Shown: positions 1-64,000 of the stretch, piece after piece
How the letters are laid out: each line of letters starts with the position of its first letter
How positions within the stretch are numbered: position 1 is the first letter of the stretch
IMG/VR virus record: IMGVR_UViG_3300017791_000021
Coordinates: 47,016-111,015 of that record
From: a virus
Lineage: Duplodnaviria > Caudoviricetes
Strand: one strand, 5' to 3'
DNA: 64,000 nt
Translations under genes and position numbers: made by a program
Notes under the pieces: generated by a model
Told to the model about the DNA's origin: nothing
Seen by the model: the letters and a program-made list of their open reading frames with translations, nothing else
The model's database searches: none

Positions 1-1157
1 TCACGCCAAATAGGACGGAGATAGTTGAAATCAGTAAGCGTGGACTGAATAGTTCCGAAGATAGCAGCAGCCTTGATCTTATCCATAAGATCTAATAGAG
101 AATCCTCTGGATTAACTACCACGGTTGATAGATTACAGAACTGATATGGTCGCAGGATGATTTCGGAGCAGGGATTTGTGCCGTAATCAATCGAATCGGA
201 TCTCTTTCCGTACTTTGCAGCCTGCTTTTGGGAGGCTTCTCTATTGAAAATACCTCTCTCGCCTGACTTGGAATCATAAATAGTCTTCCATTCCTGCATG
301 AATACAGATTGTGTTGGACGCTTATCGTAAACCGCAGAGACGTTAGCCAGTCCACGGTACTGATGCTCAATGTACCACTCACCTGACTTAGCTGTGGCTA
401 GATCCTGGTCATCAAGATCAGTCAGAGCAATCAGAGCGGAACGACGCACGCCACCTACGACTACAACAGATGCAATCTTGCAGACGATATCAAACACTTC
501 AAGGGTGGTCAACTTACGACCGACAGCGTTGGTAAAGATCTTGGTGACGAACTCAAACAGTTCTACCAGCGGTTCAGGACCACTGGAACGGCCTCCAAAC
601 GTCTTCAGACGGCTGCCTGCGGGGCGAACACCACTGACATCCCATGTGGGTATGATCCCCACGTACAAGGCTGCCACAACGGCTCTCAGAGCCTTGGCCC
701 AACCCTCTTTGGAGTCCTCTACAACGACGTGAAAATCAATAGTACGTAGATCACCACGACCAACGACAGGAAGTTTGTCAACGTATCTCTTTTCTACTGA
801 GAAACCTACACCAGTTCCATTCATGAGAATATACAGCAGCTCATCGAAAGCCACTACGTCATCAATGGGTAGATAGGAACAGTTGTATCCAGCAATATTG
901 GAACGCTCCAGTGCTGGACCAGCAGTCATCAGGGCACGCATTGAGCCCAAAGCTTCCAGCCCTACAAACTTCTCCCTAAGGAATGGGAGATCGGCTGACA
1001 AATCATAAGAATAATTCTCTGCTAGATGCTCTGATAGAAAATTGAGATATCTATCAGAACTCTCCTCCCAAAATTCTCTTCGTTGATTCTCCTCATCCCA
1101 GCGGGCGTATCGAGAAATGGCAATGAAAGACTGATATGGGCTCATATGTGTGGTCAC
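1..1157 (-). CDS. nrdJ: Class II (B12-dependent) ribonucleotide reductase, C-terminus beyond the window edge
   Basis: Absent from the ORF track; hand translation from GTG 1157 (GGAG 9 nt upstream) or ATG 1145 gives SRYARW, SMRALMTAGPAL, YNCSY, GTGVGFSV, LKTFGGRSSGPEPL, VVVGGVRRSALI and the thiyl-radical motif TNPCSEIILRPYQFCNL. Confidence 0.93.
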   Translation of the reverse strand, partial: MTTHMSPYQSFIAISRYARWDEENQRREFWEESSDRYLNFLSEHLAENYSYDLSADLPFLREKFVGLEALGSMRALMTAGPALERSNIAGYNCSYLPIDDVVAFDELLYILMNGTGVGFSVEKRYVDKLPVVGRGDLRTIDFHVVVEDSKEGWAKALRAVVAALYVGIIPTWDVSGVRPAGSRLKTFGGRSSGPEPLVELFEFVTKIFTNAVGRKLTTLEVFDIVCKIASVVVVGGVRRSALIALTDLDDQDLATAKSGEWYIEHQYRGLANVSAVYDKRPTQSVFMQEWKTIYDSKSGERGIFNREASQKQAAKYGKRSDSIDYGTNPCSEIILRPYQFCNLSTVVVNPEDSLLDLMDKIKAAAIFGTIQSTLTDFNYLRPIWR

Positions 1158-1191
1158 GTTATACTACTCCGCTGGGATGAGTGGTTTATAT

Positions 1192-1590
1192 TTACAGGTG
1201 TTCTCCGCCACCAGCATTCAGGGTGGCAATTGCGCCTTGCATTGTCTGATTATCTCCAGACTGGCGTGCTGGCTGTGCTTCTCCCGGCTTTGTCTGGAGA
1301 CTTCTTTCTCCGTAGCCAGACTGCTCAAAGCGAGGGTGATATCCGCACTCTCCACAGGCGATAGCATATGACCCCATTGTCATGTACTTGTCGCTCCCAC
1401 AGCCAGGACAGCGCCCACCTTCCTTAAGGCGGACGCTGGGAGTGTATTCCTGTTCCTGGCTAGGGATACTCTGAGAAGGCGGAGTTGCTGGGGGTATATT
1501 CGGTGAATTGTAAACCGGGTAGAGATCCCTTGACGGGAGTACCGCTGGCTTTACTTGTTCACCATTAAGTTTGTTCGCCCAAAAACTCAT
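1192..1590 (-). CDS. Hypothetical protein with Zn-ribbon
   Basis: CPGCGS...CGECGY cysteine pairs; in operon. Confidence 0.7.
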   Translation of the reverse strand: MSFWANKLNGEQVKPAVLPSRDLYPVYNSPNIPPATPPSQSIPSQEQEYTPSVRLKEGGRCPGCGSDKYMTMGSYAIACGECGYHPRFEQSGYGERSLQTKPGEAQPARQSGDNQTMQGAIATLNAGGGEHL

Positions 1591-2008
1591 CTGTTTCTCC
1601 GTATTGTATTAATCCTTTTTGAAGCATATGAGAGACAACTGTTTCTGCAATAGCTGTTCCCAATTTCACATTGTGAATCCTGAATTTGAGTTTTTCTTCA
1701 TCAGGCAACTCACTCATCATTTCGTCATTACGAATGAGTGCCAAAGAAGCGGACTCCGCTGCCATATAACACAGCAATGAGAAGTCCATACCAAAGGGAA
1801 GCATTGAATGCTTGCGAGTCCACATCTCTTTAGCTTCAGCTTCAAGGACATCAGGACTAGCAGGCTGTTGACCATACTTCCCTGGCTCATCACGCATTCG
1901 AGTGGGGCCAATCATGTCCCACATCATCGAACGGGAAAGTTCAGTGGTAAGCGCCTGCCACGGGTCAATGGGCGCGACAGGCGATACCTCTTCGAACGGA
2001 TCTACCAT
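1565..2008 (-). CDS. Hypothetical protein
   Basis: 147-aa ORF abutting the polA stop. Confidence 0.7.
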   Translation of the reverse strand: MVDPFEEVSPVAPIDPWQALTTELSRSMMWDMIGPTRMRDEPGKYGQQPASPDVLEAEAKEMWTRKHSMLPFGMDFSLLCYMAAESASLALIRNDEMMSELPDEEKLKFRIHNVKLGTAIAETVVSHMLQKGLIQYGETDEFLGEQT

Positions 2009-4048
2009 TTATTCCTTCGCTTCCGACCATCTCTGGCACACTACGACATCACCAACATCCAATGGGACCTTGATGAGATCCTGAATTTCGCTACCAAGCA
2101 TAGCTTCTCTAAGCATTTCACTGCCTTCCTCTGCTCTATCTTCCGGACAAAGAATGACAAGCTCATCGTGCACTGAAAGAATCATGTGGATCTCTCGACC
2201 TGGATTCTTCAGGGCATCTTCTGATAGTAGCTTATGCATCCGTACCATTGCAAGCTTGATGATGTCACCAAGCGAACCCTGAACCAGACTGTTGATGACC
2301 TGACGCTCACCTCTTGCGAGAATAGAACGCTCAGCTCTCCAAGGCTGGGAAGGATCATACCATTCCAGCTTCGGAGCCTCCCGACGTGCTACCTCAGGAA
2401 GAACCTCCCATACCCTACGCTTGCGACCCATGAGGGTACGAATGTGCGGGTCAGTCTTACGGCTCTTGGCAAGCTTCAGGATGTAATCCTTGAACTTGTA
2501 GATCTCAGGGAATGCCTTACGGTGATCCTCTAGAAGTTGTTCGGCTTCTTCCACCGTAATCTTCAGCGTCTTTGCAACCTTATCCTTTTGTGCTCCATAA
2601 ACAATAGCGAAGTTCAGTGTCTTAGCTGCACTACGCATCCACTTCTCTACCTGATCAACTGGCACACCATAAACCAGCGCTGCTGTCTGAGTGTGCGCGT
2701 CAATCCCAGCATGGAAACCGTCGTACAGACCACCATATCCGATCATGGATGCCAGAATGCGCAGTTCCATCTGGCCATAGTCAGCCACAAGGAGCTTATA
2801 TCCAGGCGGAGCCATGAACAGACCACGAATCTTCTTACCGAGATCGGTATCCGGTCGTGGGATGTTCTGTAGATTTGGTTCCCTAGAAGAGAATCGACCT
2901 GTAACAGTACCATACTGAACCAGGTCGGTGTGAATACGTCCATCAAAAATACGACACGGCTTATCACTCTCTTCGTCACCAATGTATCCGATGACATACG
3001 TGTTGAGAATCTTAGCCATTTCCTGGTATTCCAGGAGTGCATCTACTACAGGATTCCCTGCGTACTTCTCCAGGGTTTCCGCGTCAGTAGATGGGAGACC
3101 TGTCTTCTTAGAGAACTTGAGAGGCTTTAGTGCTTGCCCTCCCTCTTTCTTTTTCCCGAATAGGATCTCCTGCTTTTGGGGAACTGAGTTAATGTTGAAT
3201 ACTTTACCAGCAGCACGATAGATTTTTGCTTCGATCAATTCGAGCTGATGAGTCAGGTCAACCTTCAGTTCCTCAATCGCCTGTACGTCCACAGGAGCGC
3301 CGATCAGGCCCATTTGGCAGCAGACTTCCGTCACCTGGTTTTCAAGCCCGGAGATGTCCTGTAGAGCCTCTTCTAGCAGGCGTGGAGTGAACTTCCTCCA
3401 CAGCAACCAGTCGTACCGAGCGTCAAGCAGGATGTACCGAGCAACAGAGGAGAACGGGTGAGCCTCAATGCACTTACCAACTTCCTCCTTGTCATAGTCT
3501 ACGCTGTAGTACCACTTGATAAGCGTCTTGAGCTTCTTAGCAATGGGACGCTTAGGTCCCGCTGCCATCTGCCCAATGTTCTCATCAATGAGCCACTGCT
3601 GAACAATGGTGTCCTCAAAAGGACCAGGGATAATCTCATCGTAGTACTTAGCGATAGAGATTACGTCGAACGTTTCGTTATGCGCAATCTTCTTGATCTT
3701 AGGATTGAAGAATAGCGGACGAAGAATTTCGAATACCACGCTGGGCTTTAGCTGTACAGGTGGAGCATCGTAGATCGGAGGATGGCTGACAAACTTCTTT
3801 GTCTCGGCATCCTTCTTTCGGTGTGCTCGCTGTAGCAGTACATCCCCGTTGGGATGACCCATAGGGATAGCAATGGTACGTCCGTGTGTAGCAAGAGCAA
3901 TCCACACCACGCTGTTCTGTGTCGGCACGCCACGAGTATTCGGGAGCGCTCCATCCATAGACTCAACGTCGAATGCAAAAGCATCCTGCCTCATGAAGTA
4001 AGCAACTTCTCTGCGAAGCTCTTCTTCAGTGAAGATTACGCCTTCCAT
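2009..4048 (-). CDS. polA: Family A DNA polymerase (3'-5' exonuclease + polymerase)
   Basis: Exo motifs FDVES, HNETFD, YILLDA; TGRFSSREPNLQNIP; motif A ADYGQMELR; motif B AKTLNFAIVYG; motif C VHDEL. Confidence 0.97.
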   Translation of the reverse strand: MEGVIFTEEELRREVAYFMRQDAFAFDVESMDGALPNTRGVPTQNSVVWIALATHGRTIAIPMGHPNGDVLLQRAHRKKDAETKKFVSHPPIYDAPPVQLKPSVVFEILRPLFFNPKIKKIAHNETFDVISIAKYYDEIIPGPFEDTIVQQWLIDENIGQMAAGPKRPIAKKLKTLIKWYYSVDYDKEEVGKCIEAHPFSSVARYILLDARYDWLLWRKFTPRLLEEALQDISGLENQVTEVCCQMGLIGAPVDVQAIEELKVDLTHQLELIEAKIYRAAGKVFNINSVPQKQEILFGKKKEGGQALKPLKFSKKTGLPSTDAETLEKYAGNPVVDALLEYQEMAKILNTYVIGYIGDEESDKPCRIFDGRIHTDLVQYGTVTGRFSSREPNLQNIPRPDTDLGKKIRGLFMAPPGYKLLVADYGQMELRILASMIGYGGLYDGFHAGIDAHTQTAALVYGVPVDQVEKWMRSAAKTLNFAIVYGAQKDKVAKTLKITVEEAEQLLEDHRKAFPEIYKFKDYILKLAKSRKTDPHIRTLMGRKRRVWEVLPEVARREAPKLEWYDPSQPWRAERSILARGERQVINSLVQGSLGDIIKLAMVRMHKLLSEDALKNPGREIHMILSVHDELVILCPEDRAEEGSEMLREAMLGSEIQDLIKVPLDVGDVVVCQRWSEAKE

Positions 4049-4312
4049 TTAATCGATATCCTCTCCGGGTGCCATGAACTGAATGAAGTAGTAGTCGTAT
4101 CCGTATTGTCCCTCCCTCTTGATGAGAACCATATCGTCCAGAGAATCCCAGTGCTCCCAAGAGTAGTCATCAAAGTGACCCTTCTTTTCCCACTCCTTCA
4201 GCTTTCCAAATGCTGTCTCGTATTCCCATGCGAACTGTACATCATCCTGATCATGCCTGCCATAGCCATCATAGACGTAGTGGCGGATCATCCAGATACC
4301 ATCAGGTTCCAT
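4049..4312 (-). CDS. Small acidic/aromatic hypothetical protein
   Basis: Start re-assigned to ATG 4312 behind AGGAGG. Confidence 0.7.
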   Translation of the reverse strand: MEPDGIWMIRHYVYDGYGRHDQDDVQFAWEYETAFGKLKEWEKKGHFDDYSWEHWDSLDDMVLIKREGQYGYDYYFIQFMAPGEDID

Positions 4313-4326
4313 CGTTCCTCCTAAGT

Positions 4327-4375
4327 AAAAGAGCCCCTTGACCAGTAGGTGTAATCTACCAGCCAAGGGGCTCTT
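4327..4375 (-). terminator. Intrinsic terminator-like hairpin
   Basis: AAGAGCCCCTTG / CAAGGGGCTCTT inverted repeat ending in TTTT on minus strand. Confidence 0.7.
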
Positions 4376-4384
4376 CGTCAATCA

Positions 4385-5113
4385 CTAGCTGCGGTTACGC
4401 TTCTGGGGAAGATCAGAAGGCAGAACCTCAGCCGCTACGTCCTCAAGGTAGTCCAGAGTGTTGATGTAGACAACCTCAGCGCCGTAACGATCCTCATTCA
4501 GCTCTGCAATCTCTTCCTCGTTCAGAGGCTCAAGAGAGTGCTCCTCAATCAGGTAGCGAGAACGAAGGAAGCCAACGTTCGTACCTGGAGCGGAGCGACC
4601 AGCCACCTTGACGTGACGAACCTCAAAGTAGGAACCGATGTCGTCAAGCGCTGCCTTCTCCTCAGCGATAGTCTGAAGCTGAGAAGAAACCTCAGTGCCG
4701 AACGTCCAAGTCTTAACCTCAGTCGGATCGTCAACCAGGTCAACAACGTTCATGACGAAGGTCCAGGACGCACGAACACCAGCCGCACACAGCGGGCAAC
4801 CGCTCTGAGTGCAAGTGTAGTAGCGGTTCTTGGAGTTGACGTAGTGTCGCTTGTACTTGACGGGCGGAGCGGCGTCAAGAATCTTGATAACGCGAGTACC
4901 AGCATCCTTCAGCTTGAGAACAGGTGCCTTAACAGTCTCGGCACGCTCCTCCTGCTTAGCACCCCAACCAGAGGAAACAGCAGAGCGAGTAACACGCGGA
5001 GCAGGGGTGTCAGCCTCATCAGAAGTGTAAACCTCGCGCTCAACGTCGTGCGGCATGTCCATGTTGGAAGTGTCAGCGTCAGAAGTGACACGGGTACGGG
5101 TGATCTTAGCCAT
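4385..5113 (-). CDS. Single-stranded DNA-binding protein (T4 gp32-like)
   Basis: H..C...CPLC Zn site, NVVD, W.FG..V pattern, acidic C-terminal part; located upstream of polA. Confidence 0.75.
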   Translation of the reverse strand: MAKITRTRVTSDADTSNMDMPHDVEREVYTSDEADTPAPRVTRSAVSSGWGAKQEERAETVKAPVLKLKDAGTRVIKILDAAPPVKYKRHYVNSKNRYYTCTQSGCPLCAAGVRASWTFVMNVVDLVDDPTEVKTWTFGTEVSSQLQTIAEEKAALDDIGSYFEVRHVKVAGRSAPGTNVGFLRSRYLIEEHSLEPLNEEEIAELNEDRYGAEVVYINTLDYLEDVAAEVLPSDLPQKRNRS

Positions 5114-5160
5114 TAATGTAGCTCCTTATTTGAATGCACTTGGGCATATAGGAAAGGTTA

Positions 5161-5427
5161 TTACGGAAGGACACGAGTAATCAAGGAACCCTTGTTACTC
5201 GTCATTGAGCGAGCCCATGTAAGGTCTGCGCCCTGAATCTCGTTCAGCATATCAGAGATTTCCTCTCCGACTGCACTGAGATCCGAATCAGCGGGAACGT
5301 TCTTCTTAATGCTAGTGAAGACTGACATCTTCTCATACTGGACGACAGCGAGTTCCCAGCTCCTTGAGTAGGTGATCTCTAGCGTATCACCTTGCTCTGA
5401 CACTGTCATCTTGTCGATCGGAATCAC
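5161..5427 (-). CDS. Hypothetical protein
   Basis: Start re-assigned to GTG 5427, overlapping the upstream TGA (GTGA coupling). Confidence 0.6.
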   Translation of the reverse strand: MIPIDKMTVSEQGDTLEITYSRSWELAVVQYEKMSVFTSIKKNVPADSDLSAVGEEISDMLNEIQGADLTWARSMTSNKGSLITRVLP

Positions 5428-5855
5428 GTCTGCAACAGGCTCTGAAACAACTTCAGGGCTTTCTGTTGAAACAACGTCTCCGACAGCCTCTTTCCTTTGT
5501 CTGGCAGCCATACTCCCTCTTCCTTTGCGATCTTGACCAACCCCTCAACCATAGCACGGGTGTACATTCTGCGTCTACCCCGTGGGTCTGCGGAAGGCTT
5601 GGTGTATGGAGACTTGGGTAGGATACCGTCTTGCTCCCACTTGCGCAAGGTCACTGCTGACCTATTGCCTAGGGCCTTGCCCAACTGGCCGATGGAAAAG
5701 AACTCTTGCTCTTTCCCACCGACCAGAAAGGTAAAGGGTTTGGCATCCCACTTCTCGGTTTCCTTCTCCTGTGCCTTGTTCATCTGCTCAAAGAGCAGTG
5801 GAACTTGAGAACCTGGGAAGGTCTTTAGAAATCTATCGATTTGGTCAGATGCCAA
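5424..5855 (-). CDS. MerR-like helix-turn-helix DNA-binding protein
   Basis: FSIGQLGKALGNRSAVTLRKWEQDGILP...RRMYT pattern. Confidence 0.8.
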   Translation of the reverse strand: MASDQIDRFLKTFPGSQVPLLFEQMNKAQEKETEKWDAKPFTFLVGGKEQEFFSIGQLGKALGNRSAVTLRKWEQDGILPKSPYTKPSADPRGRRRMYTRAMVEGLVKIAKEEGVWLPDKGKRLSETLFQQKALKLFQSLLQT

Positions 5856-6329
5856 TTAGTACCCACAATCATAGTCAAACTGAACGACAGACTCCGGAGT
5901 AACTACAATCTTGGTGTCATTACCGAATACAGAACGCAAGGCATCCTCAAATGCTCCATCATCAACAGGAACGTTGACCTTCAGTATCCAGGCACCGTCA
6001 GGGTGTGAACTGTAGTGCTCATAGTCGTATTCGTCGTAATAGATATCCTCATCAGGATAGGCGATTTCCATATCCGGCTCAGACTCCTCTAGCCAGGCAC
6101 GCGCAACTTCCGCGTTGGAAGTCAGCTTAGCCTCACGAACAGAGAACTCGCAAGGCTCTCCGTCGTTCCAACCAGGAGTGTACTGTTCCCACATGACTGC
6201 CTTGACACCCTGCTCAAAGGCTAGCTTAAAGTAGGGGTACAGCTCCTCAATGGGCTTCTGAATAGCACGAGACCAACCGCCGTAGCTTCCCTTTACTGCC
6301 ATACCCATAAACACAGTACTGTTACCCAT
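5856..6329 (-). CDS. Hypothetical phage protein
   Basis: WEQYTPGWNDGEPCEF motif; coupled to neighbours. Confidence 0.75.
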   Translation of the reverse strand: MGNSTVFMGMAVKGSYGGWSRAIQKPIEELYPYFKLAFEQGVKAVMWEQYTPGWNDGEPCEFSVREAKLTSNAEVARAWLEESEPDMEIAYPDEDIYYDEYDYEHYSSHPDGAWILKVNVPVDDGAFEDALRSVFGNDTKIVVTPESVVQFDYDCGY

Positions 6330-6716
6330 TTACTCTCCCTTATTGAATACGTCATTAAAGTTGCCAACTTCTTTGCGAATTGCCCCAGACATCCAACGAG
6401 TTTCATCAGAATTGTGTGGGATATTCTTCAGGTAATGCTCAGGACTTGGAAGGAATCCCAGATCCTCTACGATGTGCCGTTCTGCAATGAGACGAACAGG
6501 CACTTGAATTGTCTTAGTGTTCTTCTGAACAGCAATAGTCTTACCGAATAGATCCTCACACAGGTAAACACCTAGCGTGTGATGATACATGGCGCGATGA
6601 CGATAGTCACCGAATGTCTTCTTAGAGGAGTCAATGAATTCCTCAATAGGAAGATAGTCTTCTGGGGTACCGCCCCACTTGTGTGAGGCGGACACCGCAT
6701 GATACCAGCTATTCAA
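6330..6716 (-). CDS. DUF6915-like protein (His-rich, putative metal-binding)
   Basis: HAVSASHKWGG.PEDY, HRAMYHHTLG, AERHIVEDLGFLPS resemble DUF6915 as recalled. Confidence 0.65.
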   Translation of the reverse strand: MNSWYHAVSASHKWGGTPEDYLPIEEFIDSSKKTFGDYRHRAMYHHTLGVYLCEDLFGKTIAVQKNTKTIQVPVRLIAERHIVEDLGFLPSPEHYLKNIPHNSDETRWMSGAIRKEVGNFNDVFNKGE

Positions 6717-6900
6717 TTACTCGTACCTCATCGATCTCAAAGTTCTCCATGAAATGGTTCTCCAGATCAAAGTAGAGCTGATCGATAATGGGCTGCCAGT
6801 CTTCCAGCTCATCGGACTCAGCAATGGCGCGCTCAAGCTCAGGAGTGAGCGGAACGTACATGTTAGAGAAGCCCCAGAAGCTCACTACAGCAGTTCTCAT
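6709..6900 (-). CDS. Hypothetical protein
   Basis: Overlapping start/stop coupling with neighbours. Confidence 0.65.
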   Translation of the reverse strand: MRTAVVSFWGFSNMYVPLTPELERAIAESDELEDWQPIIDQLYFDLENHFMENFEIDEVRVIE

Positions 6901-7100
6901 CGGCCGTACTCCTTAACCTCAGCCTTGTAGGTCTTGTGCTCACCCTTGGCCCACTTGTACAGCTCCTCAGTGAATCCCCAGTCCGCGCGAAGCAGGTCAA
7001 GAGTCACGATGAAGTCAAGCAGCTCATCATTCGTAAGCTGATCAGACAACTCACGAGCAATGTACTCAGGGTCAAGAGGGATTACTACACTGAATTCCAC
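6897..7100 (-). CDS. Hypothetical protein
   Basis: GGAGG RBS, coupled ORF. Confidence 0.65.
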   Translation of the reverse strand: MEFSVVIPLDPEYIARELSDQLTNDELLDFIVTLDLLRADWGFTEELYKWAKGEHKTYKAEVKEYGR

Positions 7101-7339
7101 TATGCCTCCACGATTTCGAAATACTTATCAAGGTGAGCTTCGCACACGAGATCGACTTCATCCTCGTAATACCAAGCGTTGCGCATCATGTGCCCGTGAT
7201 CCTCTTCCACACTGCGACACTTGACGAGATAGTACACTTCCTGGTCATCCGGGTCAATCCAGATAGCCATGATCTCAATGGTTGCTGCGTTTCGGCCTAC
7301 CTCAAACTCGTTATTGAGGAATTGCCCAACCTCATACAC
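7100..7339 (-). CDS. Hypothetical protein
   Basis: Start re-assigned to GTG 7339 behind GGGAGG. Confidence 0.6.
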   Translation of the reverse strand: MYEVGQFLNNEFEVGRNAATIEIMAIWIDPDDQEVYYLVKCRSVEEDHGHMMRNAWYYEDEVDLVCEAHLDKYFEIVEA

Positions 7340-7619
7340 TAACAGCCTCCCAAGCAACGGTAGTGATCTCAACAGGATGAACCTGAGTGGCCTCTACGTA
7401 TCCGCGAGAGTCTTCCCATCGATCCTGTCCGTCTTGCATCTCGGTAGCAGGGTCCATGTAGTCAACCATGTAATGGTTTCCATCATCAGCCAGGAATACC
7501 AGCTCAAGAACGGAATACCAACGACGCTTGTCTACAGTTTCCTCATGGATAGCGCCCCATGGAAGGTCATACTGCTCTTCTAGTTCTTCTACAGTGAAGT
7601 TCCTGGTAATTGGTGCCAT
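7332..7619 (-). CDS. Hypothetical acidic phage protein
   Basis: RBS present; RRW...ELVF...Y...ATEMQ pattern. Confidence 0.7.
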   Translation of the reverse strand: MAPITRNFTVEELEEQYDLPWGAIHEETVDKRRWYSVLELVFLADDGNHYMVDYMDPATEMQDGQDRWEDSRGYVEATQVHPVEITTVAWEAVSV

Positions 7620-7630
7620 GCTATTCCTCT

Positions 7631-7674
7631 CTAGTTATCCATAACCACTCCCACATAGTGGGAATGATTAAAGC
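7631..7674 (-). promoter_or_regulatory. Intergenic hairpin element, type 1 copy A
   Basis: Minus strand GCTTTAATCA-stem/loop-TATGGA-TA-ACTAG, related to 8326-8372. Confidence 0.55.
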
Positions 7675-7676
7675 TA

Positions 7677-8315
7677 CTAGCAGTGATAGTCCACAACGGT
7701 GATAGCAAGGTTAGCTATCGGCTCTACGTCACGAAGGTAGTTCCAGTAATCATAGGCAGGATTCGGGGGGAATACAGAGTTGGGATCGCCATCCTCATAA
7801 CCCACACCATCCTTGTTGTACGTCTCTCGCTTGATGAACTCGCCATCAAGAGTCAGATAGGAATACGGACCGCTATCCATCCAATCATACTTACCATGAT
7901 TGCGCAAGGAAAGAGCATAGCCGATGGAAACAGTATTGACAGAACTTGTAGTAGAGACAACTCCTTCAAAGAACTTGCGCGCCTCACTGGTCTCCCAGTA
8001 GTTATCCCAGCGTCCACCGATAACCCACCAATCCCAGTAACCCTGAGGATTCCAGGTGCTCAGCTTATAAGCGCCCTTCTCATCGGTGTAGGTGACAGAA
8101 TTACTCCAGGAGAACGGGATCACATCGTTAGGGTCATCACCTTCGTGATAGCCCTTCTCGGCATACCATGCATTCGCGCTAGCAATCTCCTTCTCGCTGT
8201 AGTAATCCTTATACTCAGGAACTTCCAGCTCCTCATAAAAAGGAGTCATCTTTTCCGTGATGTATTCCTCCACATCAACATCAGCAGGATGAATAACGTG
8301 CAGTACGTAGTGCAT
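7677..8315 (-). CDS. Hypothetical phage protein with NPxGxWDWWVIGGRW motif
   Basis: GAGGAG RBS; WDWW.IGGRW and C-terminal VVDYHC motifs common in phage proteins. Confidence 0.8.
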   Translation of the reverse strand: MHYVLHVIHPADVDVEEYITEKMTPFYEELEVPEYKDYYSEKEIASANAWYAEKGYHEGDDPNDVIPFSWSNSVTYTDEKGAYKLSTWNPQGYWDWWVIGGRWDNYWETSEARKFFEGVVSTTSSVNTVSIGYALSLRNHGKYDWMDSGPYSYLTLDGEFIKRETYNKDGVGYEDGDPNSVFPPNPAYDYWNYLRDVEPIANLAITVVDYHC

Positions 8316-8325
8316 ATTCTCTCCT

Positions 8326-8372
8326 CTAGTAGTCCATAGACAGAGCTAGGTTTCCCTAGCCCTGACTAAAGC
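8326..8372 (-). promoter_or_regulatory. Intergenic hairpin element, type 1 copy B
   Basis: Minus strand GCTTTAGTCA-stem/GAAA loop-TATGGA-CT-ACTAG. Confidence 0.55.
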
Positions 8373-8375
8373 ATA

Positions 8376-8723
8376 CTAGCGGTGACGACGAGTCGTAGTA
8401 CGACGCTTGGTGGTCGTGTGCTTCGTAGTCGTAGTGTGCTTGGTGGTGGTACGAGAACCATTGCTGTGAACAGTGGTAGTCGTGTTGTGCTGAACAGTCA
8501 CGTGGTGCGAGGTGACGTAGCTGCTGCTGACGTGGTGCACAGGGTGCAGGTGGTTATTGTACAGACTTGTGTGGCTGTGGTAGTAGCGGTAAGGAACGTA
8601 GACGTAGTGTCCGTGATCCCATACCTGCTCATACCCACCGTCGCTGTATCCGCCGTTACCACACGCAGTAGCACCGGTCAGGATGACAGCAGCCGTACCG
8701 ACAGCAGCAAGAAACTTCTTCAA
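8376..8723 (-). CDS. Lipoprotein with His/Thr-rich and basic tail
   Basis: Signal peptide MKKFLAAV...ATAC lipobox; HTTTTK repeats. Confidence 0.75.
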   Translation of the reverse strand: MKKFLAAVGTAAVILTGATACGNGGYSDGGYEQVWDHGHYVYVPYRYYHSHTSLYNNHLHPVHHVSSSYVTSHHVTVQHNTTTTVHSNGSRTTTKHTTTTKHTTTKRRTTTRRHR

Positions 8724-8741
8724 CGTTCTCTCCCTTGTGAG

Positions 8742-9209
8742 TTATACCTTTGTTGGATTGAAGCTCCACGATACAGTCACATCAAAGAAGCTGTCAAGCT
8801 CCTCTTGACTGATCATGTCTTGCACGAACAGGTCCCACAGTACATCCTGATCGACGTGTTGTACAGTCACGATCACACCGGAATTTGAGACAAGATCATC
8901 CCAACCCATCCAATGCTCATCCTCACTGTTCGCACGCTCCGTCAGGAAGTCGATGACGCGCTGTTCGTTGAGAACCTTACTCACCTTCTTGGTCTTTTGC
9001 AAGCTTGCGTACTCCTTGCCGTTGACCTTCAGGGGTTCTGCGAACGGTATCACATGAGAGCCGCGAGTGTTAGTGTCTGCATCCCGTAGGTACGGTTCCA
9101 ACTCTCGCTTGATGCCCTCTTGCAGAGCCTTTCTATCAGCTATCTCCTGGTTGAGCAAGAGGTACGCTGCCACCTTGGCCTTGATGGATGTATCAGATGT
9201 TAAGGCCAT
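8742..9209 (-). CDS. Hypothetical protein
   Basis: 155-aa ORF with AGGAG RBS. Confidence 0.75.
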   Translation of the reverse strand: MALTSDTSIKAKVAAYLLLNQEIADRKALQEGIKRELEPYLRDADTNTRGSHVIPFAEPLKVNGKEYASLQKTKKVSKVLNEQRVIDFLTERANSEDEHWMGWDDLVSNSGVIVTVQHVDQDVLWDLFVQDMISQEELDSFFDVTVSWSFNPTKV

Positions 9210-9756
9210 ATGCTCTCCTAGTAATCACAATGTTGTTGTCGGAAGTGCGTAGCTGACGATCCAAATACTTGGACAGCTCATCAACGTCATCAAAGGTGAG
9301 ATTAGACTGAGCAATTCCAGACTTCATACTCACATCGAAATAGGTATCAGGACGCTTACGGAAGCGAATAGGAGAACCAACAGAGATACCTCCGAAGTGC
9401 GGAGGATTCAACCATCTATCAGAGCCAGCCAACTTGAACTGCACATTCTGATCAGAAAGGTAAGGAGCAATTCCGGGAGAGGTAGGCTCTTCCTTACGAA
9501 TGGCCGCGAACTGTCCCTCTGCCAGCATAGAAGAAACCTTCGCCATGGCCTCAGTCTTGTCTCCAGATGTCAGAACCTTCTTGTCAAAGGAATCAGTGAC
9601 CACATACTTAATCACTGGAGCTACACGAAACTCAGTACCAGAAGGAAACTCTGTGAGAGTTCCACAGTCGGCCCACTCGTTGTAATTCTCCTCAACCTTC
9701 CACGAAGGAAGCTGAGCCTTCAGCGTACGATACTGCACGCCATTAAGTACAGACAT
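9193..9756 (-). CDS. Hypothetical protein
   Basis: 187-aa ORF with GGAG RBS. Confidence 0.75.
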   Translation of the reverse strand: MSVLNGVQYRTLKAQLPSWKVEENYNEWADCGTLTEFPSGTEFRVAPVIKYVVTDSFDKKVLTSGDKTEAMAKVSSMLAEGQFAAIRKEEPTSPGIAPYLSDQNVQFKLAGSDRWLNPPHFGGISVGSPIRFRKRPDTYFDVSMKSGIAQSNLTFDDVDELSKYLDRQLRTSDNNIVITRRAYGLNI

Positions 9757-9758
9757 GT

Positions 9759-11318
9759 TTATTCTCCAAAGTAGTCCTTCAAGAACTGTGTTAGGTTTCT
9801 TGCTTCATTAGTTACTTTACCATCCGGGTCTGACATTCCAGTTAACACACCCCGGCTTACACGAGCCTTGTAATCTAGTCTCGATTTCTGATACTCCTCA
9901 ATGGAATCCCTGACAATAAGGTTGTCAATAAATACATTTCGGAATGTGGAAGAAGCTCTTACGTGTCTTCCATTTCTCTGCTTGAATGTCCCCGAACTCA
10001 TAGGCATATCGTAGTTAATCAAATGAGATGCCATGTACAAGTCCACACCATAGCCACCGGCATCAGAGGACAGGAAGACTCTAGCATCCTCAGAGAACTT
10101 TCGGATGGCATCGGCTCTCTGAGTACCGTTCAAACCACCATGAAACAGCACAGGATTGTACTTGTCAAGCCCTTCTGCCAGGAGTGGGAGCACTCCACGG
10201 AACCTAGCGAAGACGATGATCTTGTGTTCCGGATTCTCTTCCAGATACTCCGTAGCCAGATCTAGGCACGCCTCTAGCTTAGCCCCATGAGAGCCCTCAG
10301 GTGGCAGTCTCCCAGCCTCTAAGAGCGTGTGTGCGTACTTGGACCCACTAGGGTCTGAGGGGTCCGCATACGCCCGTGCAGAGCCTTCTAATAGTGTCGG
10401 GTCATCCAAGAGGAGATGTAACGCGAGAAGCCTTCCGGTGATAGCTCCCATGCTGGAATTGTCCTCACTCTTTTCCCCTGCATAGTATCGCGCAAGGTCT
10501 TTACTGACTGAGGGACCAGCACCATAGAGTTCTCGTAGGAGTTCTCTGGCGATTTGGTTATAGAGTCTTCTGGTTTCATCGTCCATTTCCACATAGGCGT
10601 TGTACTCTTCTACGGTTGGCATGAATGACGCTACGTCAGGATCGTCTCTCCTCTTTGAGATACAAGCTGTCATAAGTCGTGCATTTAGTTCAGGCATATT
10701 CTTATAGCCTGTGATGATATTGAATGAATTACGGATGATGTAATTCTCTTCAAAGAATTGCCAATTACCTAGAACGGAATCGTCAATCCATTGCATGATA
10801 GAGAATAGTTCTTCTGCCTTTCCATTCTCTACAGGTTCAGCAGTTAATCCAATTCGGTACTTCGGCTTTAGCTTTTTAATTGCTTTTGTCTGCTGAGTTC
10901 CGAAGTTCTTTATCGACGTTACTTCGTCTACTAGCACCAGCTCTGGATTTAGTTGCTTTACGAACTCTAGGTCTTTCACTACTTGGCGGATTCCCATTAT
11001 CAGATACGCCGGTCTCTGTTGGAGACATGCAGTGTAAACAGCCTTCCTCTTGGCAGGGGACAATGATCCATCCACCACTTGGATTGACTGTTCGTCTGTG
11101 AACTGCTCTATCCTCTCCTTCCATTGCACTGTCAAACTGCTGCTCATAATCAGAAGGGAACATTTAACATCACCTTTATCTCTTAGTTCTTCTATCGCGG
11201 CTATGGATACTACGGTCTTCCCTGTACCCAAATCCAACGCCAATAGGGCCTTACCCCTTTCTAGGATAAGGCCCTTGGCTTGTTCTTGGTACTCGCGTAA
11301 TTCGCCCTTAAAAGTCAT
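9759..11318 (-). CDS. SNF2/SF2 DNA helicase
   Basis: LREYQ, DLGTGKT Walker A, LVDEV Walker B, LTAEPVEN, C-terminal GGYGVDL and QRNGR motifs. Confidence 0.92.
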   Translation of the reverse strand: MTFKGELREYQEQAKGLILERGKALLALDLGTGKTVVSIAAIEELRDKGDVKCSLLIMSSSLTVQWKERIEQFTDEQSIQVVDGSLSPAKRKAVYTACLQQRPAYLIMGIRQVVKDLEFVKQLNPELVLVDEVTSIKNFGTQQTKAIKKLKPKYRIGLTAEPVENGKAEELFSIMQWIDDSVLGNWQFFEENYIIRNSFNIITGYKNMPELNARLMTACISKRRDDPDVASFMPTVEEYNAYVEMDDETRRLYNQIARELLRELYGAGPSVSKDLARYYAGEKSEDNSSMGAITGRLLALHLLLDDPTLLEGSARAYADPSDPSGSKYAHTLLEAGRLPPEGSHGAKLEACLDLATEYLEENPEHKIIVFARFRGVLPLLAEGLDKYNPVLFHGGLNGTQRADAIRKFSEDARVFLSSDAGGYGVDLYMASHLINYDMPMSSGTFKQRNGRHVRASSTFRNVFIDNLIVRDSIEEYQKSRLDYKARVSRGVLTGMSDPDGKVTNEARNLTQFLKDYFGE

Positions 11319-12316
11319 GGGCGATAGTTTAGCAGGCTTTTCGCTCTGAGTATAGCCTTCTGGATATCCTTATCGGTTACTCCTTCAGTACCCAGATCCT
11401 TTGCCCACGGAATATGCGAGTAGTCTGCGAACTTGATTCGCTTTCCACTCTTGAGGTATCGCTGTCTCAGTTCCCACATCTTCGCTAGGCCAACTTCATC
11501 GTTGTCCAGTGCGAAGATTACAATCTCTGCTCTATCGAATAGGAGATCAAGCTGTCGCTCAGTTACTCCTACACCAAAAGAAGAGACGCCACCACCAATA
11601 CCAGCAGTGTGTAGACGGAGACAATCGAGAGGACTTTCCAGTAGTACTGCCGTTGAGCCATTTAGTGTCTCGATTCCGAATAGAGTGTCACCCTTGGGAA
11701 CTCGCGCTGGCTTATTACAGAACCAGCCTGCACCCTTTTCCTGGTATCCCCATAGTGCCCCAGTATCAGGGTCACGTATGGGGAGAATCCAGTTGTCTCG
11801 TTCAGAGTCCCAGAGGACACCGTAGTGGGTTACCGCTCCCGAAGATACTCTTCGTCCGTCCAGTGCCGAGTGCGGTGGAGCATTGAAGAGCGCCAGTCGT
11901 GCTTCATTCCACGCTGGTACCCCCGCGTCTCGTTCGAGATCAGAAGTCCGCCCTTTGGAATCAGCCAGAATTCGTCGTAGTCGCTGGACTCCACCACGAT
12001 TACGGACCCATTGTTCTGCATCAGATCGATCATATCCCTTAACCTCCTGGACTAGGTAAACGAATGAACCACTGAAACCACACGCGAAACAGGAATGCTG
12101 ACCTGTCTCGATATTAACTGACCACTTGTTAGGGCGGGTGTTGTGCTTACCCACCCTTTCAAAGTGTCCTGGACAAATAGCCCAAGCTTCTTCATGGATG
12201 ATTCTTACAACGTCAATTCCAAGCTCTTCCAGACAGGCTAGAACATCGCCTGGAGTAGGTGTTCCTCGGTTATTCCAACCGTTAGAAACCCCCTGAGAAC
12301 GCTGAGGTGTCTTCAT
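11315..12316 (-). CDS. dnaG: DNA primase (Zn finger + TOPRIM)
   Basis: CPGH...CFACG Zn finger; LLESPLD and LDNDEVG TOPRIM motifs; next to DnaB. Confidence 0.9.
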   Translation of the reverse strand: MKTPQRSQGVSNGWNNRGTPTPGDVLACLEELGIDVVRIIHEEAWAICPGHFERVGKHNTRPNKWSVNIETGQHSCFACGFSGSFVYLVQEVKGYDRSDAEQWVRNRGGVQRLRRILADSKGRTSDLERDAGVPAWNEARLALFNAPPHSALDGRRVSSGAVTHYGVLWDSERDNWILPIRDPDTGALWGYQEKGAGWFCNKPARVPKGDTLFGIETLNGSTAVLLESPLDCLRLHTAGIGGGVSSFGVGVTERQLDLLFDRAEIVIFALDNDEVGLAKMWELRQRYLKSGKRIKFADYSHIPWAKDLGTEGVTDKDIQKAILRAKSLLNYRP

Positions 12317-13571
12317 CCATTAGCTCCCGATCAATGTCATCGTCCAGATCAAAGCCTTCCAGCTCTGTGAACTCTCCTGTGTCGTAGTCAAACAGTAGCA
12401 CGATCTCACATGGTGCACAAGAACGGGAGAGAAGGATCTTCATCTTCCGCATCTTCGTGTCCTCTGTACGCTCAATACCAATAACCGTGTTGCTGTACTG
12501 GACGAACGCACGAGAGCCCATGATGGAGTCGTTGTTCAGCGTCTCTCCCTTGGTACGAGCGGGAGTGGACTGCGTTACCGCGACAATGCAGATACTACGT
12601 CGCATCGCCAGAAACTTCAAGCCCGAGACGATGTTGGCAAGCGCAAGAGGAGTTCCCTTGTTCTCGCCCCGCTCATCCTCCATCATATATACACCATCTA
12701 CGATCACGATGTCAGGCTTGAAGATGTCGATCTTCGCACCAATAGATGTAACGGTCATGCAATCTTCCGAGATCAGCATAGGCGGAAGCTCTTCGGTCTT
12801 TCGGATACCTTCCTGAAGAGCTGTCCACTGAGCGTGATCAATCTGACCACTGTTCAGAAGGTTGTCGTTGAAACCAGCACGATAAGCATCAAGCCTACGT
12901 GTCTGTTCGTCAACCGTCTGCTCGTACGTCAGATACATTACACGATATCCGTCTTCCTGAATATTCATGGCAATCTTCATCGCCAAGGAAGACTTGGACG
13001 CCTTAGCCAGACCTGTGATAGTCACAAGCTGACCAGGCTGAAGGCCCTGTGTGGCCTTGTCGATCGTTGGGAAGCCTGTGGCGGCACCAACTAGCGTCCC
13101 AGGGTTGTTCTTGCGTTCTAGGTACCGCTCAAGCCTCTCAGTACCCGTTGTGGTGACATCCTCATCCCTAGGGTTGGGGATAGCAGTGTGCGCCTTGGAG
13201 ACAGTAACACCCAGGATGTTGACAGCGGCGTCGATGTCTCCCGCGTCATAGGCATCGTTGAACATATCAAGGTTCTCAGCGAGAACTCCGGAAATGTACT
13301 GACGCTCTACACGCTTCTTAATATCCTCCCACGGTTCAGCAACCTCAATGAGCTTGAGAGGCTTCTTTTCTGTGGGAGTTTTGAAGTCCATCATAAACAC
13401 ACGCTGAGTAGGTACGGAACCAATTTCAGCATAGTAATTCCTGATGAACTCAAACGCTGCTCTGTAATCAGGATCGTTCAAGAAATACGGAGGAACATCA
13501 GCGACTTCCGTCATGTCCTGATCTTGAATGATCTTAGAAATGAACATCTTCTCGACATTGAATGTCGCCAA
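12282..13571 (-). CDS. dnaB: DnaB-like replicative helicase
   Basis: TGFPTIDKATQGLQPGQLVTITG..KASKS, YEQT, IVIVDGVYMM, AVTQ motifs. Confidence 0.9.
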   Translation of the reverse strand: MATFNVEKMFISKIIQDQDMTEVADVPPYFLNDPDYRAAFEFIRNYYAEIGSVPTQRVFMMDFKTPTEKKPLKLIEVAEPWEDIKKRVERQYISGVLAENLDMFNDAYDAGDIDAAVNILGVTVSKAHTAIPNPRDEDVTTTGTERLERYLERKNNPGTLVGAATGFPTIDKATQGLQPGQLVTITGLAKASKSSLAMKIAMNIQEDGYRVMYLTYEQTVDEQTRRLDAYRAGFNDNLLNSGQIDHAQWTALQEGIRKTEELPPMLISEDCMTVTSIGAKIDIFKPDIVIVDGVYMMEDERGENKGTPLALANIVSGLKFLAMRRSICIVAVTQSTPARTKGETLNNDSIMGSRAFVQYSNTVIGIERTEDTKMRKMKILLSRSCAPCEIVLLFDYDTGEFTELEGFDLDDDIDRELMDEDTSAFSGGF

Positions 13572-13582
13572 AATACATCCTC

Positions 13583-14038
13583 CTAAGCCAGAAGTTGAAT
13601 CAAGTTGATCTGCTCAGGCGTACAGTAACGGCTCTTGCTTCCCCAAGTCAAGGTGCGCTTAGGGTCAGGGTCCAGTACGCCAATGATGGCAGGATCGTAT
13701 GTCAGATCAGCTAGTAGCGTCTCTGTATCGTAGTAGTGTACGTCACCGAACAATAGATTTCTACCGTCCAGTTTATCTCTGATTGCTGAAACAAAACCGG
13801 GATCTATAAAGGTGATCACGTCTACTCTGAAACGCTGTCGCCAATACAGATCCCGGATTCCTTGCGAAGTCTTGATATTCAATTGGTAATGGTCTGCAAC
13901 CTGTTCCCACTTTTTCCTTTTCCGCGCCAACAGCTCTGCGGTTCGGTCCTTGGGTGATGTCGGTGGCAGACCAATTAATCCTTCGAATACGATATAGACT
14001 CTGGGGAGAGTTTCAGAACTTAACTCACCCTTCCTCAC
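13583..14038 (-). CDS. Hypothetical protein
   Basis: 151-aa ORF in replication operon. Confidence 0.7.
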   Translation of the reverse strand: MRKGELSSETLPRVYIVFEGLIGLPPTSPKDRTAELLARKRKKWEQVADHYQLNIKTSQGIRDLYWRQRFRVDVITFIDPGFVSAIRDKLDGRNLLFGDVHYYDTETLLADLTYDPAIIGVLDPDPKRTLTWGSKSRYCTPEQINLIQLLA

Positions 14039-14192
14039 TCAACATCGCCTCAATCTGCGCATGAATACGATCCGAATAGAACTGAATCCATCGGTCGTCC
14101 ATCTCTTCCAGTGTCAGTGGGTCGGAAGCTACACTCTCATCCTCAGGTACCCAGTCGTCAGGGTCCTCTCCACCGTACAGCACGTTAGACAT
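14025..14192 (-). CDS. Small acidic hypothetical protein
   Basis: Start re-assigned to ATG 14192 behind GAGGAG. Confidence 0.55.
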   Translation of the reverse strand: MSNVLYGGEDPDDWVPEDESVASDPLTLEEMDDRWIQFYSDRIHAQIEAMLSEEG

Positions 14193-14523
14193 TTTGTGTC
14201 TCCTCGTAAGTTCCATTGCAGCAACCATCACAGCCATGGACTCCCATGCCGTGACTACCTTGTCGTGCATAAAAGGCTACACTATCCGGATCACTGTGTC
14301 CAATACCATGATCGCAAAAGCGCTCAGCGAACCCATGGGGTTTACCACTGAACGGACTTCCTACACGAAGTATCAGCTTAGCATCTTTCATCGGGTGATC
14401 AGAAGGGTTGTGGATGGTGCAATGCGTTCCCTCACAAAGAGAAGCCTTATGCACCTTCCACACCGTTCCGGAGTCATCTGTGAGACGATCGTAGGACCAG
14501 CGCTTATTCTGTTGTAGCTTCAT
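14185..14523 (-). CDS. Cys/His-rich hypothetical protein
   Basis: CTIHNPSDH, ERFCDHGIGHSDPD, HGCDGCC motifs. Confidence 0.75.
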   Translation of the reverse strand: MKLQQNKRWSYDRLTDDSGTVWKVHKASLCEGTHCTIHNPSDHPMKDAKLILRVGSPFSGKPHGFAERFCDHGIGHSDPDSVAFYARQGSHGMGVHGCDGCCNGTYEETQNV

Positions 14524-14717
14524 CTAGGATCAATCTCACAATAGATGGCGTTCCCCTTACTCTGATTGATTACTCGGTGGGGATTCTTAGTGTGCTTTGC
14601 GGAAGTCCGGCAGATATTAGATCCACCGGACTTCCGTACCCGATGCACGTCATGCCAATTCCCATTCATCTTGACCTGGAGCATGTATGTGTCATCTCTG
14701 TCATGCGTTACAGCCAT
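14520..14717 (-). CDS. Hypothetical protein
   Basis: Coupled between PNK and the next gene. Confidence 0.6.
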   Translation of the reverse strand: MAVTHDRDDTYMLQVKMNGNWHDVHRVRKSGGSNICRTSAKHTKNPHRVINQSKGNAIYCEIDPR

Positions 14718-15616
14718 TAGAAATCTCCGTCTGCCACCTGGAGAACCTTGATCCCCAGCTTACGAATACGTCGGACAACCCTGTTGCGGTCATCCAGCCA
14801 CACGTGAACACGGTACTCGTCACGCACGTACTTGTCAAACAGGTGTTGCTTGACATCCGCATCGTTGATTCCCTGCATGTCAGCCGGACGCATGAACAGG
14901 TGATCAAACGTCACACCATGCCCATGCAGCCAATCCGCAGTGTCCTGACGGACGTTGTTGATATCCGGACGACCAGACATAATGATGATCTCGTATCCAT
15001 CATCAGCGTACAGGTTGACCAGATTGATAATCGACTGGAACGGACCATCAGTCAGCACGCGGCTGTAGTCGTACGGAGAGCGCGCAATGTGCTCAGCAAG
15101 GGTTCCGTCCACGTCCACCACGATAGCCGCAGAGGAGCCGTCCTGAGGCACGTACAGAGGCGACAGGACCACATCGTTCATGAACTCAGGGGTCAGCCTC
15201 CAAGGCTTCTGGAGCTGTCGCGCCATATTCCGGATGACAGTCTCACCAACCGGCTCATCTCGCTGTGAATCGCGCTCAATGCAGGTCTCTACAGGAACAT
15301 TGGTGAAGTCAGCAACAAGGAATTCCACATCCCCGTCAAAAAGCTTCTTGATTCGAGTAGGAGATTTCTTGTTCAGGTTGGTGTCGTGAACAATAACGTC
15401 CTTACCTTCCTTGATAGCACGAACGATAATGTCATCCTGAATCTTGGATACCAGATCCTCCTGACCCTTAGTGCCGACAGGAAAGCATCCAATCATTGCA
15501 CGAATATCATCACGAGAAACCAGAACGATCTGCTCAGGGTCCTGCATCTGATGAGCAGTTGCCCACGTGCTCTTACCCGATCCCGGAAGACCAGTGGTCA
15601 GGATAATCTTGCGCAT
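14717..15616 (-). CDS. pseT: Polynucleotide 5'-kinase / 3'-phosphatase (T4 PNK-like)
   Basis: GLPGSGKST P-loop, SRDDIR, DTNL; HAD domain DVDGTL, SGR, DDR. Confidence 0.95.
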   Translation of the reverse strand: MRKIILTTGLPGSGKSTWATAHQMQDPEQIVLVSRDDIRAMIGCFPVGTKGQEDLVSKIQDDIIVRAIKEGKDVIVHDTNLNKKSPTRIKKLFDGDVEFLVADFTNVPVETCIERDSQRDEPVGETVIRNMARQLQKPWRLTPEFMNDVVLSPLYVPQDGSSAAIVVDVDGTLAEHIARSPYDYSRVLTDGPFQSIINLVNLYADDGYEIIIMSGRPDINNVRQDTADWLHGHGVTFDHLFMRPADMQGINDADVKQHLFDKYVRDEYRVHVWLDDRNRVVRRIRKLGIKVLQVADGDF

Positions 15617-15753
15617 TATTTCTCCTTAACTTGCTCTCTAGTGGCGTCTAATATTGCTTTGAAATCTTTTCGGTGCCAGACTAATCGTTCTAGTATATTC
15701 ATAGACATACCAGCAGCGATACCAGCTATTAATGCGATTAGAAATTCGTGCAC
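15616..15753 (-). CDS. 45-aa single-pass membrane microprotein (below ORF-track cutoff)
   Basis: GTG behind AAGGAG; MHEFLIALIAGIAAGMSMNILERLVWHRKDFKAILDATREQVKEK; TAATG overlap with PNK start. Confidence 0.7.
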   Translation of the reverse strand: MHEFLIALIAGIAAGMSMNILERLVWHRKDFKAILDATREQVKEK

Positions 15754-15758
15754 AAGAT

Positions 15759-15818
15759 CTCCTTGTTAGATAAATCCAAAAGGACTCTCAGCATACTGAG
15801 AATCCCTTTGAATTGACC
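15759..15818 (-). promoter_or_regulatory. Intergenic hairpin element, type 2 copy A
   Basis: Minus strand GGTC-AA-TTCAAAGGG-stem/loop-TTTGGATTTATCTAACAAGGAG. Confidence 0.6.
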
Positions 15819-16448
15819 TTACTTAGCGTGCAGCTTCTTCAGAATTGCCGGGTCCATCGGCTGAGCGGGCATCTCAATAGCCTTGAGACTAAGCGGAGAA
15901 GACTCTATCATGACCGTTGCAGCCGTTACACAGGACTGGTGGTAACCACCCTGAGCATCGAACCAGAAGATACCATCACTGCCACATGCGCTACCACCAT
16001 AGGATAGGTCATCCTGCGGCATCGGAACAGCCTGAGATCCATCATTGTACTGACCGATCTTGTAAATACCATCGGTAGCAGTCATCTGCGAATCCATGGA
16101 ACTGATCTTACCCTTAACCGTAGAGAAGAACACCTCACTGCGACCGCTCGGGAAGATGTAAATGTACTGAGTCTTGCTCTCGTCATTCAGGAACAGATCC
16201 CGCTCACGCAGCATCTTCAGCTCCAGAGGATTGTGCATCTGAGAAGCAGGGTACTGATTCTCAACGTTCTTCAGCGCCTCGTTGTACGCCTTGATCGTCT
16301 CCTGCTCATTCTGGTTCTGAATCTGATTGACGCTCTTTACATCCTGGCCAACCTTCGGAGAAGAACCACCATCACCCATACACGCGGTAGAAGTACCCGC
16401 GATGAGAGCGACAGCACCAGCAGCCAGAGCGATACGCTTGCCATTCAT
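15819..16448 (-). CDS. Lipoprotein
   Basis: Signal peptide with STAC lipobox; GKISS, DLSYG, GIFWF motifs. Confidence 0.8.
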   Translation of the reverse strand: MNGKRIALAAGAVALIAGTSTACMGDGGSSPKVGQDVKSVNQIQNQNEQETIKAYNEALKNVENQYPASQMHNPLELKMLRERDLFLNDESKTQYIYIFPSGRSEVFFSTVKGKISSMDSQMTATDGIYKIGQYNDGSQAVPMPQDDLSYGGSACGSDGIFWFDAQGGYHQSCVTAATVMIESSPLSLKAIEMPAQPMDPAILKKLHAK

Positions 16449-16470
16449 TTATTTGCCTCCTGTTTGGAAT

Positions 16471-16872
16471 TTAGTTGCAGGTGTCGGTGTCGAACTGTGT
16501 AGGAAGCGTATCAGGCTTCCAGTCCTTCATCAAGGGCTGAGTCTGGAGACCGTTGTAGGTCTGGACATCCTCATTACAGGCAGTCTGAGCGGTCAGGATG
16601 AATCCCTGAGGGTCTGAATCCTTGTAGGTGCTCCGAACGGTGGCAAGGTTCGCCACGTCGCGCTGTACGTCCTTGTAGGCAGCCTGCCAAGTACCCGCAG
16701 CAGCCACACGGTTAGAGACTTCCTGGTTCTGCTTGTGCTCTTGACCGTTGTTGTAGGTACCGCTGAAGATCACACCACCAGCCCAAAGGCCAACAGGCAG
16801 ACCCACAAGCAGCAGAGCCCCACCGGTAATAGCAGCAGCAACAGCGAGCTTGCTTGGATCATTCTTTGACAC
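16471..16872 (-). CDS. Membrane-anchored protein
   Basis: N-terminal hydrophobic helix, helical soluble domain. Confidence 0.75.
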   Translation of the reverse strand: MSKNDPSKLAVAAAITGGALLLVGLPVGLWAGGVIFSGTYNNGQEHKQNQEVSNRVAAAGTWQAAYKDVQRDVANLATVRSTYKDSDPQGFILTAQTACNEDVQTYNGLQTQPLMKDWKPDTLPTQFDTDTCN

Positions 16873-16880
16873 TAGTTTTC

Positions 16881-16941
16881 CTCCTTGTTAGATAATTCCA
16901 AGGGGTGCCGCATACGAGATGCGGAACCCTTTGAAACGACC
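16881..16941 (-). promoter_or_regulatory. Intergenic hairpin element, type 2 copy B
   Basis: Minus strand GGTC-GT-TTCAAAGGG-stem/loop-CTTGGAATTATCTAACAAGGAG. Confidence 0.6.
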
Positions 16942-17219
16942 TACAGATCAAGAGCGGCACGAACAGAATTCACCGCATCATCATAGCCCTCTTCATAACC
17001 AGCCTCTCGGCCATTGTCATAACCAGAGTCATAGCCTCGGTCGTAGTGGACGTTCTCTTCGTCCTCCTGACCCTCAGCGTACGCCTCATTGAAGAAGCGG
17101 TCAAGGAAGTCACTCAGCGCCTCCTCAAGGTTACGAGCGTCATACGGATTATCAGGGATCGTAACCCCGTGATCCGTAAGCGCACCGACAATCTCAACTA
17201 CTCCCTTGTAAGCATCCAT
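16941..17219 (-). CDS. Acidic hypothetical protein with GYxx repeats
   Basis: YDRGYDSGYDNGREAGYEEGYDDA. Confidence 0.7.
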   Translation of the reverse strand: MDAYKGVVEIVGALTDHGVTIPDNPYDARNLEEALSDFLDRFFNEAYAEGQEDEENVHYDRGYDSGYDNGREAGYEEGYDDAVNSVRAALDL

Positions 17220-17220
17220 C

Positions 17221-17457
17221 TTAGAACTCCTTCTCCTCGCTGTACTTGCTCTCGGCCTTGTTCAGCATATCCGCTACTGTCTCTTCAAGCAACTCGAACT
17301 CTGCGAAGCAGTCAACCATCTCGGCCCATGCTTCCTTCAGAGCCTCAGGCACATCGTAGTCCTCAATGTCTCGAAGACCGTACTCCAGTACCGAGACGAT
17401 TCCACCCTCCCAATCGATCTTGGAGAGCAGGTCAAAGATGTTGTACGATTCCCTCAT
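17221..17457 (-). CDS. Hypothetical protein
   Basis: Tightly packed ORF, KIDWEGG motif. Confidence 0.7.
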   Translation of the reverse strand: MRESYNIFDLLSKIDWEGGIVSVLEYGLRDIEDYDVPEALKEAWAEMVDCFAEFELLEETVADMLNKAESKYSEEKEF

Positions 17458-18135
17458 TTAATCCTCAGTCTTTCGTGTGTCAGGACCCACAATAACCAGT
17501 GGATCAAAAGCATCGTAACGGAAGCTGTCGAAAGACTCTCCATAGGTCTCTGAGATACGGGACAGACTTACGTTCGTAGTAACAATGGTCGGTCGTGCTG
17601 CCTCATACCTTACACGAAGCAGCTCATGCAGGGAAGACTCAGTGAAGCCAGAGGATGTGCGGTGCTCCTGTCCAATATCGTCAAGGACAACAAGCGACGA
17701 CAGCTCAACCAGCTTCAGAATCTTGCGAGCCTTCACCTTCTCTTCAGTATCTTCCTTGACGAAGGTGTCTGTCAATGCCTTCTTCCAATCGGAGAACCGA
17801 ATGTAGAAGACACGGTATGACGGACTACGATACTGAATTTCGGTCAGAATAGCATTAGCCAGAGTAGACTTCCTAGTCCCATTACGACCAGCCAGGAGAA
17901 GACCACGGCCAATATTAGAACGATCAGCCGGAAATATACCGGCAGCGGCTCGTTTGGAGGATACATACCTCTCCTCAAAATTGTCAACGAATTCGGCCGC
18001 CGCACGCTTGGCAACTACGCCAGACTGGTGCGGATGATTGTACTCTTCCAGGCGAGTGCCACGGAACTTGATGGGAATGTTAGCCTGCTCCCAACGCTGG
18101 GCATAAAACTCATCAGAGAGCTTAGGTGTCACCAT
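17458..18135 (-). CDS. DnaC/IstB-like AAA+ ATPase (helicase loader)
   Basis: IPIKF, GLLLAGRNGTRKS Walker A, LVVLDDIG Walker B, PTIVTTN, GPDTR; start re-assigned to ATG 18135. Confidence 0.88.
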   Translation of the reverse strand: MVTPKLSDEFYAQRWEQANIPIKFRGTRLEEYNHPHQSGVVAKRAAAEFVDNFEERYVSSKRAAAGIFPADRSNIGRGLLLAGRNGTRKSTLANAILTEIQYRSPSYRVFYIRFSDWKKALTDTFVKEDTEEKVKARKILKLVELSSLVVLDDIGQEHRTSSGFTESSLHELLRVRYEAARPTIVTTNVSLSRISETYGESFDSFRYDAFDPLVIVGPDTRKTED

Positions 18136-18508
18136 GCTTCTGTTCCCACTCCTCTTCAATAAGGTCCCATTCGCTCTTAGCAGCGACAGGATTGAGCCTA
18201 GCAGATATCTGCTCAGCCTGATTCAGGAAGTCTGTCCATCCAGGGTTCCTACCCCTCAAAGATGCGTCCTCCATGTACAGGTCGATCATAGCCTTGACTG
18301 TATCAGAGTCCGTGCGAGACTTCCACTTGGCAAACTGACCAGCTAGGGCACGGACATTGACCATGCCAAATCCGGAATGCCATGTAGCTCCAATGAATTT
18401 ATCCTGGAAATACTTGGCAAGTTCTACTGAATTAAAAGACGACTTAACGGGGATCTCCTCTTCCTTTGGAGATCCCCACAAGTCGTCCCAAAGATCTTGG
18501 GCTGTCAT
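18122..18508 (-). CDS. Hypothetical protein (possible replication-initiation partner)
   Basis: Helical ORF immediately upstream of the DnaC-like gene; role inferred from position only. Confidence 0.65.
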   Translation of the reverse strand: MTAQDLWDDLWGSPKEEEIPVKSSFNSVELAKYFQDKFIGATWHSGFGMVNVRALAGQFAKWKSRTDSDTVKAMIDLYMEDASLRGRNPGWTDFLNQAEQISARLNPVAAKSEWDLIEEEWEQKHGDT

Positions 18509-18795
18509 TATTCTCCTGTAAGTGAATTCACATGTCGAACCCTGAGAGAGACATCAGTAGGAGAGTCATCCATGTACAGGTAATAAGTTCCCTTGCTAAT
18601 GAATTCCCACTTAAAGGTGCCAGGCTCCTCAGCATCCTCATCACCAGATTGCCACTTGTCATAGAAGGCATCCTTGTAATCCTGAATACCACAGAACTCA
18701 GCGTACGGCTGAGTGTCATACAACTGATTACCTGCCCATTCAGGCCAGGTCTCCATGATGATTTCAAAGACAAACTCAGACGTCTCGTTCTGCAT
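18508..18795 (-). CDS. Hypothetical protein
   Basis: Acidic ORF; start probably ATG 18795. Confidence 0.6.
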   Translation of the reverse strand: MQNETSEFVFEIIMETWPEWAGNQLYDTQPYAEFCGIQDYKDAFYDKWQSGDEDAEEPGTFKWEFISKGTYYLYMDDSPTDVSLRVRHVNSLTGE

Positions 18796-19093
18796 TCTGC
18801 TTTTCCCTTTCAATCAAGTAGTCAAGATAGTGCCGAGCCTTCTCAAGATCCTCTAGACCATTCTTGGCTCGGTAGCGCATGACGTACTTAATCACGTTAC
18901 CTTCCCAGAAGTCAAGGGCTCCACGGGCAATCACTTCCCAGGGCTGAATACCTAGCGTCTCATAGTGATTGCCTCCCACCTGCTTAGCCGTAATCTCAGG
19001 AGTAAACTCATGGAATCCATGAGGATTACAGCCTGTAGGCTTTCCCATGTGGGCACCCTCAGGACACCCACAAGTACACTTCTTTTTCTCCAT
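18776..19093 (-). CDS. DUF3310 / SaV-like protein (T7 gp1.7 nucleotide-kinase-like)
   Basis: QVGGNHY, FWEGNVIKYVMRYRAKNGLEDLEKARHYL signature. Confidence 0.85.
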   Translation of the reverse strand: MEKKKCTCGCPEGAHMGKPTGCNPHGFHEFTPEITAKQVGGNHYETLGIQPWEVIARGALDFWEGNVIKYVMRYRAKNGLEDLEKARHYLDYLIEREKQNAERDV

Positions 19094-20076
19094 TAACCGT
19101 CCTTAAGAATTCGAGTGAACGTGTCCATGATCTTACCGAACGAACCGGTAAGCTCCTTGATGTTCTGACTCAGCTCAGCAAGATCATCACGAGAGACAGC
19201 AACCATGTTGCGCTTCTCCACCTTGGCGTGAGCCTCATTCACCTCAGACCATACGTCCTTCTCGGGAGTAACGTCAACGGTAGCAGACAGGATGTTGCCT
19301 GTAGGCAGCGGAGCACGGAAGGGATTGGGACCAACCTTGATGAACTCGGTACCCGCAACCTCTACGACAGTACCAGCAGGAGCGTCCTCAAGGGGCTTCT
19401 CATCCTCTACAACGAGAGGAGTGGCCTCTTCCTTCTCCACCTTCTTCTGAGTCCTCTTACGGGGCGCTGGAGCCTTCTTGGCAGGCTTGGGCTTAGCGGC
19501 TTCCTCAGCACGCCGCTTGTCCTCAAACTCCTGCTTAAGGCGCTCCTCCTTCAGAATCTCATCAGTAGATTTGTATCCCTCAAAGGAATCAATAAGTCCC
19601 TCACAGAGATTCAGCGTGGAAAGCCACTGGTAGTTCTTGGCATCCCCGATGATTTCGAAATCGGAAAGAGCATTGTTGCCCTGCTCATAAGTGTTCTCAG
19701 GATTATATGCGTGAATGAAGGCAGTATCATCCCCAGCCTTGTGCCGTTCGGTAAGCAGAGACAGACCAGTCTCAAGCGCCTCACGCTCATCCTCCACCTT
19801 GACGAACCAATCGCCTGGAAGAGCAGAGATCTCCTTAGACATCGGCATACCCTGAGGGTGCACGATCGTGAACTTGAACTCCCACTCCATGCCCAGCTTG
19901 ATAAGGTTGCGGATACCGCCACCCATCTGAGACAGAAGGGGAAGAATAACGTGAACCTCTCGCTCCTCAACGGGACCGAAGATCCACTCAGCCATGGACT
20001 CTTCCAGGTGCTGCATAGTAACATTGCCGGAACCTGCAACCATGATGGTCAGGTCGGTAGAGAAGTCGCGGGTCAT
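19093..20076 (-). CDS. Hypothetical protein with Lys/Ala/Pro-rich linker
   Basis: 327-aa ORF with AAGGAGG RBS. Confidence 0.8.
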   Translation of the reverse strand: MTRDFSTDLTIMVAGSGNVTMQHLEESMAEWIFGPVEEREVHVILPLLSQMGGGIRNLIKLGMEWEFKFTIVHPQGMPMSKEISALPGDWFVKVEDEREALETGLSLLTERHKAGDDTAFIHAYNPENTYEQGNNALSDFEIIGDAKNYQWLSTLNLCEGLIDSFEGYKSTDEILKEERLKQEFEDKRRAEEAAKPKPAKKAPAPRKRTQKKVEKEEATPLVVEDEKPLEDAPAGTVVEVAGTEFIKVGPNPFRAPLPTGNILSATVDVTPEKDVWSEVNEAHAKVEKRNMVAVSRDDLAELSQNIKELTGSFGKIMDTFTRILKDG

Positions 20077-20133
20077 TCGTGCCTCCTTGGCGATTAGTTT
20101 CGTTTACGACTGTAAGGGTTGATCTTGGGTCTG

Positions 20134-20409
20134 TCAAGGCGGCGGTGGAATATTCGATCTCCGACGCTTGACGGAACTATGTACAGACGGTACACCCTGT
20201 GTGACCAGTCCATGAAGTAGTAGAACCGTACCAGAGATCGCAGCAATCAGTATGTACTGGTGCGGTGCATGAAGAGCAAGGTAGGCCAGGAGAGGTATCA
20301 CTGTCAAGTGCACCAGCCAATCGGGTACCCACGATACGCGCGGATAAATATAGACTTTGATGAAGACCCAAGCCCACAATACGGCTAGGGACGCTATGAT
20401 AAGTTCCAT
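20134..20409 (-). CDS. Small multi-pass membrane protein
   Basis: Three hydrophobic segments, basic C-tail; AAGGAG RBS. Confidence 0.7.
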   Translation of the reverse strand: MELIIASLAVLWAWVFIKVYIYPRVSWVPDWLVHLTVIPLLAYLALHAPHQYILIAAISGTVLLLHGLVTQGVPSVHSSVKRRRSNIPPPP

Positions 20410-20444
20410 GTTTCTCCTTAGGTAGGTGACACAGCATAGCAGAC

Positions 20445-20473
20445 TTGACGGATGCTCGGTACGGTTGTACCCT
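20445..20473 (+). promoter_or_regulatory. Sigma70/HrdB-type promoter pointing against the gene flow
   Basis: TTGACG-17 nt-TACCCT. Confidence 0.5.
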
Positions 20474-20498
20474 AACTAACATATATGTATATAAATAA

Positions 20499-20533
20499 AA
20501 AAGAGAGACATAGATAATCTATGTCTCTCTTTT
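20499..20533. terminator. 35-bp AT-rich palindrome; bidirectional terminator and/or origin element
   Basis: AAAAGAGAGACATAGAT-A-ATCTATGTCTCTCTTTT at the end of the structural operon. Confidence 0.65.
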
Positions 20534-20543
20534 AGTTATGGAG

Positions 20544-22943
20544 CTATTTAATTGGTTGAGCAAACTGTAGTTGGTAATACTCCCCTACAGGTAATACTGA
20601 AGATAAAGCATTGTTTAGTCTAAGGAACTTGTTGTTGTAGTCCTTGTAATAGTAAGAGCGACTATTGTTAGCTGCTCCACCAGCTTCCCACTTGTAATCA
20701 GCAGAAGCAAAGCCACCATCGAAGTACCCCTGGTAATCCAGAGCCTCTTCAACCATGATTGAATCTACCCAGAAAGTGAATGGAGCCTGAGAAAGACTTG
20801 AGAATAGTACGTAGAAGTGCAAGTAGTATTCACTCAGTCCTGTTGGGGGAACTGTGTACTGAACCTGAATTCTAGTCCAATCCCCATCAATATTCTCTGG
20901 ACTAGTTATCTTCTGTGTATTAGTGCTTACACCTAGCAATCCCAAACCGTTGCTATCTCTGAAGTCCATCAAAACATCTGGGCAATTAGGTCCCTGGTTA
21001 ATCCAAGCTGTAATTGTGTAGGTATGTCCTACCTTCAACCCTTGGATAACAGGTTGTCTTGATCCACCATTGAAGTTAGCTTGTGTAGCTGCACCAATCT
21101 TGGAACCTGGACTTCCTGTGTACGTACCACTAGGAGGAACAAGACTTACTCTGATAGATCCGGCAGAGTGATATCCAACTGTGTTATCCCATGCGAATGT
21201 CGCAGAGTTAGGGCTACCGGAGATTCCCACGTTACCCTGGAACCAGTTAGCAGTGCCTGTATTGAATCCTGAATTCAGAACGTAGTTAACACGATCAGCC
21301 TTCACATTGATCTTCGCAGTTCTCGGATGTTCGTAAGCAGACGGACGCTCAGTGAATCCGATAGAAGCTGTGGTGATTGAGTTATTGCTGGTGTAAACGA
21401 CTTCAGTAGGCGGGTTAATAGACGATGTCTGGATAACTGGAACAACTGCTACGAATGCAGCATTGGTTGGCGTAGTAGAGATGTCCGAATAGACAACTCC
21501 TTGACGCCATACATTTCCACCAGGATGGGTATTCTTGTTGGTGATTACTGGCTGTAGATATGTAGTAGCTGAAAGGATATTAAAGTTTGAGTCATAAAAC
21601 ACGAGCGCCGCGTACCAAATGGTATTAGCTCTCGTTGTAGCGATATATACAGAACCGAATAGGGCTTCAGGATCTCCGAAATCATCGTATTTAACGGGAA
21701 CCATTCCCTTTGCCTGCGGAATTACGTAGTAACCGAAGTTACCATCACCCAGGGTATTTACAGTAGATACGCTGGTCATCTTTCCGGAATATTGACCGTT
21801 CAATGCGTGATCAGTACTGCGTACAATGCTGCATCCTGAGCCTGAGTACGCACAGCCATCTGTGTACAACGAAGCTACAAGAGGTAGACGGTTGTCCAGT
21901 CCTGAGGTAGTCTCCATCTGTACATTGGTCATCAGGTCTGACACGGTGTCAGGAGTGAAGCCTACGTTGTATCGCACGTTTGCATATGCCGCTGGTGGGA
22001 AATAACTTCCATCACGGTAAGGCATAGGTGCAGCAACAGGGTTCACTACTGGTTGCCAGTTAGCCGACACGATAGGAGTTGATCCTACGATAGAAGTAAT
22101 ATTCGTTGGTGCCCACTGGTTAGTAATCAATGGGTCAACAGTTTGTGTGTTAAATGTATAAGCAAAATCTGTTAGTCCACCTTCAGGAATTCCTAAGGTG
22201 GCTGTGAATTGTGCCTTAAAGCCTGCTCTACCATTCACACGTCCAGAAAGTGCATTCGGATCTGTGATGATATATGCACCAGTAATAGAAGAAACTCCAT
22301 TGACAGAGCCCTTCAATTGCAGGTTAGTAGATGGAACATTTATGTTTGATACATAGGCTAGATTTCCCGGATTCTCAATCGCATTGAATCCTGCAAAAAT
22401 CGTTACAGTTACCGCAGTGATATCCCAGTTGAATCCTACGAATCCTTGTTCAGTCCACGTACTTCCATCTGGAGATGTATCAAAGAAAATATTGACTGGA
22501 TCTTCGTTGCGAATTCTCCAATAGGCGTGGGCCACGGGGTCATAAGCAGGCATGGGAGTGGTGGTGACATTATTATCGTTAGCAACATAAGCATTGAACT
22601 GCCCATTAGGTCCGTAAGATATTTCAACATAGTTGTGTCTGTCGAATCTAATGAGCAGCCCAGTCTGTACGCTGCCATTTCCCGCAGGAGCAGGAGTGAT
22701 CTTTGCAAAGAAGGTGCTCTGTGTCAGATCATAAAGAGAGGCACCAACGTAGCTAGGCGTGTCAGTAGCCTCCACATATGGAAGCAATTGAATAGGATCA
22801 AATCCAAAACTACCACTGTTGGTGTTCCATTGAGGATTAATTAGCTCATACGTTCCACCGAATCCACCATCTCCGAACCCGAAGAAACCAAACCCATCCG
22901 GCTGAAAGATATCGGTTAGGGTATTAATTTTTGGATTTGCCAT
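20544..22943 (-). CDS. Minor tail / receptor-binding protein with carbohydrate-binding-like beta domains
   Basis: Last gene of baseplate cluster; NYVLNSGF, GHTYTITAWI, FWVDSIMVEE, YFDG motifs typical of phage tail CBM-like domains. Confidence 0.75.
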   Translation of the reverse strand: MANPKINTLTDIFQPDGFGFFGFGDGGFGGTYELINPQWNTNSGSFGFDPIQLLPYVEATDTPSYVGASLYDLTQSTFFAKITPAPAGNGSVQTGLLIRFDRHNYVEISYGPNGQFNAYVANDNNVTTTPMPAYDPVAHAYWRIRNEDPVNIFFDTSPDGSTWTEQGFVGFNWDITAVTVTIFAGFNAIENPGNLAYVSNINVPSTNLQLKGSVNGVSSITGAYIITDPNALSGRVNGRAGFKAQFTATLGIPEGGLTDFAYTFNTQTVDPLITNQWAPTNITSIVGSTPIVSANWQPVVNPVAAPMPYRDGSYFPPAAYANVRYNVGFTPDTVSDLMTNVQMETTSGLDNRLPLVASLYTDGCAYSGSGCSIVRSTDHALNGQYSGKMTSVSTVNTLGDGNFGYYVIPQAKGMVPVKYDDFGDPEALFGSVYIATTRANTIWYAALVFYDSNFNILSATTYLQPVITNKNTHPGGNVWRQGVVYSDISTTPTNAAFVAVVPVIQTSSINPPTEVVYTSNNSITTASIGFTERPSAYEHPRTAKINVKADRVNYVLNSGFNTGTANWFQGNVGISGSPNSATFAWDNTVGYHSAGSIRVSLVPPSGTYTGSPGSKIGAATQANFNGGSRQPVIQGLKVGHTYTITAWINQGPNCPDVLMDFRDSNGLGLLGVSTNTQKITSPENIDGDWTRIQVQYTVPPTGLSEYYLHFYVLFSSLSQAPFTFWVDSIMVEEALDYQGYFDGGFASADYKWEAGGAANNSRSYYYKDYNNKFLRLNNALSSVLPVGEYYQLQFAQPIK

Positions 22944-25331
22944 TTAGAGTGCTCCAGTTGCTGAGTACTTTTGAATAAAGCCAGTACGTCCTACAGTTCC
23001 TGTAAACCCCGGACCTGTTCCTACAGAGTGTGCAATTCTAGTCAGAGCACCATCACCTGTACGAGCGTACTTATATACCGAGATATCAGTATCGGCGTCA
23101 ATGATTATTCTATCGCCATTCTGCAAACGAGTCCAGGAGGCAAGAACGGTATCGGATGCTCCAACAACTTGTCGCAAACTGGTTCTGGTTGCGTAGTAGA
23201 AGTGCGTTGAATCTGTCCAGGCAAAGATAAGACCATGAGTCTTGTGTGCTGTGTCAACGTAATCAGTAACAAAAGTCAGAGCAAACCGACCTGGAGGAGC
23301 GCCTACGTCAATAGTTGAATAAACATACGTAGTAGTTCCTGCAATAGTCTGATCTACTGACGCCATTCCGTAACTAGTTCTCCAGATGTTGGCAGTGTTA
23401 GGAACTGAATCCCAGGTACCGTCTACGACTGTTCCGTCTGTTGTAGCGTTAGCCAGTGATGTTTCAGTTGAACCACGCATGTCTGCATAGTCATCTACGA
23501 AACGTGCTAGGACACCTTCTGCTCCGATATTATATCCAGAATAGAAAGAGGATGTGTTGTTGATCAACTTACCCTTTTTGTCATAGAACCAGATCTCACT
23601 AGAGACATCTGTAGGGCCAACATCATTAGCGTTTCTTGTCCACTGACTAGAGATTACCACTGTCTTCTGACTAGGTGAAATGAATACCCATGAAGCATTG
23701 GAATAGTAGTAACCCGTTGGCTGACTATTAACGTTATCCAGACCAGCTAGGTAAACAATACCCTGATACTGCACATAGGTACCAGCCTTGTATGTTGTGG
23801 AAGAGTTCCATACTGGTAGTTGTGCAATAGGAATACCATCACGAACAATATTAGGAGTGTCAGATGTGGTGTAGTAAACAGGCTTCCAGAAATTCTGATC
23901 TGTGCCTGGTGTCTTTGCGCCATATGGTGTTGCAGGACCAGAAGGCTTAAGAGCCTGATAGTAGTATCCATCTGTGTACAGTACGTAGTTATTGATTACG
24001 TAATTTGTAGCTGCGGAGTAGTTAGGAGTATTTCTCTTGGCTGTTGAATCCAAGAAGAATGTTCCTGATCCCAGGTTGTTAGTCTGCTGAATAGACAGCG
24101 CATTGTAGTTATTGTTTGTGCTATCTGTAGGACTTGCCAATCCAGTACGAACGCCCTGAATGCTTCCCACTGTTGTACCACTGCCTGTAAATCCCCAAGT
24201 CGAATGCTGACCTGTCTGAGGATTCTTGTTGACTGTCGTATCCAGCACATATGTCTGGTGGACAGACCACCAGGTGTTAGCGGCTGCTGTACCTGTTGGA
24301 GCCTGTGCCTGACCCTTAGCCTGAACAAGGTTCTTGTATGTATAACCGTTGTAGCTGATGATCTGATTTACGAAGTATGTAGTATTCGGACTCCACTGAT
24401 CATAAACAGGATGAGGGAATGCAGTTTGATCAGCACTGTTGTACATATTCACACCATAGGTGATTTCAGAATCCCAGCCTGCTAGTTCAGCAATAAGGTT
24501 GTGAATACTCTGAGTCTGTCCCTTGATGCGATAGTTTACTGCGGCATTCTTAATACGCTGTCTTCTCTGCTGAGGAGTAGAAAGGTAATCAGTGTCAATA
24601 CCAAGCTGCTGTCCTAGAATATCCAAATGAGCAGCAGAAACTGTATCAGCGTTACTTAGCTGTAGGTATGAATCATATTCAGCCTTTAGCATATCAAGAC
24701 CGAATCCAAATAGAGACTCATAGTTATACAGAGATTGGTTATCAATTTCTACAGTAGAGAATGTATCTGATGTGTTGGTCTTGTATGGCTGTGGAGTTCT
24801 GTTGTATAGAAGACTTGCGTAACCCTGATTTCCCAGAGCTAATGTAGCCGCAAAACCGGCTGGATACCATGTTGGAATATATTCCGAAGGAGACCAGAAA
24901 GCCGATCCGGCAGCAGGAGTGTGGTTTGTATTGCTGTTCTGTGTGCTAGTCCAGTACAACCCATTGAATAGAACTTGCTGGTTTAGAACATAAGTAGTTC
25001 CTGAACTCCATGCTGGAGCTTCAACGGTAATGAACATGGCGTAGTAATAGATCGTTCCAGCATCAAGCCCCGGATCATCATACGTTCTGATCATAGTTCC
25101 GGGCGTAATGGTGGTTAGGACTACCCCGTCTTCTGGACGGTTAGGGTATCCGTAGGTACTTCTAACCAGTTCCAGAAGCTTCCATGAGGTTGTGTTAGGA
25201 GAAGCCCAGGAAAGTACGATGTCACCATAATCAGCCTGCTTGGCCACAAAAGGTGCAACGCTGTAGTCTGCTGGCTGTGAATATCCATAAGTCGCCAGAC
25301 CATAGATATCAACACCATATCCTTGGCTCAT
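22944..25331 (-). CDS. Baseplate wedge (P2 gpI-like) protein with CBM5/12-like repeats
   Basis: HLDILGQQLG, RQRIKNAAVNYRIKG gpI-like core; four W/Y..TxY....V.Y.G..Y repeats. Confidence 0.75.
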   Translation of the reverse strand: MSQGYGVDIYGLATYGYSQPADYSVAPFVAKQADYGDIVLSWASPNTTSWKLLELVRSTYGYPNRPEDGVVLTTITPGTMIRTYDDPGLDAGTIYYYAMFITVEAPAWSSGTTYVLNQQVLFNGLYWTSTQNSNTNHTPAAGSAFWSPSEYIPTWYPAGFAATLALGNQGYASLLYNRTPQPYKTNTSDTFSTVEIDNQSLYNYESLFGFGLDMLKAEYDSYLQLSNADTVSAAHLDILGQQLGIDTDYLSTPQQRRQRIKNAAVNYRIKGQTQSIHNLIAELAGWDSEITYGVNMYNSADQTAFPHPVYDQWSPNTTYFVNQIISYNGYTYKNLVQAKGQAQAPTGTAAANTWWSVHQTYVLDTTVNKNPQTGQHSTWGFTGSGTTVGSIQGVRTGLASPTDSTNNNYNALSIQQTNNLGSGTFFLDSTAKRNTPNYSAATNYVINNYVLYTDGYYYQALKPSGPATPYGAKTPGTDQNFWKPVYYTTSDTPNIVRDGIPIAQLPVWNSSTTYKAGTYVQYQGIVYLAGLDNVNSQPTGYYYSNASWVFISPSQKTVVISSQWTRNANDVGPTDVSSEIWFYDKKGKLINNTSSFYSGYNIGAEGVLARFVDDYADMRGSTETSLANATTDGTVVDGTWDSVPNTANIWRTSYGMASVDQTIAGTTTYVYSTIDVGAPPGRFALTFVTDYVDTAHKTHGLIFAWTDSTHFYYATRTSLRQVVGASDTVLASWTRLQNGDRIIIDADTDISVYKYARTGDGALTRIAHSVGTGPGFTGTVGRTGFIQKYSATGAL

Positions 25332-25340
25332 TTATTCTCC

Positions 25341-26006
25341 TTATGATGGGATGTCTCTGATGTACGCGATCTGCGCATAGATGGTAGCGATTAATGTTCC
25401 TGATGTATACACGCTCTGATATGCCTTAACCTTAACAGCATTCCCCTTATACCAGGGATAGATCATGGATGCTGACTGTCTGGCAAAGTCCTGGAATCCC
25501 TCAGGGAACCAGTCTGTCTGACATGTTAGGAACGCGGTGGAACCAGTCTGATAAGCCTCAATCTGAAGCTTACCATTTCTATTGAACTTAGGTAGAAGGT
25601 TAGCGGTTACTACACTATCCTTGTGCCATCTGATATAGAAGTTAAAGTGATAGATTCCACTACGAGGGCAGATCAAACTTGAACCACTAATCATGTGATG
25701 AGTATCAAACAGCTTTGAATTCCAGGAAGGAATGTAATCAGAATTGAATGGTACGTGTACATCGTGGGCAGAAGTTCCTACATACGGAACTGTTAAACCT
25801 TTTCTCACTGATGCGATTCGAGTACTGACATCTGCATACTTGGTGAGGGTATTGTCAATTGTTTCTTGTTGTGGATTTACTCCCAGAGTTGTCTGAACTG
25901 CGCGGATCTCATCGTAAGAAACGTTGACATCAGCAGCTTCAACAAGCTCCGTATAGTCTTGTCTATATGCAAAGCTCTTAATAGCTGAAGGATAAACCGC
26001 TACCAT
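25341..26006 (-). CDS. Minor tail protein (C1q/TNF-like C-terminal fold)
   Basis: VYPSAI..F, ADVN..DEIRAVQ..LG N-terminus; beta-rich C-terminus with SGIYHF. Confidence 0.65.
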   Translation of the reverse strand: MVAVYPSAIKSFAYRQDYTELVEAADVNVSYDEIRAVQTTLGVNPQQETIDNTLTKYADVSTRIASVRKGLTVPYVGTSAHDVHVPFNSDYIPSWNSKLFDTHHMISGSSLICPRSGIYHFNFYIRWHKDSVVTANLLPKFNRNGKLQIEAYQTGSTAFLTCQTDWFPEGFQDFARQSASMIYPWYKGNAVKVKAYQSVYTSGTLIATIYAQIAYIRDIPS

Positions 26007-26016
26007 TTCACTCTCC

Positions 26017-27543
26017 TTATGTGGTGGCTGTTACAGTAACGATGATATTACCAGCAGTTGGTAGCTCAAAGCTTCGCATAAGAATATCTGCTGCACCGGA
26101 TTGGGTTGCATCGCTTCTGACGAATAGAGGGATGTTGATGTACTGCACTCCCGGAATCTTATAGAGAGCGGAGTAAACAGAACTCAAGGTTACACGTCCG
26201 GCAAGCTGTGTGTTTGACGGAGCGAATAGATTCTGAATAGCCTGAACAGCTTGCACCTGAATTGAAGTGGGACTATATCGAGAGCTGCATCCAATAAGAA
26301 CAGGGCTGCTCACAGAGCCTACGTTGATCGGTACTAGCGTTGCGGCTGTACAGGTCACCACTGTTCCGGCTAGCGATAGTGGTTGTAAGAAGGCTGTTAC
26401 GGTATCCAGTGTTGCCTGTGTTGGAATAGTATTTCCTTGACCAGTAACGTACACGGTGACATTTGTGTAAGTATTAGCTACTGCATTTGCTTGTGAAACT
26501 ACTGGAAGTGACATAGCCAGATTACCATAATCAGCTAGGGTTACAGCTCTCTGCTGAGTAGTAAATGCACGAGGCGCGTTGGTTCTAATCTGATCAATTG
26601 TTTCTGCGGCAGTTCCACCAGTTGTTGCAGAAGAAGCCGAAATAGAAACACCGTTAATAGCTGAAGCGATATCAACAATAGAGTTAGCAGCAAGGTTACC
26701 AACAGTTCCACCACCTACACGATAGTTTGCATAGATGTTAAGTCCGGCAGTAGGAACAGATCCATTGATTCCATCACCAAAGTGAATAGAGACAACGCCG
26801 TTGGCATCTACAGTCTGAGCCCAAGCAAGATCGGAAGAACCTGATTGCTGTAGGGACTGCACCTGATTCCATGGAAGGATTGGGTCCTGTCCACTTGTAG
26901 ATCCGAATGCAGGATTCTGTACATATACCGTTATAGATCCACTGACTACCGGATTATTAGCCAGGGAGAATGTCTGAAGATCTGATCCGTCAGAGGTACC
27001 AATCAGCTCAGTAGTAATTGAGAACGGAGATGCTGTTGAATTACCAATTGTAAATACAGCAGATCCCTGAGTGATTCCCTGAATCACAGGTACAACTACA
27101 GTTCCACCATTAGCGGGAACGGTAGCAGCTTGAGTAGTTTCAAAGATTACTGGCCCGTTGATGCTAGAGAGATAGTTCGTAATGACCTGTGTAGCGGCTG
27201 GCACGGGCACAGCAGCAGATCCAGTAGCAGACTGGAAGGTAACTGTTCCTGTGGCCGCTAGAGCCTGTCCAGGGGTGTATCCCAGTAGCTCAGCCAGTTG
27301 GATAACTGAGGATAGCTGAGTGGCTGTACCGATGTAAGCCTCAGCTACAATGCGGTCACCATAATACGAAAGAACATCTAGCTCACGAGCTAGAGATTCT
27401 AGAAGCATTACTTCAAGGGAACCGGGATTCTGGTTAGTCCATTCTGGAAATGCTGTCTTAGCAAAGTCCAGCATGGAGTTAATGAATCCGGTGTAGTCCT
27501 TGCTTGTGTAGTCGATAGCAGGCACACCGTTAACTGTTGCCAT
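26017..27543 (-). CDS. Baseplate J-like wedge protein
   Basis: DYTSKDY, FPEWT, LAELLGY, FGDG..G.VP, QRAVTLADY; start re-assigned to ATG 27543. Confidence 0.9.
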   Translation of the reverse strand: MATVNGVPAIDYTSKDYTGFINSMLDFAKTAFPEWTNQNPGSLEVMLLESLARELDVLSYYGDRIVAEAYIGTATQLSSVIQLAELLGYTPGQALAATGTVTFQSATGSAAVPVPAATQVITNYLSSINGPVIFETTQAATVPANGGTVVVPVIQGITQGSAVFTIGNSTASPFSITTELIGTSDGSDLQTFSLANNPVVSGSITVYVQNPAFGSTSGQDPILPWNQVQSLQQSGSSDLAWAQTVDANGVVSIHFGDGINGSVPTAGLNIYANYRVGGGTVGNLAANSIVDIASAINGVSISASSATTGGTAAETIDQIRTNAPRAFTTQQRAVTLADYGNLAMSLPVVSQANAVANTYTNVTVYVTGQGNTIPTQATLDTVTAFLQPLSLAGTVVTCTAATLVPINVGSVSSPVLIGCSSRYSPTSIQVQAVQAIQNLFAPSNTQLAGRVTLSSVYSALYKIPGVQYINIPLFVRSDATQSGAADILMRSFELPTAGNIIVTVTATT

Positions 27544-27949
27544 TGACAACTCCTTCCTTGACTGTTCCACCAACAAGAACGGTAACTGTATTCGCTACGC
27601 TACTTACGGTAGAAGCACTAATGATTGGTCGATAATTTACATTCACAGAAGCCACGCCATCATTAGCCTGAAGGACATTAGGCTCTACAGAAACTACCTC
27701 TACGTCAGGCTCATACGCATTGATCTGCTGAGTGACGAGATCACGCATCTCTGTAGCCACCAGAATGTTACTGGTATCGAATAGCAATCTAGATAAAGGC
27801 AGCCCCATCTTGGCTCTCATAGCACGCTGACCAATCTCTGTAGATACGATCGCGTCAATTCTCTGAGAGACCTGAATATCATTGTCTGTTTCTGTCGCCA
27901 CTGAGCCATTCTCTAGAACAGCAAAGGGGATGCTTAGTTGTGTTCCCAT
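27530..27949 (-). CDS. Baseplate wedge gp25/GPW-like protein
   Basis: LSIPF, TEIGQRAM, LLFD, YEP motifs; start ATG 27949. Confidence 0.85.
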   Translation of the reverse strand: MGTQLSIPFAVLENGSVATETDNDIQVSQRIDAIVSTEIGQRAMRAKMGLPLSRLLFDTSNILVATEMRDLVTQQINAYEPDVEVVSVEPNVLQANDGVASVNVNYRPIISASTVSSVANTVTVLVGGTVKEGVVNGNS

Positions 27950-27966
27950 ATATTTATTATCCCAGA

Positions 27967-28581
27967 TTATATGTAGTAGCTTAGTCCATTGAGAGAAACC
28001 CAAGGTGGCTGAACGGTTGTTGTATTTGTTCCTACGATGGTGACAGCACCACCAGTAGTGAAGTCCATCTTCAGCGAGTCAAAAGTGCTGGATGATAAAG
28101 AACAGGCTGCTGTTAGTGAGCGAAGGTTACCAGGTCTAGCAACGGCTGGAGCAGTTGTCCAGGTACCACCATTAGCAATAGTTCCACTGGGATAAGTAAT
28201 GTTGATACCACCCTGAAGATTTACCTTAAGTGAACCGTATTCATTTACTACCTGGAATTGTGGCGTACCGTTGCTGTTTCCATTACCGGTGAATCCTGAG
28301 ACCAGTGAGAAGTTAGTCCAGTCCTGAACTAGCGTCAGTGGTGGAATGTATGGAATGCTGTTTGCGAAATAGGTAGGCTTGGTTATATCTCCACCACTGA
28401 AACCAATCCATACGGTTGTTCCCACGGCTGGAACAGGCATACCCGGATTGGCAGGCTCAGCAGCTCTGATCTCTGCGAGCCCACCAATCTGAGGACATTG
28501 AACTCTAATCTTACCTGTTCCAGTAGCGTCAGTAGTTGATGTAACCAGCGCACGGTATAGCGCGTCATATTTAGGTTGCAT
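27967..28581 (-). CDS. Baseplate central spike (gp5/VgrG OB-fold)
   Basis: YRALV...D...GKIRVQCPQ, PAVGTTVWIGFSGGD; start ATG 28581. Confidence 0.85.
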   Translation of the reverse strand: MQPKYDALYRALVTSTTDATGTGKIRVQCPQIGGLAEIRAAEPANPGMPVPAVGTTVWIGFSGGDITKPTYFANSIPYIPPLTLVQDWTNFSLVSGFTGNGNSNGTPQFQVVNEYGSLKVNLQGGINITYPSGTIANGGTWTTAPAVARPGNLRSLTAACSLSSSTFDSLKMDFTTGGAVTIVGTNTTTVQPPWVSLNGLSYYI

Positions 28582-29806
28582 AAACTGTCGCTCCAATATT
28601 ACTTGATATCCACTTTCCTCCTACTAGCTTAGCTGATACCTTCGCTGTAATGTTCTGTGTCTCGGAGATAGGATCTACCTTTGCTGTGTAGATATGGTCT
28701 CTCACCAGAACAGTTGTAGTCAGATATGTACCTGCATACTTATTTCCCGAAGGTGGTGGCTTAGTCAAGTAGTGCGTGGCTGATTCAACCAACCACAATC
28801 CAGCGTCATCGATAGGTAATGCCTGTCCTGTGAGATTCACTAGAGTATTCGGACGAATTCTAGCATCTCCACGAAGATCTGTATCAGCGGTATTCCAGTA
28901 GATATTTCTCAGAGAATCCGCAATTACCTTCTGTGAAGCCTCATAGTAGGACTCAGCAGGAGCAGCGTTGTAGTACTTAGTGATGTAGTCAGCAAGCGGA
29001 ACACCTGCTACGTTCGTAGCGTCAGCCGTTACCGTTGCCTGTGTCAGCTTGGCGGTAATGGGATTCAGACCCACAACATTTCTGTTGGCTACAACTCCAC
29101 CATCGGGTGTGATCGTACCTACGACAGGCTTGAAGGTTCTGATGGTGTCGTAGAAACCAGGCTGGTTATTAGACCAGAACTGCGGAATATTTCTTACGTT
29201 TCCTCTATCGAGAATTTGTTTAGGATTAATGAAATACAAATCGGTATTATCTACATAGAATCTATACCCAATTTCATCAGCTAGCTGCGCCAGGAACTTG
29301 AAGTCACTGGTGTTCTGTAGACGGTAGTCAATGGCTGCTTGATATGTATGGATGATTCCTCTTAGCCCGTTCTGTGTCGCAATGGTTCCTGCGATAGTGG
29401 ACGGACTTGTATGCTTCCAGGCTACGTTATTGGTGGACTGCATAACCTGTGAAACACCCGTGATGGTGTATTGCACGGTGGAGGATGTAAGTCCGCCATA
29501 ACCAGGATCGGAGCCTGTGCGGATCAACTTGTATGAAGACACATAACCTAAGAATGATCCAACATAGTTAGGGCGCTGTCCGTAGTTAATCTGAATAGGA
29601 GTCTGTTCCTTTAAGTAGCTCCATTTTCTAGTTGAAGATGAAGAGGTGGAACTTAGATTAGATCCTACGTAGACGACATCAAGCAAAGCAATTGCATGTG
29701 TATTTGTCTTTTCAATAATCTTTACGCAAGGAGTGTAGTACGTGAGCGGAGTAGTTCCACTCACATATACATCGAAATACGGATACGAAGGTGATGGATT
29801 AAGCAC
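28571..29806 (-). CDS. Baseplate hub (gp27/GPD-like)
   Basis: SDFKFLAQLADEIGYRFYV, GDARIRP, GLWLVESATH. Confidence 0.85.
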   Translation of the reverse strand: MLNPSPSYPYFDVYVSGTTPLTYYTPCVKIIEKTNTHAIALLDVVYVGSNLSSTSSSSTRKWSYLKEQTPIQINYGQRPNYVGSFLGYVSSYKLIRTGSDPGYGGLTSSTVQYTITGVSQVMQSTNNVAWKHTSPSTIAGTIATQNGLRGIIHTYQAAIDYRLQNTSDFKFLAQLADEIGYRFYVDNTDLYFINPKQILDRGNVRNIPQFWSNNQPGFYDTIRTFKPVVGTITPDGGVVANRNVVGLNPITAKLTQATVTADATNVAGVPLADYITKYYNAAPAESYYEASQKVIADSLRNIYWNTADTDLRGDARIRPNTLVNLTGQALPIDDAGLWLVESATHYLTKPPPSGNKYAGTYLTTTVLVRDHIYTAKVDPISETQNITAKVSAKLVGGKWISSNIGATVYAT

Positions 29807-30080
29807 TAGGCACTCTCACTTCTGTACCAGCCGCTATGTTATTCCAGTACATAATCTCTGGATTAGCATTAGCGATGCGCCACCACTGAGTCTCATCACC
29901 GTAGGCAGAGTATGCCAGATAGTCTATCTGGTCTCCTAGCTGCCATGTGTAGGTACTAATACTATATGTGGTGGCGATGCTTGGAGGACTGATGACAATA
30001 GTAGAGCGAGTAATACCATTCGAATCTGTCAGCGGAATAACTGTGTTATCCGCATATCTGCTGTAAATACTAATTGACAT
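29799..30080 (-). CDS. LysM/tail-X baseplate protein
   Basis: GDQIDYLAY..YGD...WWRIANANP. Confidence 0.9.
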   Translation of the reverse strand: MSISIYSRYADNTVIPLTDSNGITRSTIVISPPSIATTYSISTYTWQLGDQIDYLAYSAYGDETQWWRIANANPEIMYWNNIAAGTEVRVPSA

Positions 30081-30089
30081 GGTCTCTCC

Positions 30090-30890
30090 TTATCCGTTGT
30101 TCTTCTTCTTGGCAGTGTCAGATCTCTGGAATGGAAGAACAGTAAAGCTGACATTGATCGCACAGCGAGAGGGAACCATCTGCTGATTGAAGTGAGTGTA
30201 CGTAACATCGAATGTAGATACGTATCCTAAGTAGCTAAGCGCACCCAAAGAGTTATTACCAAAGATGAGCTTAGCTGGGATGAACTGCATTGGTCCCTGT
30301 ACGACTGTGTTGGCTACACCATCAATAGCAAATGGTGGGGCAACCTGTCCTGCCTGCTGTGACTGAGGAACCTGATAGTTGATTCCCATGAGGTTATAAA
30401 ACGCTTCTACATCTGCGCGTACTCCGAATACACCAGCAATAGAGTCTTGATATTTGCTGTCCCACAACTCATATGTTCTATCGAATAGCAATGAGAAGTT
30501 AATGGTTGTATTAAGAGATGTCGCGTAGGTACCAGGGTCGTCAGTACTTCTGGCATATGCGGGTAGCTGTCCGTTGTTAACGTCTAGAGAGCGTGTCTCT
30601 TGAATGGTGGAAGGGTTATACAGAAAGTTGACCTTGTACTGATAATGATCCTTCCACCCATCAATGATGTCAGCTCCAGCTAGGAGAACTCCACGGTGGA
30701 AGTTCTTTGTTCCAGCCCCAGGGTTGTAGTCGTCTTTTCTACCTGGTGGGTTGATTGTCTTATTCGCTCCACCAACAGCCAGGATGTTGGGGTGGAACGG
30801 TGGATTCTGGAATACTATTGTTCCTGGCTTCCCCTTGATTACTGGGAATACATTTCCAGAGATTGGCTCTGTCGGTAACTTAGTAGCCAT
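30090..30890 (-). CDS. Tail tube initiator protein
   Basis: FLYNPS, LLFDRT, YTHF...VPSRC.I.V; between tape measure and LysM. Confidence 0.75.
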   Translation of the reverse strand: MATKLPTEPISGNVFPVIKGKPGTIVFQNPPFHPNILAVGGANKTINPPGRKDDYNPGAGTKNFHRGVLLAGADIIDGWKDHYQYKVNFLYNPSTIQETRSLDVNNGQLPAYARSTDDPGTYATSLNTTINFSLLFDRTYELWDSKYQDSIAGVFGVRADVEAFYNLMGINYQVPQSQQAGQVAPPFAIDGVANTVVQGPMQFIPAKLIFGNNSLGALSYLGYVSTFDVTYTHFNQQMVPSRCAINVSFTVLPFQRSDTAKKKNNG

Positions 30891-33800
30891 TACTGTCCAA
30901 TCTGTAGGTTCTTGATACGAAGCTGCTCATCAATTGCACTAACGATAGTCTTTCCAAGATCTTGAGCATCCTGAGCAGAACCAGTATATGTGCTTGGCAG
31001 TGTGATATTGATATCACCAAATGAAATACTTCTACCGCCGCCAGTTCCCGCAGCCTTTTGTAGGTTAGGGTTAAATGTATTGTTCAAAAGTGTCTGACGA
31101 ATTGTCTCAGCCTGTTGTGCAGGAATAATCATTTCGCCCTTGTGAACTGTAGCAGGCTGGTCCTTGTCAATATTCCAGGCACCTGCGGCATACCAGTTGT
31201 TCTTCTGGTGGAATGACCATGCAGCATCAGGACTCTTGTAGCGACCCTTGATGTAATCCATCATCCAACGTAGCTGAGTCTCACCTGAAGTCTTCCAGTC
31301 CTTACCAGCACTGTTGTACTTGCTAGCAGGAAGAGCCTGAGCTAGACCATAAGCACCTGAGCTTGGGTTAGTAGCGTGAACATCCCAACCAGCCTCAGAC
31401 ATCTCAAGAGCATTGAATGAATTCCATTGATCAGCCCAGCCGTACTTTCCTAGGAGAGCCTTGGCATACGCCTGTAGGTGTCCCTTAGCATTGCTTCCAG
31501 TAGCCTTAGGATTACTTCCTGTTCCTGCGCTTGTCACACTGCTTGAGGAGCTAGCCTGAGAAACCATAGGAATTCCTGCGGCTGAACCAGCAAGAGCAGA
31601 TGCGATAGCGGCTGCCTCACTTGTTCCAGACAGATTACCGATGTCTCCACCAGAAGTATTCTGTTGATTGTTCAGGTTACCACCAGAATTATCGGTGTTC
31701 TCATTCAGAAGAGAATTCATATTACCGATAGATCCAACAATACGCTTAGCGTTTGTGTACTCACTTGGATTAAGTGCACGGATCTTTACGTTCTCTCCAG
31801 GGTGCGGGGCCTCAATGATCTTTCCGCCACCGATAGACATAACAACGTGGTGAGCAGGGTCACCTACGAATAGAAGGTCACCAGGCTGTGTCTTGTTCGT
31901 AGGTACTGATGTACCAATCTTCTGCTGGTCAGCAGCAACACGCGGAATCTTTACTCCAGCCTTTCCAAATGCCCATTGAGTAAGACCAGAACAGTCCATA
32001 GCCTTACCCGCAGTTTCGCCACCCCATACATAAGGAACGCCTAGCTGAGTCTCGGCATACTTGATGATCTGTGCCGCTGAGGCTGTAGTAGCTCCGGGAG
32101 TAGAAGAGTTTCTAGCAGAGTTACCACTAGTTCCGGTTACACCACCAGCGCCGGTAGCTCCACCGAAGATACCTGTAAGAGCACCTACACCAGCACCAAC
32201 CGCAGCACCTACACCAGTTCCAATAACAGGAACTACGGAACCAATAGCTGCACCAGTAAGAGCACCTGTCGCTGTATCAACACCTACGTGACTCCACTTG
32301 TTAGCCTTGCTTCCCTTCTTTGTGTATTTGTCTACCAACTTGGAACCAACGTAATGAGTTGCCAACGCGCCTACACCAAATGCACCAGCAGCTCCTAGGG
32401 CACCAGCAGACAAGTCAAGTGCTCCCGCACCACCTGTACCAGCTACGCTCCATACTCCGTCAGCTCCCTGTGTCGCTCTCAGAGCGCCATTAGCTGTAGT
32501 AGCTGGACCGCCTCTTCCAAAGAGTCCACCCAAACGTCCCATGATGCCGCCTCCGCCCCCGAAAAGACGTGAGGCACCTAGGAGTCCAGCTCCCGCGCCA
32601 AAGGCGCTCCCAAAGCCACCCAGGGCGTTTGAGAAGGGTGCTAGGACACCCGACGCTCCACCGATTAGCTTATCCAATCCGGTGGACTGTAGAAGGCTTG
32701 TAAGAGCCTGACTGAACTTGTTTACTGCTGAAGTAGCAGCATCGAATGCGGGAGCCAGAGAATTCAGAATGTCATTCTGTCGGGTAAGTCTTGTGGCATT
32801 CAAGTCCCTCTGATTCTCGAACATAGAAGAACCCATACCAGTTGTCTTGGCTAGCTGATTAACAGCAGATCTATTTCCGCCCGCAGCTTGTCCAAGTAGC
32901 TGGTAATACTTTGTCTCGGACATTCCCTTGTTCTGCGCAGTTACCTGTCCTTGCAGAACGTTACGGTATTCCTGAATGGTTCCCTGACTCCAGCCCAATT
33001 GTTGACCGAAGTACTGAAGGTTAACGTCAAGAGATCCACCCTGAGAAAGAGCGGCACTCAACTGCTTGTTAGTAATGTTCTGACTACCGAATGTACGAGA
33101 GTAAATAGACTGAGCAATGTTGCCCATACTGTTCTTTACTCCGCCACCTAGATAAGGATTAGCCAATCCTAGAGCAGGAGCTACATAGGCTGCACGAGCT
33201 GAATAAGTCTGCTGTGCTGCTAGCGCTCCACCTGCGGCACCCTGAGTTGGGTTAGCGTATGCGAAGCCACCTGCTTGTCGCATTCCAGACGTGAAAGCAG
33301 GATTAGCTTGTCCATTAAATTGTGGAGCACCGAATGTGTACTGATTGATATAACCAGCCTTAGCAGCGTCAGTAGCATTCAGCGCAGCATAGTTGTTATT
33401 GAAAGCTTGTGCTCTTGCCACACGGTTAGCAGCCTGGAAATTACTTCCCTGGAATCCACCAGCAGTAGCGGCTTGGGTTCCAAAATAATCCAACTGGAAA
33501 TTGGAAGCCATGTTCTTGTTTGCGTAGTTAACCAGAGCGGAAGCAGTTCCCGCTACAGCAGCTACACCAGCAGACAGTCTGGACATACCTGCGAGACTTC
33601 CGAAGCTTCCGCCTCCTCCGTTAGAGGAACCTCCACCTAGAGAGCCGACTGTAAATCTACCGCCACCACCATTAGATCCATAGTTATTGCGGTTGGAATT
33701 CATATTCCAGATGCCACCGTTACCACCTGAGTTATTTCCCCCGGCAGCACGAGTAGCGCCGTTAACCCCTGTTGAAAGGTTCCCGACGCTCTGTGTAAGC

Positions 33801-33892
33801 TTGTTAACTTGTGTCGATAAAGAATCAACCGCCTGCTGTAGACCGTTGGTCCCCAACAAGCGGCTGGCTCCGATGTTATTTTCCTCAGCCAC
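30890..33892 (-). CDS. Tape measure protein with NlpC/P60 peptidase and lytic transglycosylase domains
   Basis: Gly/Ala-rich body; LGVPYVWGG...DCSGL..HHV (NlpC/P60); EAGW..ATNPSSGAYGLAQALP (SLT-like); VHKGEMIIP. Confidence 0.92.
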   Translation of the reverse strand: MAEENNIGASRLLGTNGLQQAVDSLSTQVNKLTQSVGNLSTGVNGATRAAGGNNSGGNGGIWNMNSNRNNYGSNGGGGRFTVGSLGGGSSNGGGGSFGSLAGMSRLSAGVAAVAGTASALVNYANKNMASNFQLDYFGTQAATAGGFQGSNFQAANRVARAQAFNNNYAALNATDAAKAGYINQYTFGAPQFNGQANPAFTSGMRQAGGFAYANPTQGAAGGALAAQQTYSARAAYVAPALGLANPYLGGGVKNSMGNIAQSIYSRTFGSQNITNKQLSAALSQGGSLDVNLQYFGQQLGWSQGTIQEYRNVLQGQVTAQNKGMSETKYYQLLGQAAGGNRSAVNQLAKTTGMGSSMFENQRDLNATRLTRQNDILNSLAPAFDAATSAVNKFSQALTSLLQSTGLDKLIGGASGVLAPFSNALGGFGSAFGAGAGLLGASRLFGGGGGIMGRLGGLFGRGGPATTANGALRATQGADGVWSVAGTGGAGALDLSAGALGAAGAFGVGALATHYVGSKLVDKYTKKGSKANKWSHVGVDTATGALTGAAIGSVVPVIGTGVGAAVGAGVGALTGIFGGATGAGGVTGTSGNSARNSSTPGATTASAAQIIKYAETQLGVPYVWGGETAGKAMDCSGLTQWAFGKAGVKIPRVAADQQKIGTSVPTNKTQPGDLLFVGDPAHHVVMSIGGGKIIEAPHPGENVKIRALNPSEYTNAKRIVGSIGNMNSLLNENTDNSGGNLNNQQNTSGGDIGNLSGTSEAAAIASALAGSAAGIPMVSQASSSSSVTSAGTGSNPKATGSNAKGHLQAYAKALLGKYGWADQWNSFNALEMSEAGWDVHATNPSSGAYGLAQALPASKYNSAGKDWKTSGETQLRWMMDYIKGRYKSPDAAWSFHQKNNWYAAGAWNIDKDQPATVHKGEMIIPAQQAETIRQTLLNNTFNPNLQKAAGTGGGRSISFGDINITLPSTYTGSAQDAQDLGKTIVSAIDEQLRIKNLQIGQ

Positions 33893-33931
33893 TTGAACTC
33901 TCCTTGAGTGAAGTTGTTACTTTCAATTATA

Positions 33932-34186
33932 TTACCTGTATGGCATTCCACCGAAAGTAACGCCTTCTCCCACGGAGCGCGTAATGACTTGAGTTGAGTT
34001 ATTAGCTTGGTGCATTCTTTCGTACTCTTGCTCCAGCTTATAGACGTATCTCTTTATCCAATGCTTACGTTCTCTATAAGTGAGCTTTCTAGATTCAGAA
34101 AGAGGCCAATGGAATGCATCAACTAATTGTTCGTACTCTTTATATAGGTTCTGATAATCAGAGTTCACGAAACAGGATACCCACAT
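33932..34186 (-). CDS. Tail assembly chaperone, second ORF (probably reached by frameshift)
   Basis: FHW.LSE..KL.YRER..W motif; overlaps the upstream ORF in the +1 frame; no clear RBS. Confidence 0.7.
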   Translation of the reverse strand: MWVSCFVNSDYQNLYKEYEQLVDAFHWPLSESRKLTYRERKHWIKRYVYKLEQEYERMHQANNSTQVITRSVGEGVTFGGMPYR

Positions 34187-35021
34187 TTAGTGGGACAGGG
34201 ACCTCTCCTTCACAAGATGAGCAAAGGGCAGAGACCTTGTCATATCGTGGACCTGGTTGATTGTCATAAATATATTCCTGAAGAGTCTTTCTGTCTGCAA
34301 GTCCTAGCTTCTTCACATCAGCTAGACCGTTGGACTGTCGCTCTGTGCCGTCTGCCTCAATGAATGAGATAACACACTCGGCAAGAGTAAGAGAATTCAT
34401 CTCAGGAATCGTTAGGTTATTCTTGAAGATTTCGTTCTGGACAGCTCCAGTTGGAAATTGAATCTTAGCCTTACGTCCCTTACGAAGGTCTATAAGGAAC
34501 TCCCTAGTTTCAGGGTCCTCTAACTCCTTAGTAGGAATGTCCTTCAGGTTCAGCTCAAGGTCATTCAGTTCATTGCAGTGCGGACACTCAATCTCATAAA
34601 CCTCAAACTCATCACCGAAAGTAGCTCTACGAATACCTAGCATAAGCATGTCTAGGTCACCCTGTAGCAGAGTGTCTAGCAGAGCGGGGGTGGCTTCTTT
34701 ACCACCAACTGAAACTGTTCCACATAGGAGAAGTGTGTTTACGTACTTGGCAGCGTTGTTAGACAAACGAGCCTTAGCCAACTTCTCCTCGTGCTCACCA
34801 GTCAGTTCACGAACTTCAGCTTCCTGATGAACTTTGCCGTCAATAACAATACCCGCAGGCAGCTTGATAACTGTGTCGGGGATATCGTCAATGACAGGGG
34901 CAGGATTCATTGACTGCAAAACCTTCTTCGTAAGTGAATTAAGGTCTGCTGTCTCTGTGGTTAGTACCTGCCCCTGATCATCGTCAAAGGTCATAGAATA
35001 CTGAGGCATCTGGTGTTCCAT
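34158..35021 (-). CDS. Tail assembly chaperone / T4 gp26-like protein
   Basis: VRELTG..EE, GD...L..GIRRATFG, CPHC and CSSC; start ATG 35021. Confidence 0.8.
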   Translation of the reverse strand: MEHQMPQYSMTFDDDQGQVLTTETADLNSLTKKVLQSMNPAPVIDDIPDTVIKLPAGIVIDGKVHQEAEVRELTGEHEEKLAKARLSNNAAKYVNTLLLCGTVSVGGKEATPALLDTLLQGDLDMLMLGIRRATFGDEFEVYEIECPHCNELNDLELNLKDIPTKELEDPETREFLIDLRKGRKAKIQFPTGAVQNEIFKNNLTIPEMNSLTLAECVISFIEADGTERQSNGLADVKKLGLADRKTLQEYIYDNQPGPRYDKVSALCSSCEGEVPVPLNVGILFREL

Positions 35022-35068
35022 ACGTTCTCCAAATATTGTCACGAAAGATTAGTACTCATTCTAGCCTA

Positions 35069-35644
35069 TTAGAAGCTAACGCCTGAAAGACCAATCTTAG
35101 AGGCTAGCTTGAAGTCAAAGCCCTCGTGAGCTAGAGAAAGCTGCTGCATAAGAACTGCGTTAGCTCCTGCGTCTAGGTCAGAGAATGCGATGCTTGTTGG
35201 CCATGCATTGTAGATGCGATAGATAGCCTTTACCGGAACGGTAGAGGTTGTAACCGGGTGATCAAGCACCATAACATCTACAGTGGCGCGGAAGTCCTTA
35301 CCGGGAGAACCTGTACCAGTTCCCTGCATAACTGTAAAGAGTTCCTTCATCCACTGCCACATAGGACCTGAACCTACAGCAACCCCCTGAGATAGGGTGA
35401 TAGGTGCGAAATCGGACTGTCCGGGCATTTTCTGCGTAGTGGTATTCATTCCACCCTCACGGTACGGAATTACCTCAGTGGTAATATTCAGACCGGAAAC
35501 GGTCATGAATCCCATTGTGGCAAAGCCCTTAATGTTCGGGTGCATAATATTTACATTGAACTTGAAATTACGAAGTGGGTCCGTAGCCAAGTGGGCAATA
35601 GATGGAGTTGCCTTAGCTAGGGGCGCGGCGTTAGACGTAGCCAT
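35069..35644 (-). CDS. Tail tube protein (T4 gp19-like)
   Basis: DPLRNFKF, VSGL, YREGG, KMPG, ITLSQG, NAWP, DLDA, LAHEG. Confidence 0.95.
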   Translation of the reverse strand: MATSNAAPLAKATPSIAHLATDPLRNFKFNVNIMHPNIKGFATMGFMTVSGLNITTEVIPYREGGMNTTTQKMPGQSDFAPITLSQGVAVGSGPMWQWMKELFTVMQGTGTGSPGKDFRATVDVMVLDHPVTTSTVPVKAIYRIYNAWPTSIAFSDLDAGANAVLMQQLSLAHEGFDFKLASKIGLSGVSF

Positions 35645-35655
35645 TTAGTTACTCC

Positions 35656-37557
35656 TTAGGATGAAGTGGTTGAAGAAGAGGCCATCTGGTTAATATCGAT
35701 AACGATGAACTCAGCAGGACTATTCAGAGCCAATCCAACCTGAATGTGAACTTCTCCAGCAGCGATAGATGTTGGAGTGTTGTTACTTGCGTCGCACTGT
35801 ACAAAGTAAGCAGCGTCTGCTGTGTCTCCTTGAAGAACACCAGTCTGCCAAATTCCCTGCAAGTACTGAGTAACAATTGCGCTCAAGGTTGCCCACAGAG
35901 TGGAGTTGTTGTTTTCGAAGATAGCTACCTGAGTGATCTGCTGTAGCGTCTCTGTGATATTCATCAAGGTACGCTGAATAGATACGTAGCGGTTTGGCTG
36001 ATTAGGAAGAAGTGTTCTTGCTCCCATTACACAGAACCCATAGCTGGAAACGTTACGAATAATGTTTACTCCGTTAGCGTTTAGCGTATCCAGGTTGCTG
36101 TTCTGGAAGGCTAGCTCTACTCCAGCACATCTCTGGACTGGAATGGTTACACCAGCAGGAGACTTCTGTACGCCATACTGCGCGTCTGTCTGAGAGTAAA
36201 GACCTAGAACAGCTCCACCAGGTGGAAGCTTTCTAGTAGCGCCTGGTGTAGTAGAAATAGGATCTGGGATTTCTACCCAAGGTGCGTAAACCGCAACAGT
36301 TGGGGAAGGAACAATCTCAGCATTTCCTACTACCATTGCCAGGTAGTTATTCACAGTGGCAGACTCAGAAGGAGTTACACCGTCAGAACCAATGATAGCC
36401 TGCGGAGCGTCTACAACCACAAAGATGTTTGGCTGTGTATTTGTCCAGGCCAGAATTGGATTCAGGGTTAGTGTGTCGGTAACACCTGGAAGGTTAAGGT
36501 CCAAGTTTGTCTCAATGGTTGACAGTCTTTGTGTGGCTGTCAGAAGACTTGGAGTTCCTACACCATCAGATCCACTGGCAAGAGCAGTAGCGCTCTGTAG
36601 ACGTGGTGTGATGTCTGTTGTCCAAGTTGTGTAAGTACCTAGGTCTGCTGCCTGAACGTACTTTGATCCTAGCAATGTGGAGTTAAGCATAGCCACTGCG
36701 TAACGCTGGTCAGTACGATTCATAGTTACGTCAAGGAATCTCTCAACGATATTTGAATCAGCGGTTCCACCGTAGCGAATGATTACGTTAAAGCGACCTG
36801 CACCAGTTGTGCTATCAGTAATATCTACGTAAACGCTGTTACCCCATGCACCTACAGATACACAGGAAAGCTTAAGGATAGGAACTGGGGTACCAGTATC
36901 GTTGAACGTAGGAATTGGTCCGGCTGGTGTGTAAGAACCGTCGTCAGTAAAGGTAACGGTTGGTGCTGTTACAGAGCTTAGAAGAAGCGGTGTAGAAGTA
37001 GGACCATCAAGAGTCAGGTTTCTACGATAAACCTTGTAACCAGTAATTGTTCCTGTGGCAGCAGTCCAGTTAAGAACTACCTTGTTTGTAGCAGTTAGTA
37101 CTTGGTTAGCTACAGCAGTAACCGGAGTTCCACCATCTGTTTCCCCACCAGCAGTTGTGGTAGTAACGGTGTACTCGTAAGTGTAGGAAGGAGTTACAGT
37201 ACCGCCAGGAGTGGCTGTAACGCCCGCAGGAGGCTGTACAGCGCCTACACCATCTTCACGGTCATCTAGTGTCTGAGTGGCTGTTACAGCGTCAGAGGCA
37301 GCCGCGCGTACGATGTACGCCTGGTTACCATTGTTAGCGAAGTACTGCCATACAGCGAATGGTAGGAAATTGGTTGCATTACCAAATCCACCATAAATGT
37401 TTAGGAAGTCATTCCAACTTGTAATAAGGGTTGGGGCTGTAGGTCCCTGAGAGTGAACACCCACGAAGGCAGCCGTAGATTGCCCGGGGGAAGTTGTTCC
37501 CGTAGACAACGGAGTTAGTGAGGTATTTACGTATACCCCTGGACGCTGATAAGTCAT
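35656..37557 (-). CDS. Contractile tail sheath protein
   Basis: YQRPGVYV, AAFVG, GAWGN, VQKSPAG, LNANGVNII, GARTL, FENN, PAEFIV. Confidence 0.97.
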   Translation of the reverse strand: MTYQRPGVYVNTSLTPLSTGTTSPGQSTAAFVGVHSQGPTAPTLITSWNDFLNIYGGFGNATNFLPFAVWQYFANNGNQAYIVRAAASDAVTATQTLDDREDGVGAVQPPAGVTATPGGTVTPSYTYEYTVTTTTAGGETDGGTPVTAVANQVLTATNKVVLNWTAATGTITGYKVYRRNLTLDGPTSTPLLLSSVTAPTVTFTDDGSYTPAGPIPTFNDTGTPVPILKLSCVSVGAWGNSVYVDITDSTTGAGRFNVIIRYGGTADSNIVERFLDVTMNRTDQRYAVAMLNSTLLGSKYVQAADLGTYTTWTTDITPRLQSATALASGSDGVGTPSLLTATQRLSTIETNLDLNLPGVTDTLTLNPILAWTNTQPNIFVVVDAPQAIIGSDGVTPSESATVNNYLAMVVGNAEIVPSPTVAVYAPWVEIPDPISTTPGATRKLPPGGAVLGLYSQTDAQYGVQKSPAGVTIPVQRCAGVELAFQNSNLDTLNANGVNIIRNVSSYGFCVMGARTLLPNQPNRYVSIQRTLMNITETLQQITQVAIFENNNSTLWATLSAIVTQYLQGIWQTGVLQGDTADAAYFVQCDASNNTPTSIAAGEVHIQVGLALNSPAEFIVIDINQMASSSTTSS

Positions 37558-37605
37558 TAATATCTCCTAGCTAATTGAAAGTAGTGGCTACTATCAGTAT
37601 ATAGA

Positions 37606-38226
37606 TTAGACTTGTGGCGGTAAGATCTCGATAGTGTCCACAACTGTCGTAACCTTAGAGTAGGTGCTGATTTCAACAGGAAGCAATTCTGTTGAAACTC
37701 TTACAGTGTAAATCGTATGGAAGATTCTCTTTCCATCCGTGTCATGCGTATTCTGTCTTTCAGGCCCTGACATAAGATCTAGTCTTCGCACAGTGCCATC
37801 TTCCTCAATAGCCAGATATCCGTGACGAGTGCTCAAGTAGTCTGGACCCATCAATACAGCGGAGAGGAAAGTAGAGTGTTGATTATTTCTTGAAAGCACT
37901 TCTATTTGATAATCAATATTATACGGGATAGGAGTGAAAGCCCAGTATGGCGATTCGGTAACGTCATTATTGTCATCCGTAATCCAGTCTGGGAAATTCT
38001 CGGGTGTATACGGGAGCTGTGCCCAACCTGCATGAGCACGCTCCGCGTCAAATGAAATTCCTGTGTTCGCAATAACGATAGACGGGTAAGTCAGGTTGGT
38101 TAGCTCTACATCAGAGTCTAGCCAGATAACCTGAACAGGTCTTCCCGTATCTGGTGCGTTCACATCAGTTACTACTAGGTTGGAGAACTTCTGCTTCATA
38201 GCTTTGTCCTCATTGAACAGAATCAT
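37606..38226 (-). CDS. Tail terminator / neck protein
   Basis: Position upstream of sheath; YPSI, PIPYNIDYQI. Confidence 0.65.
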   Translation of the reverse strand: MILFNEDKAMKQKFSNLVVTDVNAPDTGRPVQVIWLDSDVELTNLTYPSIVIANTGISFDAERAHAGWAQLPYTPENFPDWITDDNNDVTESPYWAFTPIPYNIDYQIEVLSRNNQHSTFLSAVLMGPDYLSTRHGYLAIEEDGTVRRLDLMSGPERQNTHDTDGKRIFHTIYTVRVSTELLPVEISTYSKVTTVVDTIEILPPQV

Positions 38227-38241
38227 AAGTTCTCCAATAGA

Positions 38242-40443
38242 TTATGCAATGCGTTCCAAAGTCAAAGTTGACTGAGGCTGAATAGTTACAGAAGCAGATA
38301 GCGAAGACGCGAATGTAAAAGTAAGAGTTCCCGCAGTACCTGTTGTAGTTAGGGTACCAAACAAGTTGACCATCTTGTTACCAGTAGGCCATACGGGAGA
38401 AACACCAGTAAGGGTAGTAACCACGTCTCCGCCTGTTGTGGTGTCATTCCATACGAATGTCGTACCGGCCGGGCCTGTCCAAGATGTGGTAACGGTAGAT
38501 GTGCTGGCAGTAGTCCAGTAAACCCATGCCTGTACGAGATAAGTGGCATTAGCCTCTACAGCTAGAGTCAGAGAAGTTGAGGCTGTCTGAGCAGTACCTA
38601 CAGATGTCTGTGTACCAGTCTGTACGGCTGTCGTCTTTACGAGGCCACGAACCTTGCCCGCAGTATCACGAAGCTTTACAGGAGCGCCTGTAGCTGACGC
38701 ATAGATAACTGCACCACCTGTTGGATTGGTTGTAGGAACAGTTGTAGCATTTGCAAGCTGGATTTCTCCTACACCGTTATCACCCAAAGCTGTGGCAGAA
38801 CCAATCAGCATATTCTTATCTGTATAAAGAATACCTGAAGCAGCTCTACCCATTGTGGTATCTCTTGCCGCAGTTCCCGGACCGATGTTATAGGTACCGT
38901 TACCTAGAATTCTCAGACGGTCATTGGCATCATTACCGCTGACATTTACAGCAAGAGCGGTATTGCCCGATGCGGATGGCTGAGATTCAATTGGACGAGT
39001 TCCATTGTTCGCTGTGATGGTAGTGAGGAAGTCATACTTACCACTGGAACTTTCAATGGCTACAGATGGTATAGCAGTAAACCAGTTGGCAGATGTAGAT
39101 CCAGTTCCTTGGAAGTCCGCATCAATTACTCGTACGTTCTGGTTAAGCGTTACGTTAATCGTATTCTGTACACCAGCCACACCGATAGATGTAATTGCTG
39201 TACCAAATCGGCAATAGGTGATATACCCTGTAGCTGTACCAGACCAGTTGATATCGTAGTTAGTTCCTGTGGCTCCTGCACCATTAAGTGAGAAGAGACA
39301 CTGGTTCAGATGAATACCAAATCCTGTACTGGTTACGGAAACACCATGAGTGTTGTTATTCAGAATGCGCATGTTGTTAACGCGAATCTGATTAGCGCCC
39401 CCAGAGATCAGAAGACCGATGTTTCCTTGCTGGATAACCCCACCAGCAATTTGAGTGTTCTGAGGAGAACCATTAGGTCCATCCTCAATAACTACGTTGG
39501 TGCCTGTCTGAGGACCTAGCGCGTCAAGGTTCTGTACGAAGGTAGCGGCACAGTTTCCCTTCACTCTGAAGGCTGCTCCTGTACCTCCTAGAGTTGCTTG
39601 CATCCAAGCGATACAGTTCTGAACCAAAACATCCCAAGAGTCTTCGATGTGGATACAGTCAAGATTGGCACTTCCGCCAGAGGCTACACCCATGAATCGA
39701 GTAAACACATTAGAGAGCATGAAGTTAGCAGCAGTGTTAGTACTATCAGAGATAATATAAATACCACCAGCAGAACTTTGCATCTTCACGTTATGAACCA
39801 TTCCACCATGAAGTGTCTGGCTCGCTGTACCAATAGCACGTACACAGTAACCATTAATTCGTGTAAAGGTAGTATTTGATATGCGGAAGTTCTGAGCACC
39901 TGTAACAGTTACTGCGTGAGCAACGGGGTTACTTGTTGTAGAAGACTGGTTAGCTCCGTCAATACTGATATCGCGCACAGCACAGTCATTGGCTGTGAAG
40001 CTGAGCAAACTTGTACCTGTAAAGCTTCCACCGATTACAAGTGAACTAGCCTCAGCACCAGCACCCATGATCATTACAGCAGCAGTACTAATCGTAAAAC
40101 CAGTACCGCTATTAATCAAGTAATCACCAGGTGGGAAGAATACAATTCCACCTGTAGGAGTAGCGGCACTAATAGCATTCTGAACGGCAGTAGCATCATT
40201 GGCTACTCCGTTACCTACAGCGCCATAGTCCTTTACATTGAACTGGTTAACGCCTTGAGCAGCACCCGCAGTTATACCTAGATTACTTCTGGCCTGTACT
40301 ACACTCGTAAGATCAGAAAGGTTGCTAGCACGTTGTAGAGCGTTGCCGTTATTTGAAGTGATTGCGTTGTCCAACTGAGACAAGGCAGAGTTAAGCGGCA
40401 CGTCCCAGTTAGGGGTGCCCTTAGGAATTGGTGTGTATGTCAT
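38242..40443 (-). CDS. Fibre/spike with pectate-lyase-like beta-helix (putative depolymerase)
   Basis: FNVKDYGAVGNG..DATAVQ.AI, VFFPPGDY, Asn/Gly-rich beta-helix. Confidence 0.85.
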   Translation of the reverse strand: MTYTPIPKGTPNWDVPLNSALSQLDNAITSNNGNALQRASNLSDLTSVVQARSNLGITAGAAQGVNQFNVKDYGAVGNGVANDATAVQNAISAATPTGGIVFFPPGDYLINSGTGFTISTAAVMIMGAGAEASSLVIGGSFTGTSLLSFTANDCAVRDISIDGANQSSTTSNPVAHAVTVTGAQNFRISNTTFTRINGYCVRAIGTASQTLHGGMVHNVKMQSSAGGIYIISDSTNTAANFMLSNVFTRFMGVASGGSANLDCIHIEDSWDVLVQNCIAWMQATLGGTGAAFRVKGNCAATFVQNLDALGPQTGTNVVIEDGPNGSPQNTQIAGGVIQQGNIGLLISGGANQIRVNNMRILNNNTHGVSVTSTGFGIHLNQCLFSLNGAGATGTNYDINWSGTATGYITYCRFGTAITSIGVAGVQNTINVTLNQNVRVIDADFQGTGSTSANWFTAIPSVAIESSSGKYDFLTTITANNGTRPIESQPSASGNTALAVNVSGNDANDRLRILGNGTYNIGPGTAARDTTMGRAASGILYTDKNMLIGSATALGDNGVGEIQLANATTVPTTNPTGGAVIYASATGAPVKLRDTAGKVRGLVKTTAVQTGTQTSVGTAQTASTSLTLAVEANATYLVQAWVYWTTASTSTVTTSWTGPAGTTFVWNDTTTGGDVVTTLTGVSPVWPTGNKMVNLFGTLTTTGTAGTLTFTFASSLSASVTIQPQSTLTLERIA

Positions 40444-40458
40444 TTAGTGTTCCTAATC

Positions 40459-41457
40459 CTATATCCACATTGCGCTGAAGTTAATGGACGAACCGCTTGC
40501 AATCGTAGCGGTAGGTGCCAATGTCTTAAGAGTAACCTGTCCGTTAGTAGCAATAGTGGCAGTACCTCCCGCAACACCTGACTTATCGAACGCCACTGTG
40601 ATAGTGACTGGGGGAGCAGGAGATAAAGTAGCGCATAGAGTGTCACCAATATTACCTGCGGAATCCGCAGTAATGGTAGTTCCCGTGTAGTTGAGGACGA
40701 TCGAATACAGAACACTTCCGCAGGTCTGGCGTACTGATGACGTGTTCAAAGTAAAGTTGGTGGCAGGCGTAACCGTTCCAGTAGTTGTTACGCCCGCTGA
40801 GAAACTATTGTCTGTTCTTAAAACACCGACACCATTACGATATAGAGTTGTGTCTACAGTATTAGTTCCGTCACCCCAGGATACATTTCCTGTTCCTGCG
40901 ATTAGTAGTCGAGAGTTTGCATCACCGGTTGTACGAACACTGAGTGCATTATCAGTAGTTTGGTTAACAAATAGTCTAGCGGCAACACCACCATTCGTAG
41001 TAGCAAATGATACGACTGTTGGTGAAGGTGTGCCCGCATTAGAAAAGATTGTGGCACCTGTGAAAGTCTTATTACCCGCAACGCTTTGTGTGGTTGTACG
41101 ATCCACGAAAGAAGGCGGAATCTGGAGCCACACGGCTGCACCAGTTGCCACGCTGGTAGCCACAAACATGGAATTAGTGGTTGTGTTGAACCAAGTGGAA
41201 CCAATTGAATAGCCCTGAGTATTATCACTAGTTACTGCGGGATCTGATGTAGCTGTCATATTAGAAAATGCATTAGCCAAACCAGTCAGACCTAGATTAC
41301 TTCTGGCCTGTGCAGTATTTGTAAGGTCAGACAGATTGTTTGCAGCCTGAAGTGCTGCACCGGCAGAAGATGTGATGTTTGAATCTAATTGGGCTAGTGC
41401 CGCATTAAGCGGAACGTCCCAATTCTGTGTCCCCCTTGGAATGGGATTGTAAGTCAT
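40459..41457 (-). CDS. Fibre protein sharing its N-terminal anchor with 38242-40443
   Basis: MTYNPIPRG..NWDVPLN, NNLSDL...ARSNLG, GYSIGSTWFN. Confidence 0.8.
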   Translation of the reverse strand: MTYNPIPRGTQNWDVPLNAALAQLDSNITSSAGAALQAANNLSDLTNTAQARSNLGLTGLANAFSNMTATSDPAVTSDNTQGYSIGSTWFNTTTNSMFVATSVATGAAVWLQIPPSFVDRTTTQSVAGNKTFTGATIFSNAGTPSPTVVSFATTNGGVAARLFVNQTTDNALSVRTTGDANSRLLIAGTGNVSWGDGTNTVDTTLYRNGVGVLRTDNSFSAGVTTTGTVTPATNFTLNTSSVRQTCGSVLYSIVLNYTGTTITADSAGNIGDTLCATLSPAPPVTITVAFDKSGVAGGTATIATNGQVTLKTLAPTATIASGSSINFSAMWI

Positions 41458-41471
41458 ATGAGTTCTCCGTA

Positions 41472-41684
41472 TTAAGCCGTAGTGTTATTGGTGATCATAC
41501 CAAGAGATGCCAGCGCGGTAAGCAGACTAGCTAACGCTGCATTCCCTCCGCGAGATCCCGTTACACTTGGTGGGCTTACTGGCGTTGTAAACTTCAAAGC
41601 AATTTCGCTGTCTAAGTCTATTAGCGCCTGATTAAGAGTTACATCCCAATCGGGCTGTCCCTTAACTGGAATAGTAAGAGCCAT
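41472..41684 (-). CDS. Short virion protein with the same N-terminal anchor
   Basis: IPVKGQPDWDVTLN.AL; VTGSRGGNAALASLLTALASLG. Confidence 0.75.
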   Translation of the reverse strand: MALTIPVKGQPDWDVTLNQALIDLDSEIALKFTTPVSPPSVTGSRGGNAALASLLTALASLGMITNNTTA

Positions 41685-41687
41685 GAT

Positions 41688-42431
41688 TTATCCTCCGTAA
41701 GGTCCTTCTCCGTATAGTCCGTCCCCGTATCCACCTGGTGATGCAGGAATTATGTAAGCTGGTGAGCGCAATGTTGGTGTTACCTGGTTAACCATCTTAG
41801 TAAGATTGCTGGTTCCAGTATCAACCTTGTAGTCCAGAGGAAATACGCTGTGACCATTGTTGTATGGATCGTACGCAGCGTCATTCAGGCTCAATCTCTG
41901 GGAGAACTGAAGATCATTCGGTGTGGCGTACTGCGCAAACTGTACGTCATTTACCATCTCGTCAGGCTTTACTTGAGTAGCATCAATGGCAACGATAATG
42001 TCTCGTTGCTGAATCTGTCCAAGAATCTGCACGCTAGTTACGCGGAATACCTTAGTGTCATAGACGAATCTATCCTTCAGGTAGTTCTGCGTATTCAAAT
42101 CCATTTTGTCCAGCCCAGTTCTCTTTAGCTGGTCGAATGAAAGTGTGATGTGTGCTCTGTCATTGTAGTAGAACCCATCCTCAGTATTGTCGTTCTCTCC
42201 CTCAATATGGATCACGTGCAATGCTGGAATTAGATTGGGACCGAAGTACACGCGACCCAACGGGCCTGTGGCTTCTCCGTATACGGGATCAACACTTGAC
42301 TGGTCATAGGCAAAGCGATAGTAGTAAACCTCATCGCCTGTCCATCTCTGCCAATCACGAAGACCCCTATAGATTTCGGATGTCTCGAAATCAACGGAGA
42401 ATCGGCCGCCTTTCCACCCTATTCTTCCCAT
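41688..42431 (-). CDS. Head-tail joining (head closure/stopper) protein
   Basis: Position between connector and neck; DPVYGE, DRFVYD..VFRV. Confidence 0.6.
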   Translation of the reverse strand: MGRIGWKGGRFSVDFETSEIYRGLRDWQRWTGDEVYYYRFAYDQSSVDPVYGEATGPLGRVYFGPNLIPALHVIHIEGENDNTEDGFYYNDRAHITLSFDQLKRTGLDKMDLNTQNYLKDRFVYDTKVFRVTSVQILGQIQQRDIIVAIDATQVKPDEMVNDVQFAQYATPNDLQFSQRLSLNDAAYDPYNNGHSVFPLDYKVDTGTSNLTKMVNQVTPTLRSPAYIIPASPGGYGDGLYGEGPYGG

Positions 42432-42462
42432 TCGAATACATCCTTGTCTATAAGGGTCTTCA

Positions 42463-42960
42463 TTAGTTTATAGTCCCCACATACCACTCATCCATATCTT
42501 CACCGCGTTGTATCGCTGAGTGAATTCTGTGGCAGTTGGCGCAAATGATTCGACACTTAGCTACTTCAGCTAGTATCTTTTCCTCAGAGTATAACTCTCT
42601 AGTTGCGTCACCACAGATATTGAAATCCTTTTCTGTGGGGTCAAGGTGATCAAAGTCCATACAGGTTGGTGGGAAGATTCCACCACACATCTCGCAGGGG
42701 TGATTCACCTTTAACGAACGAATAAAATCGCGTATCTCTCTGCGTCTATTATTCCGTATCTCGTTTAGTTTGTCTTTGTTGTCACGTTGCCACTTAGCTG
42801 TAACAGGTTCCAACCCCTGTGCCTTGCGTTCATCGTACTTCTCTTTGCGAGAACTCTTAATGCATTCACGGCACTGGGGGTTGTAACCATTTGGGCTTCG
42901 TGACTTCTTATTGAATTCGGATAGGGCCTTGTGCTCTTTGCACTTAGTACATGTTTTCAT
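42463..42960 (-). CDS. Free-standing HNH endonuclease
   Basis: KTCTKC..K.LSEF, CREC, CEMCG, DFDHLD, KC.IICANCHRIH. Confidence 0.88.
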   Translation of the reverse strand: MKTCTKCKEHKALSEFNKKSRSPNGYNPQCRECIKSSRKEKYDERKAQGLEPVTAKWQRDNKDKLNEIRNNRRREIRDFIRSLKVNHPCEMCGGIFPPTCMDFDHLDPTEKDFNICGDATRELYSEEKILAEVAKCRIICANCHRIHSAIQRGEDMDEWYVGTIN

Positions 42961-42966
42961 ATACTA

Positions 42967-42975
42967 AGTATAGCA
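42967..42975 (-). promoter_or_regulatory. Extended -10 promoter for a probably leaderless HNH mRNA
   Basis: TGC-TATACT ends 6 nt before the ATG; no SD. Confidence 0.5.
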
Positions 42976-42998
42976 CCCACATTCCATAGGGTGTGGAA

Positions 42999-43823
42999 TT
43001 AGAGACCCCACATCCCTCCAAAAATCGGACTCTGTAGATTGCTCTCGTCCTCATCTCTGTGATCAATAGGTGGCAACTGACGACGTGGTAGATCGTAATC
43101 GTCGTACTCTCTGTCTTCAAAGATCGGTACCAGACGTTGTGTAGTCTTGGATACTCTTCTGATCTTAGACATTTCAATGGCATTAAGACCGACGTTAAGC
43201 ATCGCACATAGCTGCTGATACCTTGCGGTCATTCCATCGATCTGTTCGCGTAGCTGTTGGTATCGCTGGCTACGAGGGACTGTAGTCCCGTCAGCGCTCG
43301 AAATATCGATGTCGGTACTTGCATCAGTAGCAAGCGCCCAAAGGGCGTCTATGGTGGCTCTGAGGGCCACTAAGGTACCTTCTATGTCTGGGAGGTTAGA
43401 CAGATCCATCGGCACAGTTACATACTTGATGAAACCGTTGGAGTCTTTGAATCTAGTCTTCACTGTTCTGCCATTGACGTGCTGAAGAACCGCATCGTTA
43501 ATGAAGTCAGTTAGCTCATCATCCGAGAACATTCCACCAGCATAACCAGATACTACTAGAGTATCACCTTGCGGCAATGGTGCTGGTGCTCCAGTCAGAA
43601 AGATTCTACCTTCCTGATAGTTCATTGCGTAGTCTGTTCCCTTTACCAATACAACTGGGGACTGGTTTCTAATCCAGGTCACGGTCTCATTCCAGATGTT
43701 GAAGTCTGTGAGATCGTACGTAGAGACCATTCCAGTCCCCAGAAACGTATCAGAAAAAGGTGCTCCTGTATCTCCCAACTCTATACGGACTCTGTTAATG
43801 ATGTCCTGAGTAGTAAATGGCAT
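42999..43823 (-). CDS. Head-tail connector (adaptor) protein
   Basis: INRVRIELGD, FSDDEL..FI, DG..VPRSQRY; downstream of capsid genes. Confidence 0.7.
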   Translation of the reverse strand: MPFTTQDIINRVRIELGDTGAPFSDTFLGTGMVSTYDLTDFNIWNETVTWIRNQSPVVLVKGTDYAMNYQEGRIFLTGAPAPLPQGDTLVVSGYAGGMFSDDELTDFINDAVLQHVNGRTVKTRFKDSNGFIKYVTVPMDLSNLPDIEGTLVALRATIDALWALATDASTDIDISSADGTTVPRSQRYQQLREQIDGMTARYQQLCAMLNVGLNAIEMSKIRRVSKTTQRLVPIFEDREYDDYDLPRRQLPPIDHRDEDESNLQSPIFGGMWGL

Positions 43824-43829
43824 GGAGAC

Positions 43830-44282
43830 CTACTGTTGTGTGAAGGTTAGATTTGCAATCGGGATAGTGATGGATTGGTTTTGTGGAGCTGTAATTGGAG
43901 TATCCCACTCCCATACACAGATTACTTCTCCGGAAGTACCGGATGCCACGTTAACAAGTGCGCCAAAGGTTGTAGGTGTTCCTGAACCTGAGGCAGAAGT
44001 GAACGGACCGAAGGTAATCAGGTTGCTGTTCTGAATCTGACTTGTTCCCTGAGTAGGAGAAGTAGCGGCTGTGAAAGTGGCAATCTGTCGAGTGTAACCT
44101 GTTGCTGCCAATTCAGTCAGCTCTGATAGCTGCGGATCTGTTGGAATAGCAGATGTTGTGCTTGGGTCAACCGTAAGCAATGCAACATAAGCTGTTGATG
44201 GTGGAGCCCATCCACCTAGAGACGTGCCAGTTATCCAGTTTAGAATCGCACGGTCTGTTGTATCAGTTAGATTACCTGACAT
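43830..44282 (-). CDS. Virion structural protein
   Basis: YVALLT.DP, GYTRQ, N...ITF pattern common in phage structural proteins. Confidence 0.7.
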   Translation of the reverse strand: MSGNLTDTTDRAILNWITGTSLGGWAPPSTAYVALLTVDPSTTSAIPTDPQLSELTELAATGYTRQIATFTAATSPTQGTSQIQNSNLITFGPFTSASGSGTPTTFGALVNVASGTSGEVICVWEWDTPITAPQNQSITIPIANLTFTQQ

Positions 44283-44296
44283 AGTTTATTTCTCCC

Positions 44297-44671
44297 TTAA
44301 CGGTATCCGCCCTCCCAAAGGAGGCCCTTGCTTGATAGGTGTCGCGCCAATTCTACAGGAACAACATACTTACGTCCCTCTTCAAAGTTGTAGTGCTTTC
44401 CGGCACCAAAGGTAACCTGCTCAAGAGTAGTGATAGGGATGATGGTCTTTGTTGGTTCCTCTAGTGCGATCTCGTCACTTACATCTAGGGCATCAACAAC
44501 AGAAGTAATCGGACCGTTGGAATAGTCAACAGGAATATCGTTGATCTCATTCTCAACTTCCGCCATCATAGAAATCTCTTGAGCGCGTCTCTTTAGCTCA
44601 GCCTGGTTTTCCTTTTGAAGACGCTCAGTTTCAATACCGGTAAGATCTCCGGCACGCTTACGTGGTGGCAT
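44297..44671 (-). CDS. Hypothetical protein, head region
   Basis: GGAG RBS; follows major capsid. Confidence 0.7.
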   Translation of the reverse strand: MPPRKRAGDLTGIETERLQKENQAELKRRAQEISMMAEVENEINDIPVDYSNGPITSVVDALDVSDEIALEEPTKTIIPITTLEQVTFGAGKHYNFEEGRKYVVPVELARHLSSKGLLWEGGYR

Positions 44672-44716
44672 TCTATTCTCCAGATTTAGTGTCTCGTGTG
44701 TTAGTTAGATTATATA

Positions 44717-44753
44717 AGAAAACCCCTCCCCAGCTTGGGGACTGAGGAGGGGT
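44717..44753 (-). terminator. Intrinsic terminator after major capsid gene
   Basis: ACCCCTCC / GGAGGGGT stem followed by TTTCTT. Confidence 0.7.
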
Positions 44754-44781
44754 CCTGTCCTAAACGGACATACAGAGCATA

Positions 44782-45819
44782 TTAGTTGGTAGAGGCGATA
44801 ACTACTGAAATGTCAGTAATTAGGCCAAGTCCCCAAATAGCGTACCACGCTAGGGCGTGCTCTCTACCGAAGTCAAGAATACCGCCGTCGCGCAATTCAA
44901 CAGGAAGTGAAATAGCGTGACCGAATGCGTTGTCTCCAATGAAGATGGAGTCATAACGGTTAGCTGCACCATTACCAGTTGTTACACCGTTTGTGGTTGT
45001 GTCAGTAGTCCAACCAGTTCCAGCTCCACCTACAACGTTACGAACCTGAGTTGTCTCGATAAATACGACATCGTTCAAACGTCCGATTTCTCCTAGCATA
45101 AAGTTACCAGGAGCTGCATACTTAGTCATCTCGATGAACTGAGGATCGTTACGTAGCCAACGGCTCTGGTGAGGGTGGACAAAACAGACATATGTCTCAC
45201 CTAGACGGGGTACGTTCTTTGTTGCTAGAGTCTCTACCGCGTCGTAAACAACCTGTGAGGTTAGGTTGAAGTCACCAGTCATGGAAGCATTGCTGGTTCC
45301 AGGAGTACCGATGTTGTAGAAGACCTGGTTGTTGAGTGCGCCAGTGTCCTTCTGGTATCCGAAGATCTGTGAAGAAGCCTGTAGCAGGGTGTTACGGGCA
45401 CTTACGTCAAGGTAAGTAGCCATGTTACGGCCTAGAAGACGTGAGGCAGATGCCATTACGTCATCGAAGGATGCGTTAAGTAGCAGCTCAGAAACAGCTA
45501 CAGCGAATCCCTGCTCAGCAACTGTGATGCTGAACTGAGAAGCTGTAAGTGGAGCAGTCTGCATACGGATACCTTCAACAAGCTGAGAAGCATTGCCTAG
45601 GTTGTTGTAACGCATAAAGTTAATGGTAAGACCTGGAGTAACGCCAAGCTCTGTCTTCTTTACGGCAAATTGCTCGAATCTCAAAATCGGCATTGCCTGG
45701 AATAGAATTTCCTTGCTCCAAATAGTTTGGATAGCAGGAGATAGAGCAGAGCTACCACCAGGGTAAGCTGTTGGAGCACCGGAGATATTCGGTGTGCCCG
45801 TAATTGCTGAACCAGCCAT
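44782..45819 (-). CDS. Major capsid protein (N4 gp56-like, HK97 fold)
   Basis: FEQFA, G.TINF.RY, LVEG, YVCFVHP, GEIGRL..V.FIET; follows scaffold. Confidence 0.92.
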   Translation of the reverse strand: MAGSAITGTPNISGAPTAYPGGSSALSPAIQTIWSKEILFQAMPILRFEQFAVKKTELGVTPGLTINFMRYNNLGNASQLVEGIRMQTAPLTASQFSITVAEQGFAVAVSELLLNASFDDVMASASRLLGRNMATYLDVSARNTLLQASSQIFGYQKDTGALNNQVFYNIGTPGTSNASMTGDFNLTSQVVYDAVETLATKNVPRLGETYVCFVHPHQSRWLRNDPQFIEMTKYAAPGNFMLGEIGRLNDVVFIETTQVRNVVGGAGTGWTTDTTTNGVTTGNGAANRYDSIFIGDNAFGHAISLPVELRDGGILDFGREHALAWYAIWGLGLITDISVVIASTN

Positions 45820-45876
45820 ATTTAGTCCTTATCGCTTATATGGGTTCGGGCACTAGCCGTACCCAGGGTGTTTTAA

Positions 45877-46692
45877 TTATCCGAAGAGTCCGCGAGATCT
45901 TGCCGCGTCATTTCCGGCTAGTCCCGATTCTTGACGGAACTTAGCGTACTCAGCCATAGACATGTTATTGATGTCCGCTGGTGTGTATGTCTTCTGGCTC
46001 ATAGAACCCTCAAGAGGACCCAGAGCCGTATAACCTGTAGGTGCAACCCCGCGCATCTGTGCAGTCTGCTGCTGACGTGCAGCCGCTACCTCATCGAAAA
46101 TTGACTGAGTAGCTGCCTTTGCCTGTGCTATAGCGTTATCGATCTGCTCACGAGATTCACCAACAATAAAGTTGTGGAACTGTGGAGCGATGTCATCAGC
46201 ATTCGCGTTTAGCTGAGAGTTTCTGTACTCTACAAGTTCATTATATTCTCTTTCCTTGGCAAGTAGTGCGCGCTCCTGCTCTCGCTCCTGCTGGAGCTGT
46301 GTGAAGCGGGACTCCCAAGTATCGTTAGTCTCCTGCAACTTCTTCTCAAGAAGAGCCTTTGCAGACATCTCCTCTTCCTTCTTGGCGTTAGCCGCAGCAT
46401 CCTTTTCACGCTTTGCCTGCTCTACGGCAGCAAGCTCCTGTGCCTTCTGCTCCTCAATCTCCTTAAGAGTCTTTTGGGCCTGCGCCCACTGAGTCTTTAG
46501 GCTATCGATTTCAGAGTACAACTTGTCCTTCTCTTCCTTGCGAGCCTTCGCAATGTCCTCTGCTGAGAATGTTCTCTCACCGGAGGCACCATGTGCAAAA
46601 GCGGCTGGGGAAGGTGCAGGACTCTGAGCACCATTGTCTGGATTTGGAGACTCAATTGTTGTCGCCAAACCTGGTTGTACTGGAGTTGCCAT
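45877..46692 (-). CDS. Capsid scaffolding protein
   Basis: Coiled-coil, EKDKLY, C-terminal MSMAEYAK.R; between portal and capsid. Confidence 0.85.
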   Translation of the reverse strand: MATPVQPGLATTIESPNPDNGAQSPAPSPAAFAHGASGERTFSAEDIAKARKEEKDKLYSEIDSLKTQWAQAQKTLKEIEEQKAQELAAVEQAKREKDAAANAKKEEEMSAKALLEKKLQETNDTWESRFTQLQQEREQERALLAKEREYNELVEYRNSQLNANADDIAPQFHNFIVGESREQIDNAIAQAKAATQSIFDEVAAARQQQTAQMRGVAPTGYTALGPLEGSMSQKTYTPADINNMSMAEYAKFRQESGLAGNDAARSRGLFG

Positions 46693-46766
46693 ATCTATTA
46701 TCTCCTAGAATTTAACTGGATGTTTTCCGAATATGTCCCGAATGAATTTACTTACGTGTATACGAA

Positions 46767-48479
46767 TTAATTGTTGTCGTCGGTAGGTAGTTGACGTGAA
46801 CCCAACTTAGTACCGTATGCGTTGACAACAGTCTCGCGTAGAGCGTTCATAGAGCCTGCTCCATCAAGCTCCTGTAGATCTATCTTGTTGATAGTTCCGG
46901 GGCCGCCAGAAGGCGGTACAGAGTTTCCTAGAGCGTCTTCACCTGGTGGTACTGGCTCTGATGTACCGTCAGGCTGTGGAACCATCCCAGTCAATTCTTG
47001 GATTACAGAATCAATCTGAGTTCTCAACATACGTAGAGCACCATCACGGATGGCATCCTCGTGAAGCTCATCAAAAATTTCTTGTAGCTTCTCATCTGGG
47101 AACTGTTCACCCAGATCCTTAAGGGCACCTCTACGAGATTCGAGATCCATATTCATCATTGCGCCGATTTCATTCAACTTAACCAGGCGATCAACCGGAA
47201 GTGGTGATGGCCAGTCTATATCACTAAAGTAAACCAATGGATCTCTTGGGTCAATCGCAAAAGGCTGACCCTCTTGAATAATTCCCTCTGTCTCAGGATT
47301 GTACAGAGTGGCTTCTGGTTCAAAGATAAATAGAGTCTTTAGTGCAAGCTCATTAATCTTTTGTAGTCCCTTACCATATTGTATCTTCTTTAGTTCGAAC
47401 TTTTGCATTAGTGGTAGGAATTGCATAGCTAGCGCTACACCAGAAGTATTTGAAATAGCCTGGCTCTGACCTAGGGCAGTCTCAGGCACACCTGTCATCT
47501 CGTGCATGGCAACCTTGAGCATGTTCAGTGCATCAAGTGGACCCTCTAGTTCCACACCGTTTTCCAGATTGTGGATATCTACGTCCTTGTTTCCAATAGA
47601 CCATACACGGTTAGTTCCCTTCTCAAGCTGAGAGGGCTTCGCACCAATTACTACAGTAATAGGAGCGGCATGATAATTCACAATGTCAGCAATATCTGTC
47701 GCTGTTTCATTGTACTGACGGTTAAGACTGATCAAGTCCTGTACATCGGACATTCCCCATGGAGATCCGGAAGCAGGGTGGTTAGCAATATGAACGATGG
47801 GGATAACACCTAGAGCATTAGGACGCTCATCAATCAGCTCGTCATTTACGTACTCACGAATAACGTCAGCGCGAATTAACTCAGTGTAAGTATATACGCT
47901 TCTTGTACCTTCTGTGTTTGTTCCCCAGAAACGATACTTAAGCTTGAACTCTAGCAATCTGTCACGGTCGTGTGGATGCCAAGTAGGGAAGCAGTAAGCA
48001 GAGTTCAGTGGAAGGATACGTACTCGTCCTGCATGGTTGTTTCCTGCGTCATCAACCCATGGAGATTCGTAAGCCACCTTAACGAAAGCATCTCCAGAGA
48101 CACCGCCTTGCTGACCCATTTCCCAAGTAACGGCCTTCATGTTGTTGTCCTGCTGCCAAATACGCTTCAGCAATGCAGGAACAATGTGGTCGTATTCCTT
48201 GATGGTGTCAAAGGAGATGCCTCTGGAGAAGCAGAAGCTATTGATATAGTCGGCAAATGCCTTCACATAATTAAAGGTCAACTGGGGATCACCGAATTCA
48301 CGACGAGTTCCCCAGTGGTGACCTAGGTACCATGCCCAATATTCCGCATAGCGGTTGAGACGTGGGCCATGCATTTCAAACTCTTCATCGGAAAGCTCAA
48401 CTAGACCTAGTGGCGAAATAGCAATCGCTAGGTCTGAGGCTGCTGCTCTCATTGATGGAGAGTAAAACGTCATTGACAT
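46767..48479 (-). CDS. Portal protein (SPP1 gp6-like)
   Basis: SGDAFVKV, NALGVIPIVHI.N, GMSD, N.SGVAL. Confidence 0.92.
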   Translation of the reverse strand: MSMTFYSPSMRAAASDLAIAISPLGLVELSDEEFEMHGPRLNRYAEYWAWYLGHHWGTRREFGDPQLTFNYVKAFADYINSFCFSRGISFDTIKEYDHIVPALLKRIWQQDNNMKAVTWEMGQQGGVSGDAFVKVAYESPWVDDAGNNHAGRVRILPLNSAYCFPTWHPHDRDRLLEFKLKYRFWGTNTEGTRSVYTYTELIRADVIREYVNDELIDERPNALGVIPIVHIANHPASGSPWGMSDVQDLISLNRQYNETATDIADIVNYHAAPITVVIGAKPSQLEKGTNRVWSIGNKDVDIHNLENGVELEGPLDALNMLKVAMHEMTGVPETALGQSQAISNTSGVALAMQFLPLMQKFELKKIQYGKGLQKINELALKTLFIFEPEATLYNPETEGIIQEGQPFAIDPRDPLVYFSDIDWPSPLPVDRLVKLNEIGAMMNMDLESRRGALKDLGEQFPDEKLQEIFDELHEDAIRDGALRMLRTQIDSVIQELTGMVPQPDGTSEPVPPGEDALGNSVPPSGGPGTINKIDLQELDGAGSMNALRETVVNAYGTKLGSRQLPTDDNN

Positions 48480-48538
48480 TTAGGTACCTTATTCTTCGAA
48501 TTAGTGTCTCTTGGGGTATAGCTTACCACAATTTTTAA

Positions 48539-50290
48539 TTATGGACGGTCAAACTTGTTAGCCAAAAGTATTGTAGCTGTTGCTGTATCCTGCAAACTTG
48601 CGGAAGACTTGGACACGATAACCCAGCCAACTAGCGCACCGCTGGATAATGCTGGATTAATGGTGAATGGTGTATTTCCAATTGAGCTTGCCGCTGCTGC
48701 GAGAGTAGGAAATACTTGGTCACCATATTGAATCAAGACCTGATTTCCAGCAGTACCCGTTCCAAAGAGGTATACGCGCATAACAGTGGAAGTATTAACT
48801 CCTCCGGGAATAACTGTTAGTACTCCAGCATTATCGTAGTGAGTAACATCTAGAGTAGTTGTATTAGGCAGACCACCACCAGTTCTAAGAATGTGTCTAA
48901 AACTTAGCGGAGTTTCAGCAGGAACTGTAATGTTGTGCGGATTCGCTGTGTCATTCTTGTAGTTTCTACCACCTACGAAAATTGATCCCGCAGTTAGGTT
49001 GAGACTTAGATTAGCACCATTGGTTGTAATCTGAGCACCTGAAGATACAAATGTTCCTAGAGCGAACAGCAAGTCATAAAGCTGTGCACCTATATCGGCC
49101 ATGTATGTTGGCGCTGTGTCAGTTACGGCAAGTGCTCCCGCAAGTTGCGCGGTGATACCAATCTGAATAGACGAACGTCGCTGATCTGCATTTGGCTGTG
49201 ACGCAAGACTAGTTACAACTCCACTAGAATTTGCAACCCACCAGTTAGTCGGTCTTCCTAGTTCTGTGCCATTTAGAGTCACTATTTGATCTGGAATATC
49301 AACTAATGTAATAGTTGGGTTCCCAGGGCTAGTGATGTAATCAACAATCTGACCCTTGCCCGCAGATATATGAATAGACGTAGGACTGTTCAAAGTAAGT
49401 AATGCGCCGCTAAGAACTCCAGTAGATCTAGCAACACCAGTGGTCCAGCTTGCAGAGGTAGCTGATGTAGCAGTCAGTTGAGTTCCCGCAGTGGGAGCGT
49501 TAGCAATAGTTACACCGTTGACCTTGGCAACTGTAGGTGCAGGATACGTACCGCTAAGATCTCCTGTTGCCGGGCCATTAGGCGGAAGCGTAGTAGGAAT
49601 TTGACTGAAGTTCACTGCATCAGTACCAGCAGTTCCATTTGCTAGAGCTGTCAGCTTCTGACTATTCATGGAAACGTTAGCTATAGGTGCAGCCATTTGA
49701 TCTAGTCGATTAGCACGAACAACACTATTGACGTTTGCTGTTCCTGTAAGAGTTGGTGCAGGATACGCTCCAGCTAGATCCCCAGAGGCGGGACCGGATG
49801 GAGGAAGTGTGGTAGGAATCTGTGCCACAGTTACTGAATCTGTAGCAGCAGTTCCTTGAGCCATACCTGTGAACTTCTGGTTGTTCATAGCTACAGAAGC
49901 TTGTGGGGCTGCCATTTGATCCAGTCTATTGGCGCGGACCACAGTGTTTACATTAGCTGTTCCCGTTATTGTGGGATTAGGATACGTACCTGTTAGATCT
50001 CCTCCCGCGCTACCAGTAGGTGGCAGAGTGGTTGGAATCTGTCCGAATGCTGCTGCATCGGTAGATACAGTTCCATTTGCCAAGCCCACAATTTTGTGAC
50101 TGTTCAAATTCACATTGGCTGCTGCGGGTGCTAACTGGTCAAGAGTATTGGCCTCAATAATGCTTTCTACGTTCGCTGTAGCCACTAGCGTAGGGTTTGG
50201 GAAGGTTCCCCCCAAGTCACCTCCCGCAGGGCCTGTAGACAGCCCAGCAGGGCCTTGAGGACCCGCTGCCAAATTCTGTCTATTAGTCAT
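48539..50290 (-). CDS. Repeat-containing fibre protein
   Basis: About 3.5 tandem repeats containing GDLxGxYP.PT and LANGT..TDA motifs. Confidence 0.8.
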   Translation of the reverse strand: MTNRQNLAAGPQGPAGLSTGPAGGDLGGTFPNPTLVATANVESIIEANTLDQLAPAAANVNLNSHKIVGLANGTVSTDAAAFGQIPTTLPPTGSAGGDLTGTYPNPTITGTANVNTVVRANRLDQMAAPQASVAMNNQKFTGMAQGTAATDSVTVAQIPTTLPPSGPASGDLAGAYPAPTLTGTANVNSVVRANRLDQMAAPIANVSMNSQKLTALANGTAGTDAVNFSQIPTTLPPNGPATGDLSGTYPAPTVAKVNGVTIANAPTAGTQLTATSATSASWTTGVARSTGVLSGALLTLNSPTSIHISAGKGQIVDYITSPGNPTITLVDIPDQIVTLNGTELGRPTNWWVANSSGVVTSLASQPNADQRRSSIQIGITAQLAGALAVTDTAPTYMADIGAQLYDLLFALGTFVSSGAQITTNGANLSLNLTAGSIFVGGRNYKNDTANPHNITVPAETPLSFRHILRTGGGLPNTTTLDVTHYDNAGVLTVIPGGVNTSTVMRVYLFGTGTAGNQVLIQYGDQVFPTLAAAASSIGNTPFTINPALSSGALVGWVIVSKSSASLQDTATATILLANKFDRP

Positions 50291-50589
50291 TAGACACCCG
50301 CCTGCACAGTGAAGTTGGCATTGGCTGCGGTAATCATCTTTACAACCGTATTAGAAGTAGTTCCTAATGCTGGCTCTGGTGGAAGCTTAGGGTTAACTGT
50401 ATCTAGTGAAGTCAGAGGAGCGATGAAGAAACATTCGTCTCCTGCAATAGTAGGGTCAACGCCATCAAAGCGTACCCACATATCACCAGAGCTGCGATTA
50501 CTTACTTCAACATTGTGATACCAGTTGGCGAAAGTTACTGTAGTCACTGCTCCACCGACAGTGGTACCACTTGTGATGTGTGTTGCCAT
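50290..50589 (-). CDS. Small beta-rich virion protein, paralogue 1
   Basis: MWVRFDGVDP motif. Confidence 0.75.
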   Translation of the reverse strand: MATHITSGTTVGGAVTTVTFANWYHNVEVSNRSSGDMWVRFDGVDPTIAGDECFFIAPLTSLDTVNPKLPPEPALGTTSNTVVKMITAANANFTVQAGV

Positions 50590-50638
50590 AAGAGCACCTT
50601 AAATAGAAGGGATGAGAAGTGCTCCGAATAGTTCCCCG

Positions 50639-50941
50639 TTAAGAAACATATACCGTAAATGGCACAGCAGTATCAGAGATTAGCTGGACACTGGAGCCAC
50701 TGATTACACGGGTTATAGGTTCTTGAGTCAAAATCCCGTTAGGGAATGTTACAGCCTGCCCAGGAAGGACAGGGAAATTGTCATCGGCTAGGATGACTGG
50801 TTCAACACCATCTGTACGTAGCCAAATCGTACCGGTGGTCCCACGGTGAACGACAGTGATGTTTGCGAAGTATTGTGGAAAATTAACCGCAGTAGCTGTA
50901 TTGATAACTAGCGTAGCGGACTTTGCTCTACTGGCAGCCAT
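50639..50941 (-). CDS. Small beta-rich virion protein, paralogue 2
   Basis: IWLRTDGVEP motif. Confidence 0.75.
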   Translation of the reverse strand: MAASRAKSATLVINTATAVNFPQYFANITVVHRGTTGTIWLRTDGVEPVILADDNFPVLPGQAVTFPNGILTQEPITRVISGSSVQLISDTAVPFTVYVS

Positions 50942-50948
50942 TTTATTC

Positions 50949-51119
50949 CTATCTCATATTAACTACGGAGTCAGTTTGATCCAATGGATACTGCTCTTGA
51001 GAGTCAGGGCGGATGGGTAATTTACCGCCACTATACGTTTTGTTAAGCCAACCGGGGACACTTCTATCCCCGGTTAGCTCATGGTATGAGGCGGTACGTC
51101 GATCATGAAATACCGTCAT
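50949..51119 (-). CDS. 56-aa hypothetical protein (below ORF-track cutoff)
   Basis: ATG behind TAAGGA; MTVFHDRRTASYHELTGDRSVPGWLNKTYSGGKLPIRPDSQEQYPLDQTDSVVNMR; fills the gap. Confidence 0.55.
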   Translation of the reverse strand: MTVFHDRRTASYHELTGDRSVPGWLNKTYSGGKLPIRPDSQEQYPLDQTDSVVNMR

Positions 51120-51128
51120 CAGTTTTCC

Positions 51129-51521
51129 TTACGCAAATACAGGGTTTCCACCAGGATTAGGTGATAGCTCAATTGCGTATGGGAAAAGCTGTGTCTGAGA
51201 AATAATCTTTACTACAGTTTGAGCTGTGGTAAATGCCTCGGTTGCAGAAGGATCAGTAGGCAGTGGGGTTGTGGTCTGAAGCACGGGGCGTGGAGCCAAG
51301 TTCTTCAAAGCTACGGTAACAACACCAGCAGTAGCAGGCATGTTAATAGCTGTCTCGTCTGCTCCACCAACGGTTGGAGTAGTACCATCAACAGTTACAT
51401 AAGCAGTTCCAGCAGTACCAGTTCCAGTTAGGGTAACTAGTACATATGGCTGCCAAGATGTAAGGGTGTTGGAAGCCACTGTGTTTGCAACAAGGGTTCC
51501 ACTAACGGCGTGTACGGCCAT
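51129..51521 (-). CDS. Small beta-rich virion protein, paralogue 3
   Basis: AYVTVDGTTP motif. Confidence 0.75.
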   Translation of the reverse strand: MAVHAVSGTLVANTVASNTLTSWQPYVLVTLTGTGTAGTAYVTVDGTTPTVGGADETAINMPATAGVVTVALKNLAPRPVLQTTTPLPTDPSATEAFTTAQTVVKIISQTQLFPYAIELSPNPGGNPVFA

Positions 51522-51550
51522 AATTCACGTCCAATATTGTAAAGGGATAA

Positions 51551-51826
51551 TTACTTAGCGGCTGCCTTGTCCACTGCATCATCAGCAGCGTCAACAACCT
51601 TGTCAACGTCATCTACGTTTGTACGTAGCGCGTCTGCTACAGCCTCTACGTGGGAAGCAGCAGCGTGGATGTCAGAGACAATAGCTTGCTTGAATACGCC
51701 AGATGCTTCTACCTGATGAACACGGTGGAAGATTTCTTCTAGCTTAAGAACAAGCGCGTGGAGATCTCCCTCTACCTTGCCCTTTACCTCAGAAAGCTTA
51801 GCCTCTACTTCAGTAACAAAACTCAT
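51551..51826 (-). CDS. Helical hypothetical protein
   Basis: Start re-assigned to ATG 51826 behind AAGGA. Confidence 0.7.
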   Translation of the reverse strand: MSFVTEVEAKLSEVKGKVEGDLHALVLKLEEIFHRVHQVEASGVFKQAIVSDIHAAASHVEAVADALRTNVDDVDKVVDAADDAVDKAAAK

Positions 51827-51836
51827 TCTAATTCCT

Positions 51837-52046
51837 TTAGTTTCTAGCGACTGAAGCATTGCTCCAGAAGACAACTTCTTCAAGATGAGTGATGGCTAGA
51901 GACTTCTCTCTACCATCAGGCACATTCGCATCAAGCCATAGAGCAAAGTCCAACGCATGTGCTCTTACAGCATCATACGTCTTACCTTGCTCTACGCCTG
52001 TAACAGGATGGAATGTGAATCTATTCTTCAAATCTGCGTGGTCCAT
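51837..52046 (-). CDS. Tad1/Acb2-like helical hairpin protein (candidate immune-signal sponge)
   Basis: RFTFHP and GREKSLAITHLEEVVFWSNA resemble the Tad1 helix as recalled. Confidence 0.65.
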   Translation of the reverse strand: MDHADLKNRFTFHPVTGVEQGKTYDAVRAHALDFALWLDANVPDGREKSLAITHLEEVVFWSNASVARN

Positions 52047-52072
52047 TTAGTAATCCTGTTTTGTAGTTTTTA

Positions 52073-52510
52073 TTAGTCGGTGATAACAGCACCATGTAGA
52101 CGCTCGTAACGTCCACCACTGCGGTTAACCTCTTCAAATCTACGAGCAGCATTAGCATCTACGTTGACCCCATGCATAAACTCGCCTGTCATACCGGCAG
52201 AGTCAATCCATGCAGCAGATCCTACGTGAGCACGCTCACGCATTGTCTCAGCGGCTGGCTTCTCGAATACATTCATGTTGTGGTTAGGGCGTCCTGGAGC
52301 GGTACGGTAACCCTGCATTGCACCTAGCTGGAAGTCATTAGGTACATCAGTGTCAGTCGCAATACCCTCTTCGAAACGAAGTGGTCCACGACGCTCAGGG
52401 TTTGCAGCGCCCTTTGCTTCGTAATTGACAGCGCCACGATCTCTTTCAGGGAATCTAGGAGTTGGAGCTAGATTTACAGAGCGTCCTGCCTCCTGGTACA
52501 TTTCTGCCAT
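52073..52510 (-). CDS. Hypothetical protein (probably virion-associated)
   Basis: RRGPLRFEEG..TDTDVP.DF; between terminase and head genes. Confidence 0.75.
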   Translation of the reverse strand: MAEMYQEAGRSVNLAPTPRFPERDRGAVNYEAKGAANPERRGPLRFEEGIATDTDVPNDFQLGAMQGYRTAPGRPNHNMNVFEKPAAETMRERAHVGSAAWIDSAGMTGEFMHGVNVDANAARRFEEVNRSGGRYERLHGAVITD

Positions 52511-52557
52511 ATTGGTTCCTTAAGTTAAAACACTAGTGTTGTCTATTATGATATCAG

Positions 52558-54132
52558 CTAACTACGCTTTCTATCATAAAACGGATTATTGCTGATCTCT
52601 ACTTCCTCATTCAAATTCTCAGGAATGACACTTAGTGCAATTGCCAAAGAGTCGCAGTAGTCGTCATGCGCGTTTACTTCCTTCGGAGCTTCTGCCAGCA
52701 TGTACGGTCCTTCAAACTTAACCTGAAGATCTGACATCTGTTGTACGAAGTTACGATAGGTTCTTAGATTTCGTGTCTTAGCATGAGCAGGCCAACCGAT
52801 CTTGGCTCTATCTAGCATCTCACGAAGGTACTTCCATCTGTCTGACTGTGCTGGTCGCTGTGAGGATACATCTACAATTTCCACATGCGGTAGTAGTACT
52901 CGCAATCTAGAGATAAAGATGTCACCCATTCCACCAACATCTACGCCAATAGCCCAGACATTGTACTTGGATACGAATTCAACGATACGGTGATACTGGG
53001 ATTCCCAGTCCATACCTTGCAGGTCCAGCCAATTTAATACACGACAATTGTAATACCCATACTCATCCTGGTGATCCCAGTCTACAAAGACAGCGGTAAC
53101 AATCGTACTGTCGATCTTTCTCGCAGGGTCAATACCAATGATAATTGGAGTAGTGTAATAGCTCTTTACGATCTGCATTGTCTTATCTCCAAGCTCATCA
53201 AGACGCTCAGAGGTAGTGAACATTCCCTGTTCCAGGAGCCAAAGCAAGCGATATGACAGCTTGAATTCATCAGACTCGTATCCCATACGAAGCATGTCAC
53301 CAGCGACAGCCTTTTCGTATCGCTTGTTCCACTTGGATACTTCTCGGTAATCGGCCTGGAAGTGGTTGGTACGTGCTCCGCGCTTAGTGGCATTGCGCTT
53401 ATTGTGCTGGATCTCTCGATAGAAGACTCCCTTTTCATATGTGGGAGTTCCTGTCATACAGAAGGTTCCATTGGTGGACGCAAGCATGGGGCGAATGGAC
53501 TTGTCCACAACCTTCTGATCAGCTACCTGCGACTCGTCCAGCAGAGCAATGTGATAGGTCTTACCCTCAATGTTAGCGCGAGGGTGAGCAGTCTGACGAC
53601 GTACCAGAGAGCCACAGCGCTCTAGCTTCATCTCAGCTCCGCGCCCTCTTACTTTCTCATCAATAGATGGGTCGGCAAGGATCTCCTTTGCCCGCTCAGA
53701 TTCAAACATGGAAATGATACGGGAGTACAGCGTCTTAGCCATGTCATCAACAGGCGCGAAAGCTCCTACCCATACGCCTTCCTTGAAGTCGTCAAGCAGT
53801 TCATTGAACGGCTCAACCTTGGCAAGGCGCGGAAGCATAATCATCAGGGTTGCTACAGTAGCCGCCACGGTTTCAGTCTTTCCTGACTGACGAGAGAATA
53901 GGGCGGTTACAGTTGCACCATCATTGATGATTACTGATTCCATCAATCTAGCTGCGAATGGACGCTGATATCCATAGAGTGGGTGACCCGATAGTTCATC
54001 AGCGAATACTAATAGCTTCTCTACCAGAGCGTCTACAAATGCCTGCGTTCTGGGATCTAGATCGATGGTTGTCTTATTGTGAGCTTCAAGCTCTTCGGCT
54101 GTTAATTCATCTAAGTCAATATCGGTGGTCAT
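52558..54132 (-). CDS. terL: Terminase large subunit
   Basis: LYGYQ, SRQSGKT Walker A, LLDESQ Walker B, TGTP, GIDPA nuclease, HDDYCDS. Confidence 0.95.
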   Translation of the reverse strand: MTTDIDLDELTAEELEAHNKTTIDLDPRTQAFVDALVEKLLVFADELSGHPLYGYQRPFAARLMESVIINDGATVTALFSRQSGKTETVAATVATLMIMLPRLAKVEPFNELLDDFKEGVWVGAFAPVDDMAKTLYSRIISMFESERAKEILADPSIDEKVRGRGAEMKLERCGSLVRRQTAHPRANIEGKTYHIALLDESQVADQKVVDKSIRPMLASTNGTFCMTGTPTYEKGVFYREIQHNKRNATKRGARTNHFQADYREVSKWNKRYEKAVAGDMLRMGYESDEFKLSYRLLWLLEQGMFTTSERLDELGDKTMQIVKSYYTTPIIIGIDPARKIDSTIVTAVFVDWDHQDEYGYYNCRVLNWLDLQGMDWESQYHRIVEFVSKYNVWAIGVDVGGMGDIFISRLRVLLPHVEIVDVSSQRPAQSDRWKYLREMLDRAKIGWPAHAKTRNLRTYRNFVQQMSDLQVKFEGPYMLAEAPKEVNAHDDYCDSLAIALSVIPENLNEEVEISNNPFYDRKRS

Positions 54133-54176
54133 ATCATTCTCCAGATTAGTTTCTCAATAAATATATTGTACCCGAG

Positions 54177-54205
54177 TTGACAGAAAGCAGTACTACCATT
54201 ACAGT
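54177..54205 (+). promoter_or_regulatory. Sigma70-type promoter with overlapping inverted repeat
   Basis: TTGACA-17 nt-TACAGT; AGCAGTACT...AGTGCTGCT imperfect palindrome. Confidence 0.7.
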
Positions 54206-54238
54206 GCTGCTAACTGACCCTACTACTGAGGAGCCCCG

Positions 54239-54481
54239 ATGAACCCCCTGGGAGACAACGGAATCTTTGACGACCAACCGCATCATTCTAATCTGCATGA
54301 CTTTGCGCGCACTGCAACAGCCACCATGATTGGCGCTGCTGTTGGTGCGTCTCTGGACAATACTCGCTTTGGACGTTGGTTCAATACGAGTAGAATCATT
54401 GGACTGATCTTTGATGTCGTCAAGCTAGGAGTGCTGGCACTTGTTGGTCTTTATATCTACTTTGTCATCAAGGTCTGGTAA
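54239..54481 (+). CDS. Small membrane protein; only credible plus-strand gene
   Basis: Own promoter, GAGGAG RBS, two hydrophobic segments. Confidence 0.75.
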   Translation: MNPLGDNGIFDDQPHHSNLHDFARTATATMIGAAVGASLDNTRFGRWFNTSRIIGLIFDVVKLGVLALVGLYIYFVIKVW

Positions 54482-54734
54482 TACGTTCTTCCATTACCTG
54501 AAGAGCTGCCAGAAGAGATACTGCGCCCTGACGAGAGTCATCTATATATGCTAGAGCCTGATCCTTATCACTATGGGTCAGGCTCTTTCGCATTTCTGAA
54601 ATGTTTCTGCCTAGCCCTGTGTGAATGTTATCTACCCAGCGAATGAGATCAGGATCAGATACCTTGCTAAGTCTATTGAGTAGCTTGACCTTGATTCGAT
54701 CGTCTATCTTAGTTCTCTTGAATATTCTAAACAT
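54468..54734 (-). CDS. Hypothetical protein
   Basis: Coupled ORF. Confidence 0.7.
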   Translation of the reverse strand: MFRIFKRTKIDDRIKVKLLNRLSKVSDPDLIRWVDNIHTGLGRNISEMRKSLTHSDKDQALAYIDDSRQGAVSLLAALQVMEERITRP

Positions 54735-55084
54735 TAAATGTCCAATGCTTCTATTAGTAGTTCCTGTTGTTCTGCCGAAAACTGCTGCTTGATCATGGTG
54801 CGTCGGATGTGAGCCTTCTCTGCATCAGAGAACTCCTCATCGCCCATCTGACGACCTTCCAGAGCGTCTAGGAGCATCTGCTCCTCCGACCTGTTCGTAC
54901 TGCGCCAGAAGCCCATCACAAGGCCGTGTACAGACCAAGGGATACGGACTATGAGCGAGTTGGACCAGCGGTATGGTTCCTCAACCTCATGAGACGGATA
55001 CCGATGGAAGATAGGTGACTTCTTCTGTAGCTGAATGGTGTGCCAGAAAAATGGTCCGAGATCGTGCTTCTTATTGTGAATCAA
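54734..55084 (-). CDS. Hypothetical protein
   Basis: EVEEPYR motif; GAGGA RBS. Confidence 0.7.
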   Translation of the reverse strand: MIHNKKHDLGPFFWHTIQLQKKSPIFHRYPSHEVEEPYRWSNSLIVRIPWSVHGLVMGFWRSTNRSEEQMLLDALEGRQMGDEEFSDAEKAHIRRTMIKQQFSAEQQELLIEALDI

Positions 55085-55085
55085 T

Positions 55086-55541
55086 TTATGTTAGTCCTCT
55101 TGAGTATGGGAATCGGTTTAGGGTTGTATTGATAAATCTCCCTGGAGACTGTGCTCTCTGGAACTTCCACCATACAGAAGGTGGAACGTTGTAATAGGTG
55201 TAGTATTCTCCATCTCTGAATTTTATACGAAGAGCCTGACTTCTTTCATCATATCCGGCTGCCAACGTACGTGGTCTTCCAGGATTGATAGTTGGTGTTG
55301 GCTGATATGGCAATAGCGCTTCATCATCGCCGTTGACTGCCAAGGTGATTTCAGTGATCAGTCGTTGATCAGTGAGTTGCGCAGCTCTCGCACGAGTAGC
55401 ATTCAGGTCTAAGTAGGATGACGGAGCCACCTGGTTGGCCTGTGGAACGGTGCCTAGGAAGGTTCTATCCCATGCTGAGCCTGCACGTCTGGTGTTCGGT
55501 TGGATGGGTGGAACTCTATTGCTGACTTTTCTGCGTGGCAT
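55086..55541 (-). CDS. KTSC-domain protein
   Basis: AGYD....L.IKF.DG.YY.Y.NVP..W..F..A.SPGRFIN. Confidence 0.85.
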   Translation of the reverse strand: MPRRKVSNRVPPIQPNTRRAGSAWDRTFLGTVPQANQVAPSSYLDLNATRARAAQLTDQRLITEITLAVNGDDEALLPYQPTPTINPGRPRTLAAGYDERSQALRIKFRDGEYYTYYNVPPSVWWKFQRAQSPGRFINTTLNRFPYSRGLT

Positions 55542-55561
55542 AGGATCTCCTTTTTAAATAG

Positions 55562-55599
55562 AAAAAGCCCTGACACCTTATCTTACAGGCATCAGGGCT
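55562..55599 (-). terminator. Intrinsic terminator
   Basis: AGCCCTGA / TCAGGGCT stem followed by TTTT. Confidence 0.7.
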
Positions 55600-55602
55600 A
55601 TT

Positions 55603-55818
55603 CTATCGCTGTTGTACTGTCCACCCAGGAGCGATTTCCTCAGGTGTATCGTGTGGACAATTAGGTCCTGCATAATGTACGCCATCCATATAAGTACAGG
55701 CTAGGTGCACTTGTGCAGTCATATCGAATGGGACTTCCTGAGCAGAGTGAGCTGTCCAGCTCTCTTCTCTCCAAACATCCCCTTCATCGTAAACGGGTCT
55801 ATAGAACTCGATGCTCAT
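55603..55818 (-). CDS. Hypothetical protein
   Basis: 71-aa ORF overlapping the upstream gene end. Confidence 0.6.
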   Translation of the reverse strand: MSIEFYRPVYDEGDVWREESWTAHSAQEVPFDMTAQVHLACTYMDGVHYAGPNCPHDTPEEIAPGWTVQQR

Positions 55819-56224
55819 GAATGAAACTCAAATCTGGCTTGGTATACGTGGGAGGCTTCAGAACCTTTCCGAAGTCATTACGCTTAACTGTACCATCAGG
55901 CCAGACCTTGGACATATTCGACTTGTGCACTGCCTTGAATACCCACTCAATCGGGATACCAAGTTCCTCAGCAGTTCCATATACTACATAGAGAAGATCA
56001 GCCAATTCCTTAGCCAGTTCCTCTGTAGCTTCGTCTATGGTGCTAGAAGTCAGATTCAGTCGAGTATCTTCCAGGTGAATAATGGCTTCCGCCACTTCCT
56101 CGTACTCCTCAAAGATCAGATTTATTCGACGCTCAGTCTTAGTGAGGAAATCGTCGTCACGCTGATCAGGTGCAAACGTATCGTGGAACTCACGAAGATC
56201 ATCCATGGGCGTGTGTCGGTACAT
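55799..56224 (-). CDS. MazG-like NTP pyrophosphohydrolase
   Basis: EFH..F, EEYEE, KELADLLYVVYG, VHKSNMSK, GKVLKP. Confidence 0.9.
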   Translation of the reverse strand: MYRHTPMDDLREFHDTFAPDQRDDDFLTKTERRINLIFEEYEEVAEAIIHLEDTRLNLTSSTIDEATEELAKELADLLYVVYGTAEELGIPIEWVFKAVHKSNMSKVWPDGTVKRNDFGKVLKPPTYTKPDLSFIHEHRVL

Positions 56225-57192
56225 CAGTAAAGAACTCCATTCACAGAGAAGTGACCATCCTTAATAGATACCAGGTGCTCGAATACTCGCTCACCATATA
56301 CTTCAAGAATTCCAAAGCCTTGCTGCCAGTTAGCAGTAGCGCCCTTCTTCTTCAAGTAATCAGCCTTGGAGATATCCATGAAGTGGCCTACTTCCATACC
56401 CACGATGCTTCTACGATTGTCGTAGTTGTATCCGTAGGACTCGGGAGTAACCCCAGCCCTGTGAGTGTGTCCACAGACCACTGAGACGCCAAACTTGTTC
56501 TTGGCCAAGCCCAAGGCAGTCTTACCCGCAATGGGGCTCAGAGAACCCTCATCGCCATGTGCCATAACCCAACCAGGTGCAAGCTCTACAACAGCGTCTC
56601 GAATAAACTCTACCTCGTTATCAGTAAAGCCTGCCTGATGCTCAATAGTCAAGTCCTTGAGATTCAGACCGGGCGCACAGCTTTCAATGTAAAGCTCAAG
56701 TCGGTCATCGTGATTAGAGCGAACAATACGGAATCGTCCATCAAATACCTCTCGGATATCCTCAAGAATGGCACGAGATGAATCAAAGCCACTCTGAAGG
56801 TCTCCAGCGTATTCAGTCTTCTTTCCACGAACCCAACGGCTAATCTCAGTGGAGTCAGTGAAGTCTCCGACCTGAGCAAGCTCATCAGGCTTAAAATCTG
56901 CCAGGAACTGAATGAACTTCTCAATCAGCTTCTCGTCGTGCAGCGGAGCCTGAACGTCAGGCATAATCACAATGGTGTACGCCTTTTCAGCACCAACCGT
57001 CTTAACGGGAAGGGCTGGAAGATTAGCATAACGCCACGTTCTAATAAGCTTCTCAGATACTACGATCTTCTTGGACTTCAGGGCGACAGCCGCAGCGGAT
57101 CGTCCTAGTGAGCGGTCACTGAGGATATCGAAGATACTCTGGTCAACCTTGGACAGGATCTCAAGTTCAACGATGCTCGTAACAGGTACCAC
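56224..57192 (-). CDS. Calcineurin-like metallophosphoesterase
   Basis: PDVQ, GDFTD, SNHD, AHG, GHTH; start re-assigned to GTG 57192 behind AAGGAGG. Confidence 0.9.
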   Translation of the reverse strand: MVPVTSIVELEILSKVDQSIFDILSDRSLGRSAAAVALKSKKIVVSEKLIRTWRYANLPALPVKTVGAEKAYTIVIMPDVQAPLHDEKLIEKFIQFLADFKPDELAQVGDFTDSTEISRWVRGKKTEYAGDLQSGFDSSRAILEDIREVFDGRFRIVRSNHDDRLELYIESCAPGLNLKDLTIEHQAGFTDNEVEFIRDAVVELAPGWVMAHGDEGSLSPIAGKTALGLAKNKFGVSVVCGHTHRAGVTPESYGYNYDNRRSIVGMEVGHFMDISKADYLKKKGATANWQQGFGILEVYGERVFEHLVSIKDGHFSVNGVLY

Positions 57193-57212
57193 TGTGCCTC
57201 CTTCTGTAAAGT

Positions 57213-57256
57213 AAAAGATCTGCATAGTGCAGTACATCCTACACTATGCAGATCTT
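57213..57256. terminator. Terminator-like hairpin
   Basis: AAGATCTGCATAGTG / CACTATGCAGATCTT perfect 15-bp inverted repeat. Confidence 0.65.
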
Positions 57257-57261
57257 GTTGT

Positions 57262-57693
57262 CTACTTCTTGGTTACTAGCAAGTCAACGATAGCGATTGC
57301 TATAGGTATCATCACCATGGACATCAACCAGCGGAACTGTTCTTGTCTAGCCTTTAGATATCCAGTGTGCTGAGTCTGTCTTTCGTCAGTCTCTCTACCG
57401 ATTGCTTGCTCATATCTCTCACGCTCAGCCTGAATATCACGTCTTAACGAATCAAACGAGTCTCGTAGTTCTCTTTTTAGATCTTCAATGTCATGCTCTG
57501 AGTCTTCTACTTTCTCATTTAGGTTGTTAAGCTGTATATCGTACGCGCGCTTGTCAGCATAATATTCGGTTAGGGTTAGTAGTTTGTCCAGGCGGCTGGA
57601 AAAATCCGTAAATCGAGTTTCAACGTTTCGCTGCAAACCGTCTAGTTCTCTCTGTACCGCCCCAGACCACGTCTGTGTCTCTGGTTGTGTCAT
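57262..57693 (-). CDS. Coiled-coil protein with C-terminal membrane anchor
   Basis: Heptad pattern, WLMSMVMIPIAIAIVDLLV helix; start uncertain. Confidence 0.7.
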   Translation of the reverse strand: MTQPETQTWSGAVQRELDGLQRNVETRFTDFSSRLDKLLTLTEYYADKRAYDIQLNNLNEKVEDSEHDIEDLKRELRDSFDSLRRDIQAERERYEQAIGRETDERQTQHTGYLKARQEQFRWLMSMVMIPIAIAIVDLLVTKK

Positions 57694-57794
57694 CAGCAAC
57701 TCGCTTGGGGCTAGATTTTGAAAAGGACAACAGCAGAAGACCGACGTTATCCGTTCAATTCTCCAAATTTCCTGCCCCAAACGTGCTTGAGCGT

Positions 57795-57845
57795 ACTGGT
57801 CTAGTGCTATTTCCCCTTAAGGATAGCACTAGACCAGTGGTTTTT
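57795..57845. terminator. Terminator-like hairpin after RNA ligase
   Basis: ACTGGTCTAGTGCTAT / ATAGCACTAGACCAGT 16-bp inverted repeat; T-tract on plus side. Confidence 0.65.
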
Positions 57846-57862
57846 ATGCGTACAGAGAGTAA

Positions 57863-58918
57863 TTACTCTGCGCTAGGCTTGATCAGGTCATATACCTTAT
57901 CAGTAATGTCCTTTCCGTCCAACAGGCTGAACATAAAACCGGGATATTCGGTCCACTCATCGCTGGTTGCGAGTCGTGCGAACTCCTTTCGCGTCCAAGA
58001 ATCGGAATCCTTGTCCAGAGCCTTGCAGATCTGACGAAAATCGCTCTTGGCAATCGTATCGATCAGCAGAAAATCCTTTCGGATCTCCTTGAAAGTCTCC
58101 TTAAGCCAGGCGTGCCACTCGTCCGGAACGATCTCACACAGTTCCTGGAGCGTCTGGCCTTCCTTCATGTTCTCCCAGACCCGACGCTTTGTCAAACCCG
58201 TCACGATCTTGTGCAAAGCAATGTAGTCATCCTGCTTGATCTTGATCCGGTAGTTGAGATCCGGGAAGAAGACCACAAGACCTTCCGCGTTGGGGCGCGG
58301 AGGAGCCTCCAGTGCCTCTCTAAGCGTCTCGTAGGGGAAGGTCTGAGCGCGGGGACCACGCCACGTCACAACCTCGTTAGGAAGCAATACGTCGCCTTCC
58401 TCAATGTCACGCACACCCAGCAGAATCAGCTCATCCATATCTCCATAATCCAGCACAATACGGTTGGACGGATAGACAATCTCAAACATATAGGTCCACA
58501 TAGGAGCAACCTTGAAACCATACTTCGTCTTCCACAGCTCTGTAGCGTGGATTGCCTGCTCAGAAGTAAAGGAGCCACGAGTAGCAATTCCCTGCTCACC
58601 CTCATAAGACCAAAGGATACCGAGCGAACCATCCATCTTATCGGTTGCTACTACACGCTGATCCATAAGCATTGCGTCAGCCTGATTCTGACCATAGTTC
58701 AGGAACTTGTCAAAGGGCCGCGCGATAACCGTACCAGCGGAGTTTGCAATCAGACCACGGCACTTGGTAGTGACGTTGTTCCACTCTCCGTCATACTGAG
58801 CCTTTTCCGTGTAGTTGTAGATGATCAGGTCAAGAGTAGGGTGAGTGTTCTCACGCACATAGCCCTGATCGTGCATGTACATGTATTCCCGGTAACCAAA
58901 CAGATCGTAGATGTGCAT
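57863..58918 (-). CDS. rnlA: RNA ligase (T4 Rnl1-like)
   Basis: YNY, CRGLI, ARPFDKFLN, motif I KMDGSLG, TRGSF, FEI, EGLV, KIK. Confidence 0.93.
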   Translation of the reverse strand: MHIYDLFGYREYMYMHDQGYVRENTHPTLDLIIYNYTEKAQYDGEWNNVTTKCRGLIANSAGTVIARPFDKFLNYGQNQADAMLMDQRVVATDKMDGSLGILWSYEGEQGIATRGSFTSEQAIHATELWKTKYGFKVAPMWTYMFEIVYPSNRIVLDYGDMDELILLGVRDIEEGDVLLPNEVVTWRGPRAQTFPYETLREALEAPPRPNAEGLVVFFPDLNYRIKIKQDDYIALHKIVTGLTKRRVWENMKEGQTLQELCEIVPDEWHAWLKETFKEIRKDFLLIDTIAKSDFRQICKALDKDSDSWTRKEFARLATSDEWTEYPGFMFSLLDGKDITDKVYDLIKPSAE

Positions 58919-58950
58919 TGCCTGCCTCCTTCGTTGATGTGATGTGGTAC

Positions 58951-59007
58951 AGCCTAAGGGATTAGAAAACCCCTGTCAAGGGAGCGAATCAACCTTGACA
59001 GGGGTTT
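58951..59007 (-). promoter_or_regulatory. Terminator hairpin whose downstream arm is the -35 of the RNA ligase promoter
   Basis: AAACCCCTGTCAAGG / CCTTGACAGGGGTTT inverted repeat; minus strand TTGACA-17-TAGGCT. Confidence 0.7.
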
Positions 59008-59020
59008 ATTGGGTGGTACG

Positions 59021-59102
59021 TGGATGGAGAGGGACTTGAACCCCCAGACCCGAAAGACCGGTTTTACAGACCGGCACGCTACCAATTACGTTTTATCCAT
59101 CC
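59021..59102 (-). tRNA. tRNA-Tyr(GUA)
   Basis: GGATGGA/TCCATCC acceptor, CCGGT-CTGTAAA-ACCGG, long V-arm, TTCAAGT T-loop. Confidence 0.9.
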
Positions 59103-59104
59103 GG

Positions 59105-59176
59105 GGTGACTGACGGGACTTGAACCCGCATTGGCCACGACCACAACGTGGTGCATTACCGTTATGCTACAGTCAC
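59105..59176 (-). tRNA. tRNA-His(GUG)
   Basis: GTGACTG/CAGTCAC, CCACG-TTGTGGT-CGTGG, C73. Confidence 0.9.
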
Positions 59177-59178
59177 AG

Positions 59179-59250
59179 TCCGGGCGAGAAGAGTCGAACT
59201 TCCGTCTACTCCTTATCAGAGAGTCGTTCTAACCGTTGAACTACGCCCGA
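59179..59250 (-). tRNA. tRNA-Ile(GAU)
   Basis: TCGGGCG/CGCCCGG, ACTCT-CTGATAA-GGAGT, TTCGACT. Confidence 0.85.
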
Positions 59251-59256
59251 TCATAT

Positions 59257-59565
59257 TTACTTGTGTTCGTTAATGATACCAAGGATCTTAAACTTTGGCA
59301 AGGCTCCTACGTTATACTCGACAACCTTACCCTTCTTAAACAATAGAAGAGTTGGAATTGAAGCAATATCGTAGCGCTTAGCTAGTTCGGCTTGCTCATC
59401 TGCATTGATCTTCACTACTTCTAGCCAGTCGTTCTCTTCTGATACAGACTGTAGCACGGGAGCCATCATCTTGCAAGGTCCGCACCAGTCAGCCCAGAAG
59501 TCAACTAGAACTGGCTTCTCAGATTCAAGAACCTCATTGAAGTTCTCAATAGTAATGTCACGCAT
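59257..59565 (-). CDS. trxA: Thioredoxin
   Basis: VLVDFWADWCGPCK, SIPTL; start re-assigned to ATG 59565 behind AGGAG. Confidence 0.95.
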   Translation of the reverse strand: MRDITIENFNEVLESEKPVLVDFWADWCGPCKMMAPVLQSVSEENDWLEVVKINADEQAELAKRYDIASIPTLLLFKKGKVVEYNVGALPKFKILGIINEHK

Positions 59566-59585
59566 ATATTCTCCTAATCGATACG

Positions 59586-59658
59586 TACTCCCAGCGGGAT
59601 TTGAACCCACAACCGCCTGTATATAAGACAGGTGCTCTCACCGTTGAGCTATGGGAGC
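59586..59658 (-). tRNA. tRNA-Ile(UAU)
   Basis: GCTCCCA/TGGGAGT, CCTGT-CTTATAT-ACAGG, TTCAAAT. Confidence 0.85.
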
Positions 59659-59788
59659 AGGTAAGCACCATATTAGCCGTACCAGAGCGTTTGTGCAATC
59701 GATCTCTTCTCTGCACCAGGCTAATACTTTTCCTTCACATCGCAACTCCGATTGCACGGGGAGGGAAGGCAGGCAAGTGCTCTTACCT
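59659..59788 (-). ncRNA. Candidate structured ncRNA (two arms with 9-bp loop-loop complementarity)
   Basis: Closing stem AGGTAA(GA)GCAC/GTGCTTACCT; arms CCTTC/GAAGG and TATTAGCC/GGCTAATA; GTGCAATCG vs CGATTGCAC. Confidence 0.6.
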
Positions 59789-59794
59789 GTGCTG

Positions 59795-59878
59795 CGGAGG
59801 AAGAGGGATTCGAACCCCCACGGCTTTCACACCGTACGGTTTTCAAGACCGTGCCACGCCACCGATGTTAGTTCCTCC
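59795..59878 (-). tRNA. tRNA-Ser(UGA)
   Basis: GGAGGAA/TTCCTCC, ACGGT-CTTGAAA-ACCGT, long V-arm, G73; weak D-stem. Confidence 0.85.
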
Positions 59879-59956
59879 ATTGCGCTGAACCTTAAAGGAG
59901 TTCAGAGAGATATCACCGTACGGACCTTTTGCCGTACAGCCACCTTTTAAGTGCTG

Positions 59957-60040
59957 CGGAAGAGACGGGAATCGAACCCGCTCGGCCTTGAGAGCCTTAC
60001 TACGTTTCCAGCGTAGCCGCTAACCATTTGCTTCTCTTCC
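59957..60040 (-). tRNA. tRNA-Ser(GGA)
   Basis: GGAAGAG/CTCTTCC, CTACG-CTGGAAA-CGTAG, long V-arm, G73. Confidence 0.85.
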
Positions 60041-60045
60041 ATGCG

Positions 60046-60130
60046 CGGAGACAGAGGGATTCGAACCCTCGGAGGTGTTACCCTCACTTGCTTAGCAGGC
60101 AAGCCCAATCGACCGCTCTGGCATGTCTCC
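60046..60130 (-). tRNA. tRNA-Ser(GCU)
   Basis: GGAGACA/TGTCTCC, CTTGC-CTGCTAA-GCAAG, long V-arm, G73. Confidence 0.9.
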
Positions 60131-60134
60131 AAAG

Positions 60135-60213
60135 AGCGATAGGGGAGAATCGAACTCCAAACGCTAACGGTTTTGCAGACCGTTCCCAGACCATCTGAGT
60201 TAACGCCTACCGC
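60135..60213 (-). tRNA. tRNA-Cys(GCA), atypical D-arm
   Basis: GCGGTAG/CTATCGC, ACGGT-CTGCAAA-ACCGT, U73, TTCGATT. Confidence 0.7.
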
Positions 60214-60218
60214 ATGGG

Positions 60219-60296
60219 TGGATCTGCTGGGAATCGAACCCAGGTCCGCTGGTGCTCCGCGTGCGGCTTTCGCCAACGTCGAAACCTTCCAGACCC
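60219..60296 (-). ncRNA. Mini-tmRNA: tRNA-like domain only, no mRNA-like domain
   Basis: GGGTCTG-GAAGGTTTCGA-CGTTGG-[20 nt]-CCAGCG-GAC-CTGGG-TTCGATT-CCCAG-CAGATCC-A; G3:U70 and A73. Confidence 0.8.
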
Positions 60297-60301
60297 ATTA
60301 G

Positions 60302-60385
60302 TTACGCTCTATAAGGTGGTCTAGGACCACTTGGTGGTTTTGGCATGTTAGGCCCCGGAAAGGGCTTTGGTGTTTTTGGTTTCAT
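60302..60385 (-). CDS. 27-aa proline-rich peptide MKPKTPKPFPGPNMPKPPSGPRPPYRA
   Basis: ATG..TAA fills the tRNA-Val / mini-tmRNA spacer; 11 Pro using all four Pro codons; no SD. Confidence 0.55.
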   Translation of the reverse strand: MKPKTPKPFPGPNMPKPPSGPRPPYRA

Positions 60386-60386
60386 G

Positions 60387-60457
60387 TACCCGATGAGGGA
60401 ATCGAACCCCCGCATGTAGTGTGTAAAACTACTGGTCTCCCATTAACCTAATCGGGC
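60387..60457 (-). tRNA. tRNA-Val(UAC)
   Basis: GCCCGAT/ATCGGGT, GTAGT-TTTACAC-ACTAC, TTCGATT. Confidence 0.85.
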
Positions 60458-60480
60458 ATAAGCCCCGAAGGGCCGTTAAG

Positions 60481-60648
60481 CTAAATTCTGTGGTAATCCC
60501 TAACAGTCACATTCTTAATTGTGACAGCATCAGGATCTTTTGTGTCGGTGAGAGTTACAGTGCATTTATCACCATACACTTCTCTGATGACCGCAGGACG
60601 ACCCTTGTAGTGCCCACGATCCATCATGATGTGCTGTCCTACTATCAA
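60481..60648 (-). CDS. 55-aa KOW-motif microprotein (below ORF-track cutoff)
   Basis: TTG behind AGGGAG; MIVGQHIMMDRGHYKGRPAVIREVYGDKCTVTLTDTKDPDAVTIKNVTVRDYHRI. Confidence 0.7.
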   Translation of the reverse strand: MIVGQHIMMDRGHYKGRPAVIREVYGDKCTVTLTDTKDPDAVTIKNVTVRDYHRI

Positions 60649-60667
60649 GGTGTCTCCCTATTATACC

Positions 60668-60838
60668 TTACGCCTTGCGAACCTCAGACTCTCGGAAAGA
60701 ATCCTCATCACCCTTAGAGTGACCAACTCCATCCTCAGTTGCCTTTACAGCAACCAGCTTGCGAGCTGTGTCAGTGAAGGTAACCTTACCAACCCAGCCG
60801 TTTGCAGTCTCAACCTTGTCTCCGCGCTTGAATGCCAC
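60668..60838 (-). CDS. 56-aa SH3/KOW-like microprotein (below ORF-track cutoff)
   Basis: GTG behind AAGGAGG; MAFKRGDKVETANGWVGKVTFTDTARKLVAVKATEDGVGHSKGDEDSFRESEVRKA. Confidence 0.8.
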   Translation of the reverse strand: MAFKRGDKVETANGWVGKVTFTDTARKLVAVKATEDGVGHSKGDEDSFRESEVRKA

Positions 60839-60869
60839 AAGTGCCTCCTTGTTAGGTTTAGTGCTTGCG

Positions 60870-60947
60870 TACCCCAGACAGGATTCGAACCTGCATACTC
60901 CATTACGCTTTTAATGACCGGTTAGAAGCCGGGGGCGATACTGGGGC
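60870..60947 (-). tRNA. D-armless tRNA-Arg(UCU)-like RNA with long variable arm
   Basis: GCCCCAG-TATCGCCC-CCGG-CTTCTAA-CCGG-T-CATTA-AAAGCG-TAATG-GAGTAT-GCAGG-TTCGAAT-CCTGT-CTGGGGT-A. Confidence 0.65.
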
Positions 60948-60973
60948 AAGTCCGCCCGAAGGCGGGTAGTGGG

Positions 60974-61483
60974 TTAGTCCCACCAGTGAGAACTATTGTA
61001 CTTAGAGTCTTCGAAGACGTCAATGTCTTCCCAGTCTCCATCTTCCCAATAGCGGCCGTAGTCTCGTACCGCGCTGTGCAACTTCTGTCTAACCTTAGAG
61101 CGTACAGCTCCGTTTGTCAACTGCTTGAAGTCCTTGCTACTACGGATATTGGGGTAGTACTCAAGGTTGTAGTAGCAGTGCTTATCTACCAGGCGCTCTT
61201 CATTCGTAGCATTTCTAGGATGATTAATGCGCCAAGTAGATGGTGTCTCTTCGGGTATGTCGATTGTGCAGTCTACAGGCACGTACCAACGCTTGTACAG
61301 CTTGCGAACGTACCAGAGCTTGTCTTCCCAGTGCCAACCGTCTTTGGTAGGCACACGGCGGTATACCGGCTCTTCTCCGACCAACTCAGTCTGTAGGACC
61401 ATGTGATCGTGAGATGGATATCGTGACATAGACGGATCATTCTTCAAAACCCAGTATGGACGATCCTTACGAGTACGAGACAT
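60974..61483 (-). CDS. Basic/aromatic hypothetical protein
   Basis: ATG 61483 behind GGGAG; MSRTRKDRPYWV...HDH...C...C...WWD. Confidence 0.75.
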   Translation of the reverse strand: MSRTRKDRPYWVLKNDPSMSRYPSHDHMVLQTELVGEEPVYRRVPTKDGWHWEDKLWYVRKLYKRWYVPVDCTIDIPEETPSTWRINHPRNATNEERLVDKHCYYNLEYYPNIRSSKDFKQLTNGAVRSKVRQKLHSAVRDYGRYWEDGDWEDIDVFEDSKYNSSHWWD

Positions 61484-61504
61484 ATCAACTCCCAAGGTAG
61501 TGCT

Positions 61505-61592
61505 AAAGAAAATGCCAGATATCAGAGACTCTGGCGGATCTCCCGTTCATTGAGACTTTATAGGGTGTGTTTCAGAACGGCTTAGATATCCC
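61505..61592 (-). promoter_or_regulatory. Structured leader with terminator and possible anti-terminator
   Basis: GCCAGA/TCTGGC hairpin + ATTTTCTTT; upstream GGATATC can pair with GATATCT in the terminator arm. Confidence 0.4.
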
Positions 61593-61594
61593 TG

Positions 61595-61667
<73 letters not shown>

Positions 61668-61671
61668 ATAA

Positions 61672-62247
61672 CTAGAAGGCAAGATTTCCTGCGGACTGAA
61701 TATTGATACTATTCGGACCTGAAATCTGAACCTGCTTAGCAAGTTTGTTGTACCCTCTAAGTGTATTCAAATACTTGTATAGCTTGCCAGGAGTTACCAG
61801 GTACGGTGGGTACTCGGTCAACTTAACTCCAGCGTTCTCATAATCCAAGGCTACGAGTTGAGAACAGATCAAATGGTTTGAACTCTCAACGCGCTTTGCT
61901 ACACCAGGATGCTTGATACCTAGACGATACAGCGCGATAGCCAGGTAGTCAAGGAAGCTGTAAGGCGTTCCTTCCTGCGCCAACGCTGACTGAACAATAA
62001 GGTTGCGCTGCTCATCTGTCAAGGGCACATAGCCAGTAGACCAGATGATTGGACGACCATCATATTCAGCCAAGTCAGAAATAAGTGCGCCACCAGGCTC
62101 AGCCTCAACGATCTTACCATCACCTACATAAACGAAGGCGTGTTCGTAATCACGGAAACCATCTCCATTGAAAAACTGACCGACTCGGATTAAGAATCCG
62201 ACTCCGCCCTTAATGGATACTAGACCGAAATCTCCTGGCTGTGGCAT
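61672..62247 (-). CDS. Permuted papain-like NlpC/P60 enzyme (YiiX/YebB-like)
   Basis: QPGD, YEHAFVYVG..KIVEA, GTPYS, LICSQLV, VTPG (His before Cys). Confidence 0.85.
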   Translation of the reverse strand: MPQPGDFGLVSIKGGVGFLIRVGQFFNGDGFRDYEHAFVYVGDGKIVEAEPGGALISDLAEYDGRPIIWSTGYVPLTDEQRNLIVQSALAQEGTPYSFLDYLAIALYRLGIKHPGVAKRVESSNHLICSQLVALDYENAGVKLTEYPPYLVTPGKLYKYLNTLRGYNKLAKQVQISGPNSINIQSAGNLAF

Positions 62248-62343
62248 TATTTCCTCCTAAAAATTATTTCCCTACACGTCGCTAACCATATCCCATATAG
62301 GATATCTCCGACTGCCTACCCTCATCCTACTCCTCGGGAAAAG

Positions 62344-62416
62344 TGATTCCTGTCGGACTCGAACCGACGCGCTTCGGATTAAAAGTCCGCTGCTCTGCCA
62401 ACTGAGCTAAGGAACC
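62344..62416 (-). tRNA. tRNA-Lys(UUU)
   Basis: GGTTCCT/AGGAATC, CGGA-CTTTTAA-TCCG, TTCGAGT. Confidence 0.9.
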
Positions 62417-62421
62417 AAAAG

Positions 62422-62494
62422 TGGATCGCCAGGGACTTGAACCCTGAACCTTCAGATTAAGAGTCTGCTACTCTGCCAATTGAGTTAGCGATCC
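62422..62494 (-). tRNA. tRNA-Lys(CUU)
   Basis: GGATCGC/GCGATCC, CAGA-CTCTTAA-TCTG, TTCAAGT. Confidence 0.9.
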
Positions 62495-62502
62495 ATTAGG
62501 AA

Positions 62503-62573
62503 AGACATGACCTGACCTAGAGATAACAGGTAGTAATTGTAGCCTTTGCGCATCGCGGCTTCATAGCATGTCT
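62503..62573 (-). ncRNA. Candidate small three-way-junction RNA
   Basis: AGACATG/CATGTCT closing stem with AGCC/GGCT and ACCT/AGGT arms; fills tRNA spacer. Confidence 0.4.
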
Positions 62574-62577
62574 AACG

Positions 62578-62648
62578 TGGAGCCACGGGGAGTCGAACCC
62601 CGATTGCGGGTATGCAAAACCCGTGTCCTACCATTGAACGATGGCCCC
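62578..62648 (-). tRNA. tRNA-Ala(UGC)
   Basis: GGGGCCA/TGGCTCC with G3:U70, CGGGT-TTTGCAT-ACCCG. Confidence 0.92.
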
Positions 62649-62653
62649 ATAAG

Positions 62654-62804
62654 GCGGTTTTGTACTAGAGGGCAGTCCGCCAACTGCTCTGTATAGCTTA
62701 GCAGGTTTTACCCTACTAATCAACTCTTGGGCTTTGGTCGGTTGCAGTCGGGGCAGACAGCCTTCTCAGGAGCCCACCAGCTTCTACACCAGATACAAAA
62801 CCAC
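62654..62804 (-). ncRNA. Candidate 151-nt structured ncRNA directly downstream of Ro60
   Basis: 11-bp closing stem GTGGTTTTGTA/TACAAAACCGC with several internal stems. Confidence 0.6.
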
Positions 62805-62808
62805 TTCA

Positions 62809-63999
62809 TTATGCCTCCCAAGGCCACTTCTGGCTCTGACCCGCCTCAATGAGAGGGATCATCTGGAAACCCTTGTCAGTCAGTCCACCGAAGGTGTGAC
62901 GCTTCTTAGAACCAGACTGACTCTGACCAACACGGTAACCCTCAAGGTTCCAGGTATACACCGGAGTGCTTACCGGAACGCTTGCAAGAGGATCGCCACC
63001 CCAACCGTTGTACTGCTCATCGGTGATGATGATAACACGGTCATGACCCTTGAAGCTACCCTTTACCGCCGCAGCAGTATCGGTGCCACCCATGTCACGG
63101 AACTTGTCCATCATCGGAAGTAGCGAGTTACCCTTCTTGAAGCTTACAGCCTCGTAAGGCTTACGTCCACCCCAAGAAGAACCGAACTGAATCAAGTCAG
63201 CATTCTCAGCTCGAAGCGCAAGCGCAGAACCGAAGATAGCAGCCTTATCAGCCATAGTCAACTCGGAGTCAGTACGGTGGTGCTGGAACATAGAACCAGA
63301 ACGGTCAACCAGGATCAGAGTACGCCCAGTCAGAGACGGAACGTTACTCAGAGATGCCTCAAGAGCTTCCTCAAGCGCCGCAGCGATCTTCAGGTTACCC
63401 TTGTTGGCCTGGTAAGCCGCAAGGAAACGGAACGGGAACTGCTTGCTCTTAGCAACCTGAGCCGGATCGGACAGCTTAGCAAGAACACGGTTCAGCACAG
63501 TAGCACTGATACCGGCATCCTGGAAGTTACGCAGGTTGCGAAGCAACGCCATGTAACCCATGTTCGGGATAACAGCCTCCCACGCAGCCTTGTCCATCGG
63601 ACCCTGAAGCCATCCGGACAGAGCTTCCCACGTCATGCCAGCACGAGACAGAGTTTGCATACCAGCCTGAGTACCAATGAGAGCCTTACGCTTCTCAACA
63701 GGAGCAGACATCAGGTTAGCACGAGTGCTAATCATGTCAAGCTCGTAGTTGTGATCAAGAATGGTGTCGTTGCCGTAGCGACGATCAAGCGCATACTTGA
63801 ACAGAGCGTTCTGCTGTGCATTCTCAGCCTTGGCGTGAGAAAGCTGAAGAACGTCAGCGAAACGGTATCCCTTGGAATCCGTGTCGTACTTAAGCCAAGA
63901 GTACTCGTTGTAGAGACGCTTTGCGCCATCTGCAACACCCTTCTTAAGGTACGCAGGGAAGTTCTTGCCGTACTTGCTCTCGTAGTAAGCCAGCACCTC
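62809..63999 (-). CDS. rsr: Ro60 / TROVE-domain RNA-binding protein, N-terminus beyond the window edge
   Basis: TWEALS, MGYMALLRNLRNF, QFPFRFLAAY; vWA MIDAS LVDRSGSM, GGTD, IITDEQ; frame open to the edge. Confidence 0.95.
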   Translation of the reverse strand, partial: EVLAYYESKYGKNFPAYLKKGVADGAKRLYNEYSWLKYDTDSKGYRFADVLQLSHAKAENAQQNALFKYALDRRYGNDTILDHNYELDMISTRANLMSAPVEKRKALIGTQAGMQTLSRAGMTWEALSGWLQGPMDKAAWEAVIPNMGYMALLRNLRNFQDAGISATVLNRVLAKLSDPAQVAKSKQFPFRFLAAYQANKGNLKIAAALEEALEASLSNVPSLTGRTLILVDRSGSMFQHHRTDSELTMADKAAIFGSALALRAENADLIQFGSSWGGRKPYEAVSFKKGNSLLPMMDKFRDMGGTDTAAAVKGSFKGHDRVIIITDEQYNGWGGDPLASVPVSTPVYTWNLEGYRVGQSQSGSKKRHTFGGLTDKGFQMIPLIEAGQSQKWPWEA

Positions 64000-64000
64000 A

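Follow-up and report, generated by a model that had tools for sequence, protein, structure and literature searches.

A one-directional tRNA and RNA-metabolism island of Streptomyces phages with Ro60, an RNA ligase, a CDS-less mini-tmRNA and unannotated small structured RNAs

Where tRNA genes alternate with structured RNAs, micro-ORFs and genes for RNA-handling proteins, the question arises whether the parts form one new system or an ordinary phage gene block. We analysed a window of 64,000 nt, the final 64 kb of a 111-kb contig with terminal repeats (141 bp). All features listed between positions 57863 and 63999 lie on the minus strand, as expected of the co-oriented block described in an earlier note. 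The island spans both contig ends and resumes at the contig start; these positions are the downstream half of an approximately 12.5-kb one-directional tRNA/RNA-metabolism island. In descending order, and followed by two loci outside this half, the features are:

62809..63999, minus: Ro60 (TROVE plus vWA-like), C-terminal 396 aa (Pfam, PHROG)
62720..62827, minus: 35-aa zinc-ribbon micro-ORF (CxxC...CxxC) that overlaps the stop of Ro60
62653..62687, minus: candidate H-type pseudoknot, 4 nt upstream of tRNA-Ala: GCAGU-UGGCGG-ACUGC ... CCGCC
62577..62648, minus: tRNA-Ala(TGC) (ARAGORN, Rfam)
62495..62576, minus: 82-nt closed stem-loop RNA, tRNA-Ala/tRNA-Lys spacer (z -0.93)
62343..62494, minus: tRNA-Lys(CTT) and tRNA-Lys(TTT), 4 nt between (ARAGORN, Rfam)
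62248-62342, minus: 95-nt 5′ leader of the 191-aa protein gene
61672..62247, minus: 191-aa protein with a weak match to papain-like amidase (C92) (Pfam, PHROG)
61594..61667, minus: tRNA-Arg(ACG) (ARAGORN, Rfam)
61496..61593, minus: structured leader with covarying helices P2 and P3, reaching from tRNA-Arg to the 173-aa gene (z -1.26)
60974..61495, minus: 173-aa conserved protein
60870..60947, minus: atypical tRNA-like RNA (Rfam tRNA, 29.8 bits; cut-off 29)
60481..60838, minus: two small ORFs, 56 aa and 55 aa (weakly KOW-like)
60458..60480, minus: UUCG-loop GC hairpin that stops 3 nt short of tRNA-Val (z -2.29)
60386..60457, minus: tRNA-Val(TAC) (ARAGORN, Rfam)
60302..60385, minus: 27-aa proline-rich micro-ORF
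60216..60296, minus: CDS-less mini-tmRNA, 81 nt, tRNA-like domain alone (RF00023)
60135..60211, minus: tRNA-Cys(GCA)-like, long D stem (tRNA-Sec model plus similarity)
59794..60130, minus: tRNA-Ser(GCT), tRNA-Ser(GGA) and tRNA-Ser(TGA), one 78-nt spacer inside (ARAGORN, Rfam)
59879-59956, minus: that 78-nt two-hairpin spacer (z -2.25)
59659..59793, minus: 135-nt spacer (z -0.85)
59020..59658, minus: tRNA-Ile(TAT), thioredoxin, tRNA-Ile(GAT), tRNA-His and tRNA-Tyr (ARAGORN, Rfam; Pfam for thioredoxin)
59257-59565, minus: the thioredoxin gene (E 3.8e-29)
58969..59008, minus: intrinsic-terminator-like hairpin and U run after tRNA-Tyr (terminator scan)
57863..58918, minus: Rnl1-type RNA ligase, 351 aa, KxDG motif (KMDG) (PF09511, phrog_562)
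14717-15616: Pnkp, kinase plus HAD_PNKP (E 1.9e-40)
genome 613-1262, strand as Ro60, outside the window: five tandem Y-RNA-like modules directly upstream of Ro60

Profile and model matches identified these items and upheld the parts list and theme first proposed (tRNA supply, RNA repair, Ro60 and ribosome rescue). The Ro60 identity holds (TROVE E 2.7e-17; PHROG 'RNA-binding protein' E 1.3e-42; VWA_2 24.5 bits, under its cut-off of 27); the gene extends past the window end, with its N-terminal part at genome 142-536, beyond the terminal repeat, and has 74% nucleotide identity with the 'Ro-like RNA binding protein' of phages Alone3 and LuckySocke. The Rnl1 ligase (PF09511 42.6 bits, cut-off 28.3; phrog_562 E 9.6e-75) and Pnkp likewise proved to be what they had been taken for. 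The 191-aa protein, labelled 'peptidase' in the annotation of relatives, scored 18.3 bits for the Pfam amidase (C92), under the cut-off of 27, and E 1.2e-24 for phrog_1128; its 95-nt leader is common to the window and the relative L040. Pfam and PHROG searches gave no match for the 173-aa protein, which tblastn recovered at 50–67% in 11 loci representing 8 phages, three of the loci being second copies of the same contigs. The KOW match of the 55-aa ORF reached 20.2 bits, under the cut-off of 22.3; tblastn found this ORF in Alone3, LuckySocke and L005, and the 56-aa ORF in L040 and BRock.

Besides the mini-tmRNA, positions 57863-63999 hold 14 tRNA or tRNA-like genes; ARAGORN reported 11 tRNAs, and two further ones pass the Rfam tRNA cut-off (59957-60040, 37.9 bits; 60870-60947, 29.8 bits). 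The Cys(GCA)-like tRNA (60135-60207) was detected solely by the tRNA-Sec model (35.6 bits) and has 82–84% identity across 51 nt with tRNA-Cys genes annotated in other Streptomyces phages, its acceptor stem and anticodon being assigned by eye. The RNA at 60870..60947, which ARAGORN did not detect and which a GC hairpin (60948-60973) precedes, has a 7-bp acceptor stem, an anticodon loop CUUCUAA (UCU, Arg), an extra 5-bp arm and a T arm, with the D arm absent; comparison of five copies revealed 96.4% of cells paired and 4 compensatory pairs (slid controls, 28–51%). CCA is encoded in none of the window's 15 tRNA or tRNA-like genes, mini-tmRNA included. The whole island carries 31 such genes covering all 20 amino acids (28 tRNAs by ARAGORN, 30 tRNA matches by Rfam), together with Ro60 and its five Y-RNA-like modules, the CDS-less tmRNA, thioredoxin, the Rnl1 ligase and several small conserved ORFs.

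The phage is of the BRock/GiJojo/Alone3 kind, a kind that infects Streptomyces. Identical gene order occurs in five deposited Streptomyces phages, BRock (Borockvirus), GiJojo, Alone3, LuckySocke and pSt2308, and is found also in the IMG/VR relatives L004, L005 and L040. The window and the deposited phages share, in order and strand, tRNAs, the Ro-like protein, Ala, Lys, Lys, the peptidase-like gene, Arg, the 173-aa gene, the Arg(tct) position, the small ORFs, Val, the mini-tmRNA, the Ser genes, Ile, thioredoxin, His, Tyr and the RNA ligase. Within the few long blocks alignable with GiJojo and Alone3, nucleotide identity is just 66–76%, short tRNA-sized matches being higher; the window has an additional tRNA-Ile(TAT) and other spacer elements, and at the Arg(tct) position it carries the atypical UCU tRNA-like RNA, whereas relatives have a canonical tRNA-Arg(tct). 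Cassette content varies from phage to phage. Because the same order is present in deposited, annotated genomes, the combination is not new, contrary to the earlier note, which did not recognise it as a described system; its components are also on record, phage Ro60 with YrlA in the account of PMC4201824 and CDS-less phage tmRNA in that of PMC11915505. The gene block is ordinary for these Streptomyces phages, and several small structured RNAs within it have so far gone unannotated.

Most spacers had been described as filled by self-closing structured RNAs. When each spacer was compared with 200 shuffles, six spacers of 71–135 nt gave z-scores of -0.85 to -2.25, with 6 to 37 of the shuffles folding equally well, and the sole stretch standing out was the terminator (58919-59019, z -3.39). 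Folding was no better than in shuffles, but comparison with relatives revealed compensatory changes for several elements. The pseudoknot motif at 62653..62687, in a 71-nt spacer (z -1.79), is identical in GiJojo and pSt2308, has compensatory changes in both helices in L005 and is absent from L004, L040, Alone3 and BRock. The leader of the 173-aa gene extends over about 100 nt in each of the eight phages, with P2 in the same place in all of them in five sequence versions and P3 likewise; a possible pseudoknot helix, P1, begins at the first base past tRNA-Arg, and in single sequences the leader's pseudoknot helices were no better than shuffles (9 to 113 of 300). In all eight phages tRNA-Val is preceded, at the same place, by a hairpin whose loop is UUCG or GAAA. 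The Ala-Lys stem-loop is conserved with L005 only (5 of 21 predicted pairs compensatory), the spacer being unrelated in sequence in L004 and L040. The 78-nt Ser spacer has 4 of 20 pairs compensatory against L005; between Ser(gga) and Ser(tga), another conserved element of about 98 nt occurs in L004, L040 and Alone3, and in GiJojo it follows tRNA-Ser(gga). Among deposited phages the 135-nt spacer found no match beyond a weak one in GiJojo (47 nt, 70%, E 0.02), and in L004, the closest relative, the Ser(tga)-Ile spacer is 3 nt only. Island order is kept and several hairpins and pseudoknots covary, but the spacers are not kept as a set; this patchwork, which differs even among close relatives, argues against the one coordinated effector set once proposed and in favour of modular elements for processing or stability. 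The strong terminator-like hairpin lies between the tRNA block and the ligase gene, and these are therefore possibly not one transcript. RNA-library contigs of 90–95% relatives cover parts of the island and are uninformative on ends, strand and level, DNA carry-over being possible.

Both micro-ORFs are conserved across relatives by tblastn. The 35-aa one (Pfam Zn_ribbon_11 20.1 bits, under the cut-off of 24) has same-position matches in GiJojo and pSt2308 (60% each), L004 (54%), and Alone3 and LuckySocke (41%). The 27-aa one, whose start codon lies 1 nt past the tRNA-Val discriminator, is kept in frame in five of the eight phages compared (the window, L004 88%, L040 60%, GiJojo and pSt2308 57% each) and is absent from L005, Alone3 and BRock; four of its seven internal codon differences from L004 are synonymous.

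We favour, with a probability of roughly 0.65, a tRNA/RNA-metabolism island that gives processed tRNAs, the mini-tmRNA, Y-like RNAs and short mRNAs for translation and RNA upkeep, and infer the functions of its parts as follows. The island would be transcribed as long precursors from which host RNase P and 3′-end enzymes excise the tRNAs, the same cuts releasing the mini-tmRNA, Y-like RNAs and short mRNAs, whose fresh 5′ and 3′ ends may be shielded by the small hairpins and pseudoknots adjoining tRNA ends. The tRNAs would sustain translation of the AT-richer genome and make up for tRNAs lost to host nucleases, Rnl1 and Pnkp would reseal cleaved tRNAs, and Ro60 with Y-like RNAs may deal with misfolded or damaged RNA. 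The alanine-accepting, message-less mini-tmRNA would vie with the host's tmRNA for stalled ribosomes and SmpB, thereby weakening trans-translation in the host in the way reported for the homologue from DS6A. Against this, the Pnkp gene lies 43 kb away from the island.

A less probable alternative is codon supply only, in which the tRNA array serves a phage genome whose host is high in G+C, the spacers amount to no more than hairpins for processing, insulation or termination and recombination leftovers between tRNA cassettes, and Ro60, ligase and mini-tmRNA are independent accessory genes in an insertion-tolerant region. Genome G+C is 48.7% and that of Streptomyces about 70%; the full amino acid coverage, ordinary spacer fold energies, differing cassettes and spacer differences from L004 at Ala-Lys, Ser-Ser and Ser-Ile fit as well. 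However, from BRock to the window, at 35–70% protein identity, Ro60, tRNAs, thioredoxin, tRNAs and ligase follow one another in unchanged order and several spacer elements retain helices through compensatory changes, and proposals outlined in the literature hold that phage tRNAs also evade tRNA-targeting defences.

The mini-tmRNA is real, its RF00023 score of 60.4 bits exceeding the cut-off of 47. It has 12 nt in place of 304 model positions and consists of an acceptor stem with G3:U70, a D-loop analogue, helix 2a, an invariant inner hairpin and a T arm. Across eight sequences 96.6% was paired and 9 of 22 pairs were compensatory, with none of 500 shuffles as high and slid controls at 33–48%; the G:U pair is retained in all eight. 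Ten distinct variants were found, and the RNA is 100% identical across 80–82 nt in GiJojo and LuckySocke. Deposited relatives leave it unannotated or mis-annotated, the GiJojo record having a CDS annotated across it. On sequence grounds, it is homologous to the tmRNA of mycobacteriophage DS6A, which likewise lacks a CDS; the DS6A copy (NC_023744 28475-28562) scored 62.5 bits (E 6e-15) with the model made here. The DS6A RNA is reported to inhibit endogenous tmRNA in E. coli (Mao 2009, as cited by Nawrocki, Petrov and Williams 2025, PMC11915505). That host is not an actinomycete, a point against our reading. An SmpB gene was not found in the phage. It seems unlikely that the mini-tmRNA instead helps, as a stripped-down rescue factor that appends a single alanine to stalled peptides and makes ribosomes available again to phage translation, leaving phage proteins untagged for proteolysis, as proposed for jakobid CDS-less mitochondrial tmRNAs: every feature required for charging and SmpB binding is kept under selection, but with no resume or stop codon there is no known route to free the peptidyl-RNA, and the inhibition reported for the DS6A form (PMC11915505) also speaks against it.

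Within the favoured reading, an island for translation and RNA upkeep, the partners of Ro60 are probably the upstream Y-RNA-like modules rather than the window's inter-tRNA spacers. Twenty-six modules from six phages were compared and per-unit consensus folds made, revealing that all 26 keep the GA/UC pairs and the UA bulge unchanged, that stem a pairs in 155 of 182 cells (57–72 when slid) and that unit 4 is paired at 94.7% with 4 compensatory pairs. For unit 2, Rfam YrlA gave 32.4 bits (E 4.7e-5), under the Rfam cut-off of 69, the match running from T arm through acceptor-like stem to D arm; YrlA matches at that cut-off were absent from the loci of 8 relatives. Deposited relatives have the array unannotated or mis-annotated, with a 'tRNA-Ser' or 'tRNA-Arg' label on module 5. 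The 82-nt Ala-Lys RNA was rejected as a Y-like module, the module model finding no match and the closing stem being absent. That inter-tRNA spacer RNAs are effectors or Ro60 ligands, freed by tRNA processing and joined with micropeptides against anticodon nucleases and ribosome-stalling defences, is improbable: spacer elements closely adjoin tRNA ends, some are conserved with compensatory changes and short motifs recur in both the Ala-Lys spacer and the Y-like modules, but that spacer lacks their closing stem, the short module model has no match in the window, the actual array sits upstream of Ro60 and the spacers are not conserved as a set.

In T4, Rnl1 and Pnkp repair nuclease-cut tRNA, and the window's phage likewise encodes an Rnl1-family ligase and a kinase-phosphatase Pnkp, here 43 kb apart; we know of no host anticodon nuclease for this phage, and phrog_562, which the ligase matches, also bears the tail-fibre attachment label of T4 gp63. 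In M. smegmatis, as described in PMC4201824, YrlA and YrlB lie upstream of rsr and derive from a shared precursor, with RNase P cutting YrlA; the same paper reported YrlA for 22 phages (Chen et al. 2014). The island resembles these Ro60 (Rsr)/YrlA/YrlB systems, as that source outlines them, in RNAs on the same strand and at most 1 kb upstream of Ro60, in the YrlA order of arms in one module and in several Y RNAs together, as in the M. smegmatis precursor; it differs in having five tandem modules against one or two, and their shared core, a bulged helix with invariant GAUGCG-N-AG / UUUCUAG, fits the published GNCGAAN0-1G motif in part only (CGAA in 6 of 26 modules). Jakobid mitochondrial tmRNA (Jacob et al. 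2004, cited via PMC11915505), compared by description, is likewise an alanine-accepting tRNA-like domain only; unlike the phage mini-tmRNA it is an organelle gene, with SmpB nucleus-encoded. The DS6A tmRNA shares with the mini-tmRNA the tRNA-like domain alone, G3:U70, the same inner hairpin (GAAA.CCGCACGCGG) and the T arm, although its phage group and host genus differ from those of the Streptomyces-phage carriers and it stands solitary between two protein genes, whereas the Streptomyces-phage mini-tmRNA lies inside a tRNA array.

The minus-strand block at 57863-63999 (the island), which holds part of a Ro60 gene, tRNAs, a mini-tmRNA, a thioredoxin gene and a gene for an Rnl1-type RNA ligase, adds one more member to a known module already represented among deposited genomes, and its unannotated RNAs are its point of interest. 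All features of the island lie on the minus strand; several are listed below.

Features of the island and of the array upstream of Ro60 (window coordinates unless marked genome, which means the whole record)
57863-58918, minus: Rnl1-family RNA ligase (PF09511, 42.6 bits against a cut-off of 28.3; phrog_562, E 9.6e-75)
59257-59565, minus: thioredoxin (Pfam)
60135-60211, minus: Cys(GCA)-like tRNA (tRNA-Sec model only, 35.6 bits; ARAGORN negative)
60216-60296, minus: mini-tmRNA (Rfam tmRNA RF00023, 60.4 bits against a gathering score of 47)
60870-60947, minus: atypical tRNA-like RNA (Rfam tRNA, 29.8 bits against 29; ARAGORN negative)
62809-63999, minus: Ro60 (TROVE, E 2.7e-17, 63.5 bits against a cut-off of 23)
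genome 613-1262, minus, outside the window between tRNA-Asn and the Ro60 start: five tandem Y-RNA-like modules

Megablast returned matches to Streptomyces phages only, and an identical gene set in identical order was present in GiJojo, Alone3, LuckySocke, BRock and pSt2308, where the deposited annotation reads Ro-like RNA binding protein, tRNAs, thioredoxin and RNA ligase. The combination, which the earlier note had not recognized as a described system, is therefore not new. Larger Streptomyces phages, Jay2Jay among them, also have their tRNAs grouped with a 283-nt tmRNA and with genes for an RNA ligase and a polynucleotide kinase. Three IMG/VR contigs of approximately 112 kb (L004, L005 and L040) are nearer to the window than the deposited phages; Ro60 identity to the window is 83% for both L004 and L005, and L040, absent from the Ro60 match list, was placed near on account of its small ORFs, the order of its tRNAs and its spacers. 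Contigs of 90-95% relatives covering parts of the island came from two metatranscriptome runs and from one run guessed to be RNA; they speak to presence only, say nothing on processing and are uninformative for the parts that they do not cover.

The 111,015-base record, of which the window covers bases 47016-111015, carries a 141-base direct terminal repeat. The Ro60 frame leaves the window end and continues at the contig start (genome 142-536), so a larger island extends past the window, which contains only its downstream half. Ro60 has the TROVE domain followed by a vWA-like domain (VWA_2, 24.5 bits, under the cut-off of 27), with the C-terminal 396 aa alone in the window. The RNA ligase translation contains the nucleotidyl-transferase motif KxDG as KMDG, and the Pnkp previously proposed at 14717-15616 was borne out by kinase and HAD_PNKP domains (E 1.9e-40).

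Over the whole genome, ARAGORN called 28 tRNAs, of which 11 fall within the window and the other 17 at genome 1260-5713, and the Rfam tRNA model gave 30 matches, the two additional ones being tRNA-Ser(GGA) at 59957-60040 and the atypical element at 60870-60947. The Cys(GCA)-like tRNA, which is 82-84% identical to genes annotated as tRNA-Cys in other Streptomyces phages, has a D stem of 6 bp and for that reason was detected by the tRNA-Sec model alone; once it is counted, all 20 amino acids are covered. CCA is encoded in none of the 15 tRNA or tRNA-like genes in the window, the mini-tmRNA included. In the BRock record, tRNA-Cys (6189-6269) and tRNA-Tyr (7668-7749) are annotated antisense to all neighbouring tRNAs; at 6189 ARAGORN instead calls a plus-strand tRNA-Arg(tcg), and at 5990, over the mini-tmRNA, it flags a permuted-type tmRNA. 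Outside the window, at genome 1810-1973 (minus strand), a match to manA RNA (RF01745; 55.1 bits, E 2.5e-12, cut-off 55.2) takes up the 168 nt that separate tRNA-Leu(taa) from tRNA-Leu(tag), a spacer that by ARAGORN coordinates is far shorter in relatives (approximately 13 nt in L004, 48 in L005 and 80 in L040).

The five-module array lies 30-700 nt upstream of Ro60 on the same strand. The modules share one plan: a stem closes each of them, GA/UC pairs that do not vary carry a UA bulge, UGCG-N-A faces a U-rich strand in an internal loop, and a further stem and a variable domain complete the unit. Across 26 modules from six phages the closing stem was paired in 155 of 182 alignment cells, against 57-72 of 182 when slid, and its variable positions use all four Watson-Crick pair types; the short unit 4, taken alone, showed 94.7% pairing with 4 compensatory pairs. 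In the window's genome a T arm is found in units 1, 2, 3 and 5 and a D arm in unit 2 alone, unit 4 having neither; across the six phages unit 5 always has a T arm, with a D arm in L004, L040, Alone3 and GiJojo and none in L005 or the window's genome. Unit 2, aligned to Rfam YrlA (RF02553) by cmscan, has the published order of T arm, acceptor-like stem and D arm, and the closing stem of the modules, in which 5′ and 3′ ends pair, is supported by covariation. The best module scored 32.4 bits against the YrlA gathering score of 69, with no match at the cut-off in the loci of eight relatives, and we therefore use the label Y-RNA-like for the modules rather than assigning them to YrlA. The modules are likely candidates for the RNA partners of the phage Ro60. 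According to Chen et al. 2014 (PMC4201824), 254 bacteria and 22 phages have YrlA close to Ro60 and, in M. smegmatis, a single precursor upstream of rsr is processed to two Y RNAs; arrays of the present kind may already be included in the phage YrlA and copy-number tables of that study. In the deposited relatives the array is present and unannotated except for module 5, labelled as tRNA-Ser(gct) or tRNA-Arg(cct). Phage Ro60 genes are thus accompanied by tandem Y-RNA-like modules, parts of which are now mislabelled as tRNAs.

Two further Y-like candidates in the window were rejected. The sole YrlA row (62358-62470; 20.3 bits, E 1.2) covers both tRNA-Lys genes and is an artefact of the type, YrlA hits over tRNAs, against which a passage of the same study cautions. 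The Ala-Lys spacer (62495-62576), considered as a sixth module, shares short motifs with the array and has no closing stem. A unit-4 covariance model run over the window with filters off and E up to 10 gave no match, this spacer included; the model is narrow, missing the paralogous units 1, 3 and 5 and finding unit 2 only partially (14.4 bits, E 0.67), so its blank in the window is weak evidence.

The 81-nt mini-tmRNA consists of the tRNA-like domain only, 12 nt standing in for 304 positions of the RF00023 model, and its counterparts in relatives score 54.2-65.5 bits. In an alignment of eight phages 96.6% of cells were paired, with compensatory changes at 9 of 22 pairs; none of 500 shuffles reached as high and slid controls gave 33-48%. 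The acceptor helix is 100% and the T helix 95% paired, both with compensatory changes, and the alanine identity pair G3:U70 is present in all eight. An mRNA-like domain with resume codon, tag frame, stop and pseudoknots was not found in the window's mini-tmRNA, for which ARAGORN reported neither tmRNA nor tag; the RNA is therefore assigned to the CDS-less tmRNA subtype only. Its 3′ end is ACCC, and CCA is encoded in one of ten variants (L036), so that CCA would need to be added post-transcriptionally here, as in the tRNAs of the island. No SmpB gene was found in the phage, and any alanylation, binding to SmpB or effect on stalled ribosomes would depend on assumed host factors. Our covariance model of the mini-tmRNA matched mycobacteriophage DS6A (NC_023744 28475-28562; 62.5 bits, E 6e-15) with an identical inner hairpin; the next-best matches reached at most 30.7 bits and were mostly tRNAs, one being the 3′ part of the annotated Jay2Jay tmRNA. 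The DS6A CDS-less tmRNA, which according to Nawrocki, Petrov and Williams 2025 (PMC11915505) had already been described before and inhibits endogenous tmRNA upon its expression in E. coli, is a sequence and structure homologue, and the window's mini-tmRNA is thus a further member of a known subtype. In the DS6A RefSeq record the published RNA lies in the unannotated gp33-gp34 gap. A pattern scan of viral contigs added 11 mini-tmRNA loci, giving ten distinct variants overall; in public records they are unannotated or lie under a hypothetical CDS (GiJojo gene 44). CDS-less tmRNAs of the DS6A type are therefore widespread and unannotated in large Streptomyces phages and soil viral contigs.

The element at 60870-60947 is, by its sequence, tRNA-like and departs from the cloverleaf: 7-8 unpaired nt replace the D arm, an extra 5-bp arm is present and the anticodon loop CUUCUAA is kept. 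Relatives carry a canonical tRNA-Arg(tct) at this site. Five copies of the atypical form were found, among them copies in Francob and Enygma, which belong to other phage groups; their comparison shows 96.4% pairing and 4 compensatory pairs. A literature search for D-armless tRNAs in bacteriophages returned general reviews only.

The earlier note had described most inter-tRNA spacers as self-closing structured RNAs or micro-ORFs; comparison with relatives backs the helices, whereas fold energies are ordinary (z-scores of -0.85 to -2.25 for six spacers of 71-135 nt). In all eight phages a GC hairpin whose loop is UUCG or GAAA stops 3-4 nt short of tRNA-Val, and the approximately 100-nt leader between tRNA-Arg(ACG) and the gene for a 173-aa protein has two helices (P2 and P3) at fixed positions in all eight, in at most five sequence versions. 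This leader may form a pseudoknot (helix P1) starting at the first base past the tRNA; in a search against shuffles single sequences were not significant, and P2 and P3 were kept on positional covariation only, P1 being tentative. Both helices of a candidate pseudoknot at 62653-62687 are compensatorily changed in L005 and identical in GiJojo and pSt2308. The Ala-Lys and Ser(GGA)-Ser(TGA) spacers are shared with L005 only, with compensatory changes at 5 of 21 predicted pairs in the first and 4 of 20 in the second. In L004, the closest relative, both places are taken by unrelated sequence and the Ser(TGA)-Ile spacer measures 3 nt, and the spacer set is therefore a mosaic. The 135-nt spacer at 59659-59793 had a single weak match; when the 135-nt and 100-nt spacers were compared by blastn with the deposited phages, nothing matched, and an Rfam search of 57800-64000 at E up to 5 assigned no spacer to a known family. 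Inter-tRNA spacers are thus carriers of small, conserved, modular RNA structures. Elsewhere, a conserved element of approximately 246 nt occupies the tRNA-Lys(ctt)/tRNA-Lys(ttt) spacer of GiJojo, Alone3, pSt2308 and LuckySocke, a spacer of 167 nt in BRock, 135 nt in L004 and 4 nt in the window. After tRNA-Ser(gga), L004 (15051-15148), L040, Alone3 and GiJojo share a highly conserved element of approximately 98 nt (GGCAGUGCAACCCUAUGUGG...), the position of which is taken in the window by a different, two-hairpin spacer.

The 173-aa protein and two proteins of approximately 55 aa belong to no Pfam or PHROG family and are conserved in relatives by tblastn. A 35-aa zinc-ribbon ORF after Ro60 is 41-60% conserved in six relatives (GiJojo, pSt2308, L004, Alone3, LuckySocke and BRock), a count that omits L035 and L038 as second copies of L004 and of a LuckySocke-like contig, respectively. 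A 27-aa proline-rich ORF starts 1 nt past the tRNA-Val discriminator and is in frame in five of eight phages, in three of which it ends a few bases before the mini-tmRNA. In Alone3 the corresponding position between tRNA-Val and the mini-tmRNA (reoriented 15098-15230) holds a tRNA-like sequence whose D-arm and T-arm motifs are parted by an insert of approximately 60 nt.

In the mechanism that we propose, host tRNA-processing enzymes would cut long precursors, and the same cuts would release the mini-tmRNA and the Y-like RNAs together with short mRNAs, whose ends the flanking hairpins would cap. The island could then supply tRNAs to a genome of 48.7% G+C, replace and reseal damaged tRNAs, contribute RNA quality control through Ro60 and disturb host trans-translation. 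The ligase gene, given a terminator-like hairpin after tRNA-Tyr, may be a transcription unit separate from the tRNA block. Published papers propose that phage tRNAs evade tRNA-targeting defences. The earlier observation of the block largely stands, and its interpretation, that released RNAs protect or remodel translation against host defences, stands in part only.

A broader reading, to which we give a probability of 0.2, is that the island holds several undescribed RNA classes. The five-module array, with its own bulged-helix core, would serve the phage Ro60; a tRNA-Arg(UCU) that lacks the D arm and has a long extra arm would substitute for the canonical tRNA and still decode AGA; and, with pseudoknots and tetraloop hairpins sited precisely at the tRNA borders, excision of the tRNAs would yield end-protected mRNAs, a counterpart in a bacterial virus of the tRNA punctuation of mitochondria. 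One of these mRNAs, nearly leaderless, would encode the conserved proline-rich 27-aa peptide beside the mini-tmRNA; the peptide, whose composition may resemble that of proline-rich antimicrobial peptides, might act on the ribosome. GiJojo (on S. mirabilis), Alone3 and LuckySocke (on S. lividans) and BRock are cultured, which makes the findings directly testable in Streptomyces. As the block is already public, it reveals no new system, and its value lies in annotation and in leads.

What the first reader, a model, noticed from the sequence alone, without database searches (positions are those of the whole stretch)
60219..60296. Mini-tmRNA with a complete tRNA-like domain but no tag-coding region
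Seen: acceptor stem with G3:U70 and A73, a stemless D-loop GAAGGTTTCGA, helix CGTTGG/CCAGCG, a GAC connector and a canonical T-arm. Known: this is the tmRNA tRNA-like-domain signature (alanine identity, SmpB-binding elbow), but tmRNA normally has roughly 250 or more nt of pseudoknots and tag ORF where this RNA has 20 nt; tagless forms are known mainly from some mitochondria. Inference: a phage RNA that either titrates SmpB/AlaRS to block trans-translation, frees stalled ribosomes without tagging proteins for degradation, or uses a separate mRNA in trans.
Basis: partly seen in the sequence, partly recalled or inferred. Interest (0 to 1): 0.9.

Follow-up and report, generated by a model that had tools for sequence, protein, structure and literature searches.

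The report
Phage tag-less mini-tmRNA gene
This Streptomyces phage carries a real 78-base gene for only the alanine-accepting, tRNA-like end of the bacterial ribosome-rescue RNA (tmRNA); one such phage RNA is already published, the type is common but rarely annotated, and it probably keeps stalled phage proteins from being tagged for destruction.

Summary
Window 60219-60296 (minus strand) is a tmRNA tRNA-like domain (TLD) with no tag message. Rfam tmRNA scores it 60.4 bits against a cut-off of 47; ARAGORN misses it.

It is not a one-off deletion or an assembly collapse. Five named Streptomyces phages related to BRock have the same ~80-nt form after tRNA-Val(tac), with compensatory changes in the stems.

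Across 94 distinct sequences, 97.1% of pair cells are paired, 16 of 21 pairs covary, and G3:U70 is invariant. Neither this genome nor any of 40 other carriers encodes SmpB.

The kind is already in print: mycobacteriophage DS6A is listed as 'TLD only', and a similar molecule inhibits tmRNA in E. coli (PMC4131195, PMC11915505). The DS6A RNA belongs to the same family. This scan has noted the same thing before on other DNA, in 27 notes from at least 26 genomes.

Verdict: a new member of a known kind. The likely role, competing with host tmRNA, is inferred and was not tested.

The parts
60219..60296 (-). Mini-tmRNA gene (tRNA-like domain only), 78 nt from G1 to discriminator A
   Evidence: Rfam RF00023 60.4 bits over 60216-60296. 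Own covariance model R1 88.1 bits over 60219-60296.
60290..60296 (-). Acceptor stem, 5' strand (G1-G7); G3 pairs with U70
   Evidence: Sequence. In the family alignment, pairs 1-3 are GC, GC and GU in 94 of 94 sequences, and pairs 4-7 show changes on both sides.
60279..60289 (-). Unpaired D-loop analogue (positions 8-18), GG then UUCGA
   Evidence: Sequence. GAC is invariant in alignment A1, but TTCGAC was fixed by the search pattern for most rows.
60273..60278 (-). Helix 2 (P2), 5' strand (C19-G24)
   Evidence: helix 2: 95.7% of cells paired, and 5 of 6 pairs change on both sides.
60253..60272 (-). 20-nt insert that replaces the pseudoknots and tag frame. It contains a 3-bp hairpin with a CACG loop (positions 31-40, window 60257-60266).
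   Evidence: helix 3: 89.9% paired, and 3 of 3 pairs change on both sides. The same hairpin sequence occurs in DS6A.
60247..60252 (-). Helix 2 (P2), 3' strand (C45-G50)
60244..60246 (-). GAC connector (positions 51-53), part of the GGAC motif before the T-arm
   Evidence: Sequence. A52 and C53 are invariant in A1, but this was fixed by the pattern for most rows.
60227..60243 (-). T-arm (5-bp stem, UUCGAUU loop)
   Evidence: helix 4: 99.6% paired. The outer two pairs each show four pair types.
60220..60226 (-). Acceptor stem, 3' strand (positions 71-77)
60216..60218 (-). CCC after the discriminator. CCA is not encoded and would have to be added after trimming.
   Evidence: Sequence. Among 82 distinct IMG/VR copies, 22 encode CCA and 60 do not.
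60386..60457 (-). tRNA-Val(tac), the conserved upstream neighbour of the mini-tmRNA
   Evidence: ARAGORN. Same order in pSt2308, GiJojo, BRock and Alone3, and in Riptide.

Best explanation
This is a functional gene for a tRNA-like-domain-only (tag-less) tmRNA, of the same family as the published 'TLD only' RNA of mycobacteriophage DS6A.

Shown:
- The sequence and fold are those of a tmRNA TLD.
- The ~80-nt form is conserved in related phages and in a large phage family, with compensatory changes.
- G3:U70 and A73 are invariant.
- No tag frame, pseudoknots, second tmRNA or SmpB gene is present in the phage.

Inferred:
- The RNA is cut out of the tRNA-array transcript by the host's tRNA-processing enzymes and receives CCA.
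- It is charged with alanine by host AlaRS and is bound by host SmpB and EF-Tu.
- It competes with host tmRNA for SmpB and for stalled ribosomes.
- A stalled nascent chain then receives at most one alanine instead of the SsrA degradation tag.

The selected benefit would be to protect phage proteins. This phage is 48.7% G+C, carries 28 tRNA genes and infects a high-G+C host (host composition recalled), so stalling at codons that are rare for the host should be frequent.
For: Identity:
- RF00023 scores 60.4 bits against a cut-off of 47.
- Model R1 scores the window RNA 88.1 bits and the window's tRNA-Ala 27.9 bits.

Not a one-off:
- Hits of about 80 nt lie after tRNA-Val(tac) in pSt2308 (61.0 bits), GiJojo (57.4) and BRock (64.5).
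- Alone3 scores 36.8.
- LuckySocke is 100% identical over 79-80 nt.
- Helix 2 differs by compensatory changes between the window, pSt2308 and BRock.

Family:
- 112 of 119 IMG/VR loci returned by the pattern scan have a perfect 7-bp acceptor stem.
- Across 94 distinct sequences, 97.1% of cells are paired against 70.7% in shuffles and 38-57% with slid partners.
- 16 of 21 pairs change on both sides, and the covariation score is 0.628 against 0.121 in shuffles.
- G3:U70 holds in 94 of 94 sequences. Discriminator A holds in 82 of 82. Neither was required by the pattern or by my filter.
- All 7 copies found by BLAST, Rfam or R1 rather than by the pattern also keep both features.

Dependence on the host:
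- SmpB (PF01668) is absent from the own genome and from 0 of 40 other carrier records.

Phage-specific:
- The same pattern in cellular genomes gave R1 scores of 54.9 bits or more in only 5 of 120 loci. The rest were 49.8 bits or less or were not listed. By the parse, these are mostly 3' ends of full-length tmRNAs.

Published support (passages read):
- Peptidyl transfer to a TLD-only truncated tmRNA occurs in vitro (PMC3895274, discussing Shimizu and Ueda 2006).
- A truncated tmRNA has been crystallised with SmpB and EF-Tu on the ribosome (PMC8363625).
- Rare-codon stalling elicits tmRNA tagging, as stated for Streptomyces in PMC2635970, section 6.
Against: - There is no evidence of expression, charging or SmpB binding for this RNA. 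The only RNA-library signal is one Logan contig, about 94% alike, in a run whose RNA status is a guess.
- The inhibition experiment is known to me only through two citing papers. Mao et al. 2009 is not held. PMC4131195 says 'a similar molecule', so the tested RNA may not have been the DS6A RNA itself. In that report inhibition did not need charging, so it does not explain why alanine identity is invariant here.
- Some phages carry both a long tmRNA and a mini copy: Mildred21 has a 269-nt tmRNA with tag AESNSAFALAA*, and G006 has a 392-nt form. This is awkward for a pure shut-down of trans-translation.
- Riptide also has a mini copy. I did not locate its tmRNA myself; it is reported in PMC12509530 (abstract in a search listing).
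- The Alone3 copy has two unpaired T-stem positions and an altered D-loop, so the gene can decay.
- 87 of the 94 aligned sequences were found with a pattern that fixes TTCGAC, GGAC and the T-loop. Their invariance is partly by construction. Alignment A3 was also fitted to the model structure.
- The MFE fold of this one sequence prefers a different pairing of the insert.
Confidence: 0.55

Rival explanations
1. Productive tag-free rescue. The selected effect is to free ribosomes rather than to block tagging. The Ala-charged mini-tmRNA with host SmpB accepts the stalled chain. The peptidyl-RNA then drops off or is released by other factors. This would add rescue capacity when phage codon usage or host RNA-cleaving defences cause many stalls.
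For: - Invariant G3:U70 and A73 argue that charging matters.
- Peptidyl transfer to a TLD-only tmRNA is reported in vitro (PMC3895274, passage).
- The window neighbours include a T4 Rnl1-type RNA ligase and a TROVE/Ro60-like protein, which fits an RNA-damage theme.
- Co-occurrence with a full-length tmRNA in Mildred21 and G006 is easier to reconcile with extra rescue capacity than with inhibition.
- Mitochondrial tag-less tmRNAs are thought to help with incomplete mRNAs (PMC11915505, passage).
Against: - Without a message and a stop codon there is no known route to termination. After transfer the ribosome would again have an empty A site.
- A TLD-like RNA is reported to inhibit tmRNA function in E. 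coli, not to substitute for it (PMC4131195, PMC11915505).
- Nothing here tests release.
Confidence: 0.2
2. Pure SmpB sponge. The RNA only sequesters host SmpB off the ribosome. Charging is irrelevant, and the acceptor identity is kept for other reasons, such as processing, CCA addition or descent.
For: [quoted passage not shown]
- No carrier encodes its own SmpB.
Against: - G3:U70 is kept in 94 of 94 sequences and A73 in 82 of 82, while the neighbouring acceptor pairs 4-6 change freely with compensation. This is the pattern expected if AlaRS recognition is under selection.
- The T-arm and acceptor arm, which are the EF-Tu-binding half, are kept intact at 99.2% and 99.6% paired.
Confidence: 0.12
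3. A tRNA-like processing signal, or another use of an alanyl-RNA. The element serves mainly as an RNase P / 3'-end processing site that punctuates polycistronic transcripts, or it donates alanine to a non-ribosomal acceptor.
For: - In 25 of 112 IMG/VR loci it lies about 121 nt upstream of the HK97 capsid gene on the same strand, with a prohead protease gene upstream in 19 loci.
- In the window it sits in a tRNA array with no promoter-like site of its own nearby.
Against: - Any tRNA would do as a processing signal. This element keeps tmRNA-specific features and lacks an anticodon arm.
- 92 of 112 loci have no other tRNA in the DNA held, so it is not a passenger of tRNA arrays.
Confidence: 0.05
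4. A non-functional relic of a full-length phage or host tmRNA gene after an internal deletion, an attP-type fragment, or an assembly artefact.
For: - The Alone3 copy looks degenerate (36.8 bits).
- Many temperate actinophages carry only the 3' part of the host tmRNA gene as an attachment site. Such hits appear, and the background is in PMC10865867 (passages).
Against: - Both halves are present and form a complete TLD.
- The same length recurs in all five named relatives and in the family, with compensatory changes.
- The RNA is 100% identical in two independently sequenced isolates whose flanks do not align.
- The BRock announcement reports no lysogeny genes (PMC7453282, abstract in a search listing).
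Confidence: 0.03

Closest known systems
'TLD only' / 'standard, no CDS' tmRNA of Mycobacterium phage DS6A (Mao et al. 2009, not held; Hudson, Lau and Williams 2014, PMC4131195; tmRNA database paper 2025, PMC11915505)
   Same: - Phage-borne, with standard 5'-to-3' order and about 80 nt. I located the DS6A RNA at JN698994 28478-28560.
- Acceptor stem with G3:U70 and A73, T-arm, and a short helix 2 closed by the same small hairpin.
- It matches my family model at 66.6 bits.
   Different: - Different host genus and phage type: a ~111-kb phage with a large tRNA array, related to the virulent myovirus BRock, against a 60.6-kb mycobacteriophage.
- DS6A has GGUCGAC and GGCAC where the window RNA has UUUCGAC and GGAC.
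- DS6A scores below the Rfam cut-off (43.2 bits) and the window RNA scores above it (60.4).
Full-length one-piece tmRNA (Rfam RF00023), including the 269-nt tmRNA of the Streptomyces BE1 phage Mildred21
   Same: The tRNA-like domain: acceptor stem, alanine identity, D-loop analogue, GGAC, T-arm and helix 2.
   Different: The window RNA has no resume codon, tag frame, stop codon or pseudoknots. It has 20 nt where Mildred21 has about 200 nt that include the tag AESNSAFALAA*.
Mitochondrial (jakobid and oomycete) and plastid CDS-less tmRNAs (Rfam RF02544; PMC3590771 seen as a search listing only; PMC11915505 passage)
   Same: A tmRNA reduced to the tRNA-like part with no tag frame, thought to depend on an SmpB encoded elsewhere.
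   Different: - The mitochondrial genes are usually circularly permuted. This one is in standard order.
- RF02544 gave no match at E <= 0.01 in the phage genome, but that search rang in no control genome either.
- No common descent is shown.
Engineered TLD-only tmRNA fragments used in biochemistry and crystallography (described in PMC3895274 and PMC8363625)
   Same: A TLD with helix 2 capped by a loop. Such fragments are reported to accept the nascent peptide and to bind SmpB and EF-Tu on the ribosome.
   Different: Those are laboratory truncations of bacterial tmRNAs. This is a natural, conserved phage gene.

Membership tests
tmRNA (Rfam RF00023, one-piece) | Scores at or above the curated gathering score | tested here: met
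   60.4 bits against 47. In one search only a 17.8-bit truncated match was listed.
tmRNA (Rfam RF00023, one-piece) | tRNA-like domain: 7-bp acceptor stem with G3:U70, discriminator A, T-arm, stemless D-loop analogue, helix 2 | tested here: met
   Sequence. Covariation of all four helices.
tmRNA (Rfam RF00023, one-piece) | mRNA-like domain: resume codon, tag reading frame and stop codon | tested here: not met
   Only 20 nt lie between the helix-2 strands. ARAGORN finds no tmRNA or tag in the window.
tmRNA (Rfam RF00023, one-piece) | Pseudoknots PK1-PK4 | tested here: not met
   There is no room for them. The whole gene is 78 nt.
tmRNA (Rfam RF00023, one-piece) | Alanylation by AlaRS and binding of SmpB | not testable with these tools
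   The identity elements are present. The SmpB contacts named in PMC8363625 (U17, G19, A334) map onto the UUCGAC and GGAC motifs by my recalled E. coli numbering. That mapping was not checked by any search.
TLD-only (CDS-less, standard-order) phage tmRNA, DS6A type | About 60-85 nt, both TLD halves in standard order, no CDS, borne by a phage | tested here: met
   The phage record has direct terminal repeats and 100% estimated completeness.
TLD-only (CDS-less, standard-order) phage tmRNA, DS6A type | Homology to the DS6A RNA | tested here: met
   DS6A matches model R1 at 66.6 bits, but it was one of the 92 sequences the model was built from. The two RNAs share the same inner hairpin sequence.
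TLD-only (CDS-less, standard-order) phage tmRNA, DS6A type | Inhibits host tmRNA function | not testable with these tools
   Reported for a similar molecule in E. coli (PMC4131195, PMC11915505). The primary paper is not held.
Two-piece (permuted) tmRNA, RF04321 | Permuted gene order with a separate coding piece | tested here: not met
   The best match in the genome is 20.6 bits against 47 and covers only the T-arm region. In the window, 23.5 bits.
Mitochondrial tmRNA, RF02544 | Match to the family model | tested here: inconclusive
   No match at E <= 0.01, but the search rang in none of the 14 control genomes.
tRNA-Ala | Anticodon arm with an alanine anticodon, and a D-stem | tested here: not met
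   Neither is present. ARAGORN makes no call. The true tRNA-Ala(tgc) at 62578-62648 scores only 27.9 bits on R1, against 88.1 for this RNA.

The most novel reading that the evidence does not exclude
The mini-tmRNAs form a large, ancient phage RNA family that must be alanine-charged to work. On this reading they act on the ribosome itself rather than as a passive SmpB sponge. They enter stalled ribosomes with host SmpB and EF-Tu and replace degradation tagging with a tag-free transfer. Their function would also be distinct from that of full-length phage tmRNAs, because some phages keep both.
Probability: 0.35. Interest if true: 0.6.

Novelty: new member of a known kind. Interest (0 to 1): 0.33.

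Why it matters
Trans-translation is the main ribosome-rescue and quality-control route in bacteria, and it is a drug target. A natural small RNA that redirects or blocks it would be a compact tool. It would also be a clear case of a phage tampering with host translation quality control.

For annotation, the point is practical. ARAGORN-based pipelines miss these genes. The gene is unannotated in all five related GenBank phages that I opened (GiJojo, pSt2308, BRock, Alone3, Shaeky), and in GiJojo it is covered by a hypothetical-protein call.

The invariant alanine identity across 94 sequences gives a sharp test between the sponge model and the on-ribosome model. GiJojo and LuckySocke carry the identical RNA and are cultured on laboratory Streptomyces strains, for which ssrA and smpB mutants have been described (PMC2635970).

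Tried and rejected
Expression: the look-up of sequencing runs returned only small shares of the words (0.06-0.12) in soil and root metatranscriptome contigs. When four runs were laid, one 501-nt contig of run X6 covered window 60218-60317, with 6 other letters and 1 gap. That run's RNA status is a guess. Contigs cannot show transcription, ends or strand, so I draw nothing from this. X1 and X2 showed next to no cover of the RNA itself.

Trans mRNA or a second piece: RF00023 finds no second tmRNA in the genome. RF04321 gives nothing over its cut-off.

Mitochondrial model: RF02544 gave no match, and the control was uninformative.

Own promoter or terminator: no minus-strand promoter-like site lies between tRNA-Val and the RNA. 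The nearest is at 61023-60995. The counts are close to those of shuffles, so this is uninformative.

Named cultured carriers outside Actinobacteria: BLAST with three IMG/VR representatives found only partial 3' matches and no full-length copy. BLAST with a fourth representative led to Shaeky and Riptide.

Host tmRNA comparison: not done.

Primary paper: Mao et al. 2009 is not held. Supplementary tables of PMC11915505, which would list the 79 phage and 9 'standard, no CDS' sequences, were not opened. They may already include relatives of this RNA.

Not in print, as far as I searched: searches found no paper in the held library that describes a large family of TLD-only phage tmRNAs, or one in phages related to BRock. 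The BRock announcement reports 29 tRNAs (PMC7453282, abstract in a search listing only).

ARAGORN's tag call for the 392-nt tmRNA of G006 (SPEYRIRLLTNTKW*, 'not identified') is unconvincing, and I do not rely on it.
Full report
1. The observation

On the minus strand of the window, 60296 down to 60219 reads as a complete tmRNA tRNA-like domain. Its parts are:
- a 7-bp acceptor stem with G3:U70 and a discriminator A;
- an unpaired D-loop analogue ending in UUCGA;
- a 6-bp helix (C19-G24 with C45-G50);
- a GAC connector;
- a 5-bp T-stem with a UUCGAUU loop.

Only 20 nt lie between the two strands of the helix. CCA is not encoded: CCC and then A follow the discriminator.

Rfam's tmRNA model (RF00023) matches 60216-60296 (-) at 60.4 bits. 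The gathering score is 47, E = 3.8e-21, and both ends of the 374-position model are aligned. The whole-genome search repeats this. ARAGORN lists 11 tRNAs in the window and no tmRNA.

Two results are less favourable. In the permissive search of 301 nt, RF00023 was listed only as a 17.8-bit truncated match. Folding energy alone is also unremarkable: the MFE is -32.6 kcal/mol, z = -1.71, 11 of 200 shuffles fold as well, and the MFE pairs the insert differently. The TLD fold scores -27.2 kcal/mol.

2. Not a one-off deletion or an assembly collapse

The window is the right part of a 111,015-bp phage record with direct terminal repeats. Its genome is 48.7% G+C and carries 28 ARAGORN tRNA genes.

BLAST places the phage among Streptomyces phages related to BRock:
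- GiJojo and LuckySocke are 100% identical over 79-82 nt.
- pSt2308, Alone3 and BRock are 77-81% identical.

In pSt2308, GiJojo, BRock and Alone3 the element lies after tRNA-Val(tac) and before tRNA-Ser(gct). It is not annotated in any of them. In GiJojo a hypothetical-protein CDS covers it.

Rfam gives 81-nt hits in pSt2308 (61.0 bits), GiJojo (57.4) and BRock (64.5), and nothing over the cut-off in Alone3, so 3 of 4 loci pass. Alone3 scores 36.8 bits.

Helix 2 differs between the window, pSt2308 and BRock by changes that keep the pairing. An IMG/VR relative (L052) changes acceptor pair 4 from U-A to G-C.

With GiJojo and LuckySocke, BLAST aligned only the RNA itself at E <= 1e-5, covering 27% of a 301-nt query. 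The RNA is therefore far better conserved than its flanks.

None of these relatives has a full-length tmRNA at the site or elsewhere in the genome.

3. A large phage family

A pattern built from the D-loop motif, a 10-40 nt gap, GGAC and the T-arm was scanned over IMG/VR. Of these, 112 have a perfect 7-bp acceptor stem beginning GG, with total lengths of 61-81 nt.

I built a covariance model (R1) from 92 sequences. I then realigned 94 distinct sequences to it:
- the window RNA;
- five named-phage copies;
- 83 from IMG/VR;
- five from MAG contigs.

On that alignment:
- 97.1% of pair cells form standard pairs, against 70.7% in shuffles and 38-57% when the partners are slid.
- 16 of 21 pairs change on both sides.
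- The covariation score is 0.628 against 0.121, with 0 of 500 shuffles as high.
- All four helices are supported, including the small hairpin in the insert.

Some caveats apply. The pattern fixes TTCGAC, GGAC and most of the T-arm. My filter required acceptor pairing. The alignment was fitted to the model. The invariance of those motifs and part of the pairing are therefore by construction.

Two features were not constrained, and both are invariant. Pair 3 is G:U in 94 of 94 sequences. The discriminator is A in 82 of 82 distinct IMG/VR copies. All seven copies found by BLAST, Rfam or R1 rather than by the pattern also keep both. These are BRock, Alone3, phiPsal1, DS6A, Shaeky, Riptide and the Mildred21 mini copy.

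Rfam itself scores such ~72-84-nt hits above its cut-off in 36 of 36 carrier records tested.

As a control, the same pattern was scanned over one genome per prokaryote species. By the parse, most of these are 3' ends of ordinary full-length tmRNAs. R1 gives 54.9 bits or more in only 5 of the 120, all on MAG contigs of 1.6-17 kb. The remainder score 49.8 bits or less or were not listed at E <= 1e-6. The short form is therefore essentially a phage feature.

4. What is absent

- There is no tag frame and no pseudoknots.
- The genome holds no second tmRNA and no permuted or two-piece form.
- The mitochondrial model gave no match, although that search had no working control.
- The genome has no SmpB gene. 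Neither do 0 of 40 other carrier records, 8 of which are estimated at least 90% complete.

Any SmpB partner must therefore be the host's.

5. Prior art

Hudson, Lau and Williams (2014, PMC4131195, passages read) list 'Mycobacterium phage DS6A (TLD only)'. They state that a similar molecule, chargeable or not, strongly inhibits tmRNA, perhaps by titrating SmpB. They cite Mao et al. 2009, which is not held here.

The 2025 tmRNA database paper (PMC11915505, passages read) counts 79 phage sequences and 9 'standard, no CDS' forms. It says the DS6A form was shown to inhibit endogenous tmRNA in E. coli.

I located the DS6A RNA at JN698994 28478-28560 (43.2 bits). It has the same architecture as the window RNA and the same insert hairpin sequence, and it matches R1 at 66.6 bits. 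The window RNA is thus a new member of a published kind.

This scan has reached the same conclusion before on other DNA. One search found 27 notes in at least 26 genomes, and the 8 shown were all read as tag-less tmRNA-like RNAs. I had found the DS6A papers first.

My six literature searches found no description of the size of the family or of copies in phages related to BRock. I did not open the supplements of the database paper.

6. How it most likely works

The following steps are inferred. The RNA is released from the co-oriented tRNA-array transcript by tRNA-processing enzymes. The next tRNA-like gene starts 11 nt after its discriminator. The RNA receives CCA, is alanylated by host AlaRS, and binds host SmpB and EF-Tu.

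Published work supports parts of this. A TLD-only tmRNA accepts the nascent peptide in vitro (PMC3895274, passage). A truncated tmRNA sits with SmpB and EF-Tu on the ribosome (PMC8363625, passages).

The strict retention of alanine identity, while neighbouring acceptor pairs drift with compensation, argues that charging is selected. This favours action at the ribosome over a passive sponge. The net effect would be that stalled chains escape the SsrA tag.

This phage has a plausible need. It is 48.7% G+C and carries 28 tRNAs, including Leu(taa). Its host genus has a very high G+C content (recalled). Rare-codon stalling is stated to elicit tagging (PMC2635970, section 6).

Whether the ribosome is then productively released is open, and that is the main rival reading.

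One result weighs against a simple shut-down of trans-translation. The BE1 phage Mildred21 carries a 269-nt tmRNA with the tag AESNSAFALAA*. It also carries a divergent mini copy (49.1 bits). Riptide likewise has a mini copy, right after tRNA-Val(tac) (57.0 bits). One 123.6-kb IMG/VR phage (G006) carries a 392-nt form and a mini form.

7. Surroundings in the window

The RNA lies in a minus-strand array. In transcription order (descending coordinates) the array runs:
- a TROVE/Ro60-like protein with a VWA domain (62809-63996);
- tRNA-Ala, Lys, Lys and Arg;
- small ORFs;
- tRNA-Val;
- the mini-tmRNA;
- a tRNA-Cys-like RNA;
- tRNA-Ser, Ser and Ser;
- tRNA-Ile;
- thioredoxin (59257-59610);
- tRNA-Ile, His and Tyr;
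- a T4 Rnl1-type RNA ligase (57863-58918).

This RNA-repair flavour fits either reading and was not tested further.

Elsewhere the element is not tied to tRNA arrays. In 92 of 112 IMG/VR loci there is no tRNA in the DNA held. In 25 of 112 it lies about 121 nt upstream of an HK97 capsid gene on the same strand. A prohead protease gene lies upstream in 19 loci and a portal gene in 21. The cultured Pontimonas phage phiPsal1 has the same arrangement.

8. Verdict

It is a new member of a known kind and not a new kind.

Identity is near certain. The mechanism, competition with host tmRNA with charging required, is an inference that I hold at about even odds.

Noticed in passing
window 60135-60207 (-): A tRNA-like gene starts 11 nt after the mini-tmRNA's discriminator. 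It has a GCA (Cys) anticodon loop and an odd D region. ARAGORN misses it. Rfam lists it only as tRNA-Sec at 35.6 bits, below the cut-off of 47. It aligns to annotated tRNA-Cys genes of BE1 phages.
   Followed up: partly
window 59957-60040 (-) and 60870-60947 (-): Two more tRNA genes are found by Rfam (37.9 and 29.8 bits) but not by ARAGORN. By position they correspond to tRNA-Ser(gga) and tRNA-Arg(tct) of the relatives.
   Followed up: no
L002 (Streptomyces phage GiJojo) 1502-1744: The annotated hypothetical protein gene 44 starts on top of the mini-tmRNA (1504-1584). This is probably a false ORF call.
   Followed up: no
IMG/VR loci such as L104, L011, L107; L008/L250 (Pontimonas phage phiPsal1, record 5569-5650): In 25 of 112 IMG/VR loci the mini-tmRNA lies about 121 nt upstream of the HK97 major capsid gene on the same strand. 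A prohead protease gene lies upstream in 19 loci. phiPsal1 has the same layout.
   Followed up: partly
L259 1501-1577 (Mildred21), L262 1477-1553 (Riptide), L258 (Mildred21 tmRNA, record 96087-96355): Mildred21 and Riptide (BE1 phages) have a divergent mini-tmRNA with altered D-loop and GGAC motifs; in Riptide it lies just after tRNA-Val(tac). Mildred21 also has a 269-nt tag-encoding tmRNA. The 123.6-kb IMG/VR phage G006 also has a long and a short form.
   Followed up: partly
L261 1491-1569 (Streptomyces phage Shaeky, record 42932-43010): An unannotated mini-tmRNA (R1 83.9 bits) lies inside the tRNA array of a 45.6-kb phage, between tRNA-Phe and tRNA-Leu.
   Followed up: partly
L252 1501-1577 (Streptomyces phage Alone3): This copy has two unpaired positions in the T-stem and CACGAC in place of UUCGAC. 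It scores 36.8 bits on Rfam and looks as if it is decaying.
   Followed up: no
window 60216-60297 compared with GiJojo and LuckySocke: The RNA is 100% identical in these phages, yet the flanking spacers did not align at E <= 1e-5. This suggests either very strong constraint or exchange of the RNA as a cassette.
   Followed up: no
L143, L160, L170, L197, L202 (MAG contigs labelled Butyrivibrio, Pseudanabaenaceae, Actinomycetota, uncultured bacterium, Saccharibacteria): Five cellular-genome contigs of 1.6-17 kb carry a mini-tmRNA (R1 54.9-79.8 bits). They are probably phage or prophage DNA binned into MAGs.
   Followed up: no
G000:C1:1977-2050 (outside the window): The phage encodes tRNA-Leu(taa). 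This reads the UUA codon, which is rare and developmentally limited in Streptomyces (PMC2635970 abstract).
   Followed up: no

Follow-up and report, generated by a model that had tools for sequence, protein, structure and literature searches.

A tRNA array on the minus strand of a phage genome carries a short, proline-rich open reading frame (ORF) in the slot between a tRNA-Val gene and a tmRNA reduced to its tRNA-like domain (TLD), which raises the questions of whether this ORF is a gene, by which route it could be expressed, and what its product might do. The stretch analysed here, called the window (64,000 nucleotides), makes up the right-hand end (64 kb) of a virus record of 111,015 bp that has direct terminal repeats. 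The phages nearest to the region are pSt2308, GiJojo, LuckySocke, Alone3 and BRock (112–116 kb each), and all 53 matching phage records are Streptomyces phages, in agreement with the actinobacterial setting assumed in an earlier sequence-only reading. The array (59020–62648) comprises 11 ARAGORN calls and 13 Rfam matches, with small protein genes interspersed, and is flanked by genes for a TROVE/Ro-like (E 3e-17) plus VWA protein and a T4 Rnl1-type RNA ligase (PF09511, E 8e-11). Part of the stretch is contained in 20 of the 23 listed sequencing runs. The features needed below are, all on the minus strand:

60302..60385 (–), putative micropeptide gene, 27 codons, ATG to TAA (translation, six same-slot homologues, omega 0.14)
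60386..60457 (–), tRNA-Val(UAC) including C74 (ARAGORN; Rfam, 64 bits)
60297..60301 (–), stop-to-TLD spacer of 5 nt, ending just before G1 of the TLD-only tmRNA (coordinates)
60216..60296 (–), TLD-only (CDS-less) tmRNA, 81 nt (Rfam RF00023, 60.4 bits vs. a gathering score of 47)
60316..60330 (–), predicted hairpin of 6 bp inside ORF codons S19–P24 (fold prediction)
60462..60473 (–), tetraloop hairpin with a 4-bp stem, 4 nt upstream of tRNA-Val (alignment)
60995..61023 (–), weak sigma-70-like promoter match (consensus scan only, 10 of 12 positions; 1 found vs. 1.5 expected in shuffles)
62809–63996, 57863–58918, 61672–62247 and 60481–60838 (–), flanking and interspersed protein genes (Pfam)

The body of the tRNA-Val runs from 60457 to 60387 with the discriminator A at 60387 (Rfam), and C74 at 60386 (ARAGORN) abuts the ATG of the ORF (60385–60383); the TAA stop occupies 60304–60302. 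The geometry described in the sequence-only reading, with the ATG 1 nt past the discriminator and the stop 5 nt before an 81-nt TLD-only tmRNA, thus proved correct in all details. The TLD match spans the whole RF00023 model (positions 1–374) with 304 central positions deleted; a G3:U70 acceptor stem, a T arm and a short P2 helix are present, and the mRNA-like domain is absent.

Translation of 60385..60302 yields the 27-residue product MKPKTPKPFPGPNMPKPPSGPRPPYRA, in which 11 residues are Pro (41%), four are Lys, two are Arg and none is acidic; the net charge of +6 upholds the earlier description as proline-rich and basic. Since no other six-frame ORF (1702 in all of ≥20 aa across the 111,015 bp of the genome) is as rich in Pro, and since stop-free stretches of 27 residues with at least 11 Pro occur at only five places genome-wide, the ORF is no chance product of composition. 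Searches with the peptide gave no significant match in Pfam (best E 0.31), no match in PHROGs, none among PDB sequences at E ≤10 and no usable match in the ESM Atlas; an independent gene call is likewise absent, because none of 1.84 billion representative proteins matched at E ≤0.001. In the GenBank records of pSt2308 and GiJojo, the interval from the tRNA-Val to the next feature is blank.

Relatives were gathered with the TLD and the tRNA-Val as anchors. A 16-base TLD pattern retrieved 62 viral stretches and occurred 68 times in loci, 33 times with a T-arm nearby; upstream of these 33 TLD-like loci, members of the ORF family were present in five (the window's own record, L016, L050, pSt2308 and GiJojo). 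Of at least 121 occurrences of a tRNA-Val 3'-end pattern read in metagenomes, one further homologue (L118) emerged among the matches listed, and a back-translated core pattern found L016, L050 and the new L191 in viral contigs. Six homologues in the same slot were thus available, namely L016, L118, L191, pSt2308 (L001), GiJojo (L002) and L050, which stem from related ~110–115 kb Streptomyces phages and soil contigs. The seven peptides (26–35 aa) form group A (window, L016, L118, L191) and group B (pSt2308, GiJojo, L050). A family profile scored the known loci at 41.6–57.1 bits and nothing else above 12.5 bits in 1.25 Mb of loci. Further searches were less productive: a tblastn search of 50,697 phage records with the peptide as query returned no match, the likely cause being the low-complexity filter, because pSt2308 and GiJojo do carry homologues; a search for related loci with the peptide alignment picked 30 stretches by pattern and none above the tblastn threshold; two close-relative DNA patterns re-found L050 and L016 only; and blastn with the pSt2308 ORF matched only pSt2308 and GiJojo. 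Pro-rich frames upstream of the TLDs in L015, L040, L041, L046, L061 and L067 were discarded as products of GC-rich composition and of the position at which the upstream segment had been cut; the family profile did not match them. A soil contig from run X2 represents a further variant, the four listed changes of which can be read as two synonymous changes and M14N.

The ORF was not found in the genomes of LuckySocke, Alone3 and BRock, all searched whole (0 of 3), and the gene is therefore dispensable. Where it occurs, its codons argue for selection on the peptide. For a data set that is small (seven sequences of 26–35 codons in two groups, with the between-group alignment made on protein), the GY codon model over 22 shared codons gave an omega of 0.14 (2ΔlnL 35.5, p 2.6e-9 vs. 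omega = 1). Within groups, where alignments are unambiguous, omega was 0.15 for group A (four sequences, 24 codons; p 1e-5) and 0.14 for group B (three sequences, 25 codons; p 5e-5), Nei-Gojobori dN/dS ranged from 0.05 to 0.32, and variable sites were distributed over codon positions 1/2/3 as 1/5/15 and 4/6/14. Third positions take 15 of the 20 differences in two independent closest pairs (p 1.7e-4). Each of the eight invariant Pro columns uses two to four different codons, indels are whole codons, and stop codons vary among TAA, TAG and TGA. Rfam scanning of the ORF stretch returned no family even at E ≤10, and no structure common to both groups was found (fold z-scores –1.3, –2.7, +0.4 and –1.6). 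Judged by these codon patterns, the ORF is a protein-coding micropeptide gene under purifying selection in seven loci. Lack of conservation, which the sequence-only reading had named as a reason to abandon the idea of a gene, was not observed, as the ORF is kept in all slot-sharing loci that carry it (7/7).

In an alignment of six sequences, M1, K2, P3, P6, P8, P10, P12, P15, K16, P18, G20 and P21 are invariant and position 9 is F or Y; on addition of L191, K2 alone loses invariance. The family pattern can be written K-P-x-x-P-[KR]-P-(A)-[FY]-P-x-P-x-x-P-K-x-P-[ST]-G-P. The C-terminus is the least conserved part, the seven peptides ending in YRA, YRT, YRI, PPY, PGR, PGR and DED. At the 3' end of group A, selection on the protein is overlaid by an RNA-level constraint, as the following observations suggest. 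The SGPRPPYR codons, the last eight shared in this group, are nucleotide-identical in three of four sequences (window, L016, L118), and in L191 the final Arg is missing and two synonymous changes occur, one within the loop of the hairpin and one affecting the Tyr codon. The stem bases of the hairpin within the ORF are identical in all four group-A sequences, a third position in its loop varies, and no counterpart was predicted in pSt2308, the sole group-B sequence folded.

As to the route of expression, the start codon follows directly on GGTAC in all seven loci. This invariant pentanucleotide is the acceptor end of the tRNA-Val with discriminator A73 and C74, so that there is no room for a Shine-Dalgarno sequence. 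The start is GTG in six loci and ATG in one, never TTG or CTG, as is characteristic of actinobacterial leaderless genes: leaderless initiation in mycobacteria needs a 5'-terminal ATG or GTG and nothing further, and does not work with TTG or CTG (PMC4633059), and 264 mRNAs with leaders of <10 nt have been reported for S. coelicolor (PMC4681348). All 28 tRNA genes called by ARAGORN (window 59020–62648, genome 1260–5713) have a C after the discriminator and just two (Gly, Pro) encode the full CCA, suggesting that position 74 is kept by host 3' processing. The 3' cut in S. coelicolor falls, for most tRNAs that encode CCA, between the first and second C (PMC4681348), an observation that concerns CCA-encoding tRNAs, the phage tRNAs considered here being mostly CCA-less. 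On the strength of the C in 28/28 tRNAs, this cut site and the mycobacterial ATG/GTG rule, the ORF probably owes its expression to a leaderless message that tRNA 3' processing sets free. The idea of a near-leaderless message, put forward in the sequence-only reading, gains from this, as the lone base before the start is C74 and a cut there would leave AUG or GUG 5'-terminal.

The array would be transcribed as a precursor, the host tRNA 3'-trimming enzyme would cut after C74 of the tRNA-Val and so place AUG or GUG at the exact 5' end, and the 3' end would be produced by RNase P cleavage where the downstream TLD begins, at G1. The released mRNA of roughly 90 nt, devoid of a Shine-Dalgarno sequence, would then be translated by actinobacterial ribosomes as a leaderless message. 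The predicted distance from the stop to this 3' end is 4–8 nt in five of the seven loci, rising to 42 and 74 nt in GiJojo and L050 (the spacers of the six relatives measure 4, 6, 6, 8, 42 and 74 nt). Other small genes of the array leave a gap of 22–28 nt after tRNAs, according to the GiJojo annotation. The weak promoter match at 60995..61023 could start a transcript running through tRNA-Val, ORF and TLD. A promoter inside the tRNA-Val, giving a primary leaderless transcript, was considered and rejected: inspection revealed no suitably spaced TANNNT-type –10 element, and the promoter scan, too, gave no match at this place. The tetraloop hairpin before the tRNA-Val is kept in 7/7 loci, with changes in both stem arms in L118 and L191.

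A second candidate for an RNA-abutting leaderless gene occurs in GiJojo, where a GTG at 1583 that immediately follows the TLD's A-C is the start of an in-frame KOW-like ORF of 53 aa; the annotated gp44 (1502–1744) begins at an ATG inside the TLD-only tmRNA. This suggests that the route may be used more than once. TTG codons directly after three other tRNAs (Asn, Leu-tag, Asp) were dropped, as the frames they open look random or continue into sequence resembling a tRNA. With known actinobacterial leaderless mRNAs, the phage ORF shares the lack of space for a Shine-Dalgarno sequence and the restriction to ATG/GTG (PMC4633059; PMC4681348); it differs in that their 5' end is a transcription start site bearing a triphosphate, whereas a processing-made monophosphate end is expected here. 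Our literature search found no description of processing-made leaderless mRNAs in phage or bacterial tRNA arrays. In mitochondria, mRNA ends are set by excision of the flanking tRNAs (tRNA punctuation), and by analogy both ends of the ORF mRNA would come from excised tRNA-shaped flanks. If the route holds, it would be a bacterial or phage counterpart of mitochondrial tRNA punctuation, invisible to annotation based on start sites.

We therefore favor, with a probability of roughly 60%, the reading that the ORF is a selected micropeptide gene of a clade of ~110–115 kb Streptomyces phages, that it is translated from a tRNA-processed leaderless mRNA, and that the peptide lies in a groove of a host machine. 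A conserved, selected gene would thereby be added to phage genomes whose annotations skip it. The last part of this reading starts from the peptide itself, which is too short and too Pro-rich to fold into a globular domain and must consequently act as an extended ligand; most likely it would occupy a narrow binding groove of a host machine, this being the least certain step. The best-guess targets are the ribosome (exit tunnel or mRNA channel) or DnaK, a lead provided by composition and neighbourhood, that is, by agreement with the sequence criteria for proline-rich antimicrobial peptides (PrAMPs) and by the surrounding translation and RNA-repair genes.

The criteria of Welch et al., quoted in PMC11678341, ask of a PrAMP at least 25% Pro, a net charge of at least +1, antimicrobial activity and an intracellular target in the 70S ribosome and/or DnaK; as to the two sequence criteria, the phage peptides have 29–42% Pro and charges of +1 to +6 in 7/7 cases. 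P[KR]P occurs two to three times in every peptide and PRP in six of the seven. Insect and crustacean PrAMPs are cationic peptides of 15–40 aa with 25–49% Pro, the type I insect peptides (oncocin/pyrrhocoricin-like) having a core with the PRP motif, YLPRP (PMC11678341). The exact YLPRP core is found in none of the seven phage peptides, and Y-P-[RK]-P in three. The S-Y-P-R-P-A-F-P-K-P of pSt2308 and GiJojo comes close to the Y-P-R-P-F-P-R-P of a crab peptide and to the Y-L-P-R-P core of oncocin (PMC11678341). Type II (apidaecin-like) PrAMPs carry the C-terminal pharmacophore PRPPHPRL with a penultimate Arg and a terminal Leu (PMC11549390); it is present in 0/7, three peptides ending in PRPPYR plus A, T or I, one residue shorter, and the other four in PPY, PGR, PGR or DED. 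Like PrAMPs, the phage peptides are short, Pro-rich and cationic, contain repeated P-[RK]-P and place an aromatic residue ahead of P-R-P; unlike PrAMPs, they would be made by the phage inside the bacterium rather than by an animal; the likeness is compositional, at the level of motifs, and implies no homology. Apidaecin genes are active when expressed inside bacteria (PMC11549390).

Two more specific arguments of the sequence-only reading do not extend to the family. It had pointed to PP motifs as stalling ribosomes and to an apidaecin-like ending GPRPPYRA; the PP counts per peptide are 2, 2, 2, 2, 0, 0 and 1, with zero in pSt2308 and GiJojo and no PPX at a conserved site, as an EF-P-dependent polyproline arrest sequence would have, and the endings differ. 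As PP is missing from 2/7 peptides and the C-terminus is the least conserved part, both arguments fail for the family.

A bolder version of the preferred reading makes the peptide the phage's own intracellular analogue of an animal PrAMP, produced from the ~90-nt leaderless mRNA that host tRNA-processing enzymes would cut from the tRNA array; the peptide would lodge in the host ribosome (exit tunnel or empty mRNA channel) and, jointly with the tag-less tmRNA beside it, reset termination and ribosome rescue in infected cells. We consider this unlikely. Were the ribosome the target of the peptide, the class of proline-rich ribosome-binding peptides would gain its first virus-encoded member and, with it, a natural scaffold active on actinobacterial ribosomes; the peptide is short enough for synthesis. 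A further point of reference is Stp of phage T4, a 26-residue peptide involved in the conflict between anticodon nuclease and RNA ligase. Both are very small phage peptides, with a host-directed role in the case of Stp, and the window has a T4 Rnl1-type RNA ligase beside the array; composition and gene context differ, and we claim no likeness in sequence.

The second functional lead is a connection to ribosome rescue without a tag. The alternative built on it holds that the peptide and the TLD-only tmRNA cooperate, the peptide being either an Arf-like adaptor or channel binder or a second inhibitor of tmRNA-SmpB; as an adaptor, it would let ribosomes holding peptidyl-Ala-TLD go without a tag. 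Alternative rescue factors are known to be built as small basic peptides entering the empty mRNA channel, and ribosome release cannot rely on a stop codon within a CDS-less TLD, which contains none. A TLD-like element lies directly downstream of the ORF in all seven loci by alignment; an Rfam tmRNA match above threshold was obtained in five, with none at the gathering score for L118 and none at E ≤0.01 for L191. A precedent for the RNA component exists in mycobacteriophage DS6A, which carries a TLD-only tmRNA; a similar molecule strongly inhibits tmRNA in E. coli, perhaps by titrating SmpB (PMC4131195, PMC11915505). The two phage RNAs are alike in being phage-borne, in having little beyond the tRNA-like domain and in lacking a tag reading frame; they differ in that the TLD described here lies in the tRNA array of a Streptomyces phage, and in that no upstream ORF is mentioned in the passages on DS6A in these sources (PMC4131195, PMC11915505). 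A complex prediction for the L118 peptide (five-row alignment) with SmpB of S. coelicolor (score 0.00, mark 0.32) was uninformative on binding.

Against an obligate partnership stands the frequency with which TLDs occur by themselves. The window's TLD is 100% identical over 80–82 nt to those of GiJojo and LuckySocke, and LuckySocke, in which the identity extends over 80 nt, has the ORF nowhere in its genome. No such ORF is found upstream in 28 of the 33 TLD-like loci examined, and the family profile detected none elsewhere in the 1.25 Mb. TLD-only tmRNAs are widespread, with an 81–83-nt full-model match in 10 of 12 further, more distant viral loci tested (L008, L014, L017, L023, L024, L026, L028, L035, L041 and L045), where the TLD stands alone. 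In one soil contig, the tRNA-Val is joined directly to the TLD and the ORF is absent, and GiJojo combines a TLD of the window type with a group-B ORF. From LuckySocke, the fusion contig and the GiJojo combination it follows that the parts of the tRNA array are shuffled modules; the ORF is an accessory module, neither the template of the TLD nor an obligate partner of the mini-tmRNA, and its adjacency could merely reflect the shared array. The combined check of co-occurrence and dN/dS proposed in the sequence-only reading was borne out for selection and for the presence of a TLD-like element beside 7/7 ORFs, and failed for the converse, as most of the TLD-like loci examined lack the ORF. We rate cooperation in ribosome rescue as rather improbable.

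Equally improbable in our estimate is a regulatory ORF acting in cis, the translation of which, or an arrest of the nascent chain, would govern processing, folding or stability of the tRNA-Val and TLD while the free peptide has no function. A ribosome terminating 4–8 nt before G1, as in five of seven loci, would cover the start of the TLD; arrest peptides, too, are conserved in their amino acids, and group A has two PP motifs. The long spacers in GiJojo and L050 do not fit such a role, nor does the absence of PP from two peptides; moreover, conservation extends along the full length of the peptide instead of being concentrated in the C-terminal 8–10 residues near the peptidyl-transferase centre, where the family varies most.

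Much less support is left for the view that the slot holds no gene at all, but a spacer, a decayed tRNA or an RNA element (such as hairpins or terminators on the plus strand) with one frame open by chance. In its favour, a tRNA would roughly fill the slot, two terminator-like sites are found on the plus strand at 60314–60332 and 60350–60367, and the hairpin stem of group A is free of synonymous changes. The number of terminator-like sites in the region (3 found vs. 1.4 expected) is within the spread of shuffled sequences, and the low omega, the excess of third-position changes in both groups, the kept frame and start, the whole-codon indels and the lack of an Rfam match or of a structure common to both groups all speak against it, making this view very improbable. 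Scarcely credible is the proposal of the sequence-only reading that the ORF is the detached mRNA-like template of the mini-tmRNA, to be read by trans-translation after entry of the TLD, since only its position beside a tmRNA without a tag reading frame speaks for it, whereas it lies 5' of a complete, intact TLD and not between TLD halves, retains in 7/7 an ATG or GTG that would be superfluous for a resume codon, has variable and mostly non-hydrophobic ends where a tmRNA tag ends hydrophobically (PMC4131195), would be parted from the TLD by RNase P, and is missing beside the identical TLD of LuckySocke and in most of the TLD-like loci examined.

Several minor observations concern the array and its RNAs. 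ARAGORN called a 626-nt permuted tmRNA with the tag AARQVLAEL in BRock (L004, 1490–2115), which spans the TLD plus several tRNAs and looks false. In L014, L048, L054 and L056, the bases just upstream of the TLD resemble the 3' end of another TLD or of a tRNA. In LuckySocke (L003, 1368–1494), and also in Alone3 and L031, the slot of the ORF is taken by a tRNA-like gene whose anticodon region carries a 62-nt insert (LuckySocke: Rfam tRNA, 36.9 bits); it could be Y-RNA-like or an intron-bearing tRNA, and a TROVE/Ro-like gene is present in these phages. Protein genes within the array include a weak permuted-papain-like match and two small KOW/Tudor-like ones, both under the Pfam cut-offs. Four sequencing runs, all in the form of contigs, were compared with the stretch; X14, the one RNA run among them, gave a single contig that covers 60487–60800 only, outside the ORF. 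A tRNA-shaped gene with a GCA anticodon loop at 60135–60207 (–) of the window was missed by ARAGORN and scored 35.6 bits, below threshold, with the Rfam tRNA-Sec model; at the matching place in L118, ARAGORN calls a tRNA-Cys(gca).
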